Source: Lepidodermella squamata (lineage: Eukaryota > Animalia > Gastrotricha). Taken from it: a stretch of DNA of 64,000 bases. Both the position numbers and the translations under genes were made by a program. Positions 1 through 64,000 of this stretch are shown in pieces (within the stretch, counting starts at the first letter, position 1; each line of letters starts with the position of its first letter). The stretch is from contig JBLDXI010000013.1 in NCBI GenBank assembly GCA_047495785.1, positions 2,728,001 to 2,792,000 of the forward strand, read 5' to 3'. The notes beneath the pieces were generated by a model that had not been told where the DNA came from, searched no databases, and saw only the letters and a program-made list of their open reading frames with translations.

Positions 1-547
1 CATTTTAAAATTCAAGCGTCATTCATATTTCCAGTAGATCATAAAATCATAAGGTGGCGATGTTCCATGTAGCAAGTAAATTCTTTATAACTCTTTAAAG
101 CTAGAACATGGCGAATAAGGGCTCGAGATTTCGCATGCATCATACCGGCAACATTAAAAGTCGTCGCCACTCTTAGAACCTGAGAGCTGAGAGCTAAGAG
201 CAACAGAACCTCGAAATTCAAAATAAGTAACTAATAAATGACAGCTAACTATGCCAAAATTGGAATGTTTTACTATTGAGTAATTATACGGTGACTTCAC
301 AGGCGGACTTAAAGCCTGGGCTTCTGCTTCTGGATAAATCAATAAAAACTGAAAAAAACCCGAAGAGCTTCATTTTACCTCCAAATTAATAATTATTAAT
401 CTTTTGTATTTTTGATTAATGCAACATTTTGTCCGATATTAAACGCGTCGATAATTTAATTTTATAATTGAAATAATAACGCTAACAGGAGGAAGCTCGC
501 CGTTCGAGAGTCGAAATCACGGAGTCGATAATTACGGTCGAAGACCC

Positions 548-1511
548 CCCAAGGAAAAAAGTTAGGATAGATCGACAGTCGATGTAGATGTCATTTAGAT
601 GTGATCTTTTTTGATGCGAGGATGCATCTTAGATGTAACTTACATGAATCGTGGATGATCGTTAAGCTTCATGTACAATTCATCCGAGCATCATCTTAAC
701 ATGAAGCCATGATGATACATGGCCTTATCTACATGATATCTACACGACAAGTAGATGGGATCTACATGACAAGTAGATGGGATCTACACGACATCTACAT
801 GACAAGTAGATGGGATCTACATGAAATCTATATGACAAGTAGATGCGATCTACATGACATGTAGATCTCATCTACATGGCATCTACATTTCATGTAGATG
901 TGCACTACATAATTTGACAAAATCATGTCATCAAGATGTCGTATCGATAAACACCTTAAGATTATGGGTAATTTTCAGTCGACATGACTTCTAACCCATT
1001 GAACTCTTAATTAGTATTATTAGTATTATTATTAGTATTAAATTGAAATAATTTCACGAGAAGCCTTGGGGCGACCCTTTAGGCTCTGGGTTACAATGGC
1101 GCTCCCCTCAGCTCGCGAAGGCAGAGAGTGAACGCTTAGGTTAAACTCACCCACGCCCAGTCTCGTCAAAAACCGTCTGAATATGAATTAATTGGAAAAA
1201 ACTTTGGGTTGACCACCTCTTTGAGTGAGAATTGAAACAACAGCTAAATTGATTTGCATATGCACAATTTTGAAAATAATCAAATAAATTGCTGTAGACT
1301 TGGTTGCATCTAAGACACATCTATACATCATGTACAATTCATCCTTCATGATTCCTAAATGATGGAGTTGACATGTAAGATGCATCTTGTACCCATCTAG
1401 AACACTTGTTTGACATGCATCTTACATGTGTCTTACATGCAGCCGACATGTGACGGTCTCATATAGATGACATCTACATCAGGCCAGGACGATCCCTTTT
1501 TTTTCCTTGGG
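548..1511. mobile_element. Non-autonomous DNA transposon, CACTA/EnSpm (CMC)-like
   Basis: Imperfect TIRs of about 55 bp: left cccaaggaaaaaa...gatgtagatgtcatttagatgtga from 548; right end (reverse complement from 1511) cccaaggaaaaaaaa...gatgtagatgtcatctatatgaga. CCC...GGG termini, candidate 2-bp TSD cc (546-547 and 1512-1513), many subterminal atctacat/atgtagat motifs, no transposase ORF. Confidence 0.75.
727..900. repeat. 22-bp tandem repeat (atctacatgacaagtagatggg) with 11-bp half units, inside the transposon
   Basis: Several near-identical copies visible; each contains the inverted pair atctac...gtagat. Confidence 0.9.
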
Positions 1512-2140
1512 CCTTCTCGCTTCTCGCCTGCGTGTCGCACTTGTCGAAGCCAGCGGCCCACGATATATGTGTTATGTGTTTAGGGTTTGCTCTTTCTGCA
1601 TAATAATGATCTTTTGACTAAAGAGCTGCCGGTCACTTCTTACTTATTAGCTTCTTAGATGTTGCCCCACGCCGGCTGAATTTTGTCTGTTTTTTGTCTG
1701 CGCAAGGCTGTCTCAGAAAATTGAAAAGAAACCTTGGAGAACTAGAGAAAATCAAGTCATGAGACGAGAATATTATTGATTGATCATAAAGCGAGCCGAG
1801 AGAAGCGAGCTTTAGCTGACGCTACTTTTTTTTATTTTACAGCAGTAATGACCTTCAAATGTGCTGTATTTAAGTATGTCGAGATCTGTACTTGCCAGGA
1901 GGCGAAAATCCGGAAAATACATAAGGGTTGCATCAGTCCGTTACCGTCAAAGATGACGTGGCGCCGGTCCCAAGTTGTAATTCGATGACGGAGCCTCAAA
2001 TCTCTATGATCCTTGGTCTGGATGGACCGCCGATCATATTTTTAGTGTCTCCGTTTTATAAATTATTACTTATGTGTTATTGGCTTTCACATAGACGTTT
2101 ATTGCTTCTTTTTCGCTGAATTGCACAAACTTATACCAAA

Positions 2141-3222
2141 ATGGGTAAAGGCATGAGCAAGGTTCTTGACAACTTGTACGTCGTAAGTTTTAAATTATCT
2201 ATAATATGTTAGCTGAATATCCGGCGAGGCAATTGTCTTCTTAGGGAAGTTTCGCGGATTCCAACGACAAAGAAACTTTGGACAAAAACAACATCAGTCA
2301 TATTGTCACTGCGATGGAGTCAGGGAAGCGGAATTTTGAGGTGGGTCACCAATAGTTTATAATTTGGTATACTGAAAGTAATATTCTATTAGGATAAAAC
2401 TTATCTAGTCATTGAGATAGCTGACACATATTCAGAGAATATTTCTCGTCATTTTGCGACTGCAATTGAGTTCATTCACGAACAAAGACTGCAAGGAAGA
2501 GGCGTTCTCGTCCACTGGTAAGTATGCGTGATTTGACGTTATAGTTATTACAACAGTTTTAACAATCGAACAGTATGGCAGGTGCTTCACGGAGTGTTAC
2601 TCTAGTCGTCGCTTATTTGGCTACTATAACGGAATTACCATGGCGCGATTGCCTAAACGCCGTCAGGACTGTTCGCCGGCAAGCTAATCCGAATTTGGGC
2701 TTTCAGCAACAGTTAGTGCATTTCTTACTTTTTACGGATTTCTTGCATTAATTGCTTTCTTCAAACAGATTGGATCTCTATGAAAAAGAAACCATTACAC
2801 AGGTAGGTAGAATTTTATCAAATTTTTATCGCATCTTACATCGATTTTACTAGATACGCCAACGCTTGTTCCAACGGTTTGAGAACTATCATTTCGCGTC
2901 GGAAGATGAAAAAGCCATTCGCGAGTTGGTGTCAGCTTTTGAATTAGAATCAGCGGCTCCCAAACGCGTGAATACGTTTTATGACGATCTGCCCCCCTCG
3001 CTCAGTGTTTCTCACTTGGGCATGTCCCCGGAGGAAAATGCAAAGAATGGTCGAGATGGCATAACAAATGTAACCGTCTCACCCGGAGGTTCAGCAGTCG
3101 GCTTTACCATCCCGGGCAATCGAGTCGGAAAACGATATCCTCCGTGGATGCAACAAAGTGACAGCGTTAGTGAAAATAAGAGCGGCCAGGCTGTCTCTGA
3201 AACCACCAAGGAAGAACATTAG
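2141..3222 (+). CDS. Atypical dual-specificity phosphatase, DUSP22/DUSP15 family (multi-exon)
   Basis: Manual exon joining gives MGKGMSKVLDNLYVGSFADS...EIADTYSENISRHF...VLVHCMAGASRSVTLVVAYL...ANPNLGFQQQL. The N-terminus matches the myristoylated MGxGMxK start of DUSP22/15 and the HCxxGxSRS catalytic loop is intact. The last exon lies in ORF 2866-3222. Confidence 0.9.
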
Positions 3223-3869
3223 TTTCGATGCGTTGTTGACCACATTCGTGTCAATTTTTTACTCTCTGCACAGAAGTTGCACGTTTTGATAAGTTTTTGC
3301 AAACTAAAATTTCATTATGCTTATGATTGGAAGGGTAGAAACCGGTGGTTTCTAGTTCGTTGCTGCAATGTCATTTCAAAAGTCTGTGCTGACTTTAGTG
3401 ATAGTCATACCTTCTAACAAAAAAGCATGCTACAATTTGCGATGATTCAAGGGTTGTTTTACGTATGCTGATGACGAGGCTGTGTTTTCTCATTTTGCTA
3501 CCCCGGCATGATATGAGTGCTCATTCAACAGATGGTTATTACTTTTATCAAATTTTTCGGGCTGCTCGGAAATATTTATTTTGGGTAGCTTCTGTTAATA
3601 GCAGAAAAATATGTCTTGCCCAGTAAAAAGCGCCTTATGGTCAATTGCGATAATTATTATTGCACAGTACTTATCAGCGCAAACTTCGATCATATTCTTG
3701 TGAAACGAACGATAGAATTATTTGGTGAAAGTTCAATAAAACAGATGCCAAATTTTCCTCTGATTTTTTGTTTTTATTGGTAAAAATTTGTCGTGCTGAT
3801 TGTTAAACAGATGCAAGCATCAAATCGCCATCGTTCATTAAATTTTGATATTACATGAATCATTCGTAG

Positions 3870-4574
3870 CTACTGGCGGAACTTCCTGTAGGCAATGAAA
3901 GCTCCGAAACCGTAAAGAGCAGCTGTAAATAATCCAAACACCTGTGAATGGAAAATCGATATTATGACGAATTATCAAGGAATGCGAAATACTCACACCC
4001 GCCGCGATGTATCCATCGCAATTTGGGAAAGAAGCGAACTCAACGATGATCGCGATGACATACAGGCTGGCCCATATGCAATTGTGGATCAATTCCTATA
4101 TGCATTACAGTCAATTATATTATGCTGTTGGCAAATTTCGGTTAAGGTATCTACCGTCAAAACCCAGTTGATAACTTTGATGACGTTGTTAATGTTGAGG
4201 GCGTAAATGACGAAGAGGATGAGACTGTTGAGCCAGGCGGACGCGCTAACGAACAGAAACCAGCTTTGCGCTTCGTTGTTGTAACACCTGAAATAATTGT
4301 AGTCGGTGGCTGCACACGCCATGCTTATGATTCCGAAAAGCTAAAGGTAATTGGAAATGAGTTAGTTTCGTCCTATCAATGATACCAAACGGCTAACAAT
4401 TGTGACTCCTTTCAAAACACCTCCGTCGGATGGAGGTAGGGTTTTCAACCATCCCATATTCGGCGCTACACGTTCAGGCCCGCCGGCGGCTGTCACTGTG
4501 GGTGGATTTTCTTGAGAGTAAGGTCCAGCTTGGCCTCCAGCCTCCGCCCCAGGTCCATCCAAATGAGACATCAT
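3870..4574 (-). CDS. MARVEL-domain tetraspan protein (CMTM/plasmolipin/MAL-like), paralog 1, 4 exons
   Basis: Joined exons: WLKT...GVLKGVTI|LFGIISMAC...WFLFVSASAWLNSLILFVIY...WVLT|ELIHNCIWASLY...YIAAG|VFGLFTAALYGFGAFIAYRKFRQ*. Four TM segments and the AAGVFG motif. Confidence 0.85.
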
Positions 4575-4743
4575 TTTTGGTTAGTAATTTTACAACTTGA
4601 TTTTTAATTTAATTCAAGCAATTATTAAAGAATCAGTAACAAAAATATGCTGTTGACTGTGTGGGTAAAAGTGAGAAAAAACGGGTAAATTGCACGGCCT
4701 AAACATGACTGCTATAAGTGAAATCAAGTGTCGCAGCCTGAAT

Positions 4744-5432
4744 TTAGACTGAACTTTCAGGGTAAGATCTTGGCGCAGCAGGGGATGATCTTTCTTCAAG
4801 AACTAGCTCGCGATATCGCACGGCAGCCAGGTAGGAATTATAGCCGTACAAAATCAGCTCAATTAGGCCGAAAACACCAGCAGCAACATACACGCCGAAC
4901 TCATGCCCCATGGCGATTTCGACAATCGAAGCAATTAGGTAGAAGAAGGTCCAAGTGCTGTTGTGAACCAACTCGATCAAAGCCCAAATCTTAGGTCGTC
5001 GATAATATGAATTGGCGTTGCAGTAGAAAATCAGAAACAGCGCAGACGTTAGAATGAATGCTGAGATCGAGACAAACATGAAAAAGTGGCGATATGCGGC
5101 CCATGTCGTCGTTTGATAATGATACTGAAATGTTCCAGAAGCACCGGTTATCTCGGTCACAACGATGGCGCCACAGATGAGAGCGATCAAGCCAAAACCC
5201 TGAAAATAGGTGATCTTATAGAAGTTGCACGTTAATTAATACTGCCATGACTTACAATTTGCAGCACTTTCAAGATTCCCCATTGAGTTTTGAGCCACAA
5301 GTTATTAGGGCCAAGACACGGCTTCTCCTCATCTTGCTGGCTATTGGCTGGTGAAGCGTTGGTTTCGACTCGATTGGGCGAAATTATTGTGACGGCATTG
5401 TGGGTTTGATTTTGAGGTTCGGGTGGCATCAT
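4744..5432 (-). CDS. MARVEL-domain protein, paralog 2, 2 exons
   Basis: WLKTQWGILKVLQI|VFGLIALIC...FFMFVSISAF...WALIELVHNSTWTFFY...VAAGVFGLIELILYG. Confidence 0.88.
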
Positions 5433-6098
5433 GGTTATTTATTGAGATTCAAGAAGCGCGATGCGCGATGCGATAAATATTGCACAGGTAGATTGAAATC
5501 GCGGGGCATGAGCGCGTGTAAATATATAAGCGACACCTATGACTCATTGCGGCTGCGCCACCTCATGTCGAAAAAATTCGCTCCTATTATTATGTTTACC
5601 TACGACACACGACTCAGCTACTGTTTAGGTATGCGCACTAATATAAAAAAAGGCTCTAGAGGGTTTTCTTCAGTGAAATTATACAAGCAGTAGGAAATCG
5701 AGCTGCTGTTCTTAGGAAATATATAAATTGCGAGACCACTCGTTAAACAGTTGAATTTATATAGGCATGGGCCGCGGAGTGAACAGGGTGTATCTTTACG
5801 GTTAGTCATGACGAATATGTCAGACAAAATTTGAAATAGAAACATTTACAACAATGATTTTGTGGCCAGCACGCCCTTCCGAATTAGTGCTGCGATAACG
5901 CAATACCGGCGAACAGCGGTCAGTGATAAAAAGGTTGCTGATAAAAATACCCGCATTTTTATTCTTTTGATTTTATCAACGCCGGGTACAAACACAGCGG
6001 TGATGATTCCGCGCAAACTGTGTAAATAAATTTTGCAAAATATTAAAAATATTAATATCTCATAGAAATAGAGCTCCAGAAATGAATCGCACCAATGG

Positions 6099-6910
6099 TC
6101 AGTGATGATGTCCAGATCTAATTTTGACGAATGCTAAAAATGCCGAAATACCGTAAAGAACTGCCTCGAAAGCTCCGAAAACCTTTTAGTAGAAATCACA
6201 ATAAACTGACAACAATATTTAAGTACTCCGGCGACTTACCCCAGCAGCAATATGATTTTCTACTTTACCAGCCTAAATATTATCGTAAAATAGCGATAGC
6301 GTCATAATTTGCAATTTTAGTTTTACCATGACGAGGATAACAATAAACGCGACCGTGTACGAGAACTGGCAGAACATATTTAAAATAAGGTCCTGTACAA
6401 CAAATGAATAGAAGATTATTTCGACTCCATATAAAGTAGCCAACATACCAAAATTGCCCATGGCCAGTTTTCCATGACATGGTTGAAATTCGAGATGTGA
6501 GCGCAAAACCACAGAACAGAGATTATCAAAACAATACTTGTAAGTCCGAGAAAGAACTTTGCGTACGGTGGTTGGTAGAAATTAGGAGTCGCTGCGCAAA
6601 TAATGCTGATTATGCCAAAAAGCTGGGCAAAACATCGATCAAGTTCATTAAATCTTAATCGATTCAGTTAACTTACAATTTGAAATATGACTAATACACC
6701 CATTCGAGTGCCGAACCAGTCCTGCCGTAGCATGAGAGCAGCCGGCAAAGAAGAAGCACTGATGACTGTTGGAGACGCGCTGCTCGGTCTTCCTTGCTCG
6801 TAAATAGTCGACTCGAGCTCAATTGGACTAATGATAGCCGTCGTAGAAAGAACGGAAGGGGTGTTGGTGATGGGCACATGGCGGAAATCCGAACTATAGC
6901 CCAAACTCAT
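6099..6910 (-). CDS. MARVEL-domain protein, paralog 3, 5 exons
   Basis: WFGTRMGVLVIFQI|LFGIISIICAA...WPWAIL|DLILNMFCQFSY...ILVM|AGKVENHIAAG|VFGAFEAVLYGISAF...HHH*. Confidence 0.8.
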
Positions 6911-8569
6911 TCTAAGACACAAGAAATTAGTGTAAAATATTATAGGATATTATAAGTGAACTAGCTGAATATTGAACTTAGTTAACTTTTATACTAGATA
7001 GCGCATTTTAATATTTAGCTGTGCATGTATAACATTTTTTGCGATTCATCGAAATAACTGATGGCACCAGACTTAATGGCACGCTGTTCCCAATATCCCG
7101 TAATTTTATAATGCTTTCATTAGGGCAAACAAGGCTTAGCAGCCTTATTATGAAATACATCAAGCGTAGTTTACCTAACCTACCTGCATAGCGGGTTAGC
7201 TGGGTTATTTTTTGGCTAGACTATAACGCCTCACTGCAATATGCGACGGCCGCGTGTCCTACCACTAGGATGGTATTAAGCATGCATTTGTTTCTTGCCA
7301 CGTTGTACGCAATGCTTACATGAAAGCGCCCAATTGTTTACGATTGCACTGGCATTACAATATAATATTTGAATAATAGTAAGTACCAGCGTTTTTCGGC
7401 AGTCCTTATTAGACAGCGTGTCGCCAGCAAATACAAGTGCTGCGCGAGTTTTGTTGACTAAAAGCCGATAGGTCGTAAAGCTATAATAACACAAAACTTG
7501 AAGAGCAGTAATAATAAACCTGCCGCACCTTTTCCTATACAAATCAATTCTGCCGCGATGATTCATCTGCTTACATTTCCCGTTGAAAAATTCAGAAAAT
7601 TATCAGTCCAAATTTTATTTTGTCTCATTTGCAAACAACAGCAACGCATAAGCAACATTTTGCAATATGATTTTTGCAGATAAAATGCGGGTGCGCGTGA
7701 CACCAATTTTTGCACAAATACTAGTAGTATTTTAGTAGTAAAAAGTAAGTTAATTATGCGCATCGAGTTAAAATAGATGGTTTCATGCAATAAATATTAC
7801 ATATCGTGAGAATTTCGCTTTAGATCTGTTAAACCAATATATGCCGGGTGGTCCGTAAGCTAATACAACCGATCAAACTCGAGATTCGATGTCACAAAAG
7901 AAATATTCACAACACTTGGAATATGGAATAAAACGCTAAATATGATGGACAACCTTGAGATTTTGCTATTACTTTCAAAAAATAATAATTATTCCATGCG
8001 AAAATAACTAGAAACATGAATGTGATAATCAATGAAGACATAAATTGGAGAACAGTCACTTTTTTGGCATAGGTTGAATTTATCGAGCAGCGGGTGCCGT
8101 GTTTTACAAATTTCATCAAAATATAGTAAAAATACGTGGCCTCTTGTAATTATCATCACAAAAATTAAGGTGCGAGAAACAATTTCTTACAAGGCGTTAT
8201 ATCAATCTAAAAAATACGCAACAGGCATCACAGCAGGTATCAGATTAGGAATATTCAACCATAAACAAGGTCCCTTAAACTTACGAAGAAGATTACGAAA
8301 CATATATTGCGTTTTACACATCAATACATATTTTTCTGAGATTTTTTTGTTAAATTTTTCAGCAGTTGAACAAGGTAAGAAAAGAATAGGAATAGCTTTT
8401 CCGAGTGAAATATAGTTCACAACGCAACAGCAAAAGTTTCGATAGATGCGAAAGGCAAGTTTCCTTCACGGTTATCGACAACAAAGTGGAAAAAACACAC
8501 AGCAAGCAATGGTACGTAATGGTGGCCGAATGCAATACAAGTATGGAATATGCGTTGATATATCAGCTG

Positions 8570-9147
8570 TTACGCGCGCATTTTTTGGAAGGTGAAAAAT
8601 CCCGAAAGGCCGTAACAAATCGTCAGCAATATTCCAAACACCTAAATAAATAGAAAACTTATGAAAAAACGTCCAGTCTTCAAATCGACGACTCACCCCA
8701 GCAGCGATATACGGTTGGCTCCCATTCGCCAACGCCAAAATCACGATAAAGGCGATAACGTAGAGGACAACAACAACTGCGTTGTAGATGAGATGCTGAA
8801 AATTAACATGTAAAATTTCTCAAATTTTGAAATTGTTTAAAATCGCGTACTATCATCAGCCAAGGCACGTTCGGCCGCGCTTCAGGAACGTTGATGAAGT
8901 AAAGGATGAACCAGGTGATAGTTGTCAGCCATGAGACTATCGCCACGAATAAAAACCAGCCGCCGTGAGAAGTAGTACCTTGAGCTCCGCAAGCGATAGC
9001 AATCACGCCAAACACGATCTCGATGATCAACAGAAGGGCGGTGGGTGTCACCAGCCAAGGCACCTGGACACCCAAAGCGCCGTTCCCTGAGGCTGCCACC
9101 ACAGTTGGTGGCTGTTGTTGCCTGTTAGGATCTTGCGGGTAGGACAT
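8570..9147 (-). CDS. MARVEL-domain protein, paralog 4, 3 exons
   Basis: WLVTPTALLLIIEIVFGVIAIACG...WFLFVAIVSWLTT...PWLMI|HLIYNAVVVVLY...YIAAG|VFGILLTICYGLSGFF...MRA*. Confidence 0.87.
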
Positions 9148-9334
9148 AGTGCTTTTTCAAATGTAAAACAGCGACTAAAAATGAATATGTCATTAATAAT
9201 GAAAAGGCTATTTATTGCGCACCGAAAAATTTGATTTTTCATACTGTGGAAAAACGGCAACATAAAAAAGACAATAAGGATGTAATATCGGGGAGGCACA
9301 TTCAATATATTACAGTTTTATAGTAATTGATTTT

Positions 9335-12300
9335 TTACGATAACTCAAAACCGGCTTTACTAGTGATGGCATAACGCAATTTCTCCTTCAAAATCGACCG
9401 TTTCGGGTAATTAGGCAATTTCAACAGGTTGAAGCAGGTCGAAGCAGTCGGTAGCCGGATAACCGACTTATTACGGCCGATATGCAGGAAGCCCTTGATA
9501 ACACTACCCACTGTATCGCCCGTATCTTGGTCATCAGCAACTTCGACGCATCTGATAGAAAACGGAGGGTCAAGAGCGGAAAATCCGAGCAGTGGCGGTT
9601 TGCTGCAAGACGTCACGAATTTCAGGAAAAGTTTTCGCTCGTTCGGTGAGAAATCGTTCTCAACGATATCCCACAGCCAGCGAATAACTTGATGCTGGTC
9701 ATGAAATCCGCCGTAATAAATCACATTTCGCCGCAAATCGGCCACATCGATATCAGACGCGTCGCCACTTATCAACATTTGCAGTTCGGATACGTCGAAC
9801 ATGTGAAGCCACTCCTGCCGGATGACCTGGCGAAATCCGCGAAGAAAAGCTGCGGTTTGCTCGCGAATCATTGTAAACATTTGATAATTAGCCAACATAT
9901 GGATGTAAACGATACGATTTTCATTTGTCACCCGAATCGCCGAGCCGCCCGGGACGAGTTCGAACGTAACCGTTCGTCCCAGCATTGATTTATCGAAGGA
10001 GAAGGTCAACTCTAGGTCGGAAACATCGCCATCGTAGTGCTTCACGCAGGTCAAACTGCGGTATAGTTGTTCATCAAACGACGGCAAGTCGTCGAAAAAC
10101 GAAAACGAGGCCGATGAACTGTGCCGGTGGCCGAGTAGTTGACTGAGAAAGAACGGGGCGAATGGCACATCGACCAAAATACGCTCATACAACGCCTTCG
10201 CCAGTACTTTGCCCACAAATTCGAATAATTGCAAGTGGTTCGGTACGATTTGAGACGCGTAACTCGGGTACAATTTGTTATCAGCAGTGCTGGCGAAGAG
10301 ACCGACAGTCGGGTCGAAAATTCGTCGTGTCAGTTCCTCGATAAACTCCTTGAAAACGCCGTCCTGATCAATACCAGCTTCAGGTAGATTCTGCTCATTT
10401 ACGAATCGAACCCGAATGATCCGTTTCAAGACAATGCCAGGTAATTCCGCGAGTTGATTGAAGCCATCTTCGACGATTCGATTGCGTCGGACTGTGATGA
10501 GGTGAGCAGGGGGTGAGGGTGGTAGGATGCCTTCATCGTCGGACATGTCACGGCGGAGAAGGCCGAGCGCACTGCGTTCCTTGTCAACGAAAGACCGGAA
10601 CAGCTGGACGCGGTCGGTGAAAGGCACGACGTGTGGAATGAAGTGCAGAACGGCAATAGCATTTTTCTTCTCCTTTTCGATATCGCACAGCAGTTGCGGC
10701 AGTTTTACATCCTTCAGCAACCAAAAGTCTTTTGGAGCGAAAGTTCTTCTCGTGTCGCGATCTCGTATAACACTAGAAAAAATTAGAAACACGTACATTC
10801 ATTCATCATTCATAAAGCATGAGTCATGTCATGTGGTGCTCGCAATGCATGAAAAGGCAAATAGAAAAAAACTGGGTTCAAAAATGGGCGGAATTTTCTC
10901 TTCAAACGCGTGATTCATCGAAATCTACGGCAAGTGTCTCAAACAAGAGGGCAGTATTTGTTTTCCTTTTTTCGCCTGTGACCCTATTTTGCTCGGAATT
11001 CAAAACTGACTGGTTGAAAATAAAATAATAATTTGCAAAAATTGATCTTGGAAAATTATTACGCTGGATAAAATCAGATCTTAAATGCAAGTATTCCAGA
11101 CAATTTTAGGTACCCCAGCAAACAAAATTTAGAAAATCTTATGCCTGGAACCTCAATAAAAATGCCTATAATTTTAATTTAATGCTTAGCGAGCGAAATT
11201 CCAATTCCAAAAATGTGCTTGTTATTATAATTCCAAATATACAGCCTAGTAGGAAGACTAATAAATGAGCTCACCTGAGCATAGTAAGCATTGATTTGAA
11301 GACAGTAGCCAACGGATGGGATGGATTCGACGGGTCCAGCAGTTGATCGGCAAGGCAGCGGTATAAAAGTCGGTTCATAAGCATGCCCATTTTGCACAAA
11401 TTGTCAAGACTTAGGACTTTCTGATCTTCGTAAAGCTCCTTTTCGTCCAATATCACTATATAATTTGCTGTCGATTCGCAAAACAACGCAAGAAGGTCGA
11501 TGGCAGTTGTCGTAGAATTCAACGCGTCAATATTCGGATTGTTTTTTAAACTCTCCAAATTTCTCAAATGCTCGAGAAAAACTTTATAACCACAATCTGA
11601 GCCAAGCTCGCAGATCATCGCCCAGATGTTAGGAATGAAAAGATCTTGATAGCTTAGAGCCGCAAGAATTTCGGTTTTTATTTGAGGGAAAACTAAAACG
11701 GCAAGTTGGTAAACTGAACAAGCGAATGACGCCTGAACGGCAACCGGGTCGGCAAAATCCACTGCTCCATTTTCCCCTTTACCACCGAGATTTATTTTTG
11801 ACCATGCGAAAAATCTTTTCAACGTCATTTTCTTCTTTTCAGATTTCCCATGGCTCGACGACGAATGAGAATCGGGTGAAGACAGCTGCTTATTACGATT
11901 GAGATCTAACAAATCACCTAACAAGGCTCGGACAAGCCTAACGCTCCATAAATGCCTCATTTGCATGAGAACAAAAGAAACGCAGTCGATTTTGCAAGAA
12001 ACTCGACTTGAAACCAGGCCAAATAACGGATGCCACTCACGATGCGTGTTTTTCTTACTGTTTTCATGCAGTAATTTCTCCAAATGCGACAACAAATTGA
12101 ATAATTGCGTCAAAAAAGTGAGCGGTTGCTCAGCGATGAGCTTCAAATGAATCGAATTAAGGTGGATGTAATTGCCGATTATGTACAAACACCGTTCGGC
12201 CGTCAGTGATTTCAAATCAGGATGTAAGAATCCGTCTTTGTTGAATAAATTCACGAATGTATAAAAAATCCCATCGTCCTGCAAAATCGCTAATGAAGAG

Positions 12301-13136
12301 TCAGAACTAAATCGCTCCACCAATACAGACATTCCGCCGACTGAGAAATAATCAATCGCTAATTTCGTCCTCAAGTCGTCATTTTTCAACTTGAAATAGT
12401 CGAATTGTGATAGAACTATTTTCGATATGCCCTTGAAAAGCAAGGATAGACTTGCTAGGGCTGTAGAATCCACAGAGGCTTCGACAAATGGCGAAAAATG
12501 ACGCAGAACAGCCATCAACTTGAAGACTATCCTCCTCTCCGCGATAACATGGACAAAACTCTGACTGATCTGTGACAAGACGACGCGAAGTTGAGGTGGA
12601 ACGGCGCTGTAAACACCCCATTGGGCAGCGTTGCATAGCACCAGGATGAAATTAACAATCAGCGTGAAATTTTTGCGCTGGACATGCGACGCGATTGTTA
12701 TGTGATCACAGGCCTGAGCCATCATACCAGCTATGGCATCGATAGACTGCATGGAATCAGCTATGGTCGTCTTATTTAAACATAAACTGACCAAATTATT
12801 CGGCAAGGAAGACGTTTCAAAACTCCGAATAAGACTTTTCAGCAACAACACGAAAATATCAGTATCTTGAGGCATTTTTAAAACTGTAAGCGCCTTTTTA
12901 ACGCATATTAAAACAGTTTTCGCCAAAGCCGGAGATTCACTTTCGATCAAGTTGGAATTGATGTAATCAAGCGCCTTTTTCCGAGTATGCCGTTTTGCCA
13001 GGCAAAGCCGGACGTGTTGTTGGAGAAGTAAAATCGCCTGATTTTGCTCCCGCTTGTTCTGCCGTTCCTCCCGGGCAGACGAAACATTTTTCAGAAACGA
13101 ACTGCTCTTATTGGCCTCTGCCAATGGATCAAACAT
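9335..13136 (-). CDS. UBE3B: HECT E3 ubiquitin ligase UBE3B (2 exons: 13136-11275, 10772-9335)
   Basis: N-terminal 'AREERQ..REQ...LLQQHVR' IQ region; HECT motifs EAGIDQDGVFKEF and FVTSCSKPPLLGF; UBE3B-type DQDTGDTVGSV insert; LPTASTCFNLLKLPNY...GFELS end; the phase-2 intron joins in frame. Confidence 0.93.
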
Positions 13137-13422
13137 TTCACATTAAAACTATCTAAAAATGAATAAAAGTTCCAATTGAAGCAGCCATTTCAAAATCTAC
13201 TTAGCGTTATAAATAAATCTCAACATCGATTTAAAAACAAATAATTGATATCATCATGATTCATATAAACAAAAGGTCACCGAAACATGTAAAAGGGTGA
13301 TTCAATAAGCCTAAAATTGAGCTTCAACAATTCCTCCAAAGCTTGCGTAGATGAAATAAACTAATGTGTGATTTTAAATACTCGAGAAGTGATGGAAGCA
13401 ATAAAAATACTGGATTTCATTC

Positions 13423-16068
13423 TTAAAAACGAGATATCTGTCTCCGAAGATCGTAAACTCCAGAACCGTATGCAAAATCTGGGCCGTAAGTAGAGGGTAA
13501 ATTGGCTAAATGACGGCTTTGTTGAGGTCGCCCAGCTCTAGTTCGAGGAACACTTGTATTAGGGGAAACGCCGTCCATGTGTTGAAGGGTAGAAAGAACT
13601 CGACTGTTCGTGTTATTATTGTTTGAACCATTGCTCATTCGAGAACTAGCAATCAACGTGAAATAATAGTCTCTGATTTGTCTAGAAAACAAATAAATTT
13701 GTAAAATTCTCCCTGATGAATCGATTTAAAAATACCTTTCCGCATCAATCAATGCCCGAATAGCTTTCACTCGACGTTTCGTTGACATAGCATACAGGTG
13801 ACAGCAGATAGCGACAAAACAAACGGCAGTAACGAAAGAACCGGCGAGTAAAGGATGTCCCAAATTATCAGCAGCATCACCTGCCCCTGGAGACATTGCT
13901 CGCAGTTCGTCAAAAACAGTTTGCAAAGCGCTATTTAGACTCGCCATTGCAAAGGGGCCACAACCAGGTGACGCAAGCATAACAGAGGTGGCGTAGCCCG
14001 TGAAAGCCAGAGCAACGATGAAACAACCGCAAAGATATGCCAAATAAAAAGATTGCACTGTATCAGCGGCTCGCACCCGCCAAGTCAGGAAAGTATTTGC
14101 TTGAAGGTCCCAGCGTTTCAGGTAAAACAACACAAATCTCGTAAGAGAGGTAAACACCGGCAGAAAGGGCATGAAATAAACGCCCATCCAACAAATAGTC
14201 TGAATGTAGAACAAATTTATCACTTCGACAGGAAGCTCGAATTCACGCCGCCCGATTTTCTTCAAGAAACTAAACTTCTGATAACGGCCCACTTTTTCTA
14301 CCAGAATCCTTCTTAAATATGAATATCCAAAAGTAATCAGCAGCACATTGACCAAATCGGTAATAACGATTTTGTACAACTGCTCGCCAATGTTTGCTTC
14401 CCAGCAGTAAGATTTTTGACCCATCGTATCTTCAAGCTTGATAACAGCACATGAGAAGTCGCTTTTAGCGAGGCTGGTCGTATTTTTTGGCGTTGGACGA
14501 ATTGGACAAAGTTCTCTCAATTGAAATCCCAGCAGTGGAACCATAAATGTGATAACAGTTGCAAATCTCGAAACGATTAGCCGGAAGAGGATTACTTTGA
14601 TTTCTGTTTCCGGCGAGTAATTTTCGAATTTGGCCAAAGCCACGAAAACGTCAGGTTGGAAGGTGTTGAGAATGACAACGACAGTCGCTGGAAGGAAATC
14701 AGCGGAAAATGATGAAAACCAATCGTCAGCATTGTCCAACTGAATTTGAGCACATGATGAGCTTAGCAAAATCAACACAATGCCACCGACAATTACTGCC
14801 AGGGATATTATCATCAATATAGTACGAATGACCCAAAGCTTTACAGCAGCTATTGTCGTAAGTTTCTCGGTCGCAAGGCGACGAAGAACCCTTTCGAGTT
14901 CCATCTTCAAAAATCTTCTCAAAGTTGCGAGTCGCATGTCACATGAAAATCTCGTTGAAGTGACATGGTCCCATCCAGCAAAAACGACAGAGGAGAAGTG
15001 GTAGTGAAAATCCTCAGAGTGATGAGGCCCGTTCTCGACAACCGCTTTGTAAGATAGCACGAGAAGGCAAATGAAAGAAATCGTAAAGACAAGACCAATA
15101 ACACTGAAGTACAGCAAACCCCCAGGGAAAACTGCACCCTCTTCGCCTCGTTTTTGATACAATATGTCGGTGTAATAAGCATAGTACAAAGGTGACATAG
15201 TTAGGTAACCTTGACCACGCATGATATTTGTGGTATGTGAGATCCAGGATGCATTGTTATTAGATTCAGTTAAAACGTCCCTGAATTCGCGCGAACATCT
15301 TATGAAGAGATCCACGTAAGTTCCATTGCACATGACGGAACTGAGCTGTTTCATCTTATCGACACATTCACTTGCTTCGTTAATAGGAATATCAGGTGCT
15401 GAACTAGCAACAAGATATGGTAGAACGAGCAGAAAGAATATGATGAAAGATAAGAACACATTGAGAATGAAGAGGAATCTAATGAGTGAAAAGTAACTAG
15501 CAGCAGCTCTTCCAAAATAACTTCGAATTCTTTCCAAAGAGTTGTTCCACGGAAAATATTGATTACTCGAATCGATTTGAGGCCTAGCGACAAGGACTTT
15601 GTCAACCGCTGTTTGTAATGCCTTACGACGTATCGCACTAGGTCTCAAATCTGCTGATAGAAATACAGATCTCACTGCTCTAGGCAGAACTGATTCTCGC
15701 GATGCAGCGATTGATGCAATCGAAAGCGGAGACTCTAATGATGGACTGCTCACAACTGTCGAAATGCTTGCTCCAGTTCCAAGCTGTCGATATTTTAACA
15801 AGTCCTGACGGTAAAACAACGAGGCTCGCTGTAGGGCAGAACGAAAAGTTTCTTTTGAAGAGTGCTTGAAATAACTATCGTCAATATCGCAAGCTACGTT
15901 GCTAGGTAAGGCGGTCGCCAATTCAAAGAGATCATCATACTCCTCGTCGACATTATCGATTCCAACCAGCTCATCGCGAACAGCAGTTGAAGACGAGTTG
16001 GCCTGTTGCTGTGATTCAAGAGCTATTTCAGGAACATTGACGTATTGTCGCGGCCGCGAAAATGACAT
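13423..16068 (-). CDS. Transmembrane channel-like (TMC) protein, non-TMC1/2/3 (TMC4-8-like) type; 2 coding exons
   Basis: IRSYFGRAAASYFSLIRFLFILN; VFAGWD; FENY; TMC domain CWEANIGEQLYK...EFELPVEVINLFYIQTICWMGVYFMP; SPGCGPF. A short intron joins to the last exon ending at 13423. Confidence 0.9.
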
Positions 16069-17351
16069 TCAAAAGACCTAGTAATAATAAGAAAATGATA
16101 TCCGCACATCCATGAAGACTTCGGAGGTGATAGATAATTCTCATTACCCAATAGGGATTAGGAATTAGCCCTAATTTTATAACATAAGGTATAACGAAAC
16201 CTCCCCTCCTTAAAGCTCCGAGGTCAGGGGGGTAGGTGGTTCTTAAGAACAGATCAGAAGCAAGAAGGCATAGAAAGAAATAAGTTAGCTGGAATTAACT
16301 CCCACTAAAATACACGGGCAGAAGTTCGAAGTTGTATAGTGTACTTCATCCCCACCCCCGCGTCCTCATAATGAAGCATCATCACTAACAATGTGAAAAT
16401 GAGGTGAACAAATGAAGCAGAAAAAGCCATCAAAGAAAAACCCTTAGTCGGCATATGGAACATTTACAACATTAACACAGGCACTGTTATACAAATCACG
16501 CCTTCATGAGAGTGAATGGGGAAAGCTCAGGTGGAGATAGCTCAGAACAGAAAATTAGCAAGGAAGGGCACGAGGAAAAAGCATATCCTATCAATATTAC
16601 AAGTAGCTTTCAAGATATAGGCTGGAGCAAGAAAACAGAAACCGCGTTTCAAAAATCAACGAATCGGCAAAAAATCAGGACAATATGCACTATTTCAGCA
16701 ACATCAGAGCAGCATCGATCCTTCTGCATCGTGTGTCGTGGATCAAGAATAAGAAATCACGTGCAGAAAGATATAGGTATCCTTTGCCTTTCAGCCCGTG
16801 AAAGTTAGGAGAAAAATAGCCGAGAGATGGCAGCAGCAGGCAGCAGCAACATTCAAAATCACACGATTAGCGATTAAACGCCAAAAACCAACAACTTCAA
16901 GTGCCCGCGGTGCATATCCGTACAATGCGACCCCACATATATCGTTATATTAATGCAGACCGTAGTATGAATGAATTGACTCTAATATTATCATTATTAT
17001 TATATTATACCTGGTGACTTGATGACCTCGACACTAAATACAATATGAACTGCAATATGTATTTACTGGATTATTTTTGCACTTAAACATTCGCCAGATT
17101 TCATTATTTTGAATTTTGGCGGGCGGCGGCCGTTTGGTTTGAAGTTTCTTGTCGTCACCTTTCTCGGGGTTCCCAGGTTATCTCTTTGTCGGTCAGGATT
17201 ACGGCCGCAGTCGAAAGTTTACAATTGGTTTTGTCTAACTGAACTAGAAGCCCCCCTAGCCCCTAGGCGCTGACATCGAACAGTTAACCCAATTCAAGTC
17301 TTGGAAAGCTCTCATCATAATTATCTATCATCCATTTATCATAGACGTGTT

Positions 17352-19472
17352 ATGTTTGAGGAGGAAAATCACGGAGTGCTTTTGAGCAATCAAATTCGTG
17401 ATTTGCTGAGCGCTTTGCGCTCAAACATTCGGGCTAGCAAATTACCATCGTCGCTCTTTGAAAGATTGTTATCGGCCCTTTTCGAGTCCCATCAAAATGT
17501 CGAGCCTGTTGTTAATTTGATTGATTTTAACATCGATTTCGATGAAAGGGAAATAAGCCCGCAGCATCGTCTGTATTTACGGTTTCTCATTCGATTATTT
17601 GGATCTAAGCAGATAGAGTCCCTGAAGCCAACATATTTTTCGGCTGCCGAATATGGTTACCAAGACACTGCCATTGCATCAGCTTGGCTTCTAGCTTCTG
17701 TTCAAGTTGCGCGTAAAACCGATAATATCCAATGGATGTTTGAAACCAGCGCAGTTACAAACGTATTTTCCTATTTGAAAAACGACAATGTTTACGTTGC
17801 TCGAAATGCCGCTTCGGTTATTCAGTGTTTGCTGGCATCACTTTGTTTTAAGCTCAACAGGTCGGAGATGGTATCGGACATTTTAACCGTGCTGGTAGGA
17901 AATGTTTTGATGTTTCAATCTCCAGCGCGGAGCTTTCGATCCCCTGGCAATGGAATGACTTCCGGTAAAATACATGAGCATTGTGCATTTGAGTGTGCAA
18001 AACTATTAACGGAATTCATTGAAAGTCTTCATATCAATGGTCTTGACAACGAAGCTATTCGCCTGAAATATGGAGTTTCTCTAACTCCTGATGAATCTCA
18101 GCATATTTTGCAATTGGCAGTCAATTACAAGCGATTGCAAGACTGCTGTATTGCAATTTATTGCGCGTTTTACGAAAACAGTAGTTTTCCTGCAATTGAT
18201 TCGCTTGAACTAAATTCGAGGATAGCATTACGCCAGCTAAAATCTTCTGGCACGCTTGGACGGCCATCGCCTGTTTCATGTTGGAAGGTAGCTTTGCAGG
18301 TTCTCTCACCTTCCAATGACACGCGCAATTTGAAGATTGGTTCTTTTGTCGCTTCACTGGCGTCTCATGTTGAGTCCATTAAATGTGATCGCGAAGTGTC
18401 ATCCTTGATAGTCGAAGCTTGCTGTAATATTTTCCAACGGTTGGAATCTGAAAATTTGAGCCAAGATACAATCTATTTACGATTCATCGTTAGTTCGTCG
18501 AAAATGTTCATTTCCAGTGGAAGCATTCAAACGCTGATCGAAAGCAGAATTATTGATAACTTCATCAAGCTGTGCGAAGCCGCAGTATTGCAACGCGACA
18601 AAATGGTTTCAGATCGGTATTTAGTCGAATTGTTTCGCTGCTCCTCGGAAATGCTTGTTACTCTACTTCGATCGTCACCATGCGAAGACAGTTGGATTCA
18701 AGAAAAAACCCAGACCTTTCTACGCCTTTGTGTTGCTGTCGAAAATGCCGGTCCTCACGACTTCCCGGCGAACGTCAAGTTTTCAAGCGTTGAAGCAGCT
18801 GCTGCTCTCATTAATGTGTTTTCAGAGATAAGTTTGCCTGGTGGAACCGTTGAAGCTGCTGAAACATGGCTCTTAGCTGCTTGTCGAACTTTGGAAAAAT
18901 GCGCATCTTCTGATGTTCATCTCGAAGATTTGATCAATACTTACGGACACACAACTCGAGTTAATGTGATTAACCGCACTGTTCTTAAACAGTCATTTAA
19001 TTCTAACTTAAGTTCGCGTGTTTTCGATTCGTTGCCGCCTAATAAGCTGAACAGATTGACATCTTTGACCTTTCCCGGGCTCAGGCGAGCTGTAATTGCA
19101 TTGTTATTCTCTGCTTCACATTTGCCTCACAGCCGTCGCTCAGAAGCGTCAAGTTTGCTGGAATCGATGGTCCCAAGTCTAAATGAAGAATTCGATCCCT
19201 TCGTAGCTAATATAATCAACCACTGGTCGGCCGTTTGTCTCAATCACTGCGATAAGGATTGCTCGATGTTAAAAGATCTTCTCGAAAGCGGTTTCGAGTT
19301 AACCCCAGATAAAGCTGAGAAGGCTCCATTGACTGAAGAAATGGTAATCGCCACGGCCAAACGAGTTTGCGAAGACGTGCTTGCCTTTTTGCACTCACCT
19401 GATGACACGCCCTGCGTTTTTATTGGCGCATCTGATGGCGATCAGGATATTGTCGACTGCGAAGAATCTTGA
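17352..19472 (+). CDS. Intronless helical-repeat protein, candidate divergent BRAT1 (Integrator assembly factor)
   Basis: About 700-aa ORF. 'VFSYLKNDNVYVARNAASVIQCLL' resembles the remembered BRAT1 segment '[20 protein letters not shown]'; the acidic C-terminus GDQDIVDCEES resembles BRAT1 'GDEADCY'. The ORF is certain, the identity tentative. Confidence 0.5.
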   Translation: MFEEENHGVLLSNQIRDLLSALRSNIRASKLPSSLFERLLSALFESHQNVEPVVNLIDFNIDFDEREISPQHRLYLRFLIRLFGSKQIESLKPTYFSAAEYGYQDTAIASAWLLASVQVARKTDNIQWMFETSAVTNVFSYLKNDNVYVARNAASVIQCLLASLCFKLNRSEMVSDILTVLVGNVLMFQSPARSFRSPGNGMTSGKIHEHCAFECAKLLTEFIESLHINGLDNEAIRLKYGVSLTPDESQHILQLAVNYKRLQDCCIAIYCAFYENSSFPAIDSLELNSRIALRQLKSSGTLGRPSPVSCWKVALQVLSPSNDTRNLKIGSFVASLASHVESIKCDREVSSLIVEACCNIFQRLESENLSQDTIYLRFIVSSSKMFISSGSIQTLIESRIIDNFIKLCEAAVLQRDKMVSDRYLVELFRCSSEMLVTLLRSSPCEDSWIQEKTQTFLRLCVAVENAGPHDFPANVKFSSVEAAAALINVFSEISLPGGTVEAAETWLLAACRTLEKCASSDVHLEDLINTYGHTTRVNVINRTVLKQSFNSNLSSRVFDSLPPNKLNRLTSLTFPGLRRAVIALLFSASHLPHSRRSEASSLLESMVPSLNEEFDPFVANIINHWSAVCLNHCDKDCSMLKDLLESGFELTPDKAEKAPLTEEMVIATAKRVCEDVLAFLHSPDDTPCVFIGASDGDQDIVDCEES

Positions 19473-19525
19473 ATTTTGAATAATATTTTTAAGAAGGATT
19501 TCTTGGTTTCATCTAGATTTTTTAA

Positions 19526-20245
19526 ATGCATCAGCCGACAGAATGGACCCCGGTTTGTGGCGAGGAAGGAATGGTTGTGTGGACGGGAACAATGTTTGGC
19601 GTCTGCTTCGCCACGCTTCTGTTTAGCTACCTGGGACATTTCACGGCAATCGCTTGCACAGCTTTTTACCTGGGTCGATTCCCGAAGTCTACCGAAGTTC
19701 GCGAGCCGTTCGAACTGCCTAAATTGTACAGCTACTCGCTACAAGTCATTTTAACACTGCTGATTTGCGATCCTCTAATCAAACTAGTCATCGTCATTTT
19801 CGTCAGTGGCAAGCAGAATAGTTTTGTAGAAGACTTCAAGTTGATGCTAATGTTCACAACATGGGCATTGAATTTGACGTATTACCGACGATTGGCGATC
19901 AGTAACTATATTAAACTACCCGGTGTTGTGTCGATCACTGCTTCTATCACTTTTCTGTTTTTCGCCCAAATTCCGGTACTGCTGAGCACGGCCGACGCGC
20001 AAGATAGCTTGAACCTCGGGTTTTTGATCGCCTATCAAGTTTTGATGTTTTGTGCAATCGTCAATCTGGCCGCTCTGTTTTTCATCGTGAAGCGAACCAT
20101 GTTTCTACTGCCCGGCTATACCGACCTGACCGTGGAGTCAAATTTACCAGGTTCCACTCCTAGCCGGCCATTGTTCAATAACAATCGCCCAGAAACGTCA
20201 GACAAAGCTCCCGATGGTATCGACAACCCGGCTGAAGAAAAATAG
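19526..20245 (+). CDS. 5-TM membrane protein resembling the isolated TMD0 of ABCC10/MRP7
   Basis: N-terminal C-x7-W-x7-CF...H...AFYLG pattern (CGEEGMVVWTGTMFGVCFATLLFSYLGHFTAIACTAFYLG) like the ABCC10 TMD0; about five hydrophobic segments; in-frame TAA directly before the ATG; polar tail then stop. Confidence 0.65.
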   Translation: MHQPTEWTPVCGEEGMVVWTGTMFGVCFATLLFSYLGHFTAIACTAFYLGRFPKSTEVREPFELPKLYSYSLQVILTLLICDPLIKLVIVIFVSGKQNSFVEDFKLMLMFTTWALNLTYYRRLAISNYIKLPGVVSITASITFLFFAQIPVLLSTADAQDSLNLGFLIAYQVLMFCAIVNLAALFFIVKRTMFLLPGYTDLTVESNLPGSTPSRPLFNNNRPETSDKAPDGIDNPAEEK

Positions 20246-20614
20246 TCGTCTAATAAATTTGTCATCGAATACTTATTTATATTTTTTAGACTTGTAATCG
20301 AAATCGCTGAATCGTCTTTCTAAATTCGACGTCATGATTATTATTTGCTAGCTTGTTGGCGCTACCTTGATTTCTTTGTGAGCTGTATCTATTTATCTAT
20401 TCTTCAGTTCCGACTCGATCGCAATAATATGCAAGTTATAATCAGCAGTATGTAATTACGCAAATTTTTCAAAATTTATATCGACGCCAAGTTTTACAAC
20501 AAGAAACAAGTCAACGCCTTTGAAAAATGAGAAAATAAAGCTGAGTGTGTGCTAAACATGTTTTGTTGCTGCTTATTATAGACTATTTACCTATTCCTTT
20601 ATTTGCCTTGAAAA

Positions 20615-23195
20615 ATGACGGCATTCGAAGGTAATGTTTAGCATATTTACGAGCCTGGTTTTTGAACCTTGTCGCTTGCCTAGAAATGGGTGTGATGCCA
20701 GAAATAGCCGCTGCTGTTGAAGAAATGGGTTGGACGTGAGTTTTGCTGAAAGAAGGCATTTTGAAGCATCAATGCATTGTTGTTAGACTTCCCACTGATG
20801 TGCAAGCTGAAGCTATTCCTTTGATTTTGGGTGGTGGCGATGTATTGATGGCGGCTGAAACTGGTTCAGGAAAAACCGGCGTAAGAACCTGCTTTACATT
20901 CGGATTTTTTATCTTGAATTACGATATGAAACTAGGCCTTCTGCTTGCCTATCATCCAAATCGTGTATGAAACACTTCGAGATCTGAAAGAAGGCAAAGG
21001 CAAGACGGTAAGAGGTGGGGGCGGAAAGATTGAAGCCCGATGGCGTATGAATATTTACGACCGGGGTGATGCGATGGCGATTGATCTGGAACACGGTTTG
21101 CGGTGTCAGTCTCGTGATCAAGGCGGCTGGCACGGAACAAGGTTAACGAGGAAAAATGGAAAAAAAATCGTAATAACGTAATTTTCCAGGTGTATGAAGG
21201 GAATCTCGAACCACGGAGCGTATTACTACGAAGCAACTGTGACCGATGAAGGTCTTTGCCGCGTGGGTTGGTCAACAGCAGTAGCCGCTCTCGATCTAGG
21301 AACCGATCGTTGTGGCTTCGGCTTTGGCGGAACTGGCAAGAAAAGTTACGGGAAAGACTTCCAAACCTACGGCGAACCTTTTGGCCTCAACGATGTGATT
21401 GGCTGCTTCATCGACCTTGACCGTGGCGTTGTTGAATGGTCGAAAAACGGCCGTCTCTTCGGCAAGGCGTTTGATATTTCGCAGAATATGAGACGAGAAA
21501 CCTACTACCCGGCTTGCGTTCTCAAAAACGCTGAGCTTGAGTTCAATTTCGGCGAAACCCCGTTCAAACATCCGCCGCCTCAGCCGTACCAAGCGGTCAG
21601 TAAAGCCGCGGCTGATTGCGTGGCTTTGAACCCGAACACAACAGTGGCAGTTAAGGCGTCAAGCGGGCCGCCTAAGCCCAACGCACCCTACGCTGTTATC
21701 ATCGAACCATCGCGTGAATTGGCTGAACAAACGCTTCATGCTGTTCGTTCGTTCAAGAAGCATCTTGACCCGAAATCAGCCCCGCGTGAGCTACTATTAA
21801 TCGGCGGCGTCCCGGCTCGAGATCAAATTTCCGCCCTTGAAAACGGCGTGGAAATCGTTGTAGCTACCCCGGGCAAATTGGCCGATTTATGGCAGTCGAA
21901 AAACCTGCTATTCGAAAATGTTCGGTATTTTGTGCTGGACGAGGCTGATGGGTTGTTGCAGCAAAATTACGGCGATTTGATCCAGAAGATTCACGCGTCG
22001 ATTCCGAAAATTACGGTGGATGGGCGCAGGCTTCAGATGATTGTCTGCTCAGCTACCCTCCACTCGCCTGATGTTCGTCGAATGGCTGATCGCTTGATGC
22101 ATTACCCGATTTGGATTGACCTAAAGGGTCAAGATTCGGTCCCTGAAACAGTTCACCACGTCGTGTGTAAGGTGGATCCGTCAAGTGATGCGGGTTGGAA
22201 AGCGCTGTTTGGCAACAGAAACGCCGAAAGACGGATTGAGACTGATACGGTTCATGCCCAGGGTGATCGGCTTTCACCTCATGTTGAAACCAAAGGTAGC
22301 GATTTTTCGACTATTTTTTATTTCTCGATTATGATTTTTTCAAGAAATGCTCAGTGAGGCCGTCAAACTGCTAAAGGGTGAATACGTCGTTCGAGCTATC
22401 GATGCTATGAAAATGGACCAGGCGCTCATATTTTGCCGTACCAAACTCGACTGTGATAACATGGAAAATTTCCTCGTTGATCTGAGCAAGCGAAAACGCC
22501 CCGAAGACCGTTACACCTGTGTCTGCTTACACGGTGATCGGAAGCCTGAAGAGCGTCGCGCTAATCTCGAAGCTTTCAAGCGGAAAGAAGTTCGTTTCAT
22601 GATTTGTACCGACGTAGCGGCTCGTGGTATCGATATTTCGGGTCTGCCTTACGTTATCAATGTTACGTTACCCGACGAAATCCAGAACTACGTTCATCGT
22701 ATCGGCCGTGTTGGTCGGGCTGAACGAATGGGCCTTGCAATCTCTCTTGTCTCGAGTGTACCTGAGAAAGTGTGGTACCACAGCAATTGCCCTGATAAGG
22801 GTAGAAATTGCCGGAATACAAACCTGGTTCGCTATTCGAAATATGCATATAATTAAGGTAATTTTCTTGTTTTTAAGGTGGAAGAGGGTGGCTGTTGCAT
22901 GTGGTACAACGAGCCGAATTTACTCAGTGATATTGAAGACCATCTCGGTGTAACTATCGACACAGTCGACCCGGATTTTGTGATTCCTGTCAATGAATTC
23001 GATGGCAAAGTTGTGTATGGTCAAAAACGCCGGTCTGACCCAACTGGAGGCTATAAAAATCACGTCGCAAACCTAGCAACATGTGTCAGCGATTTGGGTC
23101 GGCTGGAAAAACGGGCTCAGGCTATTTATTTACACATGAAAAGTGATAAAGGAATCTGGCAAGCTGCAGCAAACGGAAATTCCAAAAAACCATGA
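20615..23195 (+). CDS. DDX1: ATP-dependent RNA helicase DDX1 (multi-exon)
   Basis: [14 protein letters not shown]...[31 protein letters not shown]; SPRY insert ([17 protein letters not shown]); DEAD; SAT; [19 protein letters not shown]; [11 protein letters not shown]. Confidence 0.97.
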
Positions 23196-24427
23196 AACCT
23201 CCGAAAATAACCATTCTGGTCTGAATAAAGTCAACGAAAATTAATTATTCTTGAATAAAATAAGTCTTGGTGATTTCGTTTTGAGTGTTTTATTTTCTTT
23301 TCAGTTGTTTCTTCTACTACTCCCATTTCAAGCAAAAGTTTGTAGCTAACACATGGAAGATGAAATTCTTTTCTTCTTTCTAATGTGCGACAAATTTTCA
23401 GCAAAACTGGCACACAGTTGTTATCATGCATGACACAGGTGACGCGTGTCCGTGAGCTTTCGCAAGTCACTTCACTATGCTAAATATACATTATTTGCAT
23501 ATCTTTTGAAATATTACGCGAAAATCATAGACTTTAAAGTGACCCGCGAATTTTTGCATTTTTTTATCAACATATAATAACGCGATTGAAGTGAAAAGAA
23601 CATGCGGAGGAATGATTAAAACAAATTTGATTATTACTAAAACAAGCTATTTTATACAGGATGAAGCAGGCCGAATATCGGCGCGATCCGCGATAAAAAA
23701 AACGGTTATTTGAAAAAATTTCCGGGATCATTGTAGAAAGAAATTGCGTATGTCCTATATCAAAGCGCTCTTTTACCAGCTATTAAGGCAGTGCAAAAAC
23801 TGAGTGGAATATAGGATATACAGAATAAAATTCTTTTTGATAGATTGGTTTGAAAATAAATCGGGGGAAAATGGGGCTACTTCCGGTTCTTTCCCTAAAT
23901 TTCCTTCTCCGTGTAAAGAGACATGACTTGAACAGAAACTATAGAAGCGAAAAATAGAAATAAAGTTTCAAGAAAGACCGGCTTTTTATACAACAGGCAA
24001 AAAAGGAGTGATACTTGCTTTTCTTCTGCTTCAAATGCGATATAATGATATCAAAAATAGAAACTGCATTAACGAAGAACTATTGATAAATAATATTGAT
24101 TTATCGTATAATGCTGCTTTCAAACATTCTCTTCGGTGATTTGTCCCCATTCATCTCATATAGTCTCATTATCTTCTAGTTGGCAAGTTTGATGCTGTCA
24201 TCAAGATTATAGGATAGATACACGAAACGATACAAGAATTAGCAACGGAGAGCGAAAATTGAGGAGTTGCTATTTAGGTTTTGAAATAATGAAATATTGC
24301 ACTTGAATACTGCTCTCTTCCTCTCTTCATCGCTTCGAGGACCTTTTTTGGCGAAATACTATTGATAATTACAGGTAAAATGGCAGTTCGCGTAGTTCGA
24401 ATCAAGTTATAATATAAATATCTGCGT

Positions 24428-27400
24428 TTATTTCTCTTCGAATCGCTTCTTTTCGAGCACAAACTTGAGGCCCTTGGTCTTCGAATGGAACCGAGCCAGG
24501 TCTTTCCGGGTAACAATACCAATGACATCGTTCATATCGTTGACAACAGTCAAGTGCCGCAGGCCTAGACCGCGGAACAGCTTGAAAATTCGAGGCAGTG
24601 ATACAGTCTGACAAAAATCCACCATAAAATTCAGAAATTACTAAATCCAAGTTTGACTCACATGTAAAACGGTGTATGGCGATGGATTCATATAAGGCCG
24701 CATGTCGATGTACATTTCTTTAATCTCTTCATCAGTCAGTTTGATATCCTGTACAAAATTGAAAAAAAATCATCCAACTGAAAATTAAGACTTCCAGGAA
24801 AAAACTTACATCAACGCTAAGTTCATGTTGGAAAAGCGTTCGGAAATCAGACAGCTTCGGCAGATCTCCAATAGGCTGGCCGCGGTTATTGCAGAAGCAT
24901 TTACGCTTGAGGAGGAAAAGCAATTGCTGACGCAAGATCAAGCCGCGAAGTTGGCCGTAGGTCATAAGCGATGATTTTCGCGTCGCTGGACCTTCAGCTA
25001 CCGGGAACCCGTTGTGCCGCACCTTTTTCAGAGTCGCCAGAACCCGACTAACAGGTTCGATAAGTTGGAAGTTCACAACAGGGTGACTCATGACCTCACT
25101 GAGAAAAACGATTAAATAAATGCAAAACGGTCGGAATTTCGATGATGCAAGAAATTTACGTTGCGTGAATTAAGGTGGAGAAGGGTGGCGGGTCGGGGTG
25201 AAGAAGAGGCACTCCAGATACTTCCAGATCAAGATCGTAGAGTGGCGCGGATAGCAGATCACCGATCCATTTTGTAATCATAAGGCACAACATGAGAGGA
25301 ACACCGAGAGTGATATCGCGCGTGCACTCCATCAACATGACCGTAAGGCCGACAACCATTCGCAATATGCCACCAAGCATACATGCAGCACCAATCAGCG
25401 CGTACTTGCGTATATTTCCTTCCTGTAACAAAAAAAAACATAGCGAATTATTATCAAAAATGATTGGAAAAACTTTGAGTGCACGAGCAAAATTTTAATG
25501 GACGTGACAACAAACGAGACAAGACGCAACATGCATGCGTGTTTGACATTTCAGTAAATATTTTTTAATCTCATTCAGGTTTCAAGAAGCCAAAAAGAAA
25601 ACATTAAAGCTCGATATAAATAATGGACAACACGTGTAATTTTTAACTGAACTTTGTCCACATACAACAACGAAAAATAAACAGTGGATCCAAGTCTCAA
25701 AGCCTACCTTTTCTTGGTTCCAAGGAAGATCCTGATTATCGATTATAATAAAGCGTGTTTAAAACGATGTTTTGTTATAAAAAAAATCAGATCAATTAGT
25801 TTTTTTTCCGGGGCAAAGAGCTCAAATTTTGAAATTCTTGACACTATTTTAATCCCAGAAAATTTTACACCTCAATTTAGACAGGTTAAATCAGAGCTCT
25901 TTACACAGATTCTGAAGCAAAAAAACTGGTCTTAAATAAATTGCAGGTAAGAAGTTAGGTCCACAAAATGGTAAAAATGGTCATAGCTCAAGCCTCAACT
26001 GTGACTCACCGGCTGCGGAAAGACGGTCATGACGCCCATGCCAATCATGCGGCCCCAACCGGCACCAATCAGCAGTCCAGGAATGAGGATGCCACCGGGG
26101 CACAACAAGCCGGTACCCCAGCACGTCATGATGAACCAGAACACCGTGTACACAATCAGCGTGTAGTAGTTGAAGTAGTTGGTCTGCGCGTGCAGCAACT
26201 GCTTCAGGCCGTGCTCGGCCGTGCCAAGCGTGAGGTAGGACATGGACGACACCTGGCCCTCGGGGCAGAACATGCGGAGCGGCTCGCCTTTGAGGTTATC
26301 GCTCGGCGGTTGGCACGACGGGTCGAGGTAGAGCATGAGGAAGTTGGCGACGGCCATGATCGCCGCGATCATGACGGCCTCGAGCACGCGCAGAACGCGG
26401 TTCGGGTTGATGTAACGCCGGCGGAAGACGTTGATTTTCATCGACAGATGAATGTACGCCGCGCCCATCACGCCGCCGAGGCAGCCGATGACGATGAAAA
26501 TGGGTATCTCAATAAGCGCGAACGACACATTGTCGAAGCGGCCGAATACAACGAGGCCAGGGTTGGACAGGTCGTGCGCGTGGCCGTGTTCAGCCGATAA
26601 CAACACGTTGACGAAGAACGAGGCCATCAGCGAGCAGAAGACAACGCGAAGCGTCAGCGTCGAGTCCCAGAAGCTGGCCGTTTCTTCGAGACTGAACAAC
26701 ACACCGCCGATTGGAGCACCAAACCCGGAACCGATACCGGCCGCAGCGCCCGCGGCCGTTATATCCCGCCTCTCTTGATCCGTATGAAGGTAACTGAAAG
26801 ACTATAAAACGACACAAAAATTAGTAAGCTATTAATTTTAAAATTGGAATTGGAATTGGAGTTTGGCAAAAATTTTGAAATTGTAAGATTATAATGACCC
26901 CTTTAAGGTTGATGAACGAATCGATATCAAACCAAAGCTAAAGACTATTTAAAAATGAAAGGGAATTTTTTCAAAAATAATCTAAAATTTCATTTTTATT
27001 CTCACAGGCTTCTCTGATCTCGCTCGCGTCCTACGTACTAGAAATATGGTTCACTCTACTTTCTTCGATCGAAAAAGGCAAAAACCCACGACTAAGAGCC
27101 CAGTAAATAAAAAAAATTCAGAAAAAATCTTCCATAAAAATGTGGATGTAAATTAAAAAAAATGAAAGAGGTCCCTACTGGTAGGAATCCGATGGGACAA
27201 AACTTGACCATGTCTTAAAATATTTTTTGCGATTTACTGGAAAATTCAGAAAATTCAGAAAAATGTCCACTTTAATTCCACGGTTCAATGAATTTAATAA
27301 AAAATTAATCTAAATTTTTAAGCGGAAAAAATTACCTTAATCTCAACATTGCATAAATCATAGCGAAAATATGAGGCACGAGCAGCAACAATGGCACCAA

Positions 27401-28633
27401 TGTGGATTAACGGACCCTCCTTGCCGTTGGGCATACCGCCCGACAGCGTACAGATAGTTCCGATGACTTTGACGATGAGCGCCTTGAACGTCAGCAAGCC
27501 ATGCATTCGGATACCGTTCAAGAAGGCCTTGACCTGGGCGACACCACCGCCGCCGGCTTCCGGCTGTAACACCAACACCAGGGTACACGAAACGAGAACG
27601 AAAGCGCAATTCATGCCAATCCATAACAACAACGGCTGATAAAGACAATTGCCTTCTTCCGTAACACATTTTTTCATGACTAGATGAAAAAAAATCACAA
27701 AAAATAGCCGAAAAATAAATTGACAAAATTGGCTTACATTTTGCCACAAAATCGTGCTTAGCAGTAGAGCAAAACTTGATTCCAACATCAACAGTAAATG
27801 CACACAACGCGATACCGGCCGCCGTGAGAAAGTAAATAAACCAGCGACCAATGAAAGTAAACCAGGCACTCTAAAAAAATTTGCAAAAATTGGGTCAGAG
27901 GAATATTGGGTCATGAACATCTCGCAAATGTTACCCGAGATTTAAGACTTCGCTGTTCAGCTTGGTAGAGCAGATTTTCACACACATCGTAGTCCAAGCT
28001 TTCAAACTTGGAAACAAGACGATGCTTCAGCGATTTAACCGAGAAAGGCTTAGCAGGCGGGCCGTGCGGTTGGCCTTGATTGAAATAACCCTGATGGTGG
28101 CCATACGCAAAGGTTTTTTGATTTTGCTTCTGAACAATCTGTTGAAAACAAACAGAAAAAAATTAATAAAAAAACCGAGGAAAATTGCAGCTATATACAA
28201 AAAATTTAAAGGAATACTTAAATAATAAACGCATACATCTTTAAATAATACACCGAACGCAATTAATGGGAATCAACACGTAATAATTGTTAATTGCTCT
28301 CACTGTTGAGTGATCTTCATCTGAAAGCGCAAAAGAGCGCATCGTTGGGACGCGCCTAAACCGGGCGTCGAGCGTATTCTGGCCCGAATCGTCGGCGTCA
28401 TCGCTCAACGCCGCCGCTGCTGAAGAGATGCCATCTTCGTTGTCGCTCATCTGTTTAATCTGCTCGCTGACCGAGCGGACGAAAGTTGCGATGGCGCCGG
28501 CTGGCCGACGATGACGGCCACCACCGCCTTCATCGCAACTCACCGACGCCTCGTCATCTTCCTCCTCCTCGTCGCCTTCGGGTGTCGTCACAAAAATCTT
28601 CATCTCAATGCCGTTTCTTTTATGGCCGCTCAT
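24428..28633 (-). CDS. CLC-6/CLC-7 family Cl-/H+ exchanger-type protein with two CBS domains (proximal isoform; alternative 5' exons extend to about 37023)
   Basis: [11 protein letters not shown]; GKEGP; AGAAAG...[14 protein letters not shown]; GILIP; YALIGAA..LGG; LYD; CBS segments HNGFPV and [12 protein letters not shown]...GIVTRKDL. Confidence 0.93.
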
Positions 28634-28855
28634 TTATAGCTCAAGGTGTATTAGAGACACCTCAAATTTGTCGCAGATCGTCGTTCGGCCATCATGTTAT
28701 AGCGACGATTAAGTCTAGCTCATCATTTAATGTCGAAAGTGTTAAATCTGCGATTATCATCTATCATCTATCATCCAAGTAAAATAAATCTGGGTTTAAG
28801 ACGATAGCTATATAAAAGTCTGGGGTGGCGAAGATGGGGATTTCTAAGGACGTAC

Positions 28856-29191
28856 CCTTTTAACGATTTCGTCAGCGTCACAACGCTCAAGAACCGACGC
28901 AGCGCTATGGGCATCGCGAAGCCGCTCGTGATCAACAGCATGCGGATGCAAGTCGATCATCGACAAATGGCTAAGTCCGGCTGAAACGGACAGCCGTCTT
29001 CGAGGCTCCGTGCGCGGCGTATCAGGCAGTTGCAGCTGGTGAAGCTGGTTCAACGCGAAGCCCGCCGCCTCACTCGGCGGTGACCACGGATTCGAATACG
29101 AATCAGGGTCATCGGAAATCGACGCAGCCGAAGACGAGCGCGATAATATAACGCGTATCTCCGGTGGAGGCGGTCGACTTTTCGCAGTCAT
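28856..29191 (-). CDS. Putative alternative first coding exon of the CLC gene (MTAKSRPPP...)
   Basis: ATG-initiated low-complexity ORF ending at a phase-0 donor (AGG|gtacgt), compatible with the phase-0 acceptor of the common exon at 28138. Confidence 0.6.
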
Positions 29192-31604
29192 TTTCAAACA
29201 GGCAAAATAATCAGCACAAGGTGCGACATAGGCGAGTTATCTTATTCTTCTCTATCGAATGCACTCGCGATTTATTGCTGGTGAAGTAGTAATAAAAACA
29301 GCGCGAAATAGCGAGATGAAAACCATACATCGCGCTCGGACAATGCTATCTTTTTAGCGGCTACTACGGCTATTAACGATGATCTGCGCGGGCCCTCACA
29401 CGCCAAGATGAGTCTATATGGGAATTAAATCACAGGGTATATACCTCCGCGTTATCGGGTACATTAGGTAAAAGTTTTGTATGAATAAGAAGGCGCGGAA
29501 GCGGGTGGACCAATATCTCATTTCTTATAACGAGAATGCGAATATTACAACAGCGTTTCTCGTATATCGGCGATATGGAAAATTCGGTCGTAAAAAATTC
29601 GCATGTGCAATGTGTACACCGAGCGCTAGCTACAAGCATAGTGATGCGCTGCGATTCGATACGTGTTTACCCGTCGCCGGTTTTTTTCGCGCAAGCGCGG
29701 AAATGCGCACACACATGTTCGTATTATACGATTTTTTAATATATATTATATGCGAAAAAAAGGGCGGGGAAACTGGAGGATGGATATATTGTTCAAGGCG
29801 GATAATATGGCGTAAAAAAAGCTCTGGTGCAACGCGTTGAAAGATGTTTAGCTCATAAAAATCACGCGCGATTTCGATTTAACGAAGCGCAGCGTTACAG
29901 CATAGAGAAATCACTCGAGTATTAACAAGGCGAGCAAACAGGCAACGGTGAAAATAGCACACGGCACGATTTCGCAGCGATAAAATACGATGATCTGTGT
30001 CTCGCCATCTTACTCTCGCAGACTGTAAATATTTCTATTACTGACGCTATTGGAGTATCTTCCGCTCAAGAGCAATCATAATATGTGGTCCACACATAAA
30101 AAATTGCAATAAAAAATAAAGAATGCAAGGTAACAATTCGAAAGTCCGGAAAAATATCGCGTGAAATACGTTGATTTTAAATTTCAATTTGAATCTAAAA
30201 GCGCCATGGATACGGAGAAATTAATATATTCTTAATTCTCGGTGAAAAGACACCAATAATTGTGCTAAAAAATAGCATTATGACAATATTCACCTCTGCT
30301 TCGCCCTCTTGAGAATACAGCGCCACTCAAAACATACGCGAGAGAAATACGAATAGAGCGTTTCCCAAGAAAAACATGCCGGTGCGTCGCGCTTGAAGTT
30401 TTTTGGAGACACATTTTTCAAACGCTTAAAAGACGCTGCTTTTTGCTAGGGCCGGCGTTTGTCATTGCTGTGTAACGTGAGATTTGATTTATTGGCACGC
30501 AAGTTGTTTTTTCCAAAAAATTTTGAATAGAAGTGACGCGAGCTGGCCTGCTTGGTAGCGATGTGCGGTCAGTATAGCAAATTTTGAATGTAATTCATGC
30601 CTATCGCATGTAATATGCGGCGAGGGTAAAAAAGTATCACATATTATACACGGCTAGATTTGTCGTATTTATTCAGAGCGTGTGTTTCGGCCGCCGGTGC
30701 GATCGGTTCTTGCGCGTTCTCTAAGTTAATTACTGTATTGACGATGGTTTTTATCATTCTCGTGACGAGAGAATATTATTCGCGCAACGCACATACATTT
30801 ATATATATTCCAACTTGGTACCACTAGTCTCGGTTGCCAGCGCGCGCAAGGTTGAAATAAAATAATAGGGAAAATCAAATTAAAAAAGTCGAGACCAAAA
30901 AAGTATTGACCCTGTTTTGGGTGAACAAGTTTCCATTATAGATTAAGCCTACTCATCGATGCGACAAATGAGCCCCACACACTAGCGATAGATTAAGCTT
31001 CTCACCCTTGGGAATAGTAACCATAAAATACTGCGAATATAGCAATATTGTTTGATATTATTCTTGCCAAATATTGATTTATGAATGAGATTTATTTGCC
31101 GCACTATCTTCATACACGTCCATGAATACGGGAATCGATAAACGGCAAGACAAACAAACTGACTAGCGAAAAAAAGAAACGTACCCTAAAGGGTTGAATC
31201 CGAAATTATAATTCGAATTGTAAAACGTACATGCGCTACTTCTTAAAAAAAATTACGCTTGCTCAACATTTCAACTGGGGACATGAACAACATATATATC
31301 ACATAAACGGGGTCGGTAAACAAATTTCAATGTAGAAAATAAAACGAAGATGCCGAGCGACGAATTGAAGGCTACCAATCTTGAAGATTTCCGAAGTTAC
31401 TGTGACAGATTTACACTGGCAAAATAACACCGATCAACAGAAATACCTCTCCTGGTGCCGTTGCTCGTCTGCTTTGAACCTTCACATCAGGTTATCGGTT
31501 TTTAATAACGGTTTACGAACTTAATAATTAGTGGCTAACTTGCTATATAAGCTATCTGGTAGTGCGTGATTCAGGCTAAAAAATAATCAGGTGAGGAATC
31601 TTAC

Positions 31605-32029
31605 CAAATCTTTCAGCTTTTGGCCCATTTCGAAATCGCCATCTCGCATCAAAGACAAGTGTTTCACGGTCCATGTAAATGTGTCAACGCTAGCCGAATC
31701 TGTCGGACTCAATTCGTCTGGGCGCCAATACGAGTCATCGACATCAACAGATAATGCAGCTTGAAAAATAGTTCATTAATCACAGCAGAATTAAATTAAA
31801 TTAATAAAATACCTGAGTGATCCAAGTTATCAGCATTTGACAGCAGTGAAGCATCCTGTTCGGCATCGATCGCCGGAATCGCATCCCCCTCTTCGACAAT
31901 TCGCGTAGAGGACGGCGGCCGCCGGCGCCGTGCGCTACCTGGTGCCGTATTAATCGGCACTCCGAGATTGCCCGATGGTGTGACATTAGCCGTCGGCTGG
32001 TCAGGATGGCTAACTGGTGTCACCGTGAA
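31605..32029 (-). CDS. Putative internal N-terminal exons of long CLC isoforms (32029-31813, 31759-31605)
   Basis: Both exons are open, joined by a short phase-1 intron; phase-0 entry and phase-0 exit (TTG|gtaag). Confidence 0.6.
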
Positions 32030-34595
32030 CTATCGTGAAAAAACATAGTGAAAAATTAAGGCAAATGATAAATTAGGAACAGGGTTAGTGGATCAGTATA
32101 TTTTTTTGGAAAATAGCTAGATTAGTCGGTTTAATCTCCCCGTTACCATTATCTATGTTTATTTATATAGTTTGAGATGTTGATCTAAATGTACGCTGTT
32201 ATATGACCAAGGCGCTGATCTATTTTTACTGGTTCTTACTTTTGGTTTTTCCATTCCACCTTGCTCTTATAAAGCGTGACAAAAACGCCTAAAAACGGTC
32301 GAATTTTTTACTAATAAAGCGAATGATAAAAACGCGGCGTCGCCGGTGTGTTTTCTCCCTCTGTTCTCTCGCTTTGTAAATTGTTTGATGATAATTAAAA
32401 ATGCGCCGCCGGTGAGCGTTAACCGAGCCGCATCCGAAAGCCGGATTTTTCAACCCAGCTTCAGATTTGGCGGTGAGTGGTAAAAGTTGTACCTAGTAGT
32501 TTTTTGGGTAAAATTCAAAAAAGCTTTCGAACCTTTACTCGGCGCCGTTGATGTGAAGACATGTCATCTTTCGACGACCCGAATTCGTTGCATTTTTTTG
32601 CGAGTGAAAATGAAGAAAAGTAAATAGAAGTAGAAACTATGGGGCGCCGCTATTTTTATATAAGTAAATGAGCGGTGTTTTAGCGCTTGATAAAGGACAG
32701 ACAAAGCCTGCACAAGAGACTCTCTACTCATTATATAAAAGATCGGAAAAAGTACATTTTTTGATGTCAAACACACACATAGCAGCGCTCATTCGCCGTG
32801 CGATGACTGCTGCGTAGGTATAGATGAGGCTGAGCAGGTATGTCTACCGCGGATAAATAGAACTATCAGCGTACATCGACTTGACAAACAGACGGCGGAA
32901 TATACTAGGTCCAAAACAGGACCGAGATGGGAAACATTCGTGGCGTTATACGAAGACGCCATTTCCATCTGCGGCTATCAAAAACATATCTAGACCGGCT
33001 CAGTTTCGCCTCGTTGCTCTAACTAGCAAATATCTAGAACATCTCACCCGAGCTAGGCGAGAAGTTGAACGAGGTGGAGTGTGCTGAAAGGAGCAACTTA
33101 TCGCCTACAAGATCACAGGCGAGAAGGGTGAGAGAAGAAACGTATAAAATGACGACAATAGCAGCGGCAATCACAAACAATTTTTTTCATAATTGCACCT
33201 GATTCAACGCTATTGACGTCAAAGTTCAAGCCCAAAATAGAGAAAAAGGCGCTATTTACTAGGAAAACAATACCTGACCAATTTGACCTTAAACAATGCA
33301 GGTTTCTATTTATAACAGATTTAATATATTAAAAACAAATATCCCAAAAAAACCCAGAAGATTTAGCGAACAAGAATGAGGAAATGACATAACGATAGAT
33401 TTTTCGAATTGTATTAAAAGCGATGGCGAAGACAGAAATATGCAAATCCGTTTATATCGCGAAAAAATCTATTACCACGAGAATACCGAAAGACAGAAAT
33501 AATCATATTGTTATATTATACACGAAAGCGCAGAAAAACGATTTTTCGATTATAGTATCGTACTGGCACCTTCAACGGCGCCAAATATTTGCTCTTTTCC
33601 AGGCTACCTCATCTAACATAAAACCGCAGTATTAAAGTGAAAACCGGGTTTTAAAAAATTGAGATGCAACAAGGTTAAACCCCCATTTAACGTTTCCATT
33701 GGTTTGGAAGGCTTGACATGAACTAAATCTTTGTAATTAATTCTTGTAACATCACGATAACATTAACGACAAACATGAGAGTAGCAAAATGCGCAATCTT
33801 CATTTTTTCTGAAGTCTTAATCCCATTAAGAGTAACGACGCGGTGCTTACGTCTGTGCTTGAATTCAATATAGCTCAACTATTTTTTCTAATTCGTAGCT
33901 ATAGTACTTGGGTTTCGCGTGCATACATTACAGACTCAGGTATATAATGCGGTGGTCATGTTCACGTGTGGCACCGGTGCCGGGAGCTGGCGATACACAT
34001 CGTAGCGCCTTTTTTCACTCTCCAGCTTGCATATGAATTTACTCGAATAGCAACGAGTGTAAAACTGAAGAGGGACGGCCGGTGAGAGGGAGATTTGATC
34101 TAAGAGTGAGCCCGGCAAACTTAGAGCACGGGCGTGATGACATGCTCACGATTCGTGTTCAAAACCGCGAAAAGAGCTCACAATAATTCTGAAAATAAAA
34201 GCGATGCCAAAAGTGGGCGCAGGTATTGCTGTAATCCATAAATCCAACCTTCAAAGAATGGACGGATTAAACAATAATCCCACTCTCAAAAACGAATATT
34301 AGGTAAATTAAACTGAAATAATTCAATAGGTTAATCTCACGCCCATCGCTCAACATGTAAGCAAAAGTCAGAAGGACAATTTTAAGCGTCGAGTTCGATT
34401 TATACATCGATTATTCAAACCTGGGAATGTTGGGGGAAAATCGAAAACATTCCTCATAATTTCTTAATGACCCCATAGTTTTGAAATGCCGCCCTGATCG
34501 ACTTTCACAGCACGGCAAATATTCAGAAAATTCAACACATACTTCAGATTGAATTCTACTTCTAAGCTGGACGTATGGAAATTAAACTAATTTAC

Positions 34596-35141
34596 CCCTT
34601 GTTCAAGGTCCTCGTCACCTCCAACTACAAATATGCTGCGTTTTGTTGCCGGTTTTTCGTGATTATTTTGCTTTTTCGATGAATCAGGCGATCTGAAGGA
34701 TAATCGCTTTTTCTTGACAACTGCGTCACTAATCGTATTTTTCACCAAAGCCGAATCGGCTGCATTGCAGTCGTAAGGAGTAAAACTTAAAAATCGCTTC
34801 GGCGATGGCTGGCAGTGGTTATTATGGGAGAAAGAACGACGGTGATTATGGCGCCGGTTACGGCCCGGCGGCGTTATTGCGTTATGGCGATCCTTTGCTT
34901 CCTCTTTGAATTCATCAGCGATGAGCAATCGATCGGCTTCAGATGACAGAGGGTTGAGAACGTCGTCACTGAACGCCGACCGGATAACAACTACTTCTTC
35001 GTCGTCAACATAAGGAATTCGTTCATCGATGCTGAAACAGCCGAGGCTAGCCGTCATTCGCGGCCCAGCGCTTTCAAACGATGCCGGCGATAGCTCGTGT
35101 AACGACACGTGTGTATCCGACGGTGGAACATCTTTTGCCAT
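34596..35141 (-). CDS. Putative alternative first coding exon of the CLC gene (MAKDVPP...)
   Basis: 182 codons ending at a phase-0 donor (GGG|gtaaat); contains an EADRLL dileucine motif. Confidence 0.55.
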
Positions 35142-36735
35142 AAAACTCAGGTCGAATTGATGACAAAACCACCAATCATCGGGCACATAATTTCGCGTAA
35201 CAAAATATTGTAATTTAGCATCTATGTACTCCGCACTTCAAAAGAGTATATAAGCAGGTTAAAAGCTGGGTGCTTAACATCTGATGACAAACTATAAATA
35301 AAAAAAGCGCCGCATAACAATGCAGAGCAAGTTTTGCGTGATTTCCGCGTAAATATTAGATTGCTATGAATTCTCACGCCAAAAATCGTAAAAAAAAGCT
35401 ACGTAAAACTAGGGGAGCGCAGAATTAGACTATTTATCGCAGGTCTGCAGTTTTTTGGGTCCTCAAATCTAAATGAATTGCACTGATCGTGGAAAGATAA
35501 CAAAGGGATGCGGCATTTTTTTCCCGGCTTAAATTCGAATAATACAGATCAGCGCGAAGTAGGTGTTAAATAATTGTATCTAAGCTGCCTTTCTTCTTGC
35601 ACAATAAAAAAGGTGTTCAGTTCACAATAGTAAAAATGAGCGTCGGTATGAATAGGAAATGCTGCTAGCCGCAGTTATTGGATAAAAAAGCGATATTTTT
35701 AAACACGTGTCAAAAGCTGAGCGCAGCCTGGTGCGGTTGTTGCCGATATAATAGAATAATAATGTCTTTTTAGCGGCATTCTTTTATCAATCTATTAGGC
35801 GCCGGCATGCTGGTTTTGTCATCAATAAATGCAAATAAATTATGGTGTGGGGTGCGCACAAAAAAACGGCCTAAAAAATCAACATTGAAATGAAACATGA
35901 ACGCAATGGCACAGGCTGATATCTTCGATTTTACGTGCCAGCTGCGAGCTGCGAAAAAATGCTGCAGTATGGTCAAGTATGTCCCACCCTCCGTTAACAG
36001 TAAGGTCTTATAAACAATAATATCGAGAAAATGCAATACGCTGGAACTTGCTATAATAAGATAAATGATTACTCTGCAGCAGCTCTTGCGTAAAAAATGA
36101 CAAGTTCGGGAGTGAATGATCTCCTATGGGTATTGAATGCGTGAGTAAAAAATTCCAATTCTCAAACACTCTCATGTCTTTCGTGGTCCCAATGGAATAG
36201 GTGTAGCATAAAAAAATGACTGAAGTTATGGTAAAAAACCGTAAAATTTATAAGTATACTAGGCCGCCATCTCATGTATATATGTAGCAGCATAATGAAT
36301 ATGATGAAATGTACAACACTTTTGCGCGTCGCCGCATATACGGCGCATTTTTTACTCGGTTGGCGACATACGCGCCGCCGATTGATCTGCCTTTTCGCTT
36401 TACAAATCGCCCCTCGTTTATAGTTTTTTAACTTCGTACAAATTTGTGCGCACCAGAGGCGCAAATATACTTTCGGCTACTAGGGTATGGGGAAAAAAAT
36501 AAGGAATATAATACACGATGCTTTCACGCGCATTCAATATCCGCCGCCCCTTCAAGCGCTCTAAAATTAGTGGCCAACAACCTATCAAAAGCAAAAAATA
36601 AGAAAAAAATGACTTTTGCCGCAAAAATAAAATTAGTGGAGCGCGATGCTTGACTGTCCATGTAAGAGTTGAAATTCTATTACTAGTATTGATTGGCCCC
36701 AGATTAGTTTAACACATCTAAAAACGGAAACTTAC

Positions 36736-37023
36736 GACTTTTTTACGCCGAGCCGCTAGACTAGTACCAGAGACTGCTGCAGCTTTGCTGACGACCGGAT
36801 TCGGCGGTGTTTTTATCGGTGTTTCAATTTGACCGAGCCCATCTTCCGATATTCTTTTAACGGCAAAACGCCTGTAAACCGGCAGAGAAGTGGCTGGTGC
36901 CAATTTTGGGTGAGATGGCTGAGTGACGGGCGAGCTATAACGGTTTCCCGTCCCACTTCGATTGCTGCTAATGCTGGCGTTACTCCGCGTGAATTCGCCA
37001 TTTTTCTCGCCATTAGCCGCCAT
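36736..37023 (-). CDS. Putative distal alternative first coding exon of the CLC gene (MAANGEK...)
   Basis: 96 codons ending at a consensus phase-0 donor (GTC|gtaagt). Confidence 0.55.
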
Positions 37024-38009
37024 TAAACGAGTAAGCACCGCCGATTGTTATTATGACCGGCAGTGGTAAACAGGCAAAAAATCGAAAGTTTGACAGTTTG
37101 CGTGTTTTTTTGGCGTGGATTTGTAGGAAAACAGTGATATGGATAAATTGCTCCAGCGCAGCAGTAGTGATAATGCTTATCTTGCTATTTGTCGCAGCTC
37201 CTTGCTCTTATTTGCACTTTCTGTCAATGGGAACAAGACACCGACCGAACATGTGCTTTTTCGTACGCGACGTGTTTGCTGAACAAAGAACAATATAAAT
37301 TACAGAAAACACGCGAATAAAAAGTGAAACATTCTTGTAGCGTGAACGCGTTGCTAAATAATTGAGCTAATACTATAGTACTATTATTACTCGGCAGCTC
37401 GCGTTCCCACAACTATCAGCAACTTTCGGCCTGGAGCGATAATCATAGTTCCACATTCTTCTCCGACCTGGATTTCTTCGGCAACCGCAACCAGCTGATT
37501 TCTCTTCGCATGAGTAAGAAAAAACCGAAGGAAAATAAATATAATAATATTAAAAAAGGCAATAACATCGTGAGCAGTTATTCGGTGTTTTATTCACCCT
37601 GTTGTTTTTTTTTCTTCCGTTTCTCGCGCGTTCATTCAAGTGCAATCGATCATCATATACACAGACGTTGTGCGCACTTAACGCAACGATTACACATACG
37701 AAAAACTGACAGCGATTGCGCTCAACAAATCCACCTTAAAGCATCGGGCGAACGCGCATGTACAACATTGCAATTAGTCATCACGTGCTCTTTTCTCCAG
37801 AACTAGTGTTGTAATGATATTATAAAAAATAATCGCACTATATATAGCAGATTGACCGGTAAACTTGTATTATTCACGCCAAAAGAAACCAGAGAAAAGA
37901 CGGAAACAAAATTTATCATGATTTATCGCTGACATTTAATCAACTATACACGTTATTGTTCACAAAATTGTTGATGACTCCGAAATGAAGTAGAAAATTC
38001 GACTGTCTA

Positions 38010-40745
38010 TTATTTTCTGTGATGCCGCGACGACGAAGACTCATCTTCGCGATGACGTCGATGCTCCTTGTCTTTGACAGGCGCCTGTTCCTTACTGGCG
38101 TGTCGTTTACTGCTTTTACCCGCCGAATGGTCCTCGTTTCGGTGGTCCGAAGGGCTGCGGCTGCGTTTCCGGCTGGTGCGATTCGAGTCGTTTTGAGCAA
38201 ATGACCGCCGATTGGCCGAACTCGATCGGTCCCGTTTCGCCGAAGTTTTGTCCGACGACGATTTTTTCGACTCGGATTTAGCGTCCGATTTCTTCTCATC
38301 GCGGTGATTTTCATCGCGACTAGACGATGATTTCTCCTTTGAACGGTGCCGGCTGTTTTTAGCCGCTTTTTCAGCCGGCGCCGGTTTCAACCGGTCCTCT
38401 AAACGACGCGGCTTTTTCTCGACAGGAACGGAAAGTTTCGACTCGACAACTATACCGCCTAGCGATGAAGATGACGATGAAATTGAATGTTGCGAATTTT
38501 CGTCCAAATCACGGGCGAGACGGTTATCATGGCGACTATGGCTAGTTTTAGAGCTAACCCAAGCAGGACGAGCACCTAGCCTTTTATCGATATTTGCCGC
38601 AGCTTTTTTCGCAGCGGCTTCTTCTTCCTTCTTCGGCCAATTGCCCGCCACATGCTTCCGTAACAAATCTACCCATTCATTGGGAGGTTGCTGGACAACA
38701 GCGGCTTTATCGGCCGCGGGTACAACTGGCTTCTCAGGTTTTTCGCTCGATTTCTTGTCCTTGTGGTGCTTTTTCTTCTCATGATCGGAATGGTGCTTCT
38801 TTTTCTTCTTCTTTTTCCGCTCTTCCTCCTCGTCGGTGGAGGCAACTTCGCCCTCCTCGATTTCTTCGACTTTGCGTTTCGTTTTCACCTCTTCATCGTC
38901 TCGAAGAATATCTGATAAGGCAACACCGCTGTTTCCACTCCCGCCGCTGATAATTGAATCTCGAGAATTTTCAGAATCACCACGCACTTTCGACTCTGAT
39001 TTACCGCCCTTGGCCTTCACCATGGAATGATACGCCTTCAACCGCTGCTCGAGTTCGGCGAGTTCCGTCTTATTTTCGGCATTGACTTCGGCACCAAGCG
39101 CAGGCGCGAGCTCCACGATTTGGGTCACGCTCTTTAGATTGGCAGATTTTTTCAGCGATACTATCGCTCGATTCAGCGGCAACCGCAACCAGTCTCGCAA
39201 CTCATTCCGCAGTTTCACTGCTTGTGTTTTGGCGACGTTGAATCTATAATAAAAAATCGAACCATCAGTATACAGTATACAAATCATTGCAATCAGTATA
39301 TAAAATATTGCAATTACGGAGATTCTAAACAGGGATCACGGTAAGATAATTGGCAGCAGTTGCAACAATTTCAAACTTGCACCATCCCCGAACAACAATT
39401 TCAGCTTTCAAGGAATTAGATGCTAAGCAGTTGTGACTCGGCCTCGGATTCAAGGGTTGGTTATAAAAATTAGGCTAGCTGATTGAGATAAGCCTTGTCA
39501 GAATTGATAGCCAGAGAAAACAGTCGTATGCTCTTTTTGATAATTCTTTAACAATTCTTTAAAAATAGCCCTCGCGAAGGCACGCAAGTCTGTCCGAAAA
39601 CCAAGGGGAATCTTTGGAATCTTTCGAAATCTCGAAATCTTTGGAAATCTTAGCGCAGCTTTGAGATAATTTTCCAGCGAAATAGTCTCAAATATAAAAA
39701 TCTCTTAGATTCGATCTCTTGTCAAAACTGCCTTAAATGCCATTTTGTCTTCATTTAGATATTTCTCGCTTTGAACCTATTCACCTTTGGCCCCATTTTA
39801 TAACAAAGATTGTTATAAGCTTGTTGCTATCCTGAATTGTCTATCCATTTGAATAATGCAGCGTCTTCCTAACCAGGCGTAATTTGTTTCCAGAAATTTA
39901 TCAATCCCCAGCGAATTATTCCCCCGCTATACTGCTCATCTCTATTGAGACGCTCGTTTTTCCAACACAGGGACGACAGAGATCCTGGTTACAATAAAAC
40001 CTATGATTTGTTTAGCCTAATCCAAGAAAATCTGATTCGAGCTATCTCTCATTTTGGAATGATTTTTGAATAAAATTCGAAATTAAAAGGCGGGAGAAGA
40101 ATTCGTAAAATTAAATTACTGTTGCCGCAGAGATTCGTTTTCGGTTTGAAGTTTTTGAACTTCACTGGAATGTGTCTGCTTCGCGTTTTCAAGCTGCTCC
40201 TCCAAATCAGCAACAGCTCGATCCCGATCGAAAATGGTCGTTCGTAAATAGGCCAGCATCGCCGCGCAAGCCTCGCTGCCACAAGCCGATCCAGACTGCT
40301 GGCCAAACGGTCAAAGTACAGACAGAGATGACAGAGAATGATCGTGGGCCGAAGTGGCATTTTAGCGCCACGTGCACGGGCGCGCTCAACATTACACCTC
40401 AGTGCCACAACATCAACAACAAACCTTGTGAGAAGACGACGCGGCCGGCGCAGATCCGGCCGCCGTTTTCCGGTCATCCAAGTCGTCGTCATTTTCATCA
40501 AGAGCGCCGCCGAGGATGTCTTCGTATAAAAAGTCGTCAACACACGACTCAACAACACTCATACGCTGCTGCTGCTGGACTAATATTGAATTTTCATTTT
40601 CTTTCATAACTTCACTCTGCTCTTTCGAGCTTTCATCGACTAGCGATGAGGTAGACGAGGTCGAGGTAAGTGACGAGGTTGTTGGCGAGGATGAAGTCGC
40701 TGATGATGAGCTACTACTCGAGCTCGAATCTTCCGAGTTCGACAT
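38010..40745 (-). CDS. Ser-rich / coiled-coil / Lys-Arg-Ser-rich nuclear-type protein (3 exons), weak FLASH/CASP8AP2 resemblance
   Basis: Exon 1 poly-Ser plus FLYEDIL; exon 2 (about 40297-40120) coiled coil AVADLEEQLENAKQ...LQTENESLRQ; phase-2 join to the long last exon within ORF 38010-39287, with KKKKKK and RSRS tracts. Confidence 0.7.
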
Positions 40746-41039
40746 ACTGAGAGACCTATAAACAGTAACAATTCACACACTAATTTTAAAATAAAAAATC
40801 TAAAAAAGAGAAAAGTTGTTTTACGAAGATTTCATTAACGTAATGATCAGTTAAAAGAGACAGTAATACGGAGACGACGAGACAAGATGAAGATAGCGAA
40901 AGCAGAAATTACTGAGCCGTGCATCATTCACACGGGATGCCAAATGACTGGAGTGAGCAACTGGACCGATTTTTGTTTATTCTCGACTGAGAGCGAAAGA
41001 TAGCCGCTAAGTGACTACTTTTAACAACAAAAGTATTCG

Positions 41040-41894
<855 letters not shown>

Positions 41895-42353
41895 CTAGAA
41901 GACAATGATTGCAAAAATGAGATGTCAACATTTTTCATTCAAAATAAGCGCAAAATGTAGTGCATTTCATCGCATGTTTTTTCTTTGCCGATAGCAAGCT
42001 CATGTCAGTCCTTTGCACAAGACTATTACCGAGTAACAAATGATAACCCTAACACATTCAAATGACAGACTATATCATAGCGATCTTTAATACATTTCAT
42101 AGGAATTTTAATAGAAGCTCTGAATATATATTTACAGTTTAATCAATGTTATTTTGAATCGATTATAGGCCGAAATTTGAGGACAGAAAAGACATCAGCG
42201 CGCAATTGATGACAATAGCGACAATAATCGTATGGTTTTCTGTTATGTTTAGAAAAATCCGCTCAAGCAAAAAGACGATAACTGCTTTAATGTAGTTTAC
42301 GATATGAACTATAAACAATAATAAATGCTTTTGTGATCGATAAGTGCATCTCG

Positions 42354-43185
42354 TTAGGTGGCCCATTGCGCCAGCTCTTCGAGTTCCCTTTCCTCGTCGG
42401 TCATTGCCTTCGCTGGAGATTTTCCTAATCAAATTACAAAATGCATATTTTTCAATACCAATAAAACTTTCGAAATACCAGCGGGAGCAGCAGCCGCCGC
42501 AGCTGGTACTTTCGAGGCGGGAACAGATGGCAAGTCCGGTAAGGGGCCAACTTTGAGAAGCTCCTCGTCGAGTTTTTCCTGTTCGAGTTCCGCCAATTCC
42601 TTTTCCAGCTCGTCTTCGTCGACGAGGTTTCCAGCAACCGGGGTAGAAATGGCGTCCGAAATCTCTTTCGCCAAATCTTGCTGTTCTGCGAAGTTGTCCA
42701 TAACCGAGTGTACCTTATCAGCATCCCTTGAATAAGTAAATTATGAATGAACTGCGTTAAGTGAAAGAAACTTGAGCTTACAAGTCCTTGTGTGCAGTTT
42801 TGAGAGCATTACTGGCTTGATTCATCGTACGGAAGACCTCAGCGTTGGTCTTGGCATTTTCGATTGTTTCGCGCTGCATTTCGAGGTTAGTGAGCGTGCC
42901 CTCGACTTGCTGCAACTGTTCTTCATAACGCTTTTTCCGTTTCAACGCCGCGAGAGCAACTATTCAATATTATAAACGATAATAGGAGGCAACTGAAAAT
43001 CAATTCAACTTACGTCGCTTGTTTTTGGTTGCATTTTCCTTGGCGATTTTGACTTCGTCATCGATCTTCTTTTGGAGAAATTCACTTTTCTTCCGATGCA
43101 CTTCTTCCAGATCTCGAAGCTTCTGAACAGCTTCTTGCGGATTCTCCTGCTTTTTACCACCGAATAACTTAGCAAATACGCTCAT
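42354..43185 (-). CDS. CHMP4: ESCRT-III Snf7/CHMP4, canonical copy (4 exons)
   Basis: MSVFAKLFGG...EAVQKLRDLEE; ALKRKKRYEEQL; EISDAISTP; DEDELEKELAELEQE; C-terminal EERELEELAQWAT*. Confidence 0.93.
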
Positions 43186-43385
43186 CCTTTAACTATTAAA
43201 GGAATCTAAATGTTACAAATAACATAAAAAATTCTCAAATCATTTTATCAGAAAACAAGCTTTAGTTCTGATGATAAAAATAGCAAAGCGATAGAAATAA
43301 AGATATCAGATTGCACCGATGGGAAGTTGAAATCTCTAGTTTAGCAAGCAATGCAAAACACAACCAAAATAAAACATTGACTAAT

Positions 43386-44207
43386 TTAAGACGCCATCAT
43401 TGCTTCGAGCTCCTCGAGTTCCCTTTCTTCCTCGGTCTTGGCACGGCCTGTGAATGAAGATAAACAATCACTGCATGGAACGTGAAAAGTTGGCTTGTTC
43501 AAACCTGAGGACGGGGCTGGTAGTTTCGTTGAGGGAACAGCAGGCAAATCAATTGCCGGTCCAACTTTAGATAACTGTGCATCTAGTTGTTCTTGCTCTA
43601 ATTCAGCTAGCTCTGCTAACAAGTCATCATCGTCAACAGCGGTGCCGCCCATCACAGGCGTTGAGATCGCTTCGCCAATTTCTTTAGCCAAGTATTGCTG
43701 GTCCTCAAATTTACCCATTATATCTTGAACCTTGTCGACATTCCTTTAAAGATTGTACAAATTATACAACCCTCAAAAGATATAATGCAAAATCATACAA
43801 ATCTTTGTGCTCCTTCTTGAGAGCCGAGCTCGCTTGACTCATCGTTCTGAAAATCTCAGCGTTTGCTTTTGCATTATCAAGAGTTTCCCGCTGGGCTTCC
43901 AAATTAGCGAGAGTGCCTTGTACTTGTTTCAACTGTTCTTCATAACGCTTTCTTCTCTTCAAAGCTGCCATTGCAACTATAACAAATAATTCACTTCGCT
44001 TACAGTTGATACTAAAATAAATAGTGTACCTGGTTTGTTCTTTGTCCCATTTGCTTTGGCAATTGCCGTTTCATCGGCCATTTTTTTCTCCAAGTAATCG
44101 ATCTTACGCTGATGCATTTCTTCCATCTCCCTCAATTTGTTCGATGTTTCGGTGGTGGTTTCAGAAGACTTTTTACCACCACCAAACAAACGGCTGAGAG
44201 CACTCAT
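43386..44207 (-). CDS. CHMP4: ESCRT-III Snf7/CHMP4, second tandem paralog
   Basis: MSALSRLFGGG...; ALKRRKRYEEQL; EIGEAISTP; DDDDLLAELAELEQE; ends ERELEELEAMMAS*. Same intron layout as its neighbour. Confidence 0.9.
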
Positions 44208-45263
44208 ATTTTACTTTTTAGATATGTTATCTAACAAGGAACAAGTCAAAATAACGAGATCTTTCGAGAGCTACTAGACTTTATCGATTAGTAGTAACGC
44301 TTTGACAGGTGTCTCGGGATTTTTAGCCACCGCCTTCGAAATTTTGGTGAAAATACATCGATTATAAGAGCCGAGTTTAGACACATTAACATATCTGATT
44401 TCAGATTATAATCTCGCGGATACATCTTCAAATGATTCTCCCATAAGTCGTAAGTATATATCCAAAAACAAAAGTACAAATGTAACCATTGCCAATATAT
44501 AGGATATACATGAGTTAAGGCAGAGTTTTAGAAGTAATTTTTGTGCTAGTTTTGATCACACAAAACGCTAACTGGTTTTCATTGATGAGTGGCGAGTGGC
44601 AAAAACGAGTCAAAAAAGCATAGAGGAGAAATGATGGATGATGGGTGGATGGAACGCTGGCTACTGGCTACTGGGTGAACAAAGTTACATCTCTTTCCTC
44701 TTTCCGCCAGCAGTGAATGGGTAAGTCGACTGCAGGCAAAGGGCGAAGGGAAAACGAAGGCAAGGCGTAACTTTTCCGTTTAATCGTCAGCTAAAAACGA
44801 TGATTTATCCAAAACATTTTCGATATTTATCAGACTTTCAAGGAATTTTTTTATTTTAATCTGGTAAAATATTGTTAGGAATATTTTTATATGCAGTTTA
44901 ATATTCACGTGCTTCGTTTCACGAAAATTGATTAATCATTCGCCCTTCACGTCTAGGCTCGGAAAAATGCACTCTGCACAAAGAAACAAAGAAACTCGAT
45001 TGAACCTCAGGTGCTTTGAGCTTGGCGCCAAGAGGTGCCGTCGGATATTCTTTATTCTTGCGTTTATATTTGCTTTCTATTTATTACCTTATTCGATTCA
45101 TGAATCTCATTCGATATCCGATTCCAAACTCTGTAACTACTCTACACTTCCTAGAACTGGTCCGCGAATGACTTCGCCATTCCACAGTGACATATTAGCA
45201 ATGAATCATAATTGGTTTGTTTGTGTCCTTCTCTAGTTCCGATGGAGTGAAGCTCTTCTTGAA

Positions 45264-46604
45264 ATGATTATTCGAGTATCCCAATCACTTGTCTCTCGGA
45301 CAGTTCGAAGTGGCAGGCTTCAAGCTCAAGTGACAGCTGGTTTACCAACTTTGTCTAAGAGATGGTTGGAGTCATCTCCTGATGGAACTGCTCGCCTAGA
45401 ACGCAAACCATGGCCATGGCGCCAGCGGGGCTTTGGAATCTTGAATGAATGGCTTGGAGAAAAGACTCTCACTCGCTTCAATCAGAATTCGAAGAGCATC
45501 GTTGTTATGGGCAACATTGCTTCAGGCAAAACAGCATTCGCTCAAAGATTCGCGAAAGATTTTGGACTGCTTTTTGCCCCAGACATCACTAACTCTGAGC
45601 TCTATGTTGTTCATCCTTATGAGTTCGACATTCGTTCCATGAGGCAGTTTTTGCGAACGGAGCCGTGCGAAAATTTACTCTATGACTTGGAACAATTCTA
45701 CTCTGAATCGAACCCCACTGGTCATAGCGATGGTGTACTGAATTTCATGCGGTTGTTCTATCAAAAGCGATATATGCGCTTTGTTGATCTCAACTTGCAT
45801 TTATTCAGCACCGGCCAAGGCTTCGTCGTCGACTCGAGCCCCTACAGCGCGCTGGCGTATGCTCATGCGTATCATGATTGCGGTTATATTAATTCTAAGG
45901 CGCTTAACTTTCTTACTTCATTGTACACGAATACCATCACGTCGTTTTTCCGCCCTCATATTTTCTATTACCTGGATGTGCCAGTGTCGAAATGTTTGAA
46001 GACTGTTCGTAATAGAGGTGTACCATGGGAATGCAACAGCCCTGCAATCAATGAAAAATTCCTGTCAAGTCTTGATGCTGCATATAAGCAGGTTGTATTC
46101 CCTCAACTGAAAAGATACAGCGAGATTTTCATCTTGAGCGAAGAAGATATTAAGGACTGGCCACTTGTCGTAGAGGAAGCAGAACATTTGAACCTGGAGC
46201 CGGAAACGCAGCATTTGACAGCCTCAGAAAAGTTCAAGGATTGGGCTGATCTCTCTGAAGAGAGAGCATCACGCGTTCGCAGGGCGCTAAATAACAGACT
46301 TCAGTGGTTCCAACTGCTTCAAGAGCAAGGCGTTCCTGCCGAATGTCCGAACTCGTTCCTAGTCGGTGATCACTTCGTCGACTTCCAGAAAATCATTTAC
46401 CAACACCCGGCGATGAAATATTGGCCCGGTTGGAATAGCGAAATAGGAGACAAGTCCATCGCGTTCGGCAAACTTTTCGGCAAGAAAACCTATGGTTTTT
46501 ATGAAGACCTCGAATACGATTGCATCGGCTGGGATCCGGTCAAACCTCTTCAGCAACAATGGAGCCGTCAAAAGCACTCACCCTCTGTTCAAGCTGCCCA
46601 TTAA
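45264..46604 (+). CDS. NDUFA10: NADH dehydrogenase (complex I) 42 kDa subunit, deoxynucleoside-kinase fold, intronless CDS
   Basis: Mitochondrial presequence-like N-terminus; RFNQNSKSIVVMGNIASGKT P-loop; HLFSTGQGFVV..SPYS; RPHIFYYLDVPV; KYWPGWN...GDK. Confidence 0.9.
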   Translation: MIIRVSQSLVSRTVRSGRLQAQVTAGLPTLSKRWLESSPDGTARLERKPWPWRQRGFGILNEWLGEKTLTRFNQNSKSIVVMGNIASGKTAFAQRFAKDFGLLFAPDITNSELYVVHPYEFDIRSMRQFLRTEPCENLLYDLEQFYSESNPTGHSDGVLNFMRLFYQKRYMRFVDLNLHLFSTGQGFVVDSSPYSALAYAHAYHDCGYINSKALNFLTSLYTNTITSFFRPHIFYYLDVPVSKCLKTVRNRGVPWECNSPAINEKFLSSLDAAYKQVVFPQLKRYSEIFILSEEDIKDWPLVVEEAEHLNLEPETQHLTASEKFKDWADLSEERASRVRRALNNRLQWFQLLQEQGVPAECPNSFLVGDHFVDFQKIIYQHPAMKYWPGWNSEIGDKSIAFGKLFGKKTYGFYEDLEYDCIGWDPVKPLQQQWSRQKHSPSVQAAH

Positions 46605-46816
46605 GTTTCGATGAAAACTATAAACGTTTACTGCCCATGTCCTTAACGCACCACCATTTAGTGCTGTAAAGTACTTGTTTTCCTGATTTTCGAATGCAAG
46701 CGTCGCCACTGCTTGCTAAAAAATATTGTAATTGAAAGAAAGCTAGTTGGAAACCACTTCGTCAAGAAATGAAACTAGACTAAAATCAAAAATTGATTTG
46801 AATTTTTAGAGATTAA

Positions 46817-47470
46817 ATGAATGTGATCTCTGAGACCTGTATTGGGCACTGCAAGCAGTGCGGTCGCGCAATAGCTACAGCCGAAGAAGCTTGCCAAGCT
46901 ATGGGAACTCTCTATCACTCGGCCTGCTTCTCGTGTCATCAATGTGGTTGCTCTTTGAAATCTTCTTCGTTTTATTACGTTTCTGGCTTCGTCTATTGCG
47001 AAGTAAGATGATTACGCTTTTACAAGGCATGTATTTTGTATTATATCCGACTTTTTTTATAGGCTGACTTCAAAGACGGAGGGTTTTTCGATCGCGAAAA
47101 ACAAATGCTAGATTCTTGCTCAGTTTGCCACAAACCGATTTTTGACGCTACACTAGTGGCGCTAAAAAGATGTTATCATCGAAGCTGCTTCACTTGTACA
47201 GTTTGTAATCGACCGCTTGCCGACGAACAGTTCTGCGCGTCTCCAGATGACCCATGCTTACCTCTTTGTCTCGATGATTACTGGAGGCTCATAGCACCGA
47301 CCTGCTCCCTTTGCGCAAAACCTATTCTGCCTTCCACAAAGAGCGGCGACCCTTTAACTCTAGTTGTTGCCAAAACACTCAATCGAGTAGAATCTTCAAC
47401 GCGGAGTAATCATTTAGAAGCCGCTTCTTACCATCCGCATTGCGTACCTTCGATGCTTTCCGGACGATGA
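46817..47470 (+). CDS. LIM-only protein of the Ajuba/LIMD1/WTIP group (2 exons)
   Basis: LIM1 CKQC...ACQAMGTLYHSACFSC..C...L....FYYVSG.VYCE|ADF...GF matches the Ajuba-group LIM1; LIM2 is complete; LIM3 is truncated. Confidence 0.8.
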
Positions 47471-47719
47471 TCTGAACTCAAGTCTGCCGAACCATAACTA
47501 CGGTTTTTCTATCAAGCTGAAAAACTTATCTCTGAATTCATAATATTTAGATATTTATATTTATAGTATTGAAGCTTTTTAATGAAATTTTATGGTGTCT
47601 TCTACATGTGCTCACCTATATTGTTGAATATTTATGAAAGATTTCCTACGAGAGAAGAATGGTACCTTATTCGCTCTGTTTTTGTTTCCTAGAAGTTATA
47701 CTCAACGATTTGAAACAAA

Positions 47720-48141
47720 ATGCAATTCAAGTTTAAGGAAGAACACCCGTTCGGTAAGATGAATCGAAGATTTTATGAAGTTTTTAAAACATTCTTGTTT
47801 ATATAGAGCGCCGTCTGGAGGAGTCTTCCAAAATTCGTCAAAAATATCCCGAGCGCGTGCCGGTGATTGTTGAAAAAGTTCCCCGCTCACAAATCAACGA
47901 CATCGACAAGCGCAAATTCTTGGTGCCTTCAGACATCTCGGTCGCGCAGTTTATGTGGATCATCCGAAAACGCATCTCACTTCCATCGGAAAAAGCAATT
48001 TTCCTCTTCGTCGACAAGACCATCCCTCAGTCCAGCGTTAGCATGGGCCAGATGTACGAGGAGCACAAGGACCCCGATGGATTTCTGTACATTGCCTACA
48101 GCGGTGAGAACACTTTTGGCAGCGACGTCATGCTAGCCTGA
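47720..48141 (+). CDS. GABARAPL2: ATG8-family protein, GABARAPL2/GATE-16 type (2 exons)
   Basis: [31 protein letters not shown]; [32 protein letters not shown]; AYSGENTFG followed by a short cleavable tail. Confidence 0.95.
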
Positions 48142-49056
48142 AGTGGGAAGATTAATATGGACAAATGATTACTACTATTGGATACTAATTTGTTTTTACT
48201 CTTTTGTTTGTAAAATTTATATGACGCCTTCTTACAGTATGTGGCTGTTCTCGTTGGGAGAAAGCCACACGGTAGTGCTTGAATACGAATCGATGTGTTA
48301 TTCAACTGATTTCAACTCTTTCTATTCGTCTTGCATTGTAGTTATTCGCCCCATTGTTGAACGCCACATGCTGCTTTGACTGCGAACTTTCTGGGTGAGA
48401 AACAAGAAACGGTGAATTTCGGTTAATACAAGTCAATTTTTTAGCGGACCTAAGTTATTCAATTTGAACCTTCCGATAAGTCTAAATAATATCAAATCAA
48501 TCACACCTGAAATTTCTGATTTATTTATGCTGCCCGGAAATAATCGCGGCACCAGTTGTATTGAAGATGCGAATCAGTGTTTGTCAATAGCGATTTCTCT
48601 TTGCAATATATTTTTCACCGTATTCTAGAACAAATAGACTTCTGCTTCTCGATTGAAAACTGAAATTACGGCATCTGTGTCATAAGTTGTGGCGCTAGAT
48701 CAAATTTTCTGATTATATGCTGGGAAATGAATGAAAATATGCCTGTATCATTACTACTAGCTATTTGTGGCTATGTGCGTGTCAGTGAGTTATGTCAGCA
48801 TGCCATTTTCGGATTTAATAAGGTTACTGTGTCGTCAATGGTCGCGTTTATATATGTTGATCCCAGCAGTAATAATACTATGCTAACATTTTCCACTGTT
48901 CGTTGAATAAAATCGAAAAACCAAAAGAATTTCATTTTTAATATCGGCCACTAGTCCTGTCGCTGGAAGTTAGCATTGGATTGCGCTGTGCATTTTTTAA
49001 ACGTGAAATAATCATTGAGAGAACGCCAGGGATCAGACAATTCAACTGTGTCAACG

Positions 49057-49945
49057 TTACCCATAACTATACACTATATACCAAGCAATCGAAATGTAAG
49101 CGGGCTCGAAGAATATGTATCGCAGCAACTTTCCGTAAGATAGGAAGATATGGAAGATAAATACACCTGCTGGGTCAAGCCGTAGTCGTGGAACTGAAAA
49201 TGGGCTGCGAACTGCCACACACCTTGAACGATTTGGGAAAAGAGCTACCGCACGCCATGGTACTCCGTACTCCGACGTCGGCTCGCTGCCGATTAGCATC
49301 GAAGCGTGCAAGAGGTTCATGATAGAGGTGTGACAATGAATGTGTGTGACAACAGCCAGGTGAACTGATATCAAGTCCGTGGCAACTTGTTGCGTAACGG
49401 GAATCGAAGTCAGACATCGCCTCGAGAATGATCGGTTGCATTGGCGAACGAAAAGTTGGGTGGTGTACAAAAAGTTTGATGACCGATTCCCATCGATCAT
49501 CCTGCTCCGCCGATCCGGTGGGAAATAGGACAGCTCGCAGTCCATGATGCCAAATATTCGGGATGTTATCGTATCGCAGGCCGCAAGCATCATCATACCA
49601 GCAACAATCGTCATTCTCCCCAGAAATGATGCCCCTTCCAGGAGTAAACATCACTAACTGATAAGGCTAAGCTGTATTTATGTTCTCATTGTCATACTAA
49701 AAAGGAGAATGTGTTCTTAAAGTCAATGCGTATGGGTTTCCGAAACATCCACGGAGAGAAATCTTTAAGCGCTCAGGGCTGCGGCTACATCTTTGTTGCA
49801 GCGGAGACCACGCACAGCCTTGCTCATATCTTTCGATTGAGGACTACGATATAAAATACGAAGCTGATGGCATTCGCTGGCGGTCGTAAATCCGGTGACA
49901 TGAACGTCTTCGTTACGAAGAAAATTAAAGATTTGGTTAAAAGCT
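49057..49945 (-). pseudogene. Possible degraded coding sequence of unknown family
   Basis: Coding-like composition, two overlapping ORFs (159 and 185 aa) and an upstream open frame (FNQIFNFLRNEDV...) ended by TAA at 49765-49767. No clean spliced model or family recognised. Confidence 0.25.
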
Positions 49946-50745
49946 AGGTAAAGATTTATCCAAGCAGTAAGTTAAGTTAAGGCGCTGTAGTTAAGTCGCG
50001 AGATTCGTTTTAATCAGCGATTTGAGCCCGTCCAAAGAGATGCCACTTTGGTCTGCTAAAGGGTAAAGGGTAAAGCGGTATGCGTGAGAGACCCGCTGCC
50101 CGCTGCGGTTGTGCGATTTGTGCGCGATGATGATCTTCGAAAAACTGTGCCTACTGTGATTGCCATGTTTGACCCATTCATATTGACAGCGGGTTCGTCA
50201 GCCGTAGACACACATTTTTGCAGTTTTTAGACTGATACAAAGTTGCATTTCATCTTTATTCTCGTTCTCGCGATTCTCGAATCTCGAATCCAGCTGAAAG
50301 CTGAAAAAAGCAGAAAATGACATGCGGCAATGTATCAATATGATTTCTTAAACAAACTTAGTATTTGCAACCTTATAATCTAAAATTGTCGGAGTTTACT
50401 TTGCATAATTATTTAATATTAAATGGAAAGGTTTTGTCGCTCCGCCAAATCCGCGCTATGCTTTTTCGTTTTGAACCTCTTGCTCCAAATGTTGGCTTCA
50501 TCACGGTGTCGATTGTCGATTCCTAGAAGGCGAATCCCCCCACCTGGACTTGATTTAGTATTCAATAAAACTATGAGTATTCCCAATGCTTATTCTGTAC
50601 TCATTGAAATTGAAGTTGCTTCTGTTGTTTAGGAAGTTTGGCTCGAGTTACTTTGAAGTACGATCTCCTCATTTTGATTCCGAATTATGCCACTTCTATT
50701 TTGCTTGTAATCATCACTCCTGTGGTTTTATTTTAGATCGAGGGT

Positions 50746-51714
50746 ATGCTTTTAAGCGTGTCTCGCATTGCTTGGTTGCCAGCAGGTCGCAGTGGCCTCA
50801 CATGTCGTTGGTTATCTAGTGTGACTAAAACGAGATGTGAGATATATGATGCCGAGAAAGCTCGTCAACGAAATGAGATTACTAGAATTGAAAAGATCGA
50901 AGTCAAAGTTGTTGCCCCTCCCGATAATTGTACTTTGATGATGAATAAAAGCTTATCGACTCCATTCAACTGCGCCATGCATGTCAATGATCTACATATG
51001 CAGCGATCAGTAGTTGCCCTGTTGGACGGAAAAGAGCCTTGGGATATGCACCGGCCGCTTGAAAACGATTGCTCTCTCGAATTCATTCACTTCAAATCTC
51101 TCGATCCGCATATTGCCAATGTTGCATTTTGGCGGACTGGCTCATTTCTGTTGGGGTACGTTTTGGAAAATGCTTTACGCGACGAATTTTCTGTTCAGCT
51201 TTGCTCATTTCCTGCTCCTGACATATCCTCCGGATCATTCGTTTACGATGTAGCTATTGATGAAAAATTGGCTTCATGGACCCCAACAGCTGAAGAGCTG
51301 TCGTGTATGAGCAGGATTGTCGCTCGCTTGAGTTATGAAGACAATCGTTTTGAGCGACTAACTGTCTCTGAAGCGGTTGCCAAAGAAATCTTCGCTGACA
51401 ATAAGCTGAAGCTCTCGCAAATTCCGTCCATTGCCTCTAAAAGAGAAGGAAAAGTTGTGCTTTATCGGATGAAGGACCACATCGACCTTACAAACGGGCC
51501 TCTAATTGCTACTACTCGTCAACTAAGTCATTGGTTCCAGATTGCTTCCATCATTCCTTTGGGAAAGAGTAGCCAATATGGCTGCAATTTGCATCGCGTT
51601 CAGGCAGTGGCAATTCCTGCTCAATTTAATATGCATAAGTGGACGTTTGATTACCTAGTCAATAGGGCTGCAACGCCCACCAGTGGTGCCAAAGCTGCAA
51701 ATTTTGCTAAATAA
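50746..51714 (+). CDS. MRPL39: Mitochondrial ribosomal protein L39 (TGS/ThrRS-like), intronless
   Basis: RIEKIEVK; MNKSLSTPFNCAMH; PWDMHRPL..DCSLEF.HF; NVAFWRTGSFLLG; SGSFVYDV; DHIDL..GPLI. Confidence 0.92.
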   Translation: MLLSVSRIAWLPAGRSGLTCRWLSSVTKTRCEIYDAEKARQRNEITRIEKIEVKVVAPPDNCTLMMNKSLSTPFNCAMHVNDLHMQRSVVALLDGKEPWDMHRPLENDCSLEFIHFKSLDPHIANVAFWRTGSFLLGYVLENALRDEFSVQLCSFPAPDISSGSFVYDVAIDEKLASWTPTAEELSCMSRIVARLSYEDNRFERLTVSEAVAKEIFADNKLKLSQIPSIASKREGKVVLYRMKDHIDLTNGPLIATTRQLSHWFQIASIIPLGKSSQYGCNLHRVQAVAIPAQFNMHKWTFDYLVNRAATPTSGAKAANFAK

Positions 51715-51773
51715 TAGATGAAATATATCACTCGGTCAAATCTTTTCGTAGATTTTATTATTGGTAAATTAAA

Positions 51774-52847
51774 ATGGCTCTATTGGATCTTGCTGGATGT
51801 GCCGAAGTTTTTCGCGATGAGCCTCGTGTCGAAGTTCCTAGCGATATCATATCACCGCTGACCATGGGTGTCTCTTGTGACGTCGTCATCCCAGTAATTT
51901 TTTGTTTGCCCTATAAAATTTGAAATTAAAAGAAATCTTGTCCCACAGGTTGACCAGATGAAGAAGCTGTACGGACCTGAGAGCAAGGGTAACGTCAAAA
52001 TCAACTTCAACAAAGGTACTACCACCCTTGGATTCAAATTCGCCGGGGGCGTAATCATTGCTGTCGACTCGCGTGCCTCAGCGGGACAGTACATTGGTAA
52101 TTATTCACAATATTTATGAGTACTTTGAGTTGAAGCTATGATGTTACAGCATCCCAAACTGTCAAGAAGGTCATTGAAATCAACCCTTACTTGCTCGGCA
52201 CTATGGCTGGGGGTGCTGCAGATTGCTCCTTCTGGCAACGCGTTCTTTCCCAGCAATGCCGGTATTTCATGAGAAATTTGCTTATTTAAAATATCTACAT
52301 AATTTCATCAGCTTGTATGAGCTACGCAACCGTGAGCGTATCTCCGTTGCTGCCGCTTCGAAACTGCTCGCTAACTTGGTTTACCAGTATCGCGGAATGG
52401 GCATTTCCATGGTAGGTTGATGCTATGTTTACTTTGAATGGTTGAACCATGTGTTTTTAGGGCACAATGATTGCTGGTTGGGACAAGAAAGGGCCTGGCC
52501 TTTACTACGTTGATGACGAGGGAACTCGTCTTTCTGGTGACATGTTCTCTGTTGGCAGTGGATCTCCTTACGCCTACGGTGTTCTCGACACCGTTCTGAA
52601 GCCTGGCGTTGCTGCTAAGCTGACCGATGCTGAAGCCTATGACCTGGCCAACCGTGCCATCTTCCACGCTACTCATCGCGATGCTGCTAGCGGTGGTATC
52701 TGCAGAGGTTTGTTTCAATGAAAAATATAGATAGCCGTCTTTAATTGAATCATTTTTTCAGTTTATCACGTGAAGGAGACCGGATGGGTCAAGATTTCGG
52801 AAACCGACGTGACCGATTTGTATTTCCAGTACTATCCTCAGCAATAA
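51774..52847 (+). CDS. PSMB5: Proteasome beta-5 subunit (multi-exon)
   Basis: Propeptide then KG|[24 protein letters not shown]; [22 protein letters not shown]; [19 protein letters not shown]; SVGSGS.YAYGVLD; [11 protein letters not shown]. Confidence 0.97.
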
Positions 52848-53080
52848 GTGGCGCAGATGCTGCTCAACTGTTGCAATTGTGATTCGCTTTAGTAGACTTA
52901 TGATACAATTCCCGAGTGTCAATCTTGATAAATTCTAGCATGAAATGCTTCTTAGGTTCTTTATCTCGAGTCTTTTCATGAATGAACGCTTCATTCCATG
53001 CAACGCTGTTAAACAAGGTTATTTGATCGGCTAAATTATTTTACGTTTTTCTTGATTTTGTAGGCGCTTTATATTTTATT

Positions 53081-55282
53081 ATGGCGTCTTATCTGCGCTA
53101 TGTAGTGACAACTTTGTTTTTGCTATCAACTTGTCACGCAGAGAGCGTTCCTCGGTGCCCGAGTGAATGTCGATGCAGCCGTTTTACCGAAGTCTCTGGA
53201 GTCGAAACAAGAGTCGACTGCACAACGAATGATTTTGACAATCGAGGCTCTTTACGAGCTGTACCAAACGATTTGCCATCAGATTTAACGAATTTGATCC
53301 TTGATAGACACCAAATAACTCGTCTAGGACCCAGCACATTTTCGAAGTACCCGAAGCTTCGAGTTCTCAGTTTACGAGGTAATTTTATCAAGTCTATCGA
53401 AGATGGTGCCTTCGCGGGTCTAAGTTTACTTCGAGGTCTTGATCTGGGCGCTAATAAAATCGAATCTATCGGGGATAAAGTCTTCATTAATTTGAAGAGC
53501 CTCGATAATTTGCAGCTTGATAAAAACAAGCTGACATCAATGCCTCACTTCGGCTCACTCCCCGTCTTAACCAAGATCGAACTCGGCGAAAATAATCTGA
53601 CTGAATGTACGATTCCTGTTGAACTTGGCTCGCCGAAGCTTCAGAGCTTATCGCTGTCTGGTTGTCTATGCAAATCCGTGTCTGCTCTTACATTTGCCGC
53701 TTTGGAAAAAAGTCCTGATTTGAAATCGCTGAGTTTAGCTAATACCCGTATAACTCAAATCGAGGCGGACACTTTTGCCCAATTGCGTTCGTTGGAAGAG
53801 TTGGATCTATCGGGGAATCAAAACATTACATGGTCAGATATTCAGAAAATCCAATTCCCCCCTAACCTGAAAAAGCTCACGTTGGATAAGCTAAAAAGTG
53901 CTCAATCCGCACTGACAACAGATTCAATCAAGTTTTTGCCTGATTCACTGGAAACTCTCGAAATTAGCCAATGTGGCTTCAATGGAACTATGCCAGATTT
54001 TCGGCATTTGAAAAATTTGAAGTTCATTTTCATTGAAGCGAATGTATTCTCGAAATTTCCCGATGTGGGCGAAGGTGTGTCCGGCTTTCCAGCCTCAATC
54101 GAGCATATTTATGTGAGGAATAACAAATTCACGAGTGTTCCGGCCGGAGCTTTTGCGGATTTGAGGAGCCTGCAATCAGTTGATCTGTCATACTCGCTTA
54201 TCAACAACTTCAGTCCGTTGGCGTTCGGGAGAATCGCCGCTAATATGACTGATTTATTGTTAACAAGAGGCCTAACTGCATTTCCCACTGGTGTCCTATC
54301 AACTTTGCCTAATTTGCAACGATTACTGCTTGACGATAACGAATTCGGGGATCTAAACCCTGATGTTCGCAACGATTTTGATAAAATGACTAAACTACAT
54401 AAGCTAGAGCTGTCGGGTAATCAGTTCAAAACGTTGCCACCTCAATTTTTCAAGAAAATGACAAGTTTGACCAAGTTGTTCTTGAATGATAACGACCTCG
54501 GCTCAACGATATCCGCTGATACTGACGGGTTGTTTTTCGATGGTCTCGAATCGCTGCAACACCTTCAGTTGGAGGAGAACGATATCGAATCATTACCTGG
54601 CAATGTTTTCTCGAAGATCGGCACTGATCTTCAATCAATCACTCTGTTGGGCAACAAGCTAACTCGATATCCAGCCGAAGCTTTGGCCCGTTTTCCCAAT
54701 CTGAATGAAATTAACTTGGATAGTAACGAAATTCGGCTTCTGTCAATCAAAGATTTCGAAACTGCTTCGGAAGAAAGCTCTATCCATTTGTGGTCGAATC
54801 CTATCGACTGCAGCTGTGATAACTACGAATTTTTCCGGTAAGGACTTATTTTATATTGATATATTCATAATTGTGACACTAATTATTAAATTTTTTGGGA
54901 TTTATCTGTATTTATTTTCACGTTTAGTTGGGTCGAGCAAACGAAACCCGGTACAACGCGCCCATTTTTTAAAGAAATGCAATGCGTGACGCCGAAGGAG
55001 TACAACGGCAAGCCGCCACCACCCATCGCGCGTCTTCCTTGCGCTAATAATAATTCCGGCGCCACTGCTGTTATCGTCTTTTTCGTTGTGATCTGCGCTA
55101 TTGTGGTAGTAGTAATGCTCGGCTGGCTGACTGGCCGAAAGCTGAAACAATACTTCCCATACAAACGGCTCTCCGTATCGGGCGGGCCTCCTTCGAACCA
55201 CTACGGCCAGTCGCGGCTGGTTACAGCAGTTCCAGTTACTCTATCCGGTTTGGATGACAACGATGAGGCGTTTCAAATGTGA
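53081..55282 (+). CDS. Type I transmembrane leucine-rich-repeat protein (signal peptide, LRRNT, about 20 LRRs, LRRCT, TM, short tail)
   Basis: Signal peptide; CPSECRC...VDC LRRNT; repeated LxxLxLxxN; NPIDCSC...|W...C.TP LRRCT; TM VIVFFVVICAIVVVVMLGWL; about 50-aa tail with no TIR domain. Confidence 0.9.
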
Positions 55283-56344
55283 CCTGATTGTTTTTATACC
55301 AACTCCCGACCACTTCACTTTGCTTCAGCTATGCTAATTTCTCTACTTTTCAATGTTGTATTTGTTCCGCGAATTTCTTTCATTTTCGAGTAACGATCGA
55401 TCGGATAGCGCGACCCCGCTTCTTTTTCTCTCTTGTACAGTCGAATTTTCTACCGCCTTTTACTGCTTTATTCCTATGAGTGTGAGTTGTTTGGTTGTGA
55501 CGGTTTCGGACGACGGTTATTTTATAATTAACTATATTATTCACAAATAATTATTTACTATTGTTACTACTTAGTTCAGTTGATAATCACGCATCAAAAT
55601 CCAAAATTGAACCCTGCGTGGAAATCTAGTCAATTTTTTCGTAGATTCGACAGTTTGAAACTGTGTGTGTGCGTAACCTTTTTGACTCGTCAAAATCGCC
55701 TTGATAACTCAACTTTATATGATAGCAGTCGACTGGTTGCAATTTTTACGACTTGCAACTGAAGCTCTCTTGTTTTTTATTAACCCCTCATTTTTACTAT
55801 TGAACCGTGATAGATTTAATTGCTGAAAGTTGGCGGAGTATATGTAATATTTACATTCACCGTGTTGTGTCTATTACTACTCTAATTTACCGATAATGCG
55901 TGCAATATTCACGGTAGTGATTGATTTTTCTACTGATGTTATATCACTTGACAGATAACTCACGTTCTTCTGCATTTAAATCAGTCTATTGAAGCAGCGT
56001 AAACATAGTCCCTGCATACTCTTTTTATCACTCAAATGCCGTTGTTGCTGGATTTGTGAGTCAGTTGTGTACTTTTAGCCACCCGTGTAGTGTGCCGTAT
56101 CGCTGTTTTAGCTATTTACAAGAACAGAAAGTGCTAGGTTTTACCACTAGCTACTTCGCGTGCTATAAATTGCTCGTGTGTTTTTTAGTTGCCGATGACG
56201 CAAATTTCAGAGAAATCGCTATACTATCGGACGTCTTAATGTTTTGTGCCATGGTTGTGCCGCCACGAGTAAAAGCATCACCGAGAAATAATCTGAGGTC
56301 ATTTTAATCCATTAGGTGGTTAATTTTATCTCGAGACGATAAGA

Positions 56345-59300
56345 ATGCCGAAGAAAGAAGGAAAGGAGAAGAAAAAGAAAAATAATTCTTCAGGAGTTAT
56401 CAATGATTATGGCCTGATTCGTACGATTGCTGATGATGAAGAAATCGTGGAAAATGAGTCTTCAGGAGACGAGGTTAACTATTTCACCGTAAAATTATGC
56501 GTATTTGTTTATGAAATCGTACTACAGGACAAAACCATAGATTTTAAGGCGGATCCAATCGCCTCGAAAAATGCGAAAAAAGCCGCTCCTGAGTTGGACA
56601 AATCGAATGCCATTTCTTTCAACGATCTGGAGACGAGTGCTGAGGCGATTGTTGCGAAACGAAAACACGGCTGGACCGAGTCAGATTCGGCTGGGACGAC
56701 GCGGAGAACCGCCTGTCTAGAAGAGCAGATCAGAAAAGCTCGCATGGCTCTAACCGCCGCTCGATCTCGGAGCGGACAAGATGACGAAGAAGATACGGAA
56801 AATATTTTCGAACAGGAATTTCTTCATGCCGATGAGGGTTTTGATGATATTCTGAAAACGAGGCGTAAAAAGAAAAAGAAGTCGCAAAATTCCACAGAGC
56901 CAGCTGCTCAACCAGAGGATAAATTGGCTAAATTCGAAGAGGTTGACGCGAAGAAATTGTCAGAGGATGGGCCGAATTTTTTCACCAGCATGAATTTATC
57001 GCGACCTCTCCTCAGGGTTTGTTTTGTTTCATTTCACGTTTTTCCTTCAGCTGTATCGGTTTTATTTTCAGGCTCTTGCCGATACTGGGTTCTCGCGAGC
57101 AACTCCCATTCAAACCGCATGTATTCCATTGGCTATGGCCGGTCGAGATATATGTGCGTGTGCCGCTACTGGTACCGGCAAAACATTTGCTTTCATGCTG
57201 CCTATACTAGAGCGGCTATTGCTCAAGCCGCAAACTACTGAACGAGTGACACGTGTACTGGTTCTAGCCCCTACTCGAGAACTTGCGGTTCAAGTCTACG
57301 ACGTTACGCGTCAATTAGCCAGATATTGTAAGTTTTAGACAATACAAAACGCCAAGTAAACACCCATTAGCGAGTTACTATCAGATAAAAAAATATACAC
57401 GATGTCTCAAATAACGCAACCGAAGAATACAGTAAAAAGTGATCAGAAAGTCCAAAAACAGAGGCGATTTATGATCTTGTGGAGTATGGGAGGGAGGGTT
57501 AGTATTTTAACTGCTAAGGGAATGCTAATCAACTGTGAAATTGTCAAGTAGAAAGAAGAAGTCCGAATTAAAATAAAGAGAGCTAAAATTACCAAAAAAT
57601 TACCGAACCATTCCCATCAGGATGCTTTTGGGTTTTCTTCTGCAGAAACGGAGGGATCCAAACAACTTATACTAGCTATGCTAAAACTACCAAAATTGAC
57701 CAAAAAAGTTAGAAACTCGAAAATCAATTTTACATCCACGTATCGCCATGTTAAAATATATAGATTGAATAAAACATGCTGTTATTTTTCTCAGTGAATG
57801 ACTTGGAAATGGTTGTTTCGGCGGGAGGTTTCGATCTGAAAGCGCAAGAAGCCGCGCTCAGACGCCGCCCGGATATCGTCATCGCGACACCGGGTCGTTT
57901 GATCGACCATTTACAAAACGCACCCGGCTTTTCGCTGCAACACGTCGAAATCTTAGTGCTGGACGAAGCTGATCGCATGCTCGACGAGTTCTTCGCCGAG
58001 CAAATGAAGGAAATTATCCGACTGTGCTCGCCCATTCGCCAGACTATGTTGTTCTCCGCTACGATGACGGAAAATGTCCGAGAATTGGCGGCAGTCAGTT
58101 TGAGTAACCCTGTTAAAGTTTTCGTCAACACAAATGCGGAGACTGGCGATAATTTGAGTCAAGAATTCATCAAGATTCGCCCGAAGCGAGAGGCGGATCG
58201 TGAGGCGATTCTAGCCTCATTGCTGTCCCGTACTCTGAAAGGCGAGGCAACTGTTGTTTTCGTGCAAACGAAGCGGCTCGCCCATCGTCTACACGTGCAA
58301 CTAGGCTTGATTGGGCTGAACGTGGCTGAACTTCATTCGAGCTTGACCCAGGCGCAACGTTCCGAGTCGTTGCGGCGATTCAAAACCGGCGAAGTTCGTA
58401 TACTAATCGCGTCAGACCTGGCGGCGCGTGGTCTTGATATCGAGGGCATTGATTGCGTTATCAATATGACCCTACCGGCTACTTTGGCCCACTACGTTCA
58501 CCGAGTTGGCCGAACAGCTCGAGCTGGGCGCCGCGGTCGGGCGATTTCGTTTGTTGGCGAGGAGGAGCGGACGATGCTGAAGGAGATTAGAAAGGCGGCG
58601 AAGGGCCCCATTCACTGGCGTGTAATTCCTAGCACGGTTATTGATAGATTCCGCTACCGTTTAGCTGATTTGGAGCCGACTATTGAAACTATTCTGTCTG
58701 AGGAGCACACCGAGCGTGAAATTTCGGCCGCTAATGCTGATGCCGAGCGCGCCCAGGCTCGCATTGAGGCGGAAAAACTCGCTGCAGAACACAATTCGGA
58801 GCCTGTTCTTCGGCGTAAACGATCATGGTTCCAGACTGGTAAAGAAAAGGAAACTTCAAGAGGTACGAAACTATTTTTAAGGAGGATCATTTTTATCGAA
58901 TTGATAATATTTCAGAATCCCAAAAATTGGTAAAATTCGAGAAGGCGAATGGAAAGAAGTCGAGACGGGCATCTGGCGTTGACCGAACCAAGGTTGATGC
59001 GAAAGCTCTCGGACCGGGCGAGAGGCTTGAACACGAAATTGCGAAAGCTCAACAGTTAGCAAAACGAATTGCGAAACGACACGGCGACCCGTCGTCAATC
59101 AAAATGCGTGTAAAGGGTGCTAAGATGCCTGGCGAAGATGGTGACGAGTCCGGTGGTGCTGGAAAGGGAAGAAAAAAATCGGCCTTCGCTGTCGATATAA
59201 ACCCGACCAACTCTTTCAAAGAGCCGAAAGCCAAGGGTGGCAAAGGCGGCTTCCAGAAAAATTCCAAAGGTGGTAAAGCTGGTGGTGGTGGTGGCGGCGG

Positions 59301-59472
59301 CGGCGGTGGTGGTAATAGAGGCGGTGGTGGATTTAAGAAACCGGGTTTTTCCGGTGACAATAAACGACCGGCCGCTGGTGGCAATAGAGGCGGCGGTGGC
59401 TTTAAGAAGCCGGGTTTTTCCGGTGGCAATAAACGACCGGCCGCTGGTGGCAAATTTGCTCGAAAGCGATAG
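56345..59472 (+). CDS. DDX27: DEAD-box rRNA-processing helicase DDX27/Drs1 (5 exons)
   Basis: LIRTIADDEE N-terminus; FTSMNLSRPLLRA; TPIQTACIPLAMAGRDICACAATGTGKT; GGFDLKAQEAALRRRPDIVIATPGRLIDHL; DEADRML; HRVGRTARAGR; RSWFQT. Confidence 0.93.
59311..59451 (+). repeat. 69-bp coding tandem duplication (GNRGGGGFKKPGFSG[D/G]NKRPAAG x2) in the DDX27 tail
   Basis: Two near-identical adjacent copies, differing mostly at synonymous positions. Confidence 0.9.
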
Positions 59473-59937
59473 AAACTCTTGCTCAATTTCACCTTGGGCT
59501 GTTGTTTATGACTGCTGTTTATTGTGCAAAACAAAATAAAAATCGATTAGTATACACAAGACGTCTGGCTTTTCGTTATCAAACCGTCTCAGTTTATTTT
59601 TGTCTCCATTCAAATCGCCATCAACAACGCATGGCACAAGCGGCATTTTCAATAATTTACACAGAAAAATGAGTTATTTTACAGTCACGTATGAAAATTG
59701 CACAATCAGCAAAGAGAGCAGGCAAGGCATTGGTTAAAATACTCGATGTTAAAGCAACTTTGTCGACGCGATACAACGGGCATTACCCGGAAAACACAAC
59801 GCGATTTTTGATCGAGTTCATCAGTCATCACCACGACTGACGATTATTGAAAATAATATAAATATAAACATAGTAATGCATGATTTGAAATTTTGCGAGG
59901 ATTTTCTACAGTGCTGTTTAACGCTGAACAACGGCGT

Positions 59938-62900
59938 TCACTCCGCGTCGTTACTTTGAGGAGGATGTATCCGCGTCCGCCGTTGCTTGCGACCTCGCCG
60001 CTTCGACGACCGCGGCCGGTTAGGCCTGCGGTTCGACACTGGCTGGGGTTGTTGATCAGGCTGGTCCTCTAAAGCGTGTAGTTGCTGCTGGGTCTTCTTC
60101 GGCACGGCAGGCTGCTCCGGTGGCTGCTGATTCGCCCTCGCTATAGCCGGCGCGCCCCCTCGATTCGCTAAGGCGTCATTCGCGAACCTGCCGTCATTTC
60201 TCGCAACCGCAGCCTGAATCAACGGCAATTGCCGCCTGGCTGCTCGGGTGCGGTCATTCATCAACAGCCTGAATGACACCAACCCGTTTTGATCCATGAC
60301 CCCGTCGTGACTGAGGGTTTCATTCGTCAAAACACGGACTAAATCACTGGAGACAAACGGCCAAGGATCGCCCTCATCAGCGAGAGGAATTACCAAAAAT
60401 CTCGAGCCGATCGAGTTGTTACTGTAATGGAACCCGATAACATCACCGACCTGTGCCTCCAACTGCTGGCCCGGTCCAACTTCAATCTGATTGAACCCGT
60501 AAACCATCGACCTGACCAGGTTCGAGCCGATCAACTGGTAGTCGAATCGGTTCGTACCGACCTGCTGAGTCGGTCGCCAGACATCCAGGAAAATTTCTGC
60601 GCGCTCGTAGTAACGGCTCAGGCAGTAGAACGACCATTTTCGAATCATTCCAGCGCACGTGAACATCAAATCTGGGAAAACATGCACAGAAGACTTCAAC
60701 ACGTAGCTTTGCTCGTTCTGGGCCACCATCGCTGGTATGTAAGGACCGACGTAGCAACCAACATCTGGGCTCAGCGGGGTCGTAGGGGGTAAAACTGGTT
60801 GAAGAGTCACCGTGGCACGGTTGTTATTTCGAATGGTAGTGATTGCTGTCGCGGATGGTCGGGTTGACATTCTAGGAGGTAGTAATGTGACTGTTGCTGG
60901 TAGCAGCGTTCGAGTTTGGAAACGGGGTGGAAGTGGCGCAGGGATCGGTGTCGTAGTCACGCCAACGCTTAGCCCGCTGAGGCAGACTGGCAGGTCAGAC
61001 CACGAATTGTCACCGACACAGGTGATAACCGGACTACCCGCCAGGACGAAACCAGGTAGGCAGGAGACTAAAACTTGCTCGCCAGCTCGGCAAATTAGCT
61101 CGGAACAGCTTGGAACGATAGTGCCATTTGTCACGGCGGGTAAAATGCTACATTGACTCGCTGTGGGAGAGAATTTTTTAGGAAAAATCTTGAAACTTTT
61201 GTTTTAGAAATCTTACGTTTGCAAAATGGTGGAACCGACCACTCGCCATTTCGGCATTCTACAACTGCATTTCCAGCGATAAGGAATCCAGCCGCGCATC
61301 GATACAGCGCTGAATCGCCATCAGCGGCTGCGTTAGTGAACGATTTTTGGTCGATAAACGCGTTTTGGATGATGGGCGCCGGTCCGCATGACTTGCGCTC
61401 ACGCTCGCACGTCGGCAACGGCGACCATGAATCATCAGCGATACACGAGACATTGCTACGGCCACGCAGGTTGAAGCCCTTCGAACAGCCGTAGACAATG
61501 TAATCGCCGGCATTAGCCGAATTGCCGCTCTCCATCGAAAAGGAAGTAAACAGGGCTTGAGCGTTATCGGGGGTTGGCGGCATTTGTAGACACCGACGAG
61601 TTTCTATAGCAAAAAACTCGAACAATAAATAAAAAGATTCCACCTTAAAACTCACTCCGACAGCCGAATAGCGGCGGGGACCAAACGTTTCCGTTACATG
61701 TGATAGTGTCATTGCCGATCAGTGAGAATCCGTCCTGGCAGGCGTACCGAGCAGAGTCACCCGGGCTACTCACAGTGCTACCAGTCGGTGAGTCATACGA
61801 GCGCCATGAAACGTAAGCGTATGGCACCGTTAGCGGCGGATCGCCGCAGGTCAGGCGTTGACAGATGAATTCAAACCGACTCCAGCTGATTTCGCGGCAA
61901 ACAATTGTCGAATTTCCTATCAGCTGGTAACCAGGGTCGCATGCGTATATTACGTAGTCATTAGGGCCACTCTGCTGGCCGTGATAGCTCTTATAAGCGA
62001 CATTCGCATGCGGCACATCAGCGGAAGGCGGATCGCCACAAGACAACTCTAAAATTTACCAAAAAATCGCTAAAATAGTCAAACAAATAAAATTTGACGG
62101 CCAACTTTTGCATTGGAAATCTGCTGCTGACCAAATGCCGTTGGTTCCGCAAATGATTGTGTCATTGCCAACGATCATGTAGTCTTGTAAGCAAACATAT
62201 CGAATCGCATCGCCGGGCTTCGAGGGTTCGCTTGACATTGAATACGTCGAGAAAACCATAACTGAATGCTGGGGCACCGACGGCATACCGCAGGTGTGAG
62301 CTGTAAGCATTCGGCAAAAATTCATTAGAAAATAAGTTTAGATTTTTGTTGAAGAGATTCGACGGCCGATTTGTGTTCCAACCCTTGTTTTGCTGAAAAA
62401 AAACTCCTGCTGTACCTTGATTTTGAATTATTTAGAATCTAACTTTGAGATACACCGCGTATCAAAATGCCATTTCGTTTGTCTCAATATCTTCGACCAT
62501 TTTTTTATACACATTTTTTTACAACGACGAGTTACGGAATTTTTTTCAGATGAGCGTTTTCACGGAATCGTTTTACATAGGAGTTTAGCATAGTTAGTAT
62601 GAATAGGTAAGTTATACACATTATTTACAATCCATCGCTGTACACAACATAATCGATTGTCGGAAAGAATCGCCACCATATTGACGCAGGAAAAAAAAAT
62701 GACGAAATAATGAATGAATGAAAATTGAGCCGATGTTGCAAAAAATATGAGGCGCGGCGGGTATAATTTTTACCTGGAACGTTTTCATCCTCTACAAAAC
62801 AATTCGAAGAAATTAAATTGCGTAAAATTGAGACCTCTTGTTCTGCGTTACAACATCAGAAATTGAAGTATAAAATGATGAGCAAATGAGTTTTGCGGCG

Positions 62901-64000
62901 GCAAAAACTTTGATGCATGAATCTTTCCTCCATTTTTTGTAATTTAAATTAAAATGACACGTTTACGAAAGATGCTCCCGTTTTGCGCCAGAAATAGGCG
63001 GTCAGATTGTCAACGAAAAAAACACTCCTAAATCTACGAAAAACAGAACTGAAAATTTGGTTAATATTCATCAAGTTGCGTCCGGTAAGCACTCGGGCAC
63101 GGGCATCGACCAGCGGCCCGATGATTGGCAGGTGATAGCGTCCTCAGGTCCGGTTATCGAATAGCCGGGGAAGCAGCGGTAGATCGCCTGAGATCCAACG
63201 ATAAAGCCCTGAACTTCAACGACGCCGTTTTGAATCTGCGGCGGTTCAACGCAGTCAGCAGCTATAAATCGACGAAGAAATACAAAATAGTTGAAATTAT
63301 CTCAGAATAAGTCGCGTCAATCTCAGCAACAAAAATGTAAAAGCAAAGTTGTAAGGAACAAATTAGAAATAAAATGAAGAGAAAAATCGCGAGCCTAAAC
63401 TCTATAAAAATTAGATTTGATCTGGAATCCTTCCAACAAATTTCCCATCCATAAAAAATCGATAACTGATAACTCTTTGAAATAAAAATAAGGGAAAAAC
63501 TAATAAATTCACACACAGACACTCGGAAACATAATATCCTATCACCAAGGAAAATTTACCTTGTTCCAAATCTGAAAGGCCTGGTATAAAATTGAAAGAT
63601 TTTAATTGAGTGCTTTCTTGATTCGCGGAATTTTCTCTTCAATTTTTATTTCATTCTTTGCTAAATATTATTTCGCATACCGACGCAGGACGGAATGGCA
63701 GACCAGGCGCCGTTCTGCCCGCAGGTTATGGTCGGGTCTCCCAGCATTTGATACCGAGGTTTACACCGATAAGTAGCCGACGATCCGAACGAGTAGCCAG
63801 TCAGGCGTAAAATTTCCGCATTGGAAACGGCTGGCGGGCCGTAGCAGACAACCTCGCGGCAAACGGGCGGTTCGCTCCACGAGCCAGACGGGCTGCAACT
63901 GACAACCGGGTTGCCGATGATGCGGTAGCCGGACTGGCACGTGTACGTCGCCAAAGCGCCGACAACTGTGCTGCTGTACGCCACGTCCGAGTTGGAAACC
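59938..64000 (-). CDS. Multi-Sushi/CCP-domain extracellular protein, 3' part (5' end beyond window)
   Basis: At least 9 CCP modules (C..PP...Y.C..G(F/Y).L.G...I.C...G.WS..P.C) in exons near 63984-63680, 63260-63095, 62300-62110, 62046-61655, 61600-61215 and 61140-60980; then a Thr/Pro linker, a beta-rich domain and a basic tail; no TM. Confidence 0.9.

Follow-up and report, generated by a model that had tools for sequence, protein, structure and literature searches.

TMD0 is a five-helix accessory domain with its N terminus out, and it is normally fused to the front of long ABCC transporters. Its role is among the least settled questions about these proteins. Several pumps can transport without it, yet it is essential for the coupling of SUR to Kir6 and for the trafficking of other transporters. 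To our knowledge, the autonomy of TMD0 has so far been shown only with artificial truncations, and the natural TMD0 of SUR is always fused to its core.

The isolated TMD0 of SUR1 suffices to assemble with Kir6.2 and sets the open probability (PMC3047609). The TMD0s of TAP are autonomous scaffolds that recruit tapasin (PMC3437018). The TMD0 of TAPL binds LAMP-1/2 and directs lysosomal targeting (PMC6199259). Human ABCC13 is reported to be a truncated transporter of an unusual kind and a pseudogene that is degenerating in several mammalian lineages (PMC3777468).

The locus described here contains an expressed gene for a TMD0 that is not fused to a transporter. In the reading that we favor, it is a functional free-standing TMD0 gene whose nearest kin is the TMD0 of the lineage's own ABCC10/MRP7-like protein. 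It would have arisen by duplication of the 5' part of that gene and have been kept separately. It would be trans-spliced to a spliced leader and encode an autonomous membrane module. We give this reading a probability of roughly 0.78.

Locus and gene boundaries

The window is the whole 64-kb stretch of DNA that was analyzed. It is part of a compact animal genome with introns of about 50 nt, and its other genes include TMC, HECT, Sushi, and LRR genes. The TMD0 gene lies between two neighbors on the same strand.

17301..19472, + strand: upstream gene, a 723-aa ORF of no recognizable family, covered by RNA contigs.
19526..20245, + strand: coding sequence of the TMD0 protein, a single exon with 239 aa plus TAG, from the ORF call, homology, and RNA contigs.
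20616..22856, + strand: start and first part of DDX1, with SPRY and DEAD (Pfam), its own first exon, introns of about 50 nt, and GT..AG joints in RNA.

The TMD0 ORF is intronless. It starts with ATG, ends with TAG at 20243-20245, and has an in-frame stop upstream. It begins 53 nt past the stop of the 723-aa ORF and ends 370 nt before the DDX1 start codon. DDX1 is not part of the TMD0 gene, and its first exon (20616-20631) is spliced to about 20682/20684 in RNA. The original prediction of an intronless gene of its own, bounded by a stop upstream, was borne out, and RNA runs unspliced over the stop codon.

The 239-aa protein does not have the architecture of a long ABCC transporter, in which TMD0 is joined to L0, TMD1, NBD1, TMD2, and NBD2 in one polypeptide. 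An L0-TMD1 profile of ABCC10-like proteins gave no signal when all six frames of the 64-kb window were searched (best E value, 2.6; 3.9 bits). Traces of L0, TMD1, or NBD were found in none of these frames, in agreement with the earlier statement that the window holds no TMD1 or NBD. A TMD0 profile run over the same six frames matched this ORF only. Because RNA crosses the stop codon unspliced and the 64 kb contain no core signal, the protein is a homolog of one transporter domain and is not a transporter.

The 723-aa upstream protein had no match in Pfam and none in the PDB. Its syntenic ortholog in a related species (contig L001, described below) shares only 28% identity with it. Both proteins keep an acidic C-terminal end (D.DQD..DCEES). 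Judged by sequence, it is a fast-evolving orphan that is coupled to the TMD0 gene in both species.

Homology to ABCC10-like TMD0s

A Pfam scan of the protein gave no match to TMD0_ABC (PF24357) at an E value of ≤1, and the gathering threshold was not reached. The only match was a sub-threshold one to MTABC_N (E value, 0.37; 10.7 bits with a cutoff of 29.1). ABCC10-like TMD0s are themselves marginal for PF24357. One of them (P0004) has an E value of 0.015, and another (P0007) carries PF24357. PDB sequence searches with the protein and with a six-sequence profile returned nothing relevant.

An exhaustive HMMER search with a two-sequence profile against 1.84 billion representatives retrieved five proteins. 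These were the ortholog P0001, P0002 (E value, 1.9e-8), P0003 (7e-6), P0004 (6.4e-5), and the fragment P0005. In P0002 to P0004, the matched part is the extreme N terminus and ABC_membrane follows behind it, so these are N-terminal pieces of long ABCC transporters. Relatives of P0004 (P0015, P0025, and P0026) carry the source names "ABC subfamily C protein 10," "ABCC10-like," and "Multidrug resistance-associated protein 7." An independent HMM was built from 23 ABCC10-like TMD0 segments, with the window protein and its ortholog left out. It scored the window protein at 70.6 bits and the ortholog at 79.6 bits; among 1000 shuffled versions of the window protein, the top score was 8.2 bits.

A search of the ESM Atlas by shape gave no match above a TM of 0.5. 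A search of the same resource by features gave short clusters bearing TMD0_ABC. These clusters were not counted as free-standing relatives, since they may be fragments of ABCC first exons.

In alignments with the fused ABCC10-like TMD0s, W7, C11, G12, W19, C27, F28, A46, G50, and R51 are invariant. The motif W..VCG....W....G.CF...F, with its Cys pair, is common to the fused TMD0s and stands in register with them. C11-G12...C27 is the counterpart of C6-G7...C26 of SUR1. In SUR1, the C6-C26 disulfide at the entrance of TM1 is conserved, and its mutation impairs channel biogenesis (PMC5344670). By this correspondence, C11 and C27 of the window protein form a putative disulfide.

Predicted fold and topology

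An AF2 model was made from six sequences. It has a mean pLDDT of 65, with values of 70-88 in the membrane core. It contains five long helices and a disordered polar tail. Residue ranges are given in parentheses, and identities are to the ortholog.

19556..19606, + strand: codons of Cys11-Gly12 to Cys27, the extracellular Cys pair at the TM1 entrance, invariant in the alignments.
19595..19675, + strand: TM1 (24-50), AF2 helix, 70% identical.
19676..19720, + strand: cytosolic loop 1 (51-65, RFPKSTxVREPFxLP), 87% identical, with its topology predicted from the TMD0 superposition.
19721..19804, + strand: TM2 (66-93), AF2 helix.
19823..19903, + strand: TM3 (100-126), AF2 helix, 27/27 residues identical.
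19916..19990, + strand: TM4 (131-155), AF2 helix.
20006..20107, + strand: TM5 (161-194), AF2 helix, 50% identical.
20108..20242, + strand: polar disordered tail (195-239), pLDDT of <50, 24% identical, containing GYTDL.

Nearly all of the top 50 Foldseek matches were TMD0-bearing ABCCs. VIA-align placed residues ~10-195 of the model on residues ~5-200 of AtABCC2, rat and human MRP2, MRP1, MRP3, SUR1, SUR2B, and Ycf1p. On the solved TMD0s, Z was 15-18 and the rmsd was 2.7-3.4 Å over 165-180 residues. A Foldseek-independent search of 48,161 chains ranked AtABCC2 first (Z, 16.4) and SUR1 second (Z, 13.2; model residues 11-193 on 6-203). The next fold in that search was otopetrin (Z, 11.6). The predicted structure is a five-helix bundle that superposes on solved TMD0s. 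From its superposition on TMD0s of known topology, the protein is predicted to have its N terminus outside and its C terminus in the cytosol. The 239-aa protein ends in a variable linker just before the L0 helix (FFSRL..W..PLL.KG), which in the alignment is present only in the fused proteins.

The original prediction of an ABCC10-like TMD0 is thus matched by strong similarity in both profile and structure searches. It is extremely unlikely that this is an unrelated five-TM protein that resembles TMD0 by convergence on a helical bundle. Such a reading would fit the sub-threshold Pfam result for TMD0_ABC and the middling Z values that helical bundles often reach, as the otopetrins do here. However, the sequence homology is significant without any structural input. 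The motif and its Cys pair are in register with TMD0s, and the TMD0 matches span the entire domain with Z values some 5 units higher than that of the next fold.

Transcription and trans-splicing

RNA data were retrieved as Logan contigs, which are assembled, and rare isoforms may stay hidden in them. Runs X1 and X3 were taken as RNA because their contigs skip the GT..AG introns of DDX1. Run X2 was taken as DNA because the same introns are not skipped. The features at the ends of the transcripts are as follows.

19479..19498, + strand: 3' end of the upstream mRNA, with AATAAT at 19479-19484 and poly(A) addition after 19498.
19514..19516, + strand: TAG trans-splice acceptor, 18 nt past the upstream poly(A) site and 9 nt before the ATG.
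20246..20498, + strand: 3' UTR of the TMD0 gene, with RNA contigs to 20411 (X1) and 20498 (X3).

An RNA contig from X3 carries 13 non-genomic A's behind 19498, and this site is 14 nt past AATAAT. An RNA contig from X1 that matches 19515-19794 begins with 17 non-genomic letters (AATTTGATTTGTGTCTA). These letters were not found anywhere in the 64-kb window. The junction is ambiguous by 2 nt, as the AG may belong to the leader, and the visible 3' part of the leader is therefore AATTTGATTTGTGTCTA, possibly with AG added. The foreign 5' sequence at the TAG acceptor is the signature of spliced-leader trans-splicing.

The gap of 18 nt from the poly(A) site to the acceptor suggests an operon-like pair. 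The upstream 723-aa ORF is probably its first cistron, with the TMD0 gene as the downstream member. A non-genomic leader at an acceptor shortly after an upstream poly(A) site marks the downstream gene of an operon resolved by spliced-leader trans-splicing. Both are present here, and no polycistronic precursor was seen in the contigs.

Contigs from X1 (~20131-20411) run over the stop codon without a splice. Among the contigs of X1 and X3, no splice joint out of the TMD0 ORF was found. RNA depth collapses between the 3' UTR of the TMD0 gene and the DDX1 start at 20616. The 3' end of the transcript, for which the original prediction had asked confirmation, was followed unspliced past the stop codon as far as 20498; the exact poly(A) site was not seen. 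In X1, the RNA depth is seemingly higher over the TMD0 gene than over its neighbors, although contig depth cannot rank expression.

The ORF might alternatively be the first or an alternative 5' exon of a larger gene, with its stop codon bypassed by splicing to distant ABC-core exons. Long ABCC genes of this lineage do open with a large exon that contains TMD0 (the ORF on contig L004 of the relative), and RNA in the form of contigs can miss rare isoforms. We nevertheless consider this very improbable. Transcripts spliced from this exon to a distant ABCC core, which the original prediction had allowed for, did not appear: RNA contigs cross the stop codon with no splice, and neither RNA run shows a joint out of the ORF. 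In the ortholog, the stop falls at the corresponding position (233 versus 239 aa). DDX1 is the next gene downstream on the same strand in both species (370 nt away in the window), and the 64 kb contain no ABC-core signal in any frame.

Two variants were observed in the public data. Inside the TMD0 gene (19515-20500), X1 and X2 show about 3% divergence from the window, with variant letters in common. The variant letters that the two runs have in common point to divergent haplotypes or strains of the species in public data. In the upstream gene, 56 bases (19132-19187) are missing, with a single T in their place, from X2 contigs at about half depth and from X3 RNA contigs. The gap has GC..AA ends and is not an intron. 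It is a net deletion of 55 nt, which would shift the frame of the upstream gene. This deletion allele may reflect a true haplotype or an artefact of assembly.

Ortholog, synteny, and selection

A word-indexed protein search retrieved one relative, P0001. It contains 233 aa and is 62% identical to the window protein over 95% of the query. The contigs that encode it (L001-L003) were retrieved from three ENA metagenome assemblies. The gene order in this relative is that of the window. A 678-aa orphan is separated by 65 nt from the 233-aa gene, which is followed by DDX1 and then by CLC on the other strand. A scan of JGI metagenome contigs for more orthologs gave 350 pattern matches, of which none was confirmed. 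The free-standing gene is known from two species, and its age and spread are poorly bounded.

Synonymous sites between the window gene and its ortholog are saturated (pS, 0.82), and pN is 0.24 in the membrane core. All 27 residues of TM3 are identical despite this saturation. Conservation falls from cytosolic loop 1 (87%) through TM1 (70%) and TM5 (50%) to the C-terminal tail (24%). Between the same two species, DDX1 is 80-90% identical. The TMD0 protein is far better conserved than the upstream orphan (62% versus 28%). The low pN at saturated pS, together with the conservation of TM3 and the loop and scaled to the neighboring genes, indicates clear purifying selection. A TMD0-only ortholog under purifying selection had been named as a check on the original prediction, and P0001, in the same synteny, is such an ortholog.

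These data bear on whether the gene is a decaying, transcribed relic of a duplicated ABCC gene, like human ABCC13, that has no function of its own. Truncated ABCC genes do exist, ABCC13 among them (PMC3777468), and the C-terminal tail of the window protein evolves fast. However, both species keep an intact ORF despite saturation at synonymous sites, and the low core pN and the nearly unchanged TM3 and cytosolic loop 1 are not those of a decaying sequence. The protein is kept much better than its orphan neighbor, synteny and length are kept as well, and no remnant of L0 or TMD1 lies downstream. A relic is therefore highly unlikely.

The tail had been described as polar, with a YxxL motif (GYTDL). 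The tail is polar and GYTDL is present, but the YxxL motif is not conserved. Only GY is kept in this region, and the ortholog reads GYSRQV. GYTDL was rejected as a YxxL sorting signal because the ortholog lacks the motif.

A full-length ABCC10-like gene in the assemblies of the relative

The relative also appears to encode a full-length ABCC10-like protein. P0003 was retrieved from the same assembly as L001 (ERZ23486764), and its ORF on contig L004 extends upstream through a complete TMD0. A member of its 90%-identical cluster, P0033 (588 aa, from ATG), is encoded on contigs L007, L008, and L009. On these contigs, P0033 is followed by an NBD exon and then by a second ABC_membrane exon, which together make a full-length long ABCC gene. 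On L007, this one gene contains TMD0-L0-TMD1-NBD1-TMD2.

The full-length gene and the free-standing ortholog were present together in ERZ23486764, ERZ23486787, and ERZ27332993. The contigs of both genes have a GC content of 0.378 each, and their RSCU values correlate (r, 0.87). L004 contains an intron of the 50-nt class. From this co-occurrence and composition, L004/L007 and L001 appear to come from one organism.

The TMD0 on L004 is the closest relative of the free copies, with 36% identity to P0001 (E value, 1.7e-30). Tree building places it together with the free copies (support, 100/99), on long branches for which long-branch attraction is possible. A word-indexed protein search with the ABCC fragment from L004 returned only itself.

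The start of the ABCC10-like gene on L004 (2447-2476) is out of frame by one base relative to P0033 (L009, 2447). This offset is probably an assembly error, and it accounts for the gene caller's start of P0003 inside the TMD0. The ABCC10-like gene is immediately preceded, on the same strand, by a P5-type ATPase gene (ATP13A-like; L007, 2425-5817; L004, 94-1758).

The original prediction had suggested that the locus might be half of a split transporter. Fission of an ancestral ABCC10-like gene would then have left TMD0 and core encoded separately, with the free TMD0 docking in trans on its core to rebuild a long ABCC. No ABC core is nearby. The split itself is made less likely by the pump of the relative, which is intact with its own TMD0 (L007) in the same three assemblies as the free ortholog. 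In TAPL, a separately expressed TMD0 binds coreTAPL and rescues lysosomal targeting (PMC6199259). The window protein ends just before the L0 helix, which is a natural domain boundary. A second, TMD0-less core could exist, although the split reading gained no support from the data.

We consider gene fission improbable. The full-length pump of the relative keeps its own TMD0, which favors a conserved partial duplicate over a split transporter. With only 36% identity to the TMD0 of the pump, the free TMD0 is an old, diverged paralog and not a recently detached piece. The free TMD0 of TAPL associates with the core and not with the full-length protein (PMC6199259), so an intact pump would offer no partner at the canonical site. 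ABCC10 is usually single copy in surveys of arthropod genomes (PMC3724490).

Proposed origin and function

In the favored reading, a conserved partial duplicate, only the 5' part of an ABCC10-like pump gene was most likely duplicated, before the two known species diverged. The duplicate would have been kept since then as a separate gene that lacks the L0 lasso, TMD1/2, and the NBDs. It would form a tight gene pair with the upstream ORF and be transcribed as the second of the two. The 5' end of its mRNA would be made by spliced-leader trans-splicing 18 nt past the upstream poly(A) site.

We infer that the protein cannot pump, as it lacks both an ATPase and a translocation pathway. By analogy with TMD0s that act alone, it is probably an autonomous membrane module for interaction, as an adaptor, or for targeting. 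Of the roles named in the original prediction, a new accessory or trafficking subunit would fit best. The likely surfaces for contact with a partner are the invariant TM3 and the conserved cytosolic loops. SUR1 E128 and F132 are reported to couple TMD0 functionally to Kir6.2, and their residue numbers are similar to those of the conserved loops, a likeness of numbering only. Candidate partners would be an ABC core that lacks TMD0 or a membrane protein of another kind.

It is possible, though unlikely, that the protein serves, as a dedicated auxiliary subunit, some partner that is not the parent pump, for example an ion channel, a trafficking receptor, or a different transporter. If this were true, it would be a natural case of TMD0 as a portable adaptor, which is so far represented only by SUR-Kir6 and by engineered constructs. 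It would also suggest a route from an MRP-type pump to a regulatory partnership of the SUR type.

Two species of an obscure lineage limit the practical weight of the finding. A naturally kept TMD0-only gene beside an intact parent pump would be a clean system for learning what TMD0 alone binds and does. It would also show that an accessory domain of a membrane protein can become an independent subunit in the course of evolution.

Comparison with known systems

(a) ABCC10/MRP7-like TMD0 (PF24357). The window protein contains the same five TMs, the N-terminal Cys motif, and a cytosolic loop 1 of about 15 residues. It differs in that it is a complete 239-aa polypeptide with its own start, stop, and mRNA, and it scores below the PF24357 threshold.

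(b) SUR1 and SUR2 TMD0. The predicted fold is the same (Z, 13-16; model residues 11-195 on SUR residues 6-203). The TMD0 of SUR2B, as the separate 198-residue chain 7mjq_G, also has the fold of the window protein. In contrast, the window protein is only 10-13% identical to these domains and lies outside the SUR clade, and no Kir partner is implied.

(c) TAP1/TAP2 and TAPL (ABCB9) TMD0s. The likeness is one of functional analogy only: these domains fold and act alone when they are expressed separately. They differ in having four helices, in belonging to ABCB half-transporters, and in showing no detectable homology to the window protein. They have been separated from their transporters by experimenters only.

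(d) ABCC13. Like the window gene, ABCC13 is a natural gene derived from an ABCC gene without the ATPase part. It is degenerating, whereas the window gene is under purifying selection and has a clean end at the TMD0 boundary.

No paper on a natural TMD0-only gene or on fission of a TMD0 gene was found in the literature. What is new at this locus is a known domain in an autonomous genetic form, and ABCC13 is its closest natural precedent.

Follow-up and report, generated by a model that had tools for sequence, protein, structure and literature searches.

CLC-7 is the human lysosomal exchanger, and its mutation causes disease. The known CLC channels lack the internal proton glutamate, and CLC-K lacks the gating glutamate too. 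To our knowledge, a nitrate preference at the central position of the anion pathway is known for Pro only, the known switch being from Ser to Pro. How CLC proteins couple two Cl– to one H+, and how channels originated from exchangers, has been argued mainly from engineered bacterial mutants. With the mutation S107G in E. coli CLC (CLC-ec1, EcCLC), Cl– is transported at twice the rate and H+ coupling falls 3-fold, and the S107G/F348A double mutant has lost coupled H+ transport almost completely (PMC6019066). Mutant F357L, in which the aromatic ring is lost and the volume retained, behaves much like F357A, with a turnover ~9-fold slower and a Cl–:H+ ratio of about 4.3:1 (PMC7274781). The central Phe at this position is ~76% conserved over CLCs, and its replacement in CLC-7 (F514A) shifts gating to the left and makes it faster (PMC7274781). 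The gating glutamate, when in the central site, is held there by the hydroxyl groups of the central Ser and Tyr (PMC5379918).

Other natural family members vary at the same positions. CLC-1 and CLC-K have Thr at the position of EcCLC F348, and the central Ser of CLC-K points away, effectively out of the site; as a result, the barrier that separates the central site from the inner one is lower (PMC6019066). What the Ser side chain contributes to selectivity differs among CLCs, the backbone amides being major determinants, and selectivity is almost unaltered in CLC-1 S189P and CLC-K S121P (PMC9726985). Here we describe a CLC-7-like gene that carries a natural, selection-tested set of three such mutations, together with the loss of a motif Pro, in the clade of human CLC-7. 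As a natural experiment, it is of value for the study of coupling and of the boundary between exchangers and channels.

A transcribed CLC-7-like gene

The window, i.e. the whole 64-kb stretch of DNA that was analysed, contains a CLC-7-like gene with a transcript-supported body at 24428..28138 on the minus strand. Its exons lie at 28138-27935, 27870-27738, 27679-27336, 26801-26010, 25422-25160, 25098-24810, 24748-24662 and 24607-24428 (including the stop codon), with GT..AG at all junctions. The genome is that of an invertebrate and is compact, with introns of ~55-60 bp. Two public sequencing runs contain the stretch (n = 2), a DNA run from 2024 (X1) and a run from a separate study of 2015 that is labelled probable RNA (X2). 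A 2829-nt contig of X2 is spliced and exactly skips the seven downstream introns, and within exons 4 and 5 it has 0 differences from the window. Compared with the window, X1 DNA contigs show dense substitutions and small indels in introns (25430-26002 and 26986-27255) and near-identical exons, which looks like a divergent allele, a homoeologue or a strain.

A gene model built on canonical GT..AG junctions had nine exons, encoded 873 aa and ended at 24428. Its open first exon (28304..28633, minus strand) is an ORF with a GT donor that does not occur in the X2 transcript; it lies inside an intron spliced out of that transcript, where X2 contigs are of low depth only. The X2 contig continues for 170 loose letters past 28139, with an exact match to 31606-31635, and thereby splices exon 28138 to an upstream coding exon at 31606..31771 (minus strand), which encodes ..VDTFTWTVKHLSLMRDGDFEMGQKLKDL. 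Since the X2 transcript bypasses exon 28633-28304, the first 110 residues of the 873-aa model are unsupported, and this exon is at best an alternative first exon. The frame of exon 31606-31771 is open up to its own acceptor, which places the true start further upstream. A counterpart of this exon lies upstream of the genes of a metagenome relative (see below), and its peptide ..VDTFTWT.KHLSL.. is conserved there, including upstream of the paralogue B′. The uncertainty at the N-terminus of the model does not affect the transmembrane domain.

Four pore positions are replaced and the glutamates are kept

Residue equivalences were derived with phmmer against all PDB chains, and the alignments are ungapped across the motifs. 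On the minus strand, 27534-27560 reads E A G G G G V A Q. The original prediction, made from the letters of this stretch, was that GGGVA replaces the GSGIP of CLC-7, and the alignment of exon 4 to human CLC-7 (7bxu/7jm7; E 1.6e-22) bears this out. The five codons of the motif (G266 G267 G268 V269 A270) are at 27537..27551 on the minus strand, where canonical CLCs have GSGIP; G267 (27546-27548) replaces the central Ser (human CLC-7 S204) and A270 (27537-27539) replaces the Pro (P207), while both flanking Gly are kept. Similarly, the predicted change of GxFxP to GILIP (G574-P578; 26079..26093, minus strand) was recovered in the alignment of exon 5 to CLC-7 (E 3e-69). The Gly and Pro of this motif are kept and the Phe is Leu, with L576 corresponding to EcCLC F357 and human CLC-7 F514. 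The same alignment revealed a further replacement at a pore-lining position, T567 (26112..26114, minus strand), which is equivalent to EcCLC F348 and human CLC-7 Y505. In human CLC-7 numbering, the four pore replacements are Ser204 to Gly, Pro207 to Ala, Phe514 to Leu and Tyr505 to Thr.

In agreement with the original prediction, the gating Glu, the proton Glu and the central Tyr are unchanged, as is the outer Phe. The gating glutamate is E310 (27417..27419; human CLC-7 E247) in GKEGP, which conforms to the G(K/R)EGP motif of the family. The internal proton glutamate is E377 (26682..26684; E314) in SLEE, and 13 codons upstream of it is the outer Phe, F364 (F301), in GFGAP. Exon 6 (E 4e-19 with CLC-7) contributes the central tyrosine Y663 (25237..25239; Y602) in LYD. 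All of these codons are on the minus strand, and by alignment the residue set of an exchanger (E377, E310 and Y663) is complete.

A sequencing error at the motif codons had been named as a possible flaw. None was found: besides the agreement of the X2 contig in exons 4 and 5, the X1 DNA contig over 27227-27879 has no listed difference at 27534-27560. These identical letters in independent RNA and DNA contigs rule out a sequencing error.

The gene belongs to the animal CLC-7 clade

Exons 4, 5 and 6 match Pfam Voltage_CLC (PF00654) with E 1.5e-15, 7.8e-42 and 8.3e-10, and together cover positions 2-345 of the 346 in the profile. In the CBS region, the second CBS domain matches Pfam CBS (E 3e-6) in the last exon (24428..24607, minus strand), the first-CBS exon has no Pfam match, and the C-terminal region aligns to CLC-7 relatives up to residue 867. 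For the transmembrane exons, phmmer ranks PDB structures in the order CLC-7, CLC-6, CLC-a, CLC-3. The vertebrate CLC-7 structures (human 7BXU/7JM7 and chicken 7JM6), which represent a 2 Cl–/1 H+ lysosomal exchanger, are the top match for all of these exons, and identity to a fish CLC-7 (P0016) is ~41% over ~730 residues. The protein shares with vertebrate CLC-7 a CLC transmembrane domain followed by a C-terminal CBS region, as well as the gating Glu, proton Glu, outer Phe and central Tyr, and differs from it in having Gly for S204, Ala for P207, Leu for F514 and Thr for Y505.

A maximum-likelihood tree places the gene within the animal CLC-7 clade (100/100). There it belongs to a six-row subclade (99/98) that includes two unnamed transcriptome proteins and a CLC-7-like protein from the nemertean Tubulanus polymorphus. 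The latter, annotated as 'H(+)/Cl(-) exchange transporter 7-like' (XP_074644384.1; P0055), is the closest named full-length protein, with 44% identity. Like that of the CLC-7-like gene, its residue at the Tyr505 position is small (Cys); unlike the CLC-7-like gene, it has canonical GSGIP, GKEGP and GIFIP motifs. Another member of the subclade, an 839-aa protein from a Logan transcript contig (P0013; L010), has GGGVP, GDKEGP with an Asp before the Lys, and Ser where human CLC-7 has Tyr505, and it retains the central Phe; this protein may be an intermediate, or may have lost the central Ser independently. A canonical GSGIP gene from another compact genome (L016) has ~45% identity in the best-aligned exons and is not closer than other CLC-7s.

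Proteins of this lineage are poorly represented in databases. The window also has an uninterrupted 780-aa ORF with a TMC domain (13726-16068, minus strand; Pfam E 8e-26), for which a word search at a cut-off of 1e-20 had a sole match, frog TMC8 at 26% identity, a mark of an isolated lineage.

The variant motifs are conserved in an orthologue and a tandem paralogue

An exhaustive HMMER search of 1.84 billion representative proteins with exon 4 as the query returned 3299 CLC relatives, only two of which had E < 1e-30 (P0001 at 85% and P0002 at 62%); no further close member of the subfamily was found among these representatives. Word searches with exons 4 and 5 agreed. Exon 5 gave the two genes described next (A′ and B′), and everything else, from other samples, was at most 48% identical. 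Two scans of JGI metagenomes for more members of the subfamily gave only relatives at 33-39%.

P0001 and P0002 proved to be ORF fragments on one ENA metagenome contig, which recurs in the assemblies of several samples. Splicing this contig by hand yielded two intact tandem genes, A′ and B′, with 81% and 62% aa identity, respectively, to the CLC-7-like gene. B′ is at 5664-8300 of contig L004 and is also present in L001, L005 and L006. A′ and B′ both have GGGTA, GILIP and Thr at the Tyr505 position, within surrounding blocks that are almost invariant. The proton Glu is invariant among the three genes. B′ departs further, with GKEAP for GKEGP and Phe for the central Tyr; as a Y445F mutant remains well coupled (PMC2151619), the Phe of B′ alone need not abolish coupling. 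These conserved relatives, the tandem paralogue and the Thr at the Tyr505 position all add to the original prediction.

To judge selection, we compared the CLC-7-like gene with A′. Where the two encode an identical residue with a four-fold site, the third position differs in 74% of cases, which amounts to saturation, and differences at these sites were used in place of dN/dS because saturated synonymous sites give no estimate of dS; dN was 0.14. The Gly run of the motif is itself encoded by different synonymous codons in the three genes (GGC GGC GGT GGT, GGT GGT GGA GGT and GGT GGC GGA GGA). That the motifs were kept while synonymous sites became saturated indicates long-term purifying selection on the variant motifs.

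Together, a sequencing or assembly error and a decaying pseudogene have a negligible probability, and no evidence in support of either was found. A pseudogene is ruled out by the intact frame, the canonical splice sites and the conservation of the motifs in two more genes despite saturated synonymous sites. The CLC-7-like gene is real and transcribed, it is maintained by selection and it belongs to the animal CLC-7 clade. It is a conserved natural variant within a well-known transporter family and not a new kind of system, and on these grounds an effect of the variant on function is plausible.

The combination of replacements is rare

The rarity of each replacement was assessed in 69 database relatives of at least 400 aa, a set enriched for likeness to the CLC-7-like exon. 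The column of the central Ser contained S in 62, G in six and D in one, and Gly at this position is therefore not unique, occurring sporadically in other eukaryotic CLCs. At the Pro of GSGIP, P was present in 57 relatives and A in one. The central Phe was F in 52 of 57, with no Leu among the 57, and the Tyr505 column held Y (33), F (9), S (5), C (2), V (1) and I (1), so that 42 of 51 had Y or F. Among the sampled relatives, the combination of pore changes occurs only in the CLC-7-like gene, A′ and B′.

These counts bear on whether the gene might simply be an ordinary CLC-7 orthologue in a fast-evolving lineage, in which normal 2 Cl–/1 H+ exchange persists and the substitutions are tolerated, or compensated through the backbone amides. 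We treat this as a tentative possibility and the lesser one. It is consistent with Gly in 6/69 long relatives, with a central Phe that is only ~76% conserved (PMC7274781), with a role of the Ser that is not conserved (CLC-1 S189P and CLC-K S121P; PMC9726985), with the presence of all catalytic glutamates and with other very divergent proteins in this genome, such as the TMC-like ORF. However, four pore positions were altered jointly and then frozen in an orthologue and an old paralogue, Leu in place of the central Phe is absent from the sampled relatives, as is this combination, and EcCLC changes at the matching positions degrade coupling (PMC6019066, PMC7274781).

Predicted consequences for transport

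We propose that the protein may be a leaky, weakly coupled anion/proton exchanger with a remodelled central site, a reading to which we give about even weight. The expectation is drawn by analogy from the E. coli CLC mutants, CLC-7 F514A and the hold of the Ser and Tyr hydroxyls on the gating Glu. The four substitutions would remodel the central anion site and the barrier below it, and glutamate-gated anion/proton exchange would be retained, probably in endosomes or lysosomes. Anion binding at the central site would be weaker and the barrier towards the cytoplasm lower. Anion flux is predicted to be faster, with slippage and fewer protons per anion than the canonical 2:1, possibly with faster gating and a more permissive anion series.

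The engineered CLC-ec1 mutants S107G, S107G/F348A and F357L are the nearest experimental counterparts, as their replacements are of like kind and fall at the same three positions of the pore. In contrast to the natural set, they are bacterial laboratory mutants that were tested singly or in pairs and were not shaped by selection, and the double mutant has Ala where the CLC-7-like gene has Thr. Effects of bacterial point mutations may not transfer to a CLC-7 background with co-evolved neighbours. Gly and Leu also keep the backbone amides, on which much of the coordination of the anion depends, and the Ser side chain does not play the same part in all CLCs (PMC9726985). Furthermore, both glutamates are under selection, which suggests that proton transport still matters, and the nearest canonical relative (Tubulanus, with Cys) has a small residue at the Tyr505 position too. 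The stem of the subfamily is also long (0.82 changes per site) but not extreme when compared with neighbouring end branches (0.5-1.0).

The original prediction had proposed a different anion or altered H+ coupling. Its anion half is the weaker one, given that the nitrate switch known to us involves Pro only, that the role of the Ser is not conserved and that Gly is present in six of the 69 relatives. By analogy with plant CLCa, the exchanger could have stayed tightly coupled and been retuned to another anion, such as nitrate or a different polyatomic one. Such retuning would require Gly to act where the known switch is to Pro, and no physiological reason for it is evident; we consider it improbable. 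A Gly-rich loop and smaller side chains would nonetheless enlarge the site, and the NO3–/Cl– preference of AtCLCa, CLC-5 and CLC-0 is set by the residue at the central site (PMC3243520, PMC9726985). AtCLCa, a NO3–/H+ exchanger with GPGIP, resembles the CLC-7-like gene in its natural loss of the central Ser, the functional consequence of which is proven in AtCLCa (as cited in PMC3243520 and PMC9726985). It differs in having Pro rather than Gly, in keeping the Pro of GxGIP and the central Phe, and in belonging to another branch (CLC-7-like exon 5 matches CLC-a structures with E 1.7e-26). In addition, GKEGP retains its Lys, a residue that is important to how CLC-5 discriminates NO3– (PMC3243520), and EcCLC S107G leads to slippage and not to a new coupled substrate (PMC6019066). 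The coupling half of the prediction has direct EcCLC analogues (PMC6019066, PMC7274781), and the leaky exchanger is the form of it that we prefer.

At the far end of this scale would be a fully uncoupled, glutamate-gated anion channel, arising from an independent exchanger-to-channel transition in the CLC-7 clade, which we regard as very improbable. The internal proton Glu, missing from the CLC channels known to us, is strictly conserved in all three genes, and the CLC-7-like gene has the central Tyr. Favouring such a channel, the natural combination resembles EcCLC S107G/F348A, in which coupling is nearly lost, and Thr at the F348 position is the state of CLC-1 and CLC-K (PMC6019066). CLC-1 and CLC-K differ from the CLC-7-like gene in being plasma-membrane channels of another CLC branch, and the CLC-7-like gene has both glutamates. 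It is likewise doubtful that this CLC-7 branch independently crossed, or nearly crossed, from an exchanger to a glutamate-gated anion channel. The route would be the one by which E. coli CLC was engineered towards channel-like behaviour: the side chain of the central Ser would be lost, the F348 position would take on a small polar residue and the central aromatic would disappear. If true, exchangers would have given rise to channels in nature a second time, here at a stage when both glutamates are still present.

Either outcome would be informative. A leaky or uncoupled protein would reveal which residues suffice in a eukaryotic background and an animal able to run an endolysosomal CLC in that mode. 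A normally coupled protein would mean that residues held to be important are dispensable in this context, which would be as informative for models of transport. A close orthologue and an older paralogue that goes further (Tyr to Phe, and GKEAP) are available alongside.

Gene order and introns around the subfamily

A tblastn search of the 64-kb window found one CLC locus and no second CLC gene. In the metagenome relative, the gene order is the upstream N-terminal exon, A′, B′, a DDX1-like helicase and a TMD0-like gene; the window has the same order minus B′, and the syntenic comparison found no B′ counterpart between the CLC-7-like gene and the DDX1-like gene. In the tree, B′ lies outside the group of the window gene and A′ (99/99 and 100/100). 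Therefore, the duplication happened before the two species diverged, and at the syntenic place the window lacks the copy. The downstream neighbours in the window, a DDX1-like DEAD/SPRY helicase and the TMD0-like gene (19564-23155), have 70-90% identity to the metagenome relative in tblastx segments. Two short introns of the CLC-7-like gene, 27680-27737 (58 bp) and 24749-24809 (61 bp), are absent in A′ (L004 1400-1876 and 3472-3852). B′ has its own set of introns, with an extra one inside ..SKYE|SLDYD.. and none at several of the window positions.

What the first reader, a model, noticed from the sequence alone, without database searches (positions are those of the whole stretch)
28138..37023. 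The 9-kb 'gene desert' is a cassette of alternative N-termini for the CLC transporter
Five ATG-initiated segments (37023-36736, 35141-34596, 32562-32533 [weakest], 29191-28856, 28633-28304) all end at phase-0 GT donors. They match the phase-0 acceptors at 32029 and at the common exon (28138). They encode unrelated disordered tails with different signals: EADRLL ([DE]xxxLL, as in CLC-7 lysosomal sorting), DASLL in the internal exon, RRLS/KRLS/RRSFS kinase sites and an acidic tract. One atypical transporter core may thus be sent to different membranes from multiple promoters, which is striking in such a compact genome.
Basis: partly seen in the sequence, partly recalled or inferred. Interest (0 to 1): 0.75.

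Follow-up and report, generated by a model that had tools for sequence, protein, structure and literature searches.

The report
Alternative first exons of a CLC-7-like gene
The 10-kb "empty" stretch in front of a lysosome-type chloride transporter gene of a small invertebrate (probably a gastrotrich) holds several start-codon exons that can each be spliced onto the same transporter body; this is a common way to vary a protein's front end, here backed by sequence statistics and one related species but not by RNA data.

Summary
All five minus-strand segments start with ATG, are open, and end at a GT donor in phase 0. That matches the phase-0 acceptors at 32029 and 28138. It is more than chance: about 1 ATG-ORF of at least 96 codons is expected per strand and 4 are seen. 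All 4 carry a good phase-0 donor near their end (7.7% each by chance). The two plus-strand ORFs carry none.

A related species (metagenome contigs) conserves the internal module, the common exon and E1d. E1d keeps its ATG and has its donor at the same spot. The 10-codon E1c may also be conserved. E1a, E1b and E1e have no counterpart there and no paralogue in the own genome. E1b and E1e look coding; E1a is borderline.

E1a, E1d and E1e have an in-frame stop upstream and no in-phase acceptor, so if coding they can only be first exons.

- The "internal exon" is two exons (I1, I2), plus a candidate 33-nt micro-exon.
- The sorting and kinase motifs are at chance level, apart from a conserved [DE]xSLL.
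- "Multiple promoters" is unproven. Other agents' notes say this genome uses spliced-leader trans-splicing.

I could reach no RNA evidence. The scan had already noted this gene for its altered pore. Verdict: a plausible, partly conserved case of a known mechanism.

The parts
36736..37023 (-). E1a: candidate alternative first coding exon, 96 codons, ATG to GTC|GTAAGT (phase 0). Would join I1 at 32029.
   Evidence: ATG, open, donor. (in-frame TAA 8 codons upstream, no acceptor, so first exon only). (6/6 donor). (coding score 0.033, borderline; GC 0.52). No homologue in the relative. Unique in the own genome.
34596..35141 (-). E1b: candidate alternative first coding exon, 182 codons, ATG to GGG|GTAAAT (phase 0). 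Would join I1.
   Evidence: ORF length P = 0.01; donor 5/6; coding score 0.112, the median of long ORFs. No homologue found. No Pfam domain.
32533..32562 (-). E1c: 10-codon mini first exon MSSHQRRRVK|GTTCGA, 503 nt upstream of the I1 acceptor.
   Evidence: The relative has ATG..MNRRHVK|GTACAA 440 nt upstream of its I1 acceptor. It is one of 2 basic candidates among 44 ATG..phase-0 GT segments there. The DNA similarity is not significant.
31813..32029 (-). I1: internal coding exon (phase 0 to phase 1). Starts FTVTPVSH and holds the conserved RRP, RIVEE and [DE]xSLL motifs.
   Evidence: Conserved in the relative's paralogues A and B (shuffle P = 0.0005). The FTVTPV motif is also at residue 25 of the Tubulanus CLC-7-like protein.
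31605..31759 (-). I2: internal coding exon (phase 1 to phase 0), with SVDTFTWT.KHLSL.R.GDF..GQ.L.DL|GTAAGA.
   Evidence: 60% identity, E = 2e-15; single copy in the own genome. Fused with I1 in the relative.
31447..31479 (-). I3: candidate 33-nt cassette micro-exon (AG..GT, phase 0/0), VQSRRATAPGE. The similarity continues past the GT to a stop at 31411.
   Evidence: blastn 79% over 34 nt; E = 2e-5; 9-nt in-frame indel. The relative's version is 45 nt.
28856..29191 (-). E1d: alternative first coding exon, 112 codons, ATG to AGG|GTACGT (phase 0). Joins X1 directly.
   Evidence: upstream in-frame stop, no acceptor; score 0.124. The relative has an ATG ORF at the syntenic spot ending ..RCDAQETIDK|GTATGA, against ours ..RCDADEIVKR|GTACGT (shuffle P = 0.006).
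28304..28633 (-). E1e: candidate alternative first coding exon, 110 codons, ATG to ACA|GTGAGA (phase 0), 165 nt upstream of X1.
   Evidence: TAA directly before the ATG; highest coding score, 0.214; GC 0.57. No counterpart in the relative's 335-nt E1d-X1 intron. Unique in the own genome.
27935..28138 (-). X1: common exon (68 codons, no Met) with the conserved ..[28 protein letters not shown].. loop.
   Evidence: (58% identity to the relative, E = 5e-22). The acceptor position is conserved.
24428..27870 (-). CLC body, exons X2-X8: 27870-27738, 27679-27336, 26801-26010, 25422-25160, 25098-24810, 24748-24662, 24607-24428 including the stop. With X1 this is 763 codons.
   Evidence: all AG..GT, frame continuous, no internal stop; Pfam Voltage_CLC; 82-90% identity to the relative's paralogue A.

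Best explanation
The 9.9-kb interval between the upstream gene's stop (about 38010) and the common exon X1 (28138) is the 5' region of the CLC-7-like gene. It encodes a modular, largely disordered N-terminus.

Every junction is phase 0, so exons can be combined freely. There are two routes into X1:
- A start exon (E1c, and probably E1b and E1a) splices to I1 at 32029. It continues through I2 and, optionally, the 33-nt I3, and then enters X1.
- A start exon lying inside the last long intron (E1d or E1e) splices straight to X1.

This gives one transporter core of 763 residues with N-terminal tails of about 110 to 306 residues.

What is shown:
- The exon design.
- Its excess over chance.
- Conservation of I1, I2, X1 and E1d in a second species.
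- E1a, E1d and E1e cannot be internal exons.

What is inferred:
- Each start exon is really transcribed and joined.
- Exon choice is made by separate promoters or by separate spliced-leader acceptor sites.
- The tails change sorting or regulation. In mammalian ClC-7 and ClC-3 the N-terminal tails carry the sorting motifs.
For: - Design: ATG, open frame, phase-0 GT for all five; phase-0 acceptors; I1/I2/I3/X1-X8 boundaries, frame continuity.
- Excess over chance: (4 ORFs of at least 96 codons against 1.04 expected, P = 0.02; 184-codon ORF P = 0.01). (4 of 4 with a phase-0 donor at 5/6 or better near the ORF end, against 7.7% in simulation and 0 of 2 on the other strand).
- Composition: (GC islands on the segments). 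(the only open frames in the interval with positive coding score are these segments: E1e 0.214, I2 0.187, I1 0.165, E1d 0.124, E1b 0.112, E1a 0.033; all others -0.05 to -0.25).
- First-exon status: (in-frame stop upstream and no in-phase AG for E1a, E1d, E1e).
- Comparative. The relative's syntenic interval has I1+I2 as one exon, the X1 acceptor in the same place, and an ATG ORF at the E1d position with the donor at the same residue (P = 0.006). It also has an unrelated 92-codon ATG ORF with a phase-0 GTAATG donor further upstream, i.e. the same architecture.
- Need for an upstream ATG: X1 and I1 are conserved from their first codon and X1 has no Met, so an upstream ATG exon is required.
- Not something else: (the interval is unique, with no repeats, tRNAs or Rfam families).
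Against: - No RNA evidence for any junction.
- E1a, E1b and E1e have no homologue in the one related species available, nor anywhere else.
- E1a's coding score is no better than that of shadow ORFs.
- E1c's donor (GTTCGA) is weak, and its similarity to the relative is not significant at DNA level.
- Each ORF also stops 2-20 codons after the donor, so the sequence alone cannot exclude stand-alone small ORFs.
- Introns of 2.6 and 4.7 kb would be very long for a gene whose other introns are 53-587 nt.
Confidence: 0.6

Rival explanations
1. Only the two conserved routes are real (mini first exon -> I1/I2 -> X1, and E1d -> X1). E1a, E1b and E1e are lineage-specific young ORFs or separate small orphan genes in the long 5' intron or intergenic space, and are not joined to the CLC.
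For: No homologue of E1a, E1b or E1e in the relative or in the databases. Each is followed by a stop 2-20 codons after the putative donor. E1a's coding score is 0.033. The introns required, 2.6-4.7 kb, are atypical.
Against: All three end at a phase-0 donor of 5/6 or 6/6 match close to the ORF end (chance 7.7% each), in the phase the acceptors need. E1b and E1e score like true exons. The relative also has a non-homologous ATG ORF with a phase-0 donor at a comparable position, as expected for fast-evolving first exons.
Confidence: 0.22
2. The upstream start exons are used but are mainly regulatory. They would be alternative 5' ends (alternative promoters or SL acceptor sites) that tune expression or feed nonsense-mediated decay, without the tails having distinct sorting functions.
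For: The tails are unconserved and domain-free. I3 carries conserved sequence running into a stop, as poison or terminal exons do.
Against: Codon-level coding signal in E1b and E1e. The C-terminal 22 residues and an RRxS site of E1d are conserved. In mammals the N-terminal tails of ClC-7 and ClC-3 carry sorting signals (PMC8833911, PMC10134905).
Confidence: 0.1
3. Chance ORFs in a long intergenic region. The CLC would start from a single unrecognised exon.
For: ORFs of 100-130 codons are individually expected about once per strand.
Against: Joint statistics of ORF number, length and phase-0 donors. GC islands and coding scores. Conservation of E1d and I1/I2.
Confidence: 0.04
4. The segments are consecutive constitutive exons of one very long N-terminus.
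For: All junctions are phase 0.
Against: E1a, E1d and E1e have an in-frame stop just upstream of the ATG with no in-phase AG between. E1b has only one weak in-phase acceptor, which would add an AT-rich, non-coding-like stretch.
Confidence: 0.02

Closest known systems
Mammalian ClC-3 splice variants (ClC-3a/b/c)
   Same: One CLC exchanger core with alternative N-termini. The variants are reported to go to different endosomal compartments (ClC-3b to lysosomes, ClC-3c to recycling endosomes) with identical transport (Guzman et al. 2015, as cited in PMC10134905).
   Different: A different CLC branch (ClC-3/4/5, not 6/7). There are fewer N-terminal alternatives. In ClC-3 the isoforms are shown by cDNA and localisation; here they are only predicted from DNA.
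Mammalian ClC-7 N-terminal dileucine lysosomal sorting motifs
   Same: The same CLC branch. A disordered N-terminal tail lies upstream of the conserved ..ESLDYD.. loop. In mammals that tail carries the acidic dileucine motifs whose mutation sends ClC-7/Ostm1 to the plasma membrane (Stauber & Jentsch 2010, as cited in PMC8833911). Here [DE]xSLL is conserved in I1 and EADRLL occurs in E1b.
   Different: To my knowledge, mammalian ClC-7 is not described with a set of alternative first exons. The motifs here are untested, and only one is conserved.
C. elegans CLH-3a/CLH-3b (from my own knowledge, not checked in a paper here)
   Same: An invertebrate CLC gene that yields isoforms differing by an N-terminal extension, in a genome that uses SL trans-splicing.
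   Different: CLH-3 is a ClC-2-type plasma-membrane channel. It has two isoforms, which also differ at the C-terminus.

Membership tests
CLC-6/7-type Cl-/H+ exchanger | Voltage_CLC transmembrane domain | tested here: met
   Pfam PF00654 on X3 (E = 1.5e-15) and X4 (E = 7.8e-42). Best named relatives are CLC-7-like proteins.
CLC-6/7-type Cl-/H+ exchanger | N-terminal ..[YF]ESLDYD.. loop ahead of helix B | tested here: met
   X1 reads ..[17 protein letters not shown]... The same motif is in the CLC-7-like proteins P0002-P0004.
CLC-6/7-type Cl-/H+ exchanger | Gating glutamate (GKEGP) and proton glutamate (FSLEE) | tested here: met
   X3 has GKEGPLIH and X4 has GGVLFSLEE.
CLC-6/7-type Cl-/H+ exchanger | Canonical GSGIP anion-site motif | tested here: not met
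   X3 reads GGGVAQVK and the relative reads GGGTAQVK. This is the subject of the earlier finding s1-379812. The gene is a divergent member, so I file it as 'CLC-7-like'.
Gene with mutually exclusive alternative first coding exons (ClC-3a/b/c type) | Two or more ATG-containing 5' exons that cannot be internal, each with a donor compatible with a shared acceptor | tested here: met
   E1d is conserved with its donor in a second species.
Gene with mutually exclusive alternative first coding exons (ClC-3a/b/c type) | Transcripts that join each first exon to the common exon | not testable with these tools
   No RNA-derived sequence of this gene could be reached.
Gene with mutually exclusive alternative first coding exons (ClC-3a/b/c type) | Isoform-specific localisation or regulation | not testable with these tools
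   Needs tagged expression. From the residue frequencies I estimate about 0.8 [DE]xxxL[LI] matches by chance in about 570 residues; one is seen (E1b).

The most novel reading that the evidence does not exclude
A single divergent lysosome-type CLC (with the rebuilt GGGVA anion site) is distributed to several membranes or cell types by a five-way choice of N-terminal exon. This species, which lacks the tandem paralogue CLC-B kept by its relative, has replaced gene duplication with extra lineage-specific first exons (E1a, E1b, E1e).
Probability: 0.12. Interest if true: 0.6.

Novelty: new member of a known kind. Interest (0 to 1): 0.33.

Why it matters
If confirmed, this would be a natural case of one endolysosomal CLC core carrying several interchangeable cytosolic tails, in a phylum with almost no molecular data. 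It would allow two things:
- a test of which tail elements sort or regulate CLC-7-type exchangers;
- a comparison of 'more isoforms' against 'more paralogues' between two related species.

For annotation, it shows that the long 'empty' interval belongs to the CLC gene, and that gene models need at least two start exons. Alternative first exons are common in animal genes and are already known for CLC genes, so a specialist would be only moderately surprised.

Tried and rejected
- Word-index protein search with E1b: nothing.
- Profile of X1 plus the relative's X1: only the relative's own ORF and one distant contig, L031. L031 lacks I1/I2 and was uninformative.
- Word-index search with X4: only the relative's two paralogues, so no closer species and no RNA-derived fragment.
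- Exact-product look-ups of the E1e and E1b read-through ORFs: not on record.
- JGI metagenome scan with the I2 profile: no relative.
- ESM Atlas with E1b: no usable hit.
- Own-genome searches for copies of the interval and of E1a, E1b, E1e, and for I2: single copy. This rejects repeats, transposon remnants and paralogue relics.
- Rfam, tRNA and repeat scans of the interval: only a sub-threshold RNase P hit that I take for noise, and one weak inverted repeat.
- The relative's 92-codon ORF against E1a and E1b: no significant similarity, despite a shared MAAN start and a similar end.
- E1c DNA similarity to the relative: not significant.
- Polymorphisms among the relative's contigs: too few to test constraint. 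Two fall in candidate exons, both at third codon positions.
- My first coding test with dinucleotide shuffles was not conditioned on open frames. I replaced it with the comparison to real shadow ORFs.
Exons were searched one by one by reference. Frame continuity was only counted in a script.
Full report
**Setting.** The window is G000:C13:2728001-2792000 of a 121-Mb eukaryotic assembly. Other agents' notes call it a probable gastrotrich (Lepidodermella squamata) that uses spliced-leader trans-splicing. I did not test either point.

On the minus strand lies a CLC-7-like gene. Its body is X1 28138-27935 plus X2-X8 down to the stop at 24430-24428. That is 763 codons, all boundaries are AG..GT, and there is no internal stop. 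Pfam finds Voltage_CLC. The next gene upstream on the same strand ends at about 38010. The 'desert' is therefore 9.9 kb, in a gene whose other introns are 53-587 nt.

**The observation.** All five segments are as described: ATG, open frame, length divisible by 3, GT directly after. Both acceptors (32029, 28138) are phase 0.

The 'internal exon' is in fact two exons. I1 is 32029-31813 and ends in phase 1. I2 is 31759-31605 and returns to phase 0. A 53-nt intron separates them.

**Is it more than chance?**
- Order-2 Markov simulations of the interval give 1.04 ATG-ORFs of at least 96 codons per strand. The minus strand has four (P = 0.02). An ORF of 184 codons has P = 0.01.
- All four end with a phase-0 donor matching GTRAGT at 5-6 of 6 positions within their last 21 codons. 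This happens in 7.7% of simulated ORFs and in neither of the two plus-strand ORFs.
- GC islands coincide with the segments.
- With a 3-periodic Markov model trained on half of 250 kb of this genome, the only open frames in the interval with positive scores are these segments and their shadows. Scores: E1e 0.214, I2 0.187, I1 0.165, X1 0.128, E1d 0.124, E1b 0.112, E1a 0.033. Long ORFs have a median of 0.112, shadow ORFs 0.02, and other desert ORFs fall between -0.05 and -0.25.
- E1a is thus borderline on codon structure, but it has the best donor.

**Can they be anything but first exons?** E1a, E1d and E1e have an in-frame stop 8, 15 and 0 codons upstream of the ATG, with no in-phase AG between. 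E1b has one weak in-phase acceptor. One long constitutive N-terminus is therefore excluded. X1 and I1 contain no Met and are conserved from their first codon, so each needs an upstream ATG exon.

**Comparative evidence.** A representative search with X4 gave a 66%-identical 267-aa fragment, P0001. Its contigs are ENA metagenome scaffolds of a related species (L022-L027, 38% GC). They are syntenic from Snf7/NUDT21 through the DEAD/SPRY helicase.

That species has two tandem CLC paralogues. A is the orthologue (82-90% identity) and B is 59-72% identical. The own genome has only A.

In the relative's 5.8-kb interval:
- I1 and I2 form one exon: FTVTPVSH...QRLQDL|GTAATT. I2 is 60% identical, E = 2e-15. 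I1 has shuffle P = 0.0005.
- The X1 acceptor is in the same place.
- An ATG ORF sits between I2 and X1, ending ..RCDAQETIDK|GTATGA. Ours ends ..RCDADEIVKR|GTACGT, and both carry an RRxS site (P = 0.006).

So at least two routes into X1 are conserved.

About 440 nt before the relative's I1 acceptor lies ATG..MNRRHVK|GTACAA, resembling E1c (MSSHQRRRVK|GT, 503 nt upstream). It is one of two basic candidates among 44. The DNA similarity is not significant, so this is suggestive only.

Further upstream the relative has a 92-codon ATG ORF with a phase-0 GTAATG donor. It shows no significant similarity to E1a or E1b. The architecture is the same but homology is not demonstrable.

E1a, E1b and E1e have no counterpart there, no paralogue in the own genome and no Pfam domain.

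The I1 start motif FTVTPV recurs at residue 25 of a nemertean RefSeq CLC-7-like protein, after a 24-residue leader. The statistics are weak (E = 0.02) but the position fits.

**An extra element.** About 125 nt after I2 lies a conserved block, the only alignable 'intronic' DNA in the interval. It is AG|33 nt|GT in this genome (31479-31447) and AG|45 nt|GT in the relative, both phase 0/0, encoding ..RR.TAPG[EK]. Similarity continues past the GT, with a 9-nt in-frame indel, up to a stop. It is either a cassette micro-exon with a conserved intronic enhancer, or an alternative terminal or poison exon.

**What could not be done.** No RNA-derived sequence for this gene was reachable. The three word-index searches see only proteins of 0.55-1.75 times the query length, and they returned only the relative's genomic ORFs. 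Exact look-ups and a JGI scan were blank.

**Interpretation.** The best reading (0.6) is a modular 5' region with alternative ATG first exons feeding two phase-0 acceptors. It would give tails of about 110-306 residues on one core.

The functional gloss is weaker. From the residue frequencies I estimate about 0.8 [DE]xxxL[LI] matches by chance in about 570 residues, and one is seen. Only [DE]xSLL in I1 (DASLL in ours, ETSLL in the relative) and the RRxS and C-terminal block of E1d are conserved. 'Multiple promoters' is not shown. If this genome trans-splices, alternative SL acceptors are an equal option: an AG lies 4-6 nt before the ATG of E1b, E1c and E1e, which is not significant.

**Known precedents.** ClC-3a/b/c have different N-termini and different endosomal destinations (PMC10134905, citing Guzman 2015). 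The ClC-7 N-terminal dileucine motifs direct lysosomal sorting (PMC8833911, citing Stauber & Jentsch 2010). This is therefore a new member of a known kind. It is notable mainly for the number of candidate start exons and for the contrast with the relative, which keeps two paralogues.

Noticed in passing
L025:11300-17629 (relative) versus window 24428-28138: The related species has two tandem CLC-7-like paralogues (A = orthologue at 82-90% aa identity; B at 59-72%) upstream of the same DEAD/SPRY helicase gene. The own genome has only A (best other CLC hits are at most 41% identical).
   Followed up: partly
window 31411-31479 (-); L025:9925-10020: A conserved 33-nt (45-nt in the relative) AG..GT phase-0/0 block after I2. 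Similarity runs on past the GT through a 9-nt in-frame indel to a stop. It is a candidate cassette micro-exon, or an alternative terminal or poison exon.
   Followed up: partly
window 31760-31812 (-): The 53-nt intron splitting I1 and I2 (phase 1) is absent in both paralogues of the relative, where the module is one exon. This is an intron gain or loss between the two species.
   Followed up: partly
window 32012-32029 (-); P0002 residues 25-30: The I1 start motif FTVTPV is shared with the nemertean Tubulanus polymorphus CLC-7-like protein XP_074644384.1. This hints at an old N-terminal motif or exon boundary in this CLC branch.
   Followed up: partly
L025:7339-7614: The relative's 92-codon ATG ORF has a phase-0 GTAATG donor. 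It is not similar to E1a or E1b, yet its single polymorphism among contigs is a synonymous third-position change.
   Followed up: partly
window 27534-27560 (-); L023:3830-3860: The altered anion-site motif (GGGVAQ in this genome) reads GGGTAQ in the relative's orthologue, so the change predates the split of the two species. This is the subject of the earlier finding s1-379812.
   Followed up: no
window 37506-37628 (-): A sub-threshold Rfam hit to Plasmodium RNase P (32.8 bits against a gathering score of 100, E = 0.03). I take it for noise.
   Followed up: no
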